This document shows positions 1 to 24,723 of a stretch of DNA of 24,723 nucleotides, piece after piece (the first letter of the stretch is position 1; every line of letters starts with the position of its first letter). This DNA comes from Candidatus Woesearchaeota archaeon (lineage in GTDB: Archaea; Nanobdellota; Nanobdellia; Pacearchaeales; GW2011-AR1). Position numbers and translations under genes: made by a program. The stretch lies in contig CAZOGX010000001.1 in the NCBI GenBank assembly GCA_964579805.1, positions 1-24,723 of the forward strand. The letters are read 5' to 3'. The notes beneath the pieces were generated by a model that saw only the letters and a program-made list of their open reading frames with translations, did no database searches and was not told the DNA's origin.

Positions 1-123
1 CACTTTTTATCCCAAGGCGGAGTTTGGATATATGCACTCTTAGTTACAGTTCTAGCAGTCATTATAACTATAGTTATTAGTAAAGCTGAAAGTAAATTAA
101 AAGGAGGACAGCAAATAAACTAG
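1..123 (+). CDS. 3' end of a small membrane protein, DUF5654-like (5' truncated by window edge)
   Basis: Frame 1 is open from base 1: HFLSQGGVWIYALLVTVLAVIITIVISKAESKLKGGQQIN*. It has one TM helix with a YAxxVTxxAV pattern recalled from DUF5654. Its TAG (121-123) abuts the next ATG. Not in the ORF track. Confidence 0.6.
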   Translation, partial: HFLSQGGVWIYALLVTVLAVIITIVISKAESKLKGGQQIN

Positions 124-1260
124 ATGGAGCTTAAAGATTTTGCAGATGAGTTTGGTCCGGAGATGATTGTTGAAGTTTATGATCCTCACACTGGGATGAA
201 GGGATTTACAGTTATTGATAACACTGCTCTTGGTCCAGGAAAGGGAGGGATAAGAATGACAGAAAGCGTTGATGTTAAGGAGGTTTTTAGGCTCGCCAGA
301 ACTATGACTTGGAAATGTGCCCTTGCTGATTTACCTTTTGGAGGAGCCAAGAGCGGAATAATTTATGATAAGAAAAACCCTGTTGGAAAGGACGAGTTAA
401 TGGCTAGTTTTTCTAGAGCTATAAAACCTATTTGCCCACTTAAATATGTTGCAGCTCCAGATATAAATACCACTGAAAAAGAAATGGAGCTTTTTGCAGA
501 GGTAAATGGAGATTTTAGTTCCACAACTGGGAAACCTGCTAATTATTGTAAAGTCAAGAATGGTAAAAAGATGTGTGGAATACCGCATGAATTTGGTTCT
601 ACTGGTTATGGCGTTTCTTATGCTACTCAAGTAGCCTTGAGACATAAGAAAATAAACGTTAAGGGAGCGACAATAGCTATTGAAGGCTTTGGTAATGTAG
701 GCACTTGTCCATTTGAAGATTTAGAAAAAGCAGGCGCTAAGATAATAGCTGTTTCTGATAGCAAGGGATGTTTGTATAATCCTAAAGGTCTTAATTTTGC
801 TGAAGTGATGAAAATTAAAAAAGAGACTGGGAGCGTTGTAAATGGGAATGGAGAGAAAATTGATGGTAAGAAGATTTTTGAACTTGAAGTTGATGTCTTA
901 ATTCCTGGAGCTTTGCCTGATGTGATTAATGAAGGGAATGTTGATAAAGTTAAGGCAAAAATTGTAGTTGAAGCTGCAAATATTCCTATGTCTTTAGAAG
1001 TTGAAAAGAAACTGGGTAAGAGAGCTTTGATAGTTCCAGATTTTGTTGCAAATGCTGGAGGAGTGATAAGTAGTTATGTTGAGTATATAGGCGAGAGTCC
1101 TGAATTCATGTATAAGATGGTTAAAGAAAAAATAGAGAAAAATACGGAGTTAGTTCTTAGCAGGGCGGAAGCTAAAAAGATAAGTCCTAGAGATTCTGCA
1201 ATGGAAATTGCGGTTGAAAGAGTAAGACTTGCTATGGCTAAAAGAAATAAGAAATATTAG
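124..1260 (+). CDS. gdhA: Glu/Leu/Phe/Val dehydrogenase (glutamate dehydrogenase-like)
   Basis: Motifs GPGKGGIR, MTWKCAL..LPFGGAKSG, APDINT, GFGNVG (Rossmann), EAANIP and PDFVANAGGV. Confidence 0.9.
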   Translation: MELKDFADEFGPEMIVEVYDPHTGMKGFTVIDNTALGPGKGGIRMTESVDVKEVFRLARTMTWKCALADLPFGGAKSGIIYDKKNPVGKDELMASFSRAIKPICPLKYVAAPDINTTEKEMELFAEVNGDFSSTTGKPANYCKVKNGKKMCGIPHEFGSTGYGVSYATQVALRHKKINVKGATIAIEGFGNVGTCPFEDLEKAGAKIIAVSDSKGCLYNPKGLNFAEVMKIKKETGSVVNGNGEKIDGKKIFELEVDVLIPGALPDVINEGNVDKVKAKIVVEAANIPMSLEVEKKLGKRALIVPDFVANAGGVISSYVEYIGESPEFMYKMVKEKIEKNTELVLSRAEAKKISPRDSAMEIAVERVRLAMAKRNKKY

Positions 1261-2375
1261 TGCATTTCTGCGAGTCCAAGTATTCCACCTAGAACGAATA
1301 CGAGAGTTATTATAACTATTAATATAGTATTTAGTGGGAAACTGTATTCTGGTTTTTTGTCTCCTTCTCTTTTGGCTTTTCTTAGCATTAACATTATGAG
1401 TATTCCAGTTATACTTCCTGAAATTATTCCAGAGGCGTTTAATATATTGCTAAAACCAAAATGCATCTTTATGGTTATTATGTAAAGTAGAAGGGAGAAC
1501 CCAGAGATTAATGCCCAAGCTGTGCTTTTTTTGAAATTATAGTCAAAGTGCAACATTGATTTTAGAACCGTAGCAAGTGCAAAATAAGAAGTAGTCATGG
1601 TTATTATTCCAAGATATACGAAAACGGCGCCTAAACCAATTGTTGATATTTCTGGGACTGCAGCACCCTTTACTCCTACAACTATTAGTGTGAATATTAA
1701 GTAACCTATTATCGGGATGAAACTTCCAAGGAATATTACCCTTTTCATTTTTTTCTTCTCTTTTTCAAGAATTCTTCCAAGTTCAGGTATTGCAGAAAAA
1801 GCTAAAAGCGCAAATAAAACTGTTCCGAATGGCGCGAAAAAGTTTGATGGGATGAAGTGAGAAAGATTTTCTATTGAGACTTTTGGGAAAAGATAAAAGA
1901 ATATTCCAAAGAAAAAGAGAGTTACAAGTATTAGCCCTATTACTTCTCCCTGCTTAAATGTTTTCATGCCAAAAAAAGTTATAAGAGAAAGGAAAACCCA
2001 TATGGCTAGAGCTGTGAAGAGGCTTAGACTAGCATCCCCTCTTATCAGATAACTTATACTTTCAGATATTCCTACCAAGTATGCCACTAAGGCAGAGAAA
2101 ATACCAAAAACTAACATAAAAAACATTATGGACTTTCCTTTTCCTCCTAAATATTTCTCTGCATATCCAGTCATTTGGTGTTCGCCTTTGGTTCTCAAAA
2201 CTACCTCACCCATACATAAATTGACAGCCATAATTATTAGCCCAAGAAATATTATGTGGATTGCCCCAATTAAAAATCCAGACTGCGAAACTACATAAGG
2301 TATTCCTAAAAATCCCGCACCAACTATTGTACCTATTAGGACGGCTACTGCAGCAAATACATGAGACTTCACCAT
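1257..2375 (-). CDS. Amino acid permease (aromatic amino acid/HAAAP-like, APC superfamily)
   Basis: N-terminal IGTIVGAGFLGIPY motif and about 11 hydrophobic segments over 372 aa. Confidence 0.8.
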   Translation of the reverse strand: MVKSHVFAAVAVLIGTIVGAGFLGIPYVVSQSGFLIGAIHIIFLGLIIMAVNLCMGEVVLRTKGEHQMTGYAEKYLGGKGKSIMFFMLVFGIFSALVAYLVGISESISYLIRGDASLSLFTALAIWVFLSLITFFGMKTFKQGEVIGLILVTLFFFGIFFYLFPKVSIENLSHFIPSNFFAPFGTVLFALLAFSAIPELGRILEKEKKKMKRVIFLGSFIPIIGYLIFTLIVVGVKGAAVPEISTIGLGAVFVYLGIITMTTSYFALATVLKSMLHFDYNFKKSTAWALISGFSLLLYIITIKMHFGFSNILNASGIISGSITGILIMLMLRKAKREGDKKPEYSFPLNTILIVIITLVFVLGGILGLAEMH

Positions 2376-2464
2376 TTTAGCTTTTTTATATATGGGATTT
2401 TATGGTTTATTAATCTGATGTCTAGAGAGATAGTTTTATTTATCCTAAAATGAAATGTTATTTA

Positions 2465-2537
2465 GGGCCTATAGTTTAATGGATTAGAATACGGGACTTC
2501 GGATCCCGGGATCGAGGTTCAATTCCTCGTAGGCCCA
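2465..2537 (+). tRNA. tRNA-Arg(TCG), no intron, CCA not encoded
   Basis: Acceptor stem GGGCCTA/TAGGCCC, D arm GTTT..GAAT with GGA, anticodon arm CGGGA-CTTCGGA-TCCCG, T arm CGAGG-TTCAATT-CCTCG. A15:U48 covariation and the A20 Arg identity base are present. Confidence 0.95.
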
Positions 2538-2552
2538 TAATGTCAAGAAATT

Positions 2553-5066
2553 TTATTTGAAATAATTCTCAAGGATTTTTGAGTTTCTCTTTATGAAGGT
2601 GCTATTCATTTGAGCAATTTCAAAAGCGTTCGCCTTTGTTTTTGAGTATTTTATTTTATGAATCTTAAGAAAGTTTGCGATTTCTACAAGTTTTTCTTTT
2701 TCTGTATTTGAGGTAATTAAAGTTTCTAAAAGTTGTCTAAAAAGATAGTTTATTTTTTGATAGTCCTTCAATTTTGACCAATTTTCTTTAAACCAAGGAA
2801 GAAACGTTTTTTTTGAAACAGGGTTTGCAGAGACTGCTGAAAAGACTCTAGATAGTTCTTGCTTTCTAACCTTAGGGGTTAGAGAATAATTCAATGCATT
2901 TTTAATAATAGATTCAGACCTAAACTTGTAAATAGCAGATAACAATTTGAGTTTTTCTTCAAGGACTGGATGAGACTCATATAGTCTTCTAAGCAAGTCG
3001 TATGTTTCTTCGTTTCCATTAGAAGCTACAAGCGCATAGATTGCTCCACTTATGTCTGGATGCAGGGACTTATATTTTTTGAATATTTTTTTTCCTTCTA
3101 AAATTGTTTTTTTATCTTCAGTAAAAGAAAGGAACGATATACAGATTGAGCGAAGCAAAGAATCATTTATATTTTCTCTCTTTTTTGGAGTCCACCCTAA
3201 TCTCTTGAGCTGTCTCTTATATGGTTCTGACAAGTGATTATTAAATTTATCTTTGATATTTTTCCAGAAATGCGAGTCTGAAAAGAGCAGATAAATTGAA
3301 TATATGTTTGAATATATATCTGATAAAACTAGATAAGAATTTTCATTTCTGTAGCATTTTATGAAGTCTAGGTAGTTGTCGATTGAAATCTCTCCTATAA
3401 TGGACATATTAAATAAATCGTTTTGTATCCCGCGTCTGTCGCTTACTCCAATCTTTTTTGACGAAATTTTTTCCTTAAGCTGTTCTAAGTTTTCTTTATC
3501 ATATTTTACTCTATAAAATCCCTCTTGCATGTAATTAGCATTAAAAAATTCATGAGAGAAATTAGAGATTATTGTTTTTTTTGATCTAAGAAGGAATCTT
3601 TTATTAGATATTCCGTTTGATATTCTGCAAGGTATTAACCAAGAACCTTTAGATTGGTTGAACGGTTTTTGGATAAGCGCTATTTTTTCTCCTTTTTTTA
3701 CAGAATTAGCAATTAATAGAGGATATCCCTTCTGATTTATCCAAGATTCTAAAACTTCTTTTATTGGGTAATTGGAAGTTTTTGAGAGCGAGTTCCATAG
3801 GTCTTTAGCTTCCGCATTTCCGTATTTAAATGACTTCAAGTAGTTTGATACTCCCTTTCTAAAATTCTCTTCACCTATGAATGAGTCAATCATTCTTAGA
3901 ACTGAACCCCCTTTGCCGTAACTTATCTTATCAAATATTTCTTCTACTTCATTAGGCGTTGAAACTTTTACAGCTATAGGATGCGTAGTTTTAAGAGTAT
4001 CAGCTACTAGGGCTTCAGAAGTTTCTCCTTCAACAAAGTCTTCCCACATTTTCCATTCCGGGAAGTAATGGTCTAGTGCTTTAAACGCCATATATGTTGC
4101 GAAACTTTCGTTAAGCCATAGGTCATCCCACCATCTCATTGTTACTAGATTGCCTGACCATTGATGCCATAATTCGTGGGCTATTACTTCTGCTATTCTT
4201 TTTTTAACTCTTATAGAAGTTTTTTTCTCATCAAAAAGAAGAAGTATTTCTCTGAAAGTTATGGCTCCCCAGTTTTCCATTGCACCAGCACCGAAATCTG
4301 GGATTGCGAGCAAATCAAGCTTAGGAAGAGGGTATGGGACTTCGGAGTATTTTTCAAAGTATTCTAAGAACTTTTTTGTTAAATCTAGCGCAAATTTTCC
4401 TTGTTTAGATTTTCCTTTAGTAGTTACTATTCGCAGTTTTACTTTATTTTTATACGTGTCGTGGAGGTACTCAAATTCTCCCACCCCTATATAAAGCAAA
4501 TAGGTAGACATCAAAGGAGTTTTTTCAAATTTGATTAGTTTATGTTTTTTAGAAAATTCTTCGTAAATTACAGGCATGTTGGAAATAGCCGATAATTTTT
4601 TATCTATTATTAAAGAAAGATCAAATGTAGCTTTCATATCTGGCTGATCGAAACATGGGAAGCATTGCCTAGCATAAGGCGCTTCAAATTGGCTTGTTGC
4701 TAGGTACTTTGTTCTTTTACCTTCTTGATATTTGCTTCTGTAGAAACCAGTTAGGTTGTCTTTCAAGTGTCCTTCGAACTCTAGAGTCAAGGCGTAAGAA
4801 GAAATAGGTAATTTTTTTTGAAAGATAAGGACAATTATCTCTTCTTCTTCATACATTTTTATTTCAGGGTGAATTATCTTTTCTTTATCTTGAAGAAAAG
4901 TTCTAGTTATCTTTAGGTCTTTTGAGTTAAGAACAATTTTATTTGTTGGTTCTCTCACTCTTATGCTTGTTATCACCCTACCTTTAAAATTGAATTTAGT
5001 TAGTGAAGGCTCTAAAAGGAGATTATAGTTAATTGGAATTACTGATTCGGGTAGCTTTCCAGACAT
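2553..5066 (-). CDS. pepN: M1 family zinc aminopeptidase (PepN/tricorn-interacting factor F2/F3-like, with ERAP1-like C-terminal domain)
   Basis: GAMENWG exopeptidase motif, HELWH-x18-E (WLNESFA) zinc motif and YGKG catalytic Tyr; 837 aa. Confidence 0.93.
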   Translation of the reverse strand: MSGKLPESVIPINYNLLLEPSLTKFNFKGRVITSIRVREPTNKIVLNSKDLKITRTFLQDKEKIIHPEIKMYEEEEIIVLIFQKKLPISSYALTLEFEGHLKDNLTGFYRSKYQEGKRTKYLATSQFEAPYARQCFPCFDQPDMKATFDLSLIIDKKLSAISNMPVIYEEFSKKHKLIKFEKTPLMSTYLLYIGVGEFEYLHDTYKNKVKLRIVTTKGKSKQGKFALDLTKKFLEYFEKYSEVPYPLPKLDLLAIPDFGAGAMENWGAITFREILLLFDEKKTSIRVKKRIAEVIAHELWHQWSGNLVTMRWWDDLWLNESFATYMAFKALDHYFPEWKMWEDFVEGETSEALVADTLKTTHPIAVKVSTPNEVEEIFDKISYGKGGSVLRMIDSFIGEENFRKGVSNYLKSFKYGNAEAKDLWNSLSKTSNYPIKEVLESWINQKGYPLLIANSVKKGEKIALIQKPFNQSKGSWLIPCRISNGISNKRFLLRSKKTIISNFSHEFFNANYMQEGFYRVKYDKENLEQLKEKISSKKIGVSDRRGIQNDLFNMSIIGEISIDNYLDFIKCYRNENSYLVLSDIYSNIYSIYLLFSDSHFWKNIKDKFNNHLSEPYKRQLKRLGWTPKKRENINDSLLRSICISFLSFTEDKKTILEGKKIFKKYKSLHPDISGAIYALVASNGNEETYDLLRRLYESHPVLEEKLKLLSAIYKFRSESIIKNALNYSLTPKVRKQELSRVFSAVSANPVSKKTFLPWFKENWSKLKDYQKINYLFRQLLETLITSNTEKEKLVEIANFLKIHKIKYSKTKANAFEIAQMNSTFIKRNSKILENYFK

Positions 5067-5086
5067 ACCGATTAATAATGCTAAGA

Positions 5087-5095
5087 TTTAATAAA
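5087..5095. promoter_or_regulatory. Overlapping bidirectional TATA boxes for pepN (-) and proS (+)
   Basis: TTTAATAA (+, 5087) lies 29 nt before ATG 5116. TTTATTAA (-, from 5095) lies 29 nt before ATG 5066. Confidence 0.7.
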
Positions 5096-5115
5096 GTTAT
5101 TCCCTAAAAATGAGT

Positions 5116-6534
5116 ATGGCTGGGAATGGTAAGATTATAGATAATAAAGGATTAACTTATAAAAAGAAGGCTGATTTTTCTGAGTGGTATTCTGAAGTTG
5201 TACAAAAGGCCGAGCTAGTGGATTATGCTCCTATAAAGGGGTTTATGATAATAAAACCTAATGGATATTCTATTTGGGAGAAAATACAAGAAGAATTTAA
5301 TGCTTTTTTAAAAAAGAGAGGAATAAGAAACGCTTATTTTCCTCTTCTTATTCCTGAAAGTTATTTTAAAAGGGAAGCCGAACATGCACAAGGATTTGCT
5401 CCTGAACTTGCTTATTTAGAAGGGAAAGAGGAAGGCGAGAGACTTGCTTTAAGACCAACTTCTGAAACTATAGTTTATGATTCTTTTTCTAAATGGATTA
5501 GGAGTTGGAGAGACCTTCCATATAGGATAAATCAGTGGGCAAACGTTTTAAGATGGGAAGTCAAACAGACTAAACCATTTATTAGAACACGCGAGTTCTT
5601 ATGGCAAGAAGGGCACTGCGCATTTTCTTCCGAAAAAGATGCCGAAAGAAATGTTGATGAGATTATAAGAGAATACAGAAAGGTTGCCGAAGAATTAATG
5701 GGTATTCCAGTTATATTGGGAAGAAAGAGCAAAATGGAAACTTTTGCAGGGGCTAAAAAAACTATGACTATTGAAGGCTTGATGCCCGACGGCACTTCTC
5801 ATAATCTTGGACAGGGTTTTTCTAAAGCTTTTGATGTTAAATTTAGAAACAAAGATGAGGGGGATGAGTTTGCATGGCTTACTTCTTGGGGAATATCTAC
5901 TCGCCTTATTGGCGCTTTAGCAATGACTCACGGAGATGATAAAGGTCTTGTTTTACCTCCTAAAATAGCATTCTATAAAGGAGTCGTCATTCCAATAATT
6001 TTTGACGAGACAAAAGAAAAAGTAATACAAAAAGTAAAAGATATAGAAAAAAGGTTGTTGAGATATAATTTTCTATTGGATGATAGAGAAGAATATAGTC
6101 CTGGATGGAAGTTTAGCGAGTGGGAAATGAAGGGCATTCCTATAAGGATTGAGGTTGGTCCTAAGGATTTGGAAAAGAAACAGGTTACTCTTGTCAGAAG
6201 AGATACAGGATTAAAGGAGCAGATTAAGGAAAAGGATTTGGAAAAGAAGGTCTCTATTATCTTAGAAGATATGCAGAAAAATTTATTTGAAAAGGCTAGG
6301 AAATTCTTGGATTCTAGAATTGATTCTGCTAAAGATTTGAAAGAACTAAAGAAGAAAATTGAAGAGGGGAAAATCGTTAAGGTCTATATGGATGATGATA
6401 TTTTAGTTGAAGGAAAAGTCAAAAATGAAACTGGGGCTACTTCAAGAATTATTGAGGACGTGAAAAAGGAAGGAAAATGTGTTATCTCTGGAAAGAGTGT
6501 TAAGACTATTGCGTATGTTGCGAGGAGTTATTGA
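5116..6534 (+). CDS. proS: Prolyl-tRNA synthetase, archaeal/eukaryotic type; about 6 aa missing in the catalytic core
   Basis: Motifs RPTSET, RWE..QTKPFIRTREFLWQEGH, SWGISTRLIGAL and the conserved C-terminal Tyr (ARSY). Start moved from 5110 to ATG 5116 on promoter spacing. Reads MPDG-TSHNLG where MPDGKALQxGTSH is expected. Confidence 0.95.
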   Translation: MAGNGKIIDNKGLTYKKKADFSEWYSEVVQKAELVDYAPIKGFMIIKPNGYSIWEKIQEEFNAFLKKRGIRNAYFPLLIPESYFKREAEHAQGFAPELAYLEGKEEGERLALRPTSETIVYDSFSKWIRSWRDLPYRINQWANVLRWEVKQTKPFIRTREFLWQEGHCAFSSEKDAERNVDEIIREYRKVAEELMGIPVILGRKSKMETFAGAKKTMTIEGLMPDGTSHNLGQGFSKAFDVKFRNKDEGDEFAWLTSWGISTRLIGALAMTHGDDKGLVLPPKIAFYKGVVIPIIFDETKEKVIQKVKDIEKRLLRYNFLLDDREEYSPGWKFSEWEMKGIPIRIEVGPKDLEKKQVTLVRRDTGLKEQIKEKDLEKKVSIILEDMQKNLFEKARKFLDSRIDSAKDLKELKKKIEEGKIVKVYMDDDILVEGKVKNETGATSRIIEDVKKEGKCVISGKSVKTIAYVARSY

Positions 6535-7805
6535 TGGAATTCAAGGCGAGTGCTGGAGATTATGTGCGAATAGGGTTGGCTAAAAGGAACATTGAAGGCA
6601 TTGTTTTAGAAAGTTATGAGAAAGATATTGTTCTTTTAAAGTTGAATTCTGGATACAATATTGGAATTCCTCGGGAGAATATCTTAGATATTAAGATATT
6701 AAGGAAGTTTAAAGAAGATAAAACTGATTTTGAGATGCCTTCTGGAAAAGGCAAGCCAAAAATTGGACTTATAATCACTGGGGGAACTATTGCAAGCAAG
6801 CTTGATTCTAAAACTGGAGCAGCTAGACATCTTACTGATGTTAAGGAATTTGCAAGATTCTATCCTAAACTTTTTGAGAAAGTAGATATTAAGAAAATAG
6901 ATGTTCCATTCATGATGGCCTCTGAAAATATGTCTAATAAAGAATGGGTTAAGATTGCTGAATGTGCTCAAAAAATGTTGAATGATTCTGAAATTGAGGG
7001 AATAATAATTACTCATGGGACTGATTTTTTGCATTACACTTCTGCAGCTCTTAGTTTCATGTTGAGAAATTTGAATAAACCTGTCGTATTAACTTATTCG
7101 CAGAGATCAATTGATAGAGCAAGTAGCGATGCGGAACTTAATTTAGATTGTGCTGTTCAAATGGCCTTAAGTGATTGTGCAGAAGTGGTTTTAGTAGGTC
7201 ATGCAGATATGAATGATGATTTTTGTTATGCTTTGTCTGGAACAAAAGTTAAAAAGATGCATACTTCAAGAAGGGATGCCTTTAAGCCTATAAACACGAC
7301 GCCTCTTGCTAAGGTAACTTCAGAAGGAGTTGAATTTTTGAGACAAAGAAGACCTCGTAATAAAGAAAAAGTGGAATTAGATGTGGAATTTAGCGATAAA
7401 GTTGCATTAATTAAATTCTATCCTGGACAAAGCCCTGATATTTTAGAATATTATTCTAAAGAAGGATATAAGGGAATTATTATTGAAGGTTCTGGATTAG
7501 GGCATGTTGCTTCTCAAGATTCTAGAGATAGTTGGATATCAATTATTAAGAAGGTAATAAAATCTGGAATGAGTGTTTGCATTAGTGCTCAAACTATTTA
7601 TGGTCGCTTAAATCCGAAAGTTTATTCTTATGGGCGAGAACTGGAAAAAACAGGAGCTATATTCTTGGAAGATATGTTGAGCGAGACAGCATTAGTTAAA
7701 CTTGGATGGGTTTTAGGGCATAGAAACTGGAAAACACAAGATAAGATTAAAGAGAAGATGATGGAAAATTTTGCTGGAGAGTTCAACGAGCTTTTGAGTG
7801 AGTGA
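6534..7805 (+). CDS. gatD: Glu-tRNA(Gln) amidotransferase subunit D
   Basis: N-terminal KLNSGYNIG barrel and an asparaginase-like domain (TGGTIAS, HGTD, KMHTSRRDAF). The ATG overlaps the proS stop (TGATG). Confidence 0.95.
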   Translation: MEFKASAGDYVRIGLAKRNIEGIVLESYEKDIVLLKLNSGYNIGIPRENILDIKILRKFKEDKTDFEMPSGKGKPKIGLIITGGTIASKLDSKTGAARHLTDVKEFARFYPKLFEKVDIKKIDVPFMMASENMSNKEWVKIAECAQKMLNDSEIEGIIITHGTDFLHYTSAALSFMLRNLNKPVVLTYSQRSIDRASSDAELNLDCAVQMALSDCAEVVLVGHADMNDDFCYALSGTKVKKMHTSRRDAFKPINTTPLAKVTSEGVEFLRQRRPRNKEKVELDVEFSDKVALIKFYPGQSPDILEYYSKEGYKGIIIEGSGLGHVASQDSRDSWISIIKKVIKSGMSVCISAQTIYGRLNPKVYSYGRELEKTGAIFLEDMLSETALVKLGWVLGHRNWKTQDKIKEKMMENFAGEFNELLSE

Positions 7806-7814
7806 TTCATAATA

Positions 7815-7822
7815 TTTAATAA
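7815..7822 (+). promoter_or_regulatory. TATA box of galE
   Basis: TTTAATAA 29 nt before ATG 7844. Confidence 0.6.
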
Positions 7823-7843
7823 TTGAGCGTCTTACTTGAATTC

Positions 7844-8863
7844 ATGAAGGTTTTAGTCACCGGTGGTGCAGGGTATATAGGGAGCCACGTAGTTGCTGAA
7901 TTGTGCGATAAAGGTTATGAACCAGTAATTATAGATAATTTATCTAACTCTCATAGATTCATTATTGACAATCTTAAAACTCTTACGGGAAAGGACATCC
8001 CATTTTATGAAGTTGATTGTTGTGATTTTGATTCGGTCTGCGAAGTTTTTAAAAAAGAAAAAATTGAGCAGGTAATTCACTTCGTCGCTAGTAAATCAGT
8101 TGGTGAGAGCGTTAAAAAACCACTAGATTATTACTTTAATAATATTAATTCTCTTATTTCTGTTATACGTGCTATGTCTTTATTTGGAGTTGGAAACTTG
8201 GTTTTTTCTTCTTCTTGTTCTGTTTATGGATCTCCAGAAGAAATACCAGTAACTGAAGATTCTTTAATAAAAAAAGCATTTTCTCCATACGGAAATACAA
8301 AACAAATATGTGAAGAAATAATTATTGATTCTTTGAATGCCGGTAATTTGAAAAATGCTGTTTTGCTTAGATACTTTAATCCTATTGGAGCTCATGCATC
8401 TGGTATGATTGGGGAACTTCCAATTGGTGAGCCTCAAGGTCTTGTTCCGAGATTAACTTTAAACGCTAAAAATTTGCTTCCAGAAATAGAGGTTTTTGGA
8501 GACGATTACGACACATATGATGGAACTTGCATAAGAGATTATATTCATGTTGTTGATCTGGCTAAAGCTCATTTAAGCGCTTTTGAATATCTTAAAGACA
8601 AAAACTTATCTTTAGAAATATTTAATATTGGTATTGGAAAAGGAGTTAGTGTTTTAGAAATGATTGAACTTTTTGAAAAAACTACCGGACAGAAAATAAA
8701 ATATAAGATTGGAAAAAGAAGAGAGGGAGATGTTGTAGAGGTTTATGCAGACACATCAAAAGTTAGTGAAGTCCTAGGTTGGAAACCTACATTGAGTATA
8801 GAAGAGGCATTAGAAAGTTCTTGGAAATGGGAACTAAGTCGTTTTTCATTTAATAGTATCTGA
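7844..8863 (+). CDS. galE: UDP-glucose 4-epimerase
   Basis: MKVLVTGGAGYIGSH, FSSSCSVYG, YGNTK (YxxxK), LRYFNPIGAH and DGTCIRDYIHV. Start ATG 7844 is preferred over TTG 7823. Confidence 0.93.
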   Translation: MKVLVTGGAGYIGSHVVAELCDKGYEPVIIDNLSNSHRFIIDNLKTLTGKDIPFYEVDCCDFDSVCEVFKKEKIEQVIHFVASKSVGESVKKPLDYYFNNINSLISVIRAMSLFGVGNLVFSSSCSVYGSPEEIPVTEDSLIKKAFSPYGNTKQICEEIIIDSLNAGNLKNAVLLRYFNPIGAHASGMIGELPIGEPQGLVPRLTLNAKNLLPEIEVFGDDYDTYDGTCIRDYIHVVDLAKAHLSAFEYLKDKNLSLEIFNIGIGKGVSVLEMIELFEKTTGQKIKYKIGKRREGDVVEVYADTSKVSEVLGWKPTLSIEEALESSWKWELSRFSFNSI

Positions 8864-9280
8864 AATTGCAGCACCTATCGCCGATGGAAATGTTACTATT
8901 GCAACTCTTTTGAATGCTACAATCGGGTCTAAAACCCATGGAGTTACTTGAATTATTCCTAATAAAATGGATACAATTACGAACGAAAGCAGGTAAGTGA
9001 CTAGAACTCTTTTGGATAATTCTGAAAGGTGGCGTCTTGGATTTGAATGCATGTGCTCTTTATGATAGTGGAAAAAAGTGAATATGCCTATGAAAAATAG
9101 AGTTAGCACTATTAAAATTAATATGTTTAACAAAGGAAGAATTTCTCCAAGAACCCAAGTTTCTTCTGTAAAACCTACTGGGACTGCAAGAACAGACGCT
9201 CCTATAATCACTTGCAATAAGTCGTGAAAATCAAAACTTGTTTTTATTGGAGATAGGGCTTCTTTGCTTTTCTTTTTCAC
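8846..9280 (-). CDS. Small integral membrane protein, DUF2391/TIGR02587-like
   Basis: DLLQVIIGASVLAVPVGFTEETW motif and 3-4 TM segments. The GTG start is supported by TTTAAATT 29 nt upstream. Confidence 0.7.
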   Translation of the reverse strand: MKKKSKEALSPIKTSFDFHDLLQVIIGASVLAVPVGFTEETWVLGEILPLLNILILIVLTLFFIGIFTFFHYHKEHMHSNPRRHLSELSKRVLVTYLLSFVIVSILLGIIQVTPWVLDPIVAFKRVAIVTFPSAIGAAISDTIK

Positions 9281-9301
9281 CCAATTTTTTAGTGTTTGAT
9301 A

Positions 9302-9309
9302 AATTTAAA
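9302..9309 (-). promoter_or_regulatory. TATA box of the DUF2391-like gene
   Basis: TTTAAATT on the minus strand, 29 nt before GTG 9280. Confidence 0.55.
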
Positions 9310-9330
9310 TGTTTTTCTTTTATAGTCAAG

Positions 9331-9338
9331 TTTAAAAA
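9331..9338 (+). promoter_or_regulatory. TATA box of orphan gene 9361
   Basis: TTTAAAAA 30 nt before ATG 9361. Confidence 0.55.
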
Positions 9339-9360
9339 ATGGGTTTTTTTGGATAAGATT

Positions 9361-9765
9361 ATGGCTAAGAAGAATCCTGCTGTTATGAGGGCTAAACTCA
9401 CTACAATGCAACAAGCAAAATTGGACAGAGAGGGGGCTATGAGGGCTAGACTTCTAGACAGACCTATCTTGTCTGTTCAGTCTTTGATTGAGTCAGTTGT
9501 ACTTAGATTATCTAACGTATCTGGTGAGACAGATATACAAGCAAGTAACGTTTATGTTGCAAGGGTTGATTCTGATGGAGTTAGATTTATAGGACAAACA
9601 CCTGATGGAAGATATTGGCAATATAGTGGTCGGCCTGATTATGAAGATAAGCAATTAGTGGTTAGAAATCCTAATATTTATGAACCAGGTCATCAGGCAG
9701 AGAGCGTTTTACAGAGGGAATATCATCTTGGTCTAAGAATAGCTGTCTCTAGAGATAACTTTTAA
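9361..9765 (+). CDS. Hypothetical protein (134 aa)
   Basis: Open frame with its own TATA box. The ORF-track extension to 9238 overlaps the divergent gene and promoters and is unlikely to be real. Confidence 0.7.
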   Translation: MAKKNPAVMRAKLTTMQQAKLDREGAMRARLLDRPILSVQSLIESVVLRLSNVSGETDIQASNVYVARVDSDGVRFIGQTPDGRYWQYSGRPDYEDKQLVVRNPNIYEPGHQAESVLQREYHLGLRIAVSRDNF

Positions 9766-9768
9766 TAA
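9761..9768 (+). promoter_or_regulatory. TATA box of gatE
   Basis: TTTAATAA 29 nt before ATG 9790; it overlaps the upstream stop codon. Confidence 0.6.
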
Positions 9769-9789
9769 CTTCATACTTTATTCTTCTTT

Positions 9790-11247
9790 ATGACTGGAAA
9801 AGATTATTCTAAATTAGGATTCAAGGCAGGACTTGAGATACATCAACAGCTTGATACTCCCAAGTTGTTTTCCGGAGCCCCTAGCTATTTAAGAAGCGAC
9901 AAACCTGATTATGTTATAAAACGAAGGTTGCATGCAGTTGCCGGAGAGACTGGTGAAATTGATACTGCAGTTGAATACGAGGCTTCTCTTGAAAAGGAGT
10001 TGATTTATGAAGGATATCGTGACACTATAAGCTTGGTTGAATTAGATGAAGAGCCTCCGAGACCTATAAATGAAGAAGCTCTTGATGAATCACTAAAAAT
10101 TGCCTTGTTGTTGAATTGTGATATTTATCCAGTTTCACAGGTAATGAGGAAAACGGTAATCGATGGTAGCAATACTAGTGGTTTTCAAAGAACCGTTTTA
10201 ATAGGACATGATGGGTTTTTAGAGACTAGTTTTGGAAAAGTAGGAATTGATAGTGTTGCTTTAGAAGAAGATTCTGCAAGAATCATAAGAAAAGAAAAAA
10301 ATTCTGCTGTTTATAGGTTAGATAGACTGGGAATTCCATTGGTTGAAATTGCCACTTCTCCGGATATGAAAAATCCAGAACAAGTAAAAGAAACTGCCCT
10401 AAAAATTGGAGAGATATTGAGGGCTTGCAGAGTGAAAAGAGGAATTGGCACTATTAGACAGGATGTTAATGTCTCTATTAAAGGGCATGATAGAGTTGAG
10501 ATTAAAGGATTTCAGGATCCTAAAATGATGGTTAAGACAATTGATATAGAGATAGACAGGCAATTACAAAATATTAAAGTTAAGAAAACAATAGGTGAAG
10601 TTAGAAATGCTAAAGATGACGGGACGAGCGAATTTTTAAGACCTATGCCTGGGAAAGCAAGAATGTATCCTGAAACCGACCTTGAATTATTGAGAATCGG
10701 ATTAGATAGAGTTAATAGGTTGAAAAAAAACTTGCCTAAATTAAGAGCAGATATAAAGAGCGAATTAAAGAAAAAAGGATTAAATGACGAATTGATTTTA
10801 TTGATTGTTGAATCTCCTGAAGTGCTAGATGAGTTTGAGACCCTATTGGATGTTTACGGAAAGGATGCAAATTTGGTTGCGAAGATGGTTGTTTTATGGA
10901 GAAATGAGTTTGCTAGTAAAATGAAAAAGAGTTTTGAGGAAGTTAAAGATATTTTGAGTGAAAGATTGCTTGAGAGAATATTAGAACAATTAAAGCAGAG
11001 AAAAATTGAAATTGGAGATGTCAAAAAGATAATGCTTGGAATTTTGGAAGGAAAGAGTTTTGAGGAAGCAATTAGGATTGAGAAAGTTGATGATGATGAA
11101 ATTGAGGGCGAAGTAAGAAAAATAATTAAAGAAAAACCAGGATTGAGAGAGAATGCTTATATGGGCATTGTTATGGCTAAGTTTAAGGGACAATTGGATG
11201 CTAAGAAGGCAATGGAAATAATAAAACGCGTCGTTTCTAGCCTATAA
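9790..11247 (+). CDS. gatE: Glu-tRNA(Gln) amidotransferase subunit E, short form lacking the AspRS-like insertion
   Basis: KAGLEIHQQL, MRKTVIDGSNTSGFQRT, LEEDSAR, RLDRLGIPLVEI, GIGTIRQDVNVSI and RMYPETD; 485 aa. Confidence 0.95.
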   Translation: MTGKDYSKLGFKAGLEIHQQLDTPKLFSGAPSYLRSDKPDYVIKRRLHAVAGETGEIDTAVEYEASLEKELIYEGYRDTISLVELDEEPPRPINEEALDESLKIALLLNCDIYPVSQVMRKTVIDGSNTSGFQRTVLIGHDGFLETSFGKVGIDSVALEEDSARIIRKEKNSAVYRLDRLGIPLVEIATSPDMKNPEQVKETALKIGEILRACRVKRGIGTIRQDVNVSIKGHDRVEIKGFQDPKMMVKTIDIEIDRQLQNIKVKKTIGEVRNAKDDGTSEFLRPMPGKARMYPETDLELLRIGLDRVNRLKKNLPKLRADIKSELKKKGLNDELILLIVESPEVLDEFETLLDVYGKDANLVAKMVVLWRNEFASKMKKSFEEVKDILSERLLERILEQLKQRKIEIGDVKKIMLGILEGKSFEEAIRIEKVDDDEIEGEVRKIIKEKPGLRENAYMGIVMAKFKGQLDAKKAMEIIKRVVSSL

Positions 11248-12586
11248 TTTTTAGTATCTTTTCTTTTATTTCTTCTAGTTTTTCTAGATTACTTGCTTCT
11301 CCCGCGATTCTTATTAAAGGCTCGGTATTGCTTTTTCTTATAGTAAAACGAAAGTCATTTGATTCTATAGTTACCCCATCAATTTCTACAATTTTATAAT
11401 TCGAGAAAGTTTCTTTTATTTTTTTCAAACATTCATCAGGATTTTCAGTTTTTAGATTTATTACCGGAGTATTAATATATTTTTGATATTTGATTGCTAG
11501 TTCTGAAAGATTTGTTTTTGATTCTTCTAGTATTTTAAGAACTAGTAAGAACGAAAGCATTGCATTATCTAGTCCAAAAAAATCTCGGTGGTAGAAGTGT
11601 CCAGATTTTTCGAAACCAAATATTGCTCTTTCATTTTTAATCATCTCCGATATTATGTGGTACCTTCCAACTTTAGAAATTATTGATTTTGAATTATTAC
11701 TTTCAGCTATCTCTTTTATATTTTTTGTGCATAATATGTCGCTTACTATTTCTGAACCAGAGTTTTTTTTGAGAAGGTAGTCTGATATTATACATCCCAT
11801 TATATCTGCAGGTATTGGAACGCCTTTTTCATCTATAAATCCTATTCTGTCTGCATCACCGTCAAATATTACTCCGAGGTCTGCCCTTCTTTCAATTACT
11901 TTTTTTCTTATTTCCTTTAGAGATTCTTCGCTTCCAGGATCTGGTTCATGTCCTGGAAAATTACCATCAATTTCTTCATTAATTAACTCTACTGAAAGAC
12001 TTAGATTTTTTATAATTTCTTGAAAAGGTATTCTTGCTACACCATTACACAGATCCGCTATTATTCTTAAATTTGAATTTATTTTTATTTTGTTAAGGAT
12101 AAATGAGATATATTCACCCAGAATGTCCTTTCTTATAGTCTTACCTAGATTGTCTGAATTTTTTGACTTTTTAAGCTTATTAGATATAAAAAAGAGCTCC
12201 ATGCTCTTTGCTTCTTTTTTCGGGCTTAAATTTAGACCATGTTTGTTGTGCATTTTGATTCCGTTATAATATTTTGGATTATGTGATGCAGTAATCATTA
12301 CGCCTCCGCCTGTTTTTAAGTGCATTATTGCAAAAGAAAGCATAGGAGTAGTACATAAGCCTATATCTATTACATCAACACCATTTTCTGTTAGACCTTT
12401 AATAAAATTTTTTGCAAAAACTTCTGAATGAAGTCTTCCATCTCTTCCTAAGATAATTGGAGAGTGAATATCTTTTCTTTCTTTAGTTAATTCGCCAAAA
12501 GCAAAACCGAGAGCTTCCATTGTTTCTTCAGTTATTTCACTACCAGAGATTCCCCTAATGTCGTAAGTCTTAAATATAGATTCCAT
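11237..12586 (-). CDS. Phosphomannomutase/phosphoglucomutase (alpha-D-phosphohexomutase)
   Basis: FKTYDIRG, ITASHNP (catalytic Ser), FDGDADR (metal loop), FEKSGH and IRKSNTEPLIR. Confidence 0.9.
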   Translation of the reverse strand: MESIFKTYDIRGISGSEITEETMEALGFAFGELTKERKDIHSPIILGRDGRLHSEVFAKNFIKGLTENGVDVIDIGLCTTPMLSFAIMHLKTGGGVMITASHNPKYYNGIKMHNKHGLNLSPKKEAKSMELFFISNKLKKSKNSDNLGKTIRKDILGEYISFILNKIKINSNLRIIADLCNGVARIPFQEIIKNLSLSVELINEEIDGNFPGHEPDPGSEESLKEIRKKVIERRADLGVIFDGDADRIGFIDEKGVPIPADIMGCIISDYLLKKNSGSEIVSDILCTKNIKEIAESNNSKSIISKVGRYHIISEMIKNERAIFGFEKSGHFYHRDFFGLDNAMLSFLLVLKILEESKTNLSELAIKYQKYINTPVINLKTENPDECLKKIKETFSNYKIVEIDGVTIESNDFRFTIRKSNTEPLIRIAGEASNLEKLEEIKEKILKIIG

Positions 12587-12607
12587 TGTTTTATTTCTCT
12601 ACGCAGA

Positions 12608-12643
12608 CTTATAATGATTATTGTTATCCCAAAGGATTAAAAA
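12608..12643. promoter_or_regulatory. Divergent TATA boxes for the phosphohexomutase (-) and aspS (+)
   Basis: ATTATAAG (-, from 12615) lies 29 nt before ATG 12586. ATTAAAAA (+, 12636) lies 29 nt before ATG 12665. Confidence 0.55.
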
Positions 12644-12664
12644 TGTGCTTTATATATCAGAATA

Positions 12665-13957
12665 ATGGAAAGAACTCTTGTTAAGGATTTAAATGCAGGG
12701 AAGGAAGTTCTACTTAAAGGATGGGTGCATGAAATAAGAGATTTATCAAAGCTCAAGTTTATTCTATTGAGAGATATGAGCGGAATTGTTCAATGTGTTG
12801 CTAAAGAGGATATTTTGAATAAGGTTTCTTCTATCGGCTTGGAATATTCCGTTGAGATTCAGGGTAAAGTCAAAGAGACCAAAATAAAATCTGATATTGA
12901 CAGGAAAGATGTAGAGGTTGAGATTAAGGAAATTAAAGTTATAAGCAAATCTGAAAATCCGCCTGTGCAGGTTAATGAGAAAGCTAGTGAAGCGAATTTT
13001 ACTACAAGGCTTGACTATAGGTTTTTAGATACTAGAAAAAGAGATGTTTCTGCAATATTCAAGATTAGAGGAAGTTTTTTAAGACATATGACTGACTTTT
13101 TTAATGATTCTGGATTCACGTCGATTAATACTCCTAAGTTAACTACAATTGGAGTTGAATCTGGAGCAGATTCTTTTGAGGTTAAATATTTCAATAAAAA
13201 AGTTGCCCTTGGACAGAGCCCGCAGTTCTATAAACAGATGTTTGTCTTGGGAGGATTTGAAAGAGTTTTTGAAATTGGACAGGTTTACAGGGCGGAGAAA
13301 TCACATACTACCAGACATTTGACTGAATTTACAGGAGCGGATATAGAAATGGGATTTATCAAAGATGAGAATGAGGTTATGGATACTTTGGAAGAGATGT
13401 TTAAGTTTGTTTTGAAAAAAATCAAAGAAGACAGGAAAGAGGAGCTTGATAAGTTAGGGGTTGAGGTTAAAATTCCTAAAAAAATTCCGAGAATAACTAT
13501 GTCTGAACTGAAAAAGATGCTTGTAGGAAAGGGAAAGAAACTGAAAGAAGACGATGACTTGGATTCTGAAGCTGAAAAGCTTGTCGGGGAATATATCTTA
13601 GATAAATATGGGGAGGAATTTGTATTTGTTACTGAATATCCTTCAGAAGTTAGACCTTTTTATCACATGAGGCCTGATAAACATCCTAAACTAACGAGAA
13701 GTTTTGATTTATTATGGAAAGGAGTTGAAGTTGCAACAGGAGCACAGAGAGAGCATAGGTTGGAAGTTTTAGAAAAACAGGCAAAGGAGAAAGGAGTTAA
13801 GTTAAACGAGATATATGTAGAGATGTTTAAGTATGGGGCAATACCTCACGGAGGAGCTGGAATGGGACTAGATAGATTAATTCAAAGATTATTAAATTTA
13901 ACAAATGTCAGAGAAGCTTTGCTTCTTACTAGAGATCCGGAGAGGGTGACTCCTTAA
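12665..13957 (+). CDS. aspS: Aspartyl-tRNA synthetase, archaeal type
   Basis: OB domain GWVHEIRDL, QSPQFYKQ, motif 2 YRAEKSHTTRHLTEF, GAQREH and motif 3 PHGGAGMGLDR; 430 aa with no bacterial GAD insert. Confidence 0.93.
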   Translation: MERTLVKDLNAGKEVLLKGWVHEIRDLSKLKFILLRDMSGIVQCVAKEDILNKVSSIGLEYSVEIQGKVKETKIKSDIDRKDVEVEIKEIKVISKSENPPVQVNEKASEANFTTRLDYRFLDTRKRDVSAIFKIRGSFLRHMTDFFNDSGFTSINTPKLTTIGVESGADSFEVKYFNKKVALGQSPQFYKQMFVLGGFERVFEIGQVYRAEKSHTTRHLTEFTGADIEMGFIKDENEVMDTLEEMFKFVLKKIKEDRKEELDKLGVEVKIPKKIPRITMSELKKMLVGKGKKLKEDDDLDSEAEKLVGEYILDKYGEEFVFVTEYPSEVRPFYHMRPDKHPKLTRSFDLLWKGVEVATGAQREHRLEVLEKQAKEKGVKLNEIYVEMFKYGAIPHGGAGMGLDRLIQRLLNLTNVREALLLTRDPERVTP

Positions 13958-13958
13958 T

Positions 13959-15257
13959 ATGAAAGAAAAATTTATTTCCATAAAAGAAGCGATGGCTAGA
14001 GGAAATGGGAAAGTCGCTATCAGGGGATGGGTGTATAGGGAAAGAGGAAGTAATAAGATGAAGTTCCTTGTCGTGAGAGATTCAAGCGATATTATACAGG
14101 TTGTGTTAAATAGAGATAATTTTGAAAAACAATGGGATGAGATAGATAAGTTGCAAATTGAGAGCAGTGTTGAAATTATTGGAGAAATAAAAGAAGATAA
14201 GAGAGCACCTTCAGGTTATGAGGTTAAGGCTTCTGAAATTAAGATTGTTGGGAAGAGTGAGGATTTTCCTATAAATAAGGATTTGAATGAAGAGCTTTTG
14301 GGAGATAGAAGGCATCTCTGGCTTAGAAGCAGAAAGATGATTTCAATTATGAAAATTAGAGATACTGTTCTGTCTGCAATTAGAGAACATTGGAGAAAGA
14401 AAGGATTTTATGAATATCATTCTCCATCGCTTTTAGGTATGCAGGCAGAAGGGGGAGCGACTTTGTTTAAGGTTGATTATTTTGACAAGAAGTTGTATTT
14501 GGCACAGACTTGGCAGTTACATGCAGAGCCTGGAATTTTTGCTCTGGAAAAGATATTTACTATACAACCTTCATTTCGGGCGGAAAAAAGCAAAACTACT
14601 AGACACTTGTCAGAATACTGGCATGCTGAAATGGAGACTGCATGGGAAGATTTTGATTACTTAATGGATGATGGGGAGGAGCTGGTTAAAGATGTTGTTT
14701 CCGCTGTTTTAAATAAAAATAAGGAAGAACTTAAAATTTTGGAGAGAGATGCAAAGAAACTGGAGCCAACTATAAAGAAAAGATTTCCGAGACTTACATA
14801 TGATGAAGTTCTTAAAATTTTAAAGGATAAGAAAAAGATAAAGATTGATTGGGGCAAGGATTTGAGAACTATTGAGGAAGATAAATTATCGGAGTTATAT
14901 GATACTCCTATAATAGTTACAAGATATCCTAAGAAAGTGAAGGCATTTTATATGAAGGAAGACCCTAAAAATCCTAAAGTTGTTCTCGGATATGACCTGA
15001 TTGCTCCAGAAGGATACGGAGAGATAATTGGAGCATCGCAGAGGGAAGAAGATATTGAAAAATTGAAGGAAAACTTGATAGAGCAAGGTGAAGATCCAGA
15101 GAAGTATGAATTTTATTTTGATACTAGGCGTTACGGCAGTGTTCCCCACGGAGGATTTGGAATGGGAGTTGAGAGACTTATTAGTTGGATTTGTGGGCTT
15201 TCAACAATAAAAGATGCAATAGCTTTCCCGAGGACGATGACTAGGTGGAGTCCATAG
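13959..15257 (+). CDS. asnS: Asparaginyl-tRNA synthetase
   Basis: GWVYRER, FRAEKSKTTRHLSEYW, GYGEIIGASQRE, RRYGSVPHGGFGMGVER and IKDAIAFPR. Starts 1 nt after the aspS stop. Confidence 0.92.
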   Translation: MKEKFISIKEAMARGNGKVAIRGWVYRERGSNKMKFLVVRDSSDIIQVVLNRDNFEKQWDEIDKLQIESSVEIIGEIKEDKRAPSGYEVKASEIKIVGKSEDFPINKDLNEELLGDRRHLWLRSRKMISIMKIRDTVLSAIREHWRKKGFYEYHSPSLLGMQAEGGATLFKVDYFDKKLYLAQTWQLHAEPGIFALEKIFTIQPSFRAEKSKTTRHLSEYWHAEMETAWEDFDYLMDDGEELVKDVVSAVLNKNKEELKILERDAKKLEPTIKKRFPRLTYDEVLKILKDKKKIKIDWGKDLRTIEEDKLSELYDTPIIVTRYPKKVKAFYMKEDPKNPKVVLGYDLIAPEGYGEIIGASQREEDIEKLKENLIEQGEDPEKYEFYFDTRRYGSVPHGGFGMGVERLISWICGLSTIKDAIAFPRTMTRWSP

Positions 15258-15258
15258 G

Positions 15259-16089
15259 ATGAAGATTCTCGCTGTTGGCGATTTTCACGGTAAATTTCCT
15301 AAGAAATTTGAGAAAATAATTCAGAAGGAAAAGATTGATATTGTTGTGTCTAACGGAGATTTTTTCCCTTTTTTATATAGGGATTTATGGTTCAAGCATT
15401 CTTATCATACAGATGTTAATTTATGGGATGTTATTGGAAGAAAAAAATATGAGCTTCTAGTTAAAAAAGATTTGAAAGCTGGAGAAAAAGCCATAAAAAA
15501 ACTAAATAGTTTGCCTGTGCCCGTAATAACTGTCGTTGGAAATTTAGACTATGTCTCATTACAGGATTCTATTGATGAAAAACCTCCAAAAGATGATTTA
15601 CGTAGAAAAGATTTGCTTAACAACATTTTGAAGAAATATAAAAATATAAGGAGATTTGACTACTCCTTTATTAAATTTAAAGATTTTGTATTTATCGGGG
15701 GCTATGGAAATTCTTTTCCTGGAAAGGTTAAAAGCAAGGCTTATAAAAAACATAAGAAACTTCTTGATAAACTATTTATTAAATTTAGAAAAAAGAATAG
15801 GGAAAAAAAAGTAATTTTTATTTCCCATAATGTTCCCTATAACACTAAGCTGGATAAAATTGGAATGTATGCCCATAAACATGTTAGAGGAAAACATTAT
15901 GGTTCTAAGCTTGTTAGAAGAACTATAGAAAAATGGAATCCTATAATTCACGTTGGAGGGCATATTCATGAAGGAAGAGGGAAGGATAAAATTGGAAAAA
16001 CATTATGTATTAATCCTGGGGCAGTTCATGAAGGACAAGGAACTATTATAGAACTAACTGACAGGGTTAAGGTTAGATTCATTAAATAA
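15259..16089 (+). CDS. Calcineurin-like metallophosphoesterase (Icc-related)
   Basis: GDFHG, NGD, GNLD, SHNVP, GGHIHE and NPG motifs. Starts 1 nt after the asnS stop. Confidence 0.85.
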   Translation: MKILAVGDFHGKFPKKFEKIIQKEKIDIVVSNGDFFPFLYRDLWFKHSYHTDVNLWDVIGRKKYELLVKKDLKAGEKAIKKLNSLPVPVITVVGNLDYVSLQDSIDEKPPKDDLRRKDLLNNILKKYKNIRRFDYSFIKFKDFVFIGGYGNSFPGKVKSKAYKKHKKLLDKLFIKFRKKNREKKVIFISHNVPYNTKLDKIGMYAHKHVRGKHYGSKLVRRTIEKWNPIIHVGGHIHEGRGKDKIGKTLCINPGAVHEGQGTIIELTDRVKVRFIK

Positions 16090-16094
16090 CAATC

Positions 16095-16102
16095 CTTAAA
16101 AA
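16095..16102 (+). promoter_or_regulatory. TATA box of gene 16124
   Basis: CTTAAAAA 29 nt before ATG 16124. Confidence 0.55.
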
Positions 16103-16123
16103 CCAAATAGTTCTTTTTTAATT

Positions 16124-16399
16124 ATGAAAATTAAAGCGGGGAAACCAATAGCAAAAGTGAAAAAAGGCGACATCATTAAAGTAGATGGTAAGGCATTAGA
16201 GGTGGATGCTCACTATGTATTTGAAGATTATAAGACTACTAAGGAAATGCTTATAGAGCTTTTTGATCCGAAGGCTAAGGAAGACGAAGGAGATTATCAG
16301 ATAAGGTATTTTGATGACCAGGTTGAAGATACTCTTAAAGTGTATAAATTGAAGGCAATAGTTTATGACGAGATTGAAGTTAATAGTGTTGAGTGGTAA
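16124..16399 (+). CDS. Hypothetical protein (91 aa), probable KOW/SH3-like beta barrel
   Basis: Host-like composition, VKKGDIIKVDG KOW-like start, alternating beta-strand pattern and its own TATA box. Confidence 0.75.
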   Translation: MKIKAGKPIAKVKKGDIIKVDGKALEVDAHYVFEDYKTTKEMLIELFDPKAKEDEGDYQIRYFDDQVEDTLKVYKLKAIVYDEIEVNSVEW

Positions 16400-16406
16400 A
16401 GTTAAA

Positions 16407-16414
16407 CTTAAATA
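16407..16414 (+). promoter_or_regulatory. TATA box of the MBL-fold hydrolase
   Basis: CTTAAATA 29 nt before ATG 16436. Confidence 0.55.
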
Positions 16415-16435
16415 TCTCTAAACTTATGGTTTTTT

Positions 16436-17098
16436 ATGGAGATTGAGGGCGTTAAGATAGATTTTCTAGGGCATTCAGGGTTTTTGATATCTAATGGAAA
16501 AAGAATTATAATTGATCCTTTCAATATTTCCGAAAATGTTGGAAAAGCGGATTTAATATTAATTACTCATAGCCATTATGACCATTGTAGTATTTCCGAT
16601 ATTGAAAAATTGGCTGATAAGGGGACCGTTGTCATTTGTACTGCCGATTCACAAAGCAAGATAATGAAAGTTGAAGGTGTTGAGTTACACGTTATTGAGG
16701 CCGGGAATGTTTTTGAACTTGATGATATAAAGGTTGAGGCGGTTCCCGCATATAATAAAAATAAAGAGTATCATCCAAAAAGCGAGGGATGGGTGGGATA
16801 TGTTGTGAAAATTGGAAATGTTGTTATTTATCATTCCGGAGATAGTGATTTTATTCCTGAAATGCAAAAGCTCTCTGGATATGGAAAACATAATAATACT
16901 TTTGTAGCTCTTCTTCCTGTTTCTGGAAAATATGTCATGGATGCGGAACAAGCTTCAGAAGCAGCTTCTCTTATTTCCCCTGACTTAGCAATACCTATGC
17001 ATTATGGTTCTATAATTGGAAATATTGGAGATGCGGAGAAATTCGTTGAATTTTGTAAAGAAAAAAATATTAATGCAAAAATTTTGGAGAAGATATAA
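16436..17098 (+). CDS. Metallo-beta-lactamase-fold hydrolase (UlaG/UPF0173-like)
   Basis: LGHSGF, IIIDPF, ITHSHYDH (HxHxDH), YHSGD and IPMHY. Confidence 0.88.
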   Translation: MEIEGVKIDFLGHSGFLISNGKRIIIDPFNISENVGKADLILITHSHYDHCSISDIEKLADKGTVVICTADSQSKIMKVEGVELHVIEAGNVFELDDIKVEAVPAYNKNKEYHPKSEGWVGYVVKIGNVVIYHSGDSDFIPEMQKLSGYGKHNNTFVALLPVSGKYVMDAEQASEAASLISPDLAIPMHYGSIIGNIGDAEKFVEFCKEKNINAKILEKI

Positions 17099-17099
17099 A

Positions 17100-17107
17100 T
17101 TTAAATA
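17100..17107 (+). promoter_or_regulatory. TATA box of orphan gene 17129
   Basis: TTTAAATA 29 nt before ATG 17129. Confidence 0.55.
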
Positions 17108-17128
17108 AACAATATTGATTATTTGACT

Positions 17129-17449
17129 ATGATTTCGGGGTTATTAGATATTGCAGAATTATCGCCACAACCTTTTGGTTTGATTGAACCATTGACTCCT
17201 GAACAAGATAAAGCTTGGAGAGGACTTTACGCAGCAGAAATAGATTATGATCTGGCTACTTGTATGACGCCAGTTGTGGTTTTTCCTGATCCGGATGAAA
17301 TGAGAAGACATCATGATGAAAGACAATCTAAACTTGATGCTTCTCCCTTGTATAGAGAGGCTTTAGCGAATCTTAGTAGGGCAAGAACTACTTTTTGGGA
17401 TGCTATTAGAGCTGATCCGAGATATGCAGGAAAGTTTCCTAAACATTAA
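17129..17449 (+). CDS. Hypothetical protein (106 aa)
   Basis: Open frame that fills the gap between two genes. ATG 17129 is preferred over TTG 17123 on promoter spacing. Confidence 0.7.
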   Translation: MISGLLDIAELSPQPFGLIEPLTPEQDKAWRGLYAAEIDYDLATCMTPVVVFPDPDEMRRHHDERQSKLDASPLYREALANLSRARTTFWDAIRADPRYAGKFPKH

Positions 17450-17455
17450 TATAAA

Positions 17456-17463
17456 TTTATATA
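17456..17463 (+). promoter_or_regulatory. TATA box of the DHH phosphoesterase
   Basis: TTTATATA 29 nt before ATG 17485. Confidence 0.6.
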
Positions 17464-17484
17464 CTCTGTATGTAGAAACTTTTT

Positions 17485-18492
17485 ATGTCTAAATTAAATA
17501 ATTCTTTTCAGGAAATATGGGAGAAGATTAAACAGAGCAAGAATATAATTATGAGTTTGCATTCTGGTCCTGATGGGGATAGTCTTGGAAGTTGCATGGC
17601 TATGAAGTATGTTATTGAAAGAGATTTGGGAAAGAAAGTTAGGGTTTTGAGTGCAGATGAATTAGCTGGGGTTTTGAATAATCTTGAGATGGCTAAAGAT
17701 GTTGAGATAGGTATAGATGTTTTAGATGTAGACTTGAGGGAATTTGATTTGCTAATTGCTTTGGATACTGCAAATAAAGAAAGAATTGGAAAACACAAGG
17801 AAGAAGTAGATTTTCCAGAGAAGTTATTTGTTATAAACATAGACCATCATGAAAGCAACAATTATTATGGAAGTATGAATTATATAGATGGAAAGAAGTC
17901 TTCAAATTGTTCAATCTTGATTTCTTTATTTAAGGAAATGGGAATTAAGTTTGATAAAAAGTTATCTGAAAGATTGTTGCTTGGAATTTGTACTGATACT
18001 GGCTTTTTTAATTATGGAATGGACTTAAATTTAGTTTTTAGAGATGTAGCTTTCTTAGTTGATAATGGTGCTGACTATTTCAATGAAATTTTAGATCCTT
18101 TTATGAATCATCAGTCTTTGAAGATAAAGAAATTTTATGCTCATGTTATAGAAAATACTATAATTAATGATGAAAAAAGGTTTGGATATAGTGTTGTTTC
18201 TAAAAATGAAATTGAAGAGCTGGGAATTAACCAATCTGAAGCGAGGAGAGGAATAGAGCAGATACAAACTTTAGATGGATTGGATTTTGTTTTTATTTTA
18301 ATAGAACATGATGATCATATTAAAGGTTCTTTTAGGTCTACAAAGAGGGTTAATGTTTGCAGATTTGCGGAAGCTTTAGGGGGAGGAGGGCATAAACAAG
18401 CAGCCGCTTTTAGATTAAAAGATTTGAGTTTGAAAGAGGCAGAAGAAAAGGTCTTGAAGGTTATTGATGAGTTAGGAGTTAGTATATTTTGA
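17485..18492 (+). CDS. nrnA: DHH/DHHA1 phosphoesterase (NrnA-like nanoRNase/pAp phosphatase)
   Basis: HSGPDGDSLGS, LD, IDHH, GICTDTG.F, KGSFRS and GGGGHKQAA. Confidence 0.85.
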   Translation: MSKLNNSFQEIWEKIKQSKNIIMSLHSGPDGDSLGSCMAMKYVIERDLGKKVRVLSADELAGVLNNLEMAKDVEIGIDVLDVDLREFDLLIALDTANKERIGKHKEEVDFPEKLFVINIDHHESNNYYGSMNYIDGKKSSNCSILISLFKEMGIKFDKKLSERLLLGICTDTGFFNYGMDLNLVFRDVAFLVDNGADYFNEILDPFMNHQSLKIKKFYAHVIENTIINDEKRFGYSVVSKNEIEELGINQSEARRGIEQIQTLDGLDFVFILIEHDDHIKGSFRSTKRVNVCRFAEALGGGGHKQAAAFRLKDLSLKEAEEKVLKVIDELGVSIF

Positions 18493-18497
18493 GAACC

Positions 18498-18505
18498 TTT
18501 AAAAA
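18498..18505 (+). promoter_or_regulatory. TATA box of dys
   Basis: TTTAAAAA 29 nt before ATG 18527. Confidence 0.6.
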
Positions 18506-18526
18506 CCGCTTATTTTTGTTTGTTTT

Positions 18527-19516
18527 ATGAATAATAGTAAAGATTTGGAAAATGAAAACATGGCTAGAGAGAACTTGCTTAGACGAGGGGTTGATTTAAA
18601 AGGTGTAAAGATTGAAGGATATGACTTTGACAAGGGCGTTGATTATTCTGGAATTGTTAAAAGTTTTAGTAATAGCGGATTTCAAGCTAGTAATTTTGGA
18701 AAAGCAGTCGACATAACTAGGAAGATGATTGGAGATGGGGCTTTTATATTTCTAGGGTATACAAGCAATATGGTAAGTTCTGGAAATAGAGAGATAATTA
18801 GCTGGTTAGTAAAGGAGAGAAAGGTTAATGTTTTAGTTACAACTTGTGGCGGAATAGAAGAGGATATTATAAAATGCTTGGGAGATTTTGTTTTAGGCGA
18901 TTTCAGAGCGTCTGGAAATGATTTGCGGGAAAAAGGTATTAATAGAATTGGAAATATATTTGTTTCAAATAATTTATATATCAAATTTGAGGCATTTGTT
19001 CAACCTATTCTTGAAGAGCTTTATAGAGAAAAAAAGACTGTTTCTGGGATGGATCTGATATGGAAATTAGGAGAAAAAATTAATGATGAAAGAAGCATTT
19101 GTTATTGGGCTTGGAAAAATAAAATAAGAATTTATTGCCCTGCAATTACAGATGGTGCTTTAGGAGATAATATTTATTTCTTTAAGTTCAGGAAAGAAGA
19201 TTTTGTGCTGGATATTGCAGAAGATATTAAAGAGTTTAATGATATGACCATCGGACTTAAAAAAAGTGGCGTGGTTATTTTAGGGAGTGGAGTGGTTAAG
19301 CACTCTATTTTGAATGCTAATATGCTTAGAAACGGAACAGATTATGCAGTTTATATCAATACTGCAGAAGAATATGATGGAAGCGATTCAGGAGCATTAC
19401 CTGAAGAGGCGGTAAGTTGGGGTAAAATAACTTCTGGTGCTGAAAGTGTTAAAGTTTTTGGAGACGCAACTATATTATTTCCTTTATTAGTTGCTGAAAG
19501 TTTTGCTAAAATTTAG
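18527..19516 (+). CDS. dys: Deoxyhypusine synthase
   Basis: GFQASNFG, GYTSNMVSSG, TTCGGIEED, GINRIGN, CPAITDG and DGSDSGA.PEEAVSWGKI (catalytic Lys). Confidence 0.95.
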   Translation: MNNSKDLENENMARENLLRRGVDLKGVKIEGYDFDKGVDYSGIVKSFSNSGFQASNFGKAVDITRKMIGDGAFIFLGYTSNMVSSGNREIISWLVKERKVNVLVTTCGGIEEDIIKCLGDFVLGDFRASGNDLREKGINRIGNIFVSNNLYIKFEAFVQPILEELYREKKTVSGMDLIWKLGEKINDERSICYWAWKNKIRIYCPAITDGALGDNIYFFKFRKEDFVLDIAEDIKEFNDMTIGLKKSGVVILGSGVVKHSILNANMLRNGTDYAVYINTAEEYDGSDSGALPEEAVSWGKITSGAESVKVFGDATILFPLLVAESFAKI

Positions 19517-20054
19517 GATGTCCCTCAAGATATTCTCTTATTCTTTTAAGGGCTTTGTGAAGTCTTGATTTTATTGTTCCAGTGGGTTCTTGAAGTGTTT
19601 CGGATGCTTGTCCAATAGTCAATCTTCTTTCATAAATAAGATATATTATTTCTCTTTGAGGTCTTGAAAGAGTTTTACATCACCTGTCTATATGAAGGTT
19701 CTCTACTTGTGCGGGATCTTTTTGTGCAAATTCTTCCAATAGGGGTCTTCCTTGTATTCTGTTATCTAATCCTGTTTTTCTTACCATATCTATAAATTGG
19801 TTTCTCATTATTTTCGCCAGGTATGTTTCAGGGGTTGAAAGATCAGGATTATATCTTTCAAAATACCTGTGCCTTAATCCCTTAAGAAAAGTTTCCTGCA
19901 CTAAATCTTCAGATCTTACGTAAGTTCCTAGAGTCAAACGCTTTGAAAAAGGATCGTAAAAACATTGTTTAATTAATAGACACGAATTATTTGCTATTTG
20001 GCTGTCTGTGCTTTGCACGTTCCAGACATCCTGCGGCGTTATTATAGCCACCAT
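19506..20054 (-). pseudogene. ECF-type sigma-70 family protein (sigma-2 + sigma-4, 182 codons) interrupted by one in-frame TGA at codon 125; pseudogene, recoded gene or sequence error
   Basis: Sigma-2: SEDLVQETFLK..PETYLAKIMRNQFIDMVRK. After TGA (19682-19680) the same frame continues CKTLSRPQREIIYLIYERRLTIGQASETLQEPTGTIKSRLHKALKRIREYLEGHPKF* (TAG 19508-19506), a typical ECF sigma-4 HTH. Confidence 0.85.
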
Positions 20055-20075
20055 TAATGACTAAAATACTTGAGG

Positions 20076-20083
20076 TTTTTAAA
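20076..20083 (-). promoter_or_regulatory. Archaeal TATA box of the sigma-like gene
   Basis: TTTAAAAA on the minus strand, 29 nt before ATG 20054, preceded by an A-rich BRE-like stretch. Confidence 0.65.
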
Positions 20084-20134
20084 GATTTATTTTTTTCACG
20101 CCTAATTTTATATGTGATAATATATAGTCAAATA

Positions 20135-20178
20135 TTTAAAGTATAGCCGATAGTAAACTGAATATAAATGAAAGGAGG
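20135..20178 (+). promoter_or_regulatory. ftsZ TATA box (TTTAAAGT, 20135) and Shine-Dalgarno-like GGAGG (20174-20178)
   Basis: The TATA-like octamer lies 61 nt before ATG 20196, implying a leadered mRNA. GGAGG falls in the predicted leader. Confidence 0.45.
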
Positions 20179-20195
20179 TTGTTGAAAAAGAGTAG

Positions 20196-21278
20196 ATGGT
20201 ATTGGATTTTGCGAAAGAAGCTATACAGAATGCTAGCACACACAGCATTAATTTTGATGAATTAAGGGCTGGAAAGGCAAACATTAAAGTTTTTGGATGT
20301 GGTGGAGCTGGATGTAACACTATTACTTGGCTTTTTAATAAAGGTATTAATGGAGCTAGCGTTTATGGTGTTAATACAGACGCTTTACATCTTAGCATTA
20401 CTAAGGCTGACGAAAAAATCCTAATAGGTAAGGAGCTAACAAGAGGTCTTGGATGTGGCGGATATCCTGCTAAAGGAAGAGAAGCCGCAAAAGAATCTCT
20501 GTCTGAACTTAAGAAATCCACAAGCAATGCTGATATGGTTTTTGTTTGTGCAGGAATGGGTGGCGGAACTGGAACAGGTTGCGCTCCTGTTGTAGCACAA
20601 TTAGCTAAGGAAGCTGGTGCTGTTGTTATTGCAGTAGTAACCATGCCTTTTGAATGCGAGAAAGCTAGAATTGACAAGGCTGAATTTGGATTACAAGAGT
20701 TAAGGGAAGTTGTTGATACTGCGATAGTGATTGATAACAATAGACTTGTAGATATCGCTGGTAATCTTCCAATGGAACAGGCTTTCGCTGTAGCAAACGA
20801 GCTAGTAAGTACAATGATAAAAGGTATAGTGGAGACTATTACTTTGCCTTCATTGATTAACTTAGACTATGCTGACGTTTCAGCTATAATGAAAGGCGGT
20901 GACGTGGCAGTTATTGGAGTCGGAGAGTCTGACAGCTCTATGAGAGTTGATGAAGCAGTAAGACAAGCTTTAACGCACCCATTACTTGATGTTGATTACA
21001 GAGGAGCTACTGGAGCTTTGGTCCACATAACTTGTGGAGGAGACTTTAAGCTAGAGGAGTTCGCTGGAGTTGGACAACTAGTAACAGAAAATCTTAACCC
21101 TGAAGCCAATGTAATAATTGGGGCCAGAGTTAACAAAGATTTTGGAAGTAAAGTGCGAGTCATTACTATAATGACTGGCGTTAAGAGTCCTTATGTGTTA
21201 GGAAAAGAGATGGACAGAGGTAATACCCAAGCACATGCGAGGGAAATGTCCGATCTGGGTATAGAAGTCTTTAGATAA
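20196..21278 (+). CDS. ftsZ: Cell division protein FtsZ, archaeal FtsZ2-like
   Basis: GCGGAGCN, NTD, tubulin signature GMGGGTGTG and T7 loop TITLPSLINLDYAD. The ITxPSLINLDYAD form is recalled as typical of archaeal FtsZ2. Confidence 0.95.
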   Translation: MVLDFAKEAIQNASTHSINFDELRAGKANIKVFGCGGAGCNTITWLFNKGINGASVYGVNTDALHLSITKADEKILIGKELTRGLGCGGYPAKGREAAKESLSELKKSTSNADMVFVCAGMGGGTGTGCAPVVAQLAKEAGAVVIAVVTMPFECEKARIDKAEFGLQELREVVDTAIVIDNNRLVDIAGNLPMEQAFAVANELVSTMIKGIVETITLPSLINLDYADVSAIMKGGDVAVIGVGESDSSMRVDEAVRQALTHPLLDVDYRGATGALVHITCGGDFKLEEFAGVGQLVTENLNPEANVIIGARVNKDFGSKVRVITIMTGVKSPYVLGKEMDRGNTQAHAREMSDLGIEVFR

Positions 21279-21280
21279 AT

Positions 21281-21316
21281 AAGGAAAAGTTTATTTTTCT
21301 TTTTTTTCCTTTTTTA
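21281..21316 (+). terminator. Oligo-T tract after ftsZ, with a weak inverted repeat
   Basis: TTTATTTTTCTTTTTTTTCCTTTTTT immediately after the stop. AAGGAAAA (21281-21288) can pair with TTTTCCTT (21304-21311). Confidence 0.5.
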
Positions 21317-21388
21317 TAAGCTAAATTTTTTATGGCGTTGTGTAATTGTTGACTAAAGCTATTGTTTTTTAATTTGATTGTTACATCC

Positions 21389-21952
21389 CTACCAAGTTTT
21401 AGGGTCTTTGAATGGAGTAGGTTTCTTTCTTTGGTTAAACTTTTCCCAGTGTATTACTTTTTCTAAGGGTTCCTTCCTAGGCATTTTCGTCTTTTTTATT
21501 GTAGGATAACCTATAGGAAGTATTGCTTCCACTTTGAATGTTTCTTTTATATCTAACAGAGACTTAATTTTTTCTTCTATAAATGCTCCGACCCAGCAAG
21601 AAGCGAGTTTTAAGTCTGCTATTTTTAGTAAAAAATTCTCTATAGCTGCACCTGTTTGCATTTGCGAGTATTCCTCTGCGTGTTCATGATACATGATCTT
21701 TAGATTTTGCATGTTGGAGATTATTACTACTATTGATGATGCGTCTGCAATCCAATCCTGCTGACAGGCTTCTGCAATTATATTTTTTGATTCTTGATTT
21801 TCTACTATTATATATTGCATATGGTTTATGTTTCCTGCAAAAGGAGCTTTGAGGGAAGCATCTATTGCTTCTAGAATATAGTCCCAACGTACTTTCTTTT
21901 TTGAGAAGGAACGTATTGAACGACGGGAGTTTATTGCGTCATCTAATTTCAT
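21389..21952 (-). CDS. Nitroreductase family protein
   Basis: AINSRRSIRSF, KAPFAGN, GAAIENFLL..ADLKLASCWVGAF and AILPIGYP. Confidence 0.88.
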   Translation of the reverse strand: MKLDDAINSRRSIRSFSKKKVRWDYILEAIDASLKAPFAGNINHMQYIIVENQESKNIIAEACQQDWIADASSIVVIISNMQNLKIMYHEHAEEYSQMQTGAAIENFLLKIADLKLASCWVGAFIEEKIKSLLDIKETFKVEAILPIGYPTIKKTKMPRKEPLEKVIHWEKFNQRKKPTPFKDPKTW

Positions 21953-22002
21953 GTTCTGTTAAAGTAAGAGAGGTATAAAAATATGTTGCTGGATTAATAA
22001 GG

Positions 22003-22010
22003 TGTATATA
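22003..22010 (+). promoter_or_regulatory. TATA box of the MazG-like gene
   Basis: TGTATATA 29 nt before ATG 22032. Confidence 0.5.
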
Positions 22011-22031
22011 GCATAATCTAATTGTTTTTAC

Positions 22032-22402
22032 ATGCCTAGTTTAGAGGAAATTAAAGAAAAGATAAGGGAATTTAATATTGAAAGAGACGGGGATAAATTT
22101 CATAATCCTAAAGATTTGTTAATTGCACTTACAAGTGAGGTTGGTGAACTTGCGGAATGTTACAGATGGTTGAATGAGGAAGAATTGCAGAGAGTTCATT
22201 CAGATCCGGAAAAGAAGAAAAAAATAGAGGCGGAAATTGCAGATATAATGTCCTATATTCTTATGATCTGTTATAAGACTAATATTGATTTGTTAGACGT
22301 TCTTGATAAAAAAATAAATCTAAATATCCTATTGATAAGTCTAAGGGAGTTCATAGCAATCCTTTAGAAGGCTTTAAGGGGAAAGGCGGGAGTTCAGTTT
22401 AA
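22032..22402 (+). pseudogene. MazG-like nucleotide pyrophosphohydrolase (dCTP pyrophosphatase-like), frameshifted near the C terminus
   Basis: FHNPKDLLIALTSEVGELAE and EIADI motifs. The annotated frame stops at 22367, while the family-like tail KSKYPIDKSKG..* lies in the -1 frame (22316-22402) after an A7 run. Confidence 0.75.
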
Positions 22403-23493
22403 TACCTGATTTCTCCTCCACCTAAAACTTCTGAATTTTTATAAATGACGCAGGATTGACCTTCTGCGAGACCAAGAATTGATTTTTTTAAATTTAAGAT
22501 GATTAAGTCATCTTTCCTTTCAATTTTTGCAGATATCAATGGACCAAGATGACGTATTCTTACTTTAACATTTGAGGGGAATCTTGGAACTTTGTTTATC
22601 CAATTAATTTTTATTACCTTAAATTGTTTTTTTAATAGAGAAGGGTGCTTTTCTGGGGCAACTTTGAGGACATTTGATTTCAGGTTTTTATCTGCAATGT
22701 AGAGTTTGCTTTTGACTTTGTTTCTATAATTGTTATTGATTAAAATGTTCTTACTCTCACCTATTCTTTCTCCTATAGTATAATAAAAAATTCCTTTATG
22801 AGTGCCAATAATATTGCCTTCAGGGTCTATGACTTTTCCTTCTTTCTGTTTTATTTTACTTTTTAGAAAAGATTTGAAATTTGTTTTTCCTATGAAACAT
22901 ATCCCCCTACTACCTTTTTTATCGTAATTATGGAGCTTGTTTGTCTTAGCAATAGCCCTTACTTCTGACTTAGTTAAGTTTTTCTCTCCTATTGGAAATA
23001 AAGTGTGTTCTAAGTCTTTTTGTGTTAAGTCATAAAGAAAATATGATTGGTCTTTGTTTTTATCTGCGGGAATGCGTAGAGACCATGAATTGTCTTTATT
23101 TTTTATTTTTTTTATGTAATGTCCTGTAGCAATGTAATCTATTCCTCTTTTCTTGGCTTCTTTCCATAGAAAAGGAAATTTTATTATTTTATTACATAAA
23201 GAATCTGGATTTGGAGTAAGTCCTTCTTTGTATGAGTTGAACATTTCACGTATTACCTTTTTTTTGTATTCTTTTTCAAAATCAAGAATAATTAGAGGAA
23301 TATTTAGCTTGGAAGCTATTTTTAGAGCATCTTTTTTATCTTCAAGATATGAACATTCTCCTGTAATTTCATTTTTTGTTTCGGAATAATTTTTCATAAA
23401 TGCTCCAATCACCTCAAATCCTTGTTTTTTTAATAAGATTGCAGAAACTGCGGAATCTACCCCTCCCGAAAGACCTAGAAGAACTTTTTTCAT
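22399..23493 (-). CDS. mnmA: tRNA U34 2-thiouridylase, bacterial MnmA type
   Basis: SGGVDS PP-loop, TPNPDSLCN, ATGHY, KDQSYFL, GICFIG, YTIGER, RIRH and GQS.V.Y..LGGG. Confidence 0.93.
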   Translation of the reverse strand: MKKVLLGLSGGVDSAVSAILLKKQGFEVIGAFMKNYSETKNEITGECSYLEDKKDALKIASKLNIPLIILDFEKEYKKKVIREMFNSYKEGLTPNPDSLCNKIIKFPFLWKEAKKRGIDYIATGHYIKKIKNKDNSWSLRIPADKNKDQSYFLYDLTQKDLEHTLFPIGEKNLTKSEVRAIAKTNKLHNYDKKGSRGICFIGKTNFKSFLKSKIKQKEGKVIDPEGNIIGTHKGIFYYTIGERIGESKNILINNNYRNKVKSKLYIADKNLKSNVLKVAPEKHPSLLKKQFKVIKINWINKVPRFPSNVKVRIRHLGPLISAKIERKDDLIILNLKKSILGLAEGQSCVIYKNSEVLGGGEIRY

Positions 23494-23514
23494 ATATAGG
23501 GTTAATTGTGAAGG

Positions 23515-23522
23515 TTTAAAAG
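23515..23522. promoter_or_regulatory. Shared TATA element between mnmA (-) and the acyltransferase gene (+)
   Basis: TTTAAAAG lies 29 nt before ATG 23544. The same bases read TTTTAAAC/TTTAAACC 27-28 nt before mnmA ATG 23493. Confidence 0.6.
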
Positions 23523-23723
23523 CCTATTTTTTTCAGATATTTAATGAAAACTGATGAAGATAAGGCTTCTTCCAAAGGAAAACGGAAAATTTAACTAGAA
23601 GTTTTATTTAAAACTCTTTTTCCTCGCCGAGAAGTTGAAGGACTAGGTTCTGAAGAAATAAAAGAGTTAATAATTGGAAGCTATAGAGAATCAATAAGAC
23701 CGAGTTACGATCCAAAATATTCC

Positions 23724-24563
23724 ATGTTTAAGCTTTTATCGACTAGAAGACTTAATACTATGGAGGCGTTCTTTTCAAATATAGATGTAACTGGACTCGA
23801 TAATCTTGCGGATGAATCGCGTCATGTTTTTATGCCAAACCATGTTAGCCATACTGATTATGTCCTTCTTTGGTATATTTTGAATAACCATTGGTTTAGT
23901 AATTCGGGTGAAAAAAAGAAAATAAAGCCTTTATCCATTGTTGCCGGTAAAAATTTGGATAATCCTCTTCTAAATCTTGTAGGTTTGGAACTTCATAGAC
24001 TTGGGGCTGTTTGGGTTGATAGAGATTTCTTGGCTGGAAAATATGGAAGAATTGAAGCTTCTTTGTATGGAGAGGCCTTTAACAGAGAGGTAAAACGTTT
24101 ACTAGAAAATCTTGAGATGAGCTTAATTGCTTTCCCTGAAGGAGGTAGAGCTAATGGAAAAGGAGTTATGAAGAGGACTAAGAATGGTATTTTTAACACT
24201 GTTGCTAAAACTGCAGATCCAGAGTTAAAGATCGCTCCGGTTGCACTGGATTATACTGGTACTGTTGAAGGTCCATTTATTCCTATTATTGAAAGTTCAC
24301 GTCCAAAGAAAAATATTCTTCAGAGAGCTTCTTATTATGGTGCGGATGCTCTTGCATTTTTATCTGCTTATACTTCTGGAAGAGTAAGACAAGTTCTTGG
24401 CCTTAGCCCTCCAGATAGAAAAGTTAGAGTTAGTTTTGGAGAGCCTTTTTATCTTTCAGAGTGTGTGGATGGAAGCGGAAGAATATCTCCTAAATTGTTG
24501 GCAGAAAGAGTGGCTGGTGAAGTTTCCTCACTTCATGAAAGAATACGCTTTAGACAGGATTAA
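23724..24563 (+). CDS. Glycerophospholipid acyltransferase (PlsB/PlsC, LPLAT superfamily); true start probably 23544 with an early in-frame TAA
   Basis: PNHVSHTDY (HxxxxD), VAGKNL, GAVWVDR, FPEGGR and IAPVALDY. The frame is open upstream to 23595. Confidence 0.8.
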   Translation: MFKLLSTRRLNTMEAFFSNIDVTGLDNLADESRHVFMPNHVSHTDYVLLWYILNNHWFSNSGEKKKIKPLSIVAGKNLDNPLLNLVGLELHRLGAVWVDRDFLAGKYGRIEASLYGEAFNREVKRLLENLEMSLIAFPEGGRANGKGVMKRTKNGIFNTVAKTADPELKIAPVALDYTGTVEGPFIPIIESSRPKKNILQRASYYGADALAFLSAYTSGRVRQVLGLSPPDRKVRVSFGEPFYLSECVDGSGRISPKLLAERVAGEVSSLHERIRFRQD

Positions 24564-24569
24564 TATTAA

Positions 24570-24644
24570 CGTCCCCGGGAGGACTTGAACCTCCGACCCC
24601 ACGGTTAACAGCCGTGTGCTCTAACCGGGCTGAGCTACGAGGAC
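24570..24644 (-). tRNA. tRNA-Asn(GTT), no intron, CCA not encoded
   Basis: GTCCTCG TA GCTC AGCCCGGTTA GAGC A CACGG CTGTTAA CCGTG GGGTC GGAGG TTCAAGT CCTCC CGGGGAC G forms a full cloverleaf with discriminator G73. Confidence 0.96.
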
Positions 24645-24723
24645 TTATTGACAGGAATTTTGATACTTATTTAAAGATTCCTATCTGCCTGTTTTTTTGC
24701 TTATTTTTTATAACTCTTGTTTA

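Follow-up and report, generated by a model that had tools for sequence, protein, structure and literature searches.

Archaeal RNA polymerase initiates transcription with TBP and TFB, without a sigma factor. In the window analysed here, that is, the whole stretch of 24,723 nucleotides, a sigma-70-like gene lies between dys and ftsZ. This locus raises the questions of whether the gene is a member of the bacterial sigma-70 family, whether it is intact, whether it belongs to the archaeon and what its product may do. The features of the locus are as follows.

19506–20054, minus strand: ECF-type sigma-70-like gene of 182 sense codons, closed by TAG and broken at codon 125 by a TGA (translation, Pfam, TIGR02937, AlphaFold2).
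19773–19937, minus strand: sigma-2 domain, residues 40–94, with a divergent first helix (PF04542, 39.8 bits, profile positions 16–68 of 71).
19680–19682, minus strand: in-frame TGA, codon 125, between sigma-2 and sigma-4; every other assembly read at this base has TTA (Leu).
19533–19673, minus strand: sigma-4 domain, residues 128–174, untranslated from the window allele (PF04545, 40.1 bits; PF08281, 29.3 bits).
18527–19516, plus strand: dys, deoxyhypusine synthase, the convergent neighbour (PF01916, 378.7 bits; TIGR00321, 365 bits).
19506–19516, no strand assigned: convergent 3′-end overlap of 11 bp between the sigma gene and dys (from the ORF coordinates).
20196–21278, plus strand: ftsZ, the divergent neighbour, with a leader containing GGAGG (TIGR00065, 384 bits; 73–92% identical across the family).
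20076–20083, minus strand: TATA box TTTAAAAA of a leaderless promoter, −29 to −22 from the sigma ATG (genome-wide −29 peak, 72/400 ORFs).
20123–20142, plus strand: core promoter block of ftsZ, TATAGTCAAATATTTAAAGT; all five genera with the sigma gene in this slot conserve it (intergenic comparison).

The initial annotation had described a 182-codon frame with recognizable sigma-2 and sigma-4 motifs, and all of the motifs that it quoted were found on the minus strand at 19506–20054, with EDLVQETFLK at residues 49–58, TYLAKIMRNQFIDMVRK at residues 77–93, LSRPQREII at residues 129–137 and GTIKSRLHKALKRIR at residues 159–173. It had also proposed a check by HMM search. The results showed that the read-through translation scored above the cut-offs of Sigma70_r2 (39.8 bits versus 24), Sigma70_r4 (40.1 versus 24.1; in the window this domain is encoded downstream of the TGA) and Sigma70_r4_2 (29.3 versus 25.7) in Pfam, and above that of the sigma70-ECF superfamily model TIGR02937 (65.1 versus 42.9). 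The Sigma70_r2 match begins at profile position 16 of 71, indicating that the first helix of the domain is divergent. The 182-amino-acid protein has two domains, sigma-2 and sigma-4, and no sigma-3 or sigma-1.1. An AlphaFold2 model built on 68 aligned sequences (mean pLDDT 81.5) displayed two helical bundles with a low-confidence linker between them, and the best PDB matches by sequence and by fold were all ECF sigmas (Mycobacterium tuberculosis SigE, SigL and SigH, Bartonella RpoE, SigW, AlgU and Escherichia coli sigmaE).

Of the features that define the ECF (group 4) sigma-70 family, sigma-2, sigma-4 and the TIGR02937 match with small size were all found; an uninterrupted reading frame is absent in the window (TGA at codon 125) and present in 12 sibling contigs. 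Judged by its sequence, the gene is thus a bacterial-type member of this family. It resembles the bacterial ECF sigmas (M. tuberculosis SigE/SigL/SigH, Bacillus subtilis SigW, E. coli sigmaE; PDB 9m9d, 6dv9, 5zx3, 5wuq, 1or7) in its sigma-2/sigma-4 architecture, its length of about 180 amino acids, its lack of sigma-3 and the common motifs DLVQET, RN..ID..R and the GT(I/V)KSR recognition helix, but differs from them in its divergent first sigma-2 helix, its interrupted frame, the lack of an anti-sigma neighbour, an archaeal TATA promoter, and a host in which the only polymerase in view is of archaeal type. The two adjacent genes are dys and ftsZ and neither is an anti-sigma gene, as had been stated from the outset. 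A co-encoded anti-sigma factor is usual for ECF sigmas, but not universal.

The gene had further been taken to be full size. This did not hold, for the in-frame TGA at codon 125 leaves a table-11 ORF of only 124 amino acids (19680–20054, minus strand). The base at 19681 is C only in the window; it is A in 12 of 12 Logan contigs of sibling strains and also in runs X8, X13 and X20, giving TTA (Leu). Between the window and its nearest contig, L071, there are 2 differences in 6083 bases, one of them at base 19681. The occurrence of C in a single source, together with this near-identity, implies that the change arose very recently or that the consensus is wrong here. In this genome TGA serves as a regular stop, terminating 84 of 338 long ORFs, and the window copy is a null or truncated allele in which a single TTA>TGA change gives a 124-amino-acid, sigma-2-only product.

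Could the TGA be an error of the consensus or assembly, such that the organism truly has an intact TTA allele and a full-size gene? C occurs in the window alone, the twelve contigs and the three runs all having A; L071, the closest contig, departs from it at just 2 of 6083 bases; and no more than 92% of the sampled words of the stretch are present in any listed run, so the source sample may be missing from the runs. Against this, an assembled consensus seldom carries single-base errors, an independent second lesion is present in the other sigma-like gene of the same genome, and a real nonsense polymorphism exists elsewhere in the population (TAA at 23592 in several strains, GAA in one). We consider such an error quite unlikely. 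The possibility that the TGA is read through or recoded as Trp, Gly or Sec to give a full-length protein from the window allele is far more remote. The 57 codons past the TGA continue the frame and match the sibling alleles in full, but the mutation is too recent for this conservation to be informative; in addition, TGA ends 84 of the 338 long ORFs, all other genes of the window are open under table 11, and the sibling codon specifies Leu rather than Trp, Gly or Cys. With TGA a normal stop in this genome, recoding (table 4 or 25) was rejected.

The second sigma-like gene of this genome is located on contig C38. DNA alignment to sibling contigs showed that it is frameshifted by a 50-bp deletion. 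The segment in this assembly (G000 contig C38:2–584, L004) belongs to a longer sigma-70-like gene, which carries the 50-bp deletion and is also cut off by the contig end; a tblastn search of contig C38 with the long sigmas of relatives gave no match. In sibling strains the gene is intact and encodes 389 amino acids (L139:540–1709), with a Sigma70_r2 match of 38 bits and a sub-threshold r4 match. Both sigma-like genes are therefore disrupted in this assembly and both are intact in sibling strains.

On the same contig as the sigma gene lie genes for GatD and GatE of archaeal type and for a ProRS of archaeal/eukaryal type. The genome, which is 79% complete at 490 kb in 57 contigs, contains an archaeal 16S rRNA and TFB, and G+C content is even across the locus and matches the flanks. 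Pfam searches of this 79%-complete genome for TBP and for the N-terminal domain of the polymerase largest subunit gave no match, most likely because of the incomplete assembly. Three relatives carrying the gene in the same slot (88–95% complete) have exactly one match each to the polymerase largest subunit; in G229, the relative examined in detail, the largest-subunit gene adjoins an Rpo2-like gene, with no bacterial polymerase in view. The order dys/sigma/ftsZ was recovered in 12 independently assembled Logan contigs from at least nine runs, covering bioreactor, sludge, soil and aquatic metagenomes. The recurrence of the archaeal junctions in 12 independent assemblies bears out the argument of the initial annotation against a contaminating bacterial fragment, and the gene is resident in the archaeal chromosome, not mis-binned.

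It is hardly credible that the gene stems from bacterial contamination or a chimeric contig, or that its product is an effector which enters a bacterial host and acts on its polymerase. The nearest non-self relatives of the gene do lie in bacterial gene contexts, for example beside TonB-dependent receptors and UvrC. However, identical junctions with archaeal genes in 12 independent assemblies, a G+C content matching the flanks, a promoter that is the host's own and a best non-self match of 37% identity among 1.84 billion representatives all speak against a foreign fragment, and this organism has no known bacterial host and nothing points to an effector role. Contamination or chimera was rejected on the 12 concordant assemblies.

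The arrangement of the gene was also as first described. Its 3′ end at 19506 overlaps dys (18527–19516, plus strand) by 11 bp, and ftsZ (20196–21278, plus strand) is divergent from it at a distance of 141 bp. The TATA box said to be common to this gene and host genes was confirmed, since TTTAAAAA begins 29 nt before the ATG and −29 is the genome peak: among 400 crude ORFs genome-wide, TTTA[AT]A starts exactly at −29 of the ATG in 72, compared with about two per position elsewhere. The 11-mer CTTTAAAAACC is found at −29 before both the sigma gene and dys. This canonical spacing indicates that the sigma gene has the standard leaderless promoter of the lineage. Between 17% and 45% of the sampled words of the gene were present in four metatranscriptomic runs from two studies, for which carried-over DNA is possible; this suggests that the sigma gene is transcribed.

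The ftsZ gene is unlike the leaderless pattern: a BRE/TATA block, conserved, lies some 60 nt upstream of it, and its leader, roughly 30 nt long, contains GGAGG. The block lies at a constant distance from the ftsZ ATG and at a variable distance from the sigma ATG. A candidate role of this conserved sigma–ftsZ block as a binding site of the sigma protein was rejected in favour of the ftsZ BRE/TATA, the spacing being fixed to ftsZ and not to the sigma gene.

A search of 1.84 billion representative proteins gave only four matches at E ≤ 1e-10; the best non-self match was 37% identical (E = 1.3e-11) and the nearest were in bacterial gene contexts. A protein search with the intact allele in 40 relatives found nothing, and orthologs surfaced only via synteny with dys and ftsZ. 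Intact genes for sigma-2/sigma-4 proteins of 183–202 amino acids occupy the same dys/ftsZ slot in G450, G281, G229 and G464, which represent four other genera of the same family. These genes are convergent with dys and divergent from ftsZ and have Sigma70_r2 and r4 matches; gene order is alike in all of them, and only the window copy bears a stop. The slot proteins are 25–31% identical to the window protein, compared with 86–92% for the adjacent FtsZ and 64–77% for Dys. Eight residues are invariant across the slot genes (M1, D9, Q53, R84, D89, R92, T160 and K162), and the last six of these fall within the DLVQET, RN..ID..R and GT(I/V)KSR motifs.

A maximum-likelihood tree was built from the 5 slot genes, 8 other ECF-like genes of the family and phylum and the 63 nearest metagenomic matches. 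In the free tree, 38 of 73 inner branches were open. Placement of the five slot genes in one clade was not rejected (AU p = 0.63), and the constrained tree was 10 lnL units better. At 24 of 29 other ftsZ loci of the family there is no sigma gene, and in G515 dys and ftsZ are 119 nt apart with an 'empty' junction. These loci imply that the slot is optional and that the link with ftsZ is limited to a small group of genera. On the proposed check of synteny with dys and ftsZ, only five genera have the gene in the same slot, and the 24 other loci of the family lack it.

Comparison of sibling contigs revealed 13 variable sites in the 549 bases of the sigma gene and 2 in the 1083 bases of ftsZ. The L011 allele of the sigma gene differs from the window at 11 of 549 bases, 10 of them nonsynonymous and 1 synonymous, whereas three neighbouring genes together differ at 6 of 2637 bases (Fisher p = 1.6e-5). 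The nonsynonymous/synonymous ratio fits neutrality (binomial p = 0.29), and strong purifying selection (omega of 0.1) was rejected (p = 2e-5). The variation at this hot spot could reflect relaxed selection as well as diversifying selection.

These data bear on the possibility that the gene is a functionless relic of a bacterium-to-archaeon transfer undergoing neutral decay, with the stop codon as one step of its loss. The nonsense allele in the window, the breakage of the second sigma-like gene, the neutrality-compatible L011 ratio (10 nonsynonymous changes to 1 synonymous, p = 0.29, with omega = 0.1 rejected at p = 2e-5), the absence of the gene at 24 of 29 other ftsZ loci of the family, the empty dys–ftsZ junction in G515, and the fact that further accessory genes are variable or broken in these strains are all in line with decay. 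However, frames of 183–202 codons are open in four other genera at 25–31% identity, where an unconstrained frame would have broken; the invariant residues are located in recognized sigma-2 and sigma-4 motifs; the promoter spacing is exactly canonical; and the gene is intact in 12 of 12 sibling contigs. We therefore regard a relic as unlikely.

The initial annotation could not tell how widespread such genes are in DPANN. Of 400 other genomes sampled from the phylum, 166 have a Sigma70_r2 match, as do 49 of 120 further genera in the family; the matches fall into two classes, long proteins (about 280–390 amino acids) and ECF-like ones. The answer had in part been published: sigma-70 genes were described in DPANN, especially in Woesearchaeota, as protein family fam00359, and in that work mis-binning was excluded, anti-sigma factors were not found and the mechanism was left open (Castelle et al., 2021, Front Microbiol, PMC8204110). 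A literature search turned up no later functional study of DPANN sigma genes. The window gene is like those of fam00359 in being a bacterial-type sigma in a DPANN chromosome without an anti-sigma; it differs from them as an ECF-type orphan (best non-self match 37%) in a dys/ftsZ slot with a nonsense allele. Its assignment to DPANN is based on the small size of the genome and on the published description. The rpoS-like genes reported on DPANN viruses and prophages (Nat Commun 2025, PMC12647753) are likewise sigma-family genes linked to DPANN, but the window gene has no nearby viral genes and is flanked by the core genes dys and ftsZ. The kind of gene, DPANN sigma-70-like, is thus already known, and the locus adds no new phenomenon.

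What the product may do was addressed with a model of the G229 ortholog in complex with residues 1–330 of its own Rpo1N, G229 being used since the largest subunit was not found in G000. The G229 complex reached an ipSAE of 0.41, versus 0.02 for the best control, a result that the tool grades as 'weak support' and that belongs to a range (scores ≤0.60) in which wrong predictions outnumber right ones unless the pairing had been likely in advance. In calibration, 55 of 80 solved complexes and 3 of 110 mismatched pairs attained the mark. The modelled interface joins the clamp coiled-coil (Rpo1N residues 227–251) with sigma residues 47–57 and 86–94, and its contacts are not those of the QET helix. 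The docking model may simply recall solved sigma/beta-prime complexes and is to be taken as a lead, not as evidence.

The reading that we prefer, and consider probable, is that the slot encodes a fast-evolving and probably domesticated sigma-derived regulator, with a null allele in the window and loss of the second sigma-like gene. The slot gene is a chromosomal ECF (group 4) member of the sigma-70 family under an archaeal promoter, one among the DPANN sigma-70-like genes, and occupies an optional dys–ftsZ slot common to at least five genera of one family. It evolves very fast while keeping the sigma-2/sigma-4 architecture and hallmark residues. Its product would most likely act as a domesticated transcription regulator, reading DNA through the sigma-4 helix-turn-helix and sigma-2, and may dock on the clamp coiled-coil of archaeal RNA polymerase; the regulator role is plausible. 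The slot sigma is dispensable at the strain level, and in the window assembly it is lost through the TTA>TGA null allele, along with the second sigma-like gene, knocked out by the 50-bp deletion.

A bolder proposal is that the slot sigma, and by extension the DPANN sigma-like proteins, are working initiation or clamp-binding factors of archaeal RNA polymerase. Here the docking site of sigma-2 would be the clamp coiled-coil of Rpo1N, to which TFE and Spt4/5 bind, and a DNA motif would be recognized by sigma-4. We regard this proposal as doubtful. If it is true, promoter selection in the TBP/TFB system would gain a layer of bacterial style, and the joint loss of the two sigma-like genes from a single strain would place both in one pathway. 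The matter is of wider concern: sigma factors are regarded as unnecessary for archaeal transcription, but sigma-2 domains are kept by about 40% of the genomes sampled from the phylum. For any account of these proteins, the locus provides as constraints the host's leaderless promoter, a single slot across genera at 25–31% identity, the retention of residues of true sigmas, and the possibility of strain-level loss, here along with the other sigma-like gene. Since intact siblings exist beside a doubly broken strain, they offer natural knock-out/intact pairs for comparative metatranscriptomics.

Further observations were made on other genes of the window. Bacterial-type genes lie beside core archaeal ones, encoding an NrnA-like DHH phosphoesterase (17485–18492), MnmA, a tRNA 2-thiouridylase (22399–23493), and a glycerolipid-type acyltransferase (23724–24563). 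Heavy import of bacterial genes has been described for DPANN, and these three genes fit this pattern. Within dys, at 19024–19048, the ERR31694xx contigs and run X8 have about 10 substitutions and a compensating 1-nt insertion/deletion in 25 nt, a cluster more suggestive of one short segment that was inverted or replaced than of separate mutations. A second hot spot of variation is a MazG-like gene (22032–22367, plus strand), with 11 variable sites in 336 nt, including a start-codon change and an indel; the products called in sibling contigs are 83, 98, 111 or 126 amino acids long. In the acyltransferase region (23544–24563, plus strand), an upstream in-frame extension is halted by TAA at 23592–23594. 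Contig L074 has GAA at 23592, and a 339-amino-acid acyltransferase is called there. The TAA is common to several strains, implying that it is a real nonsense polymorphism.
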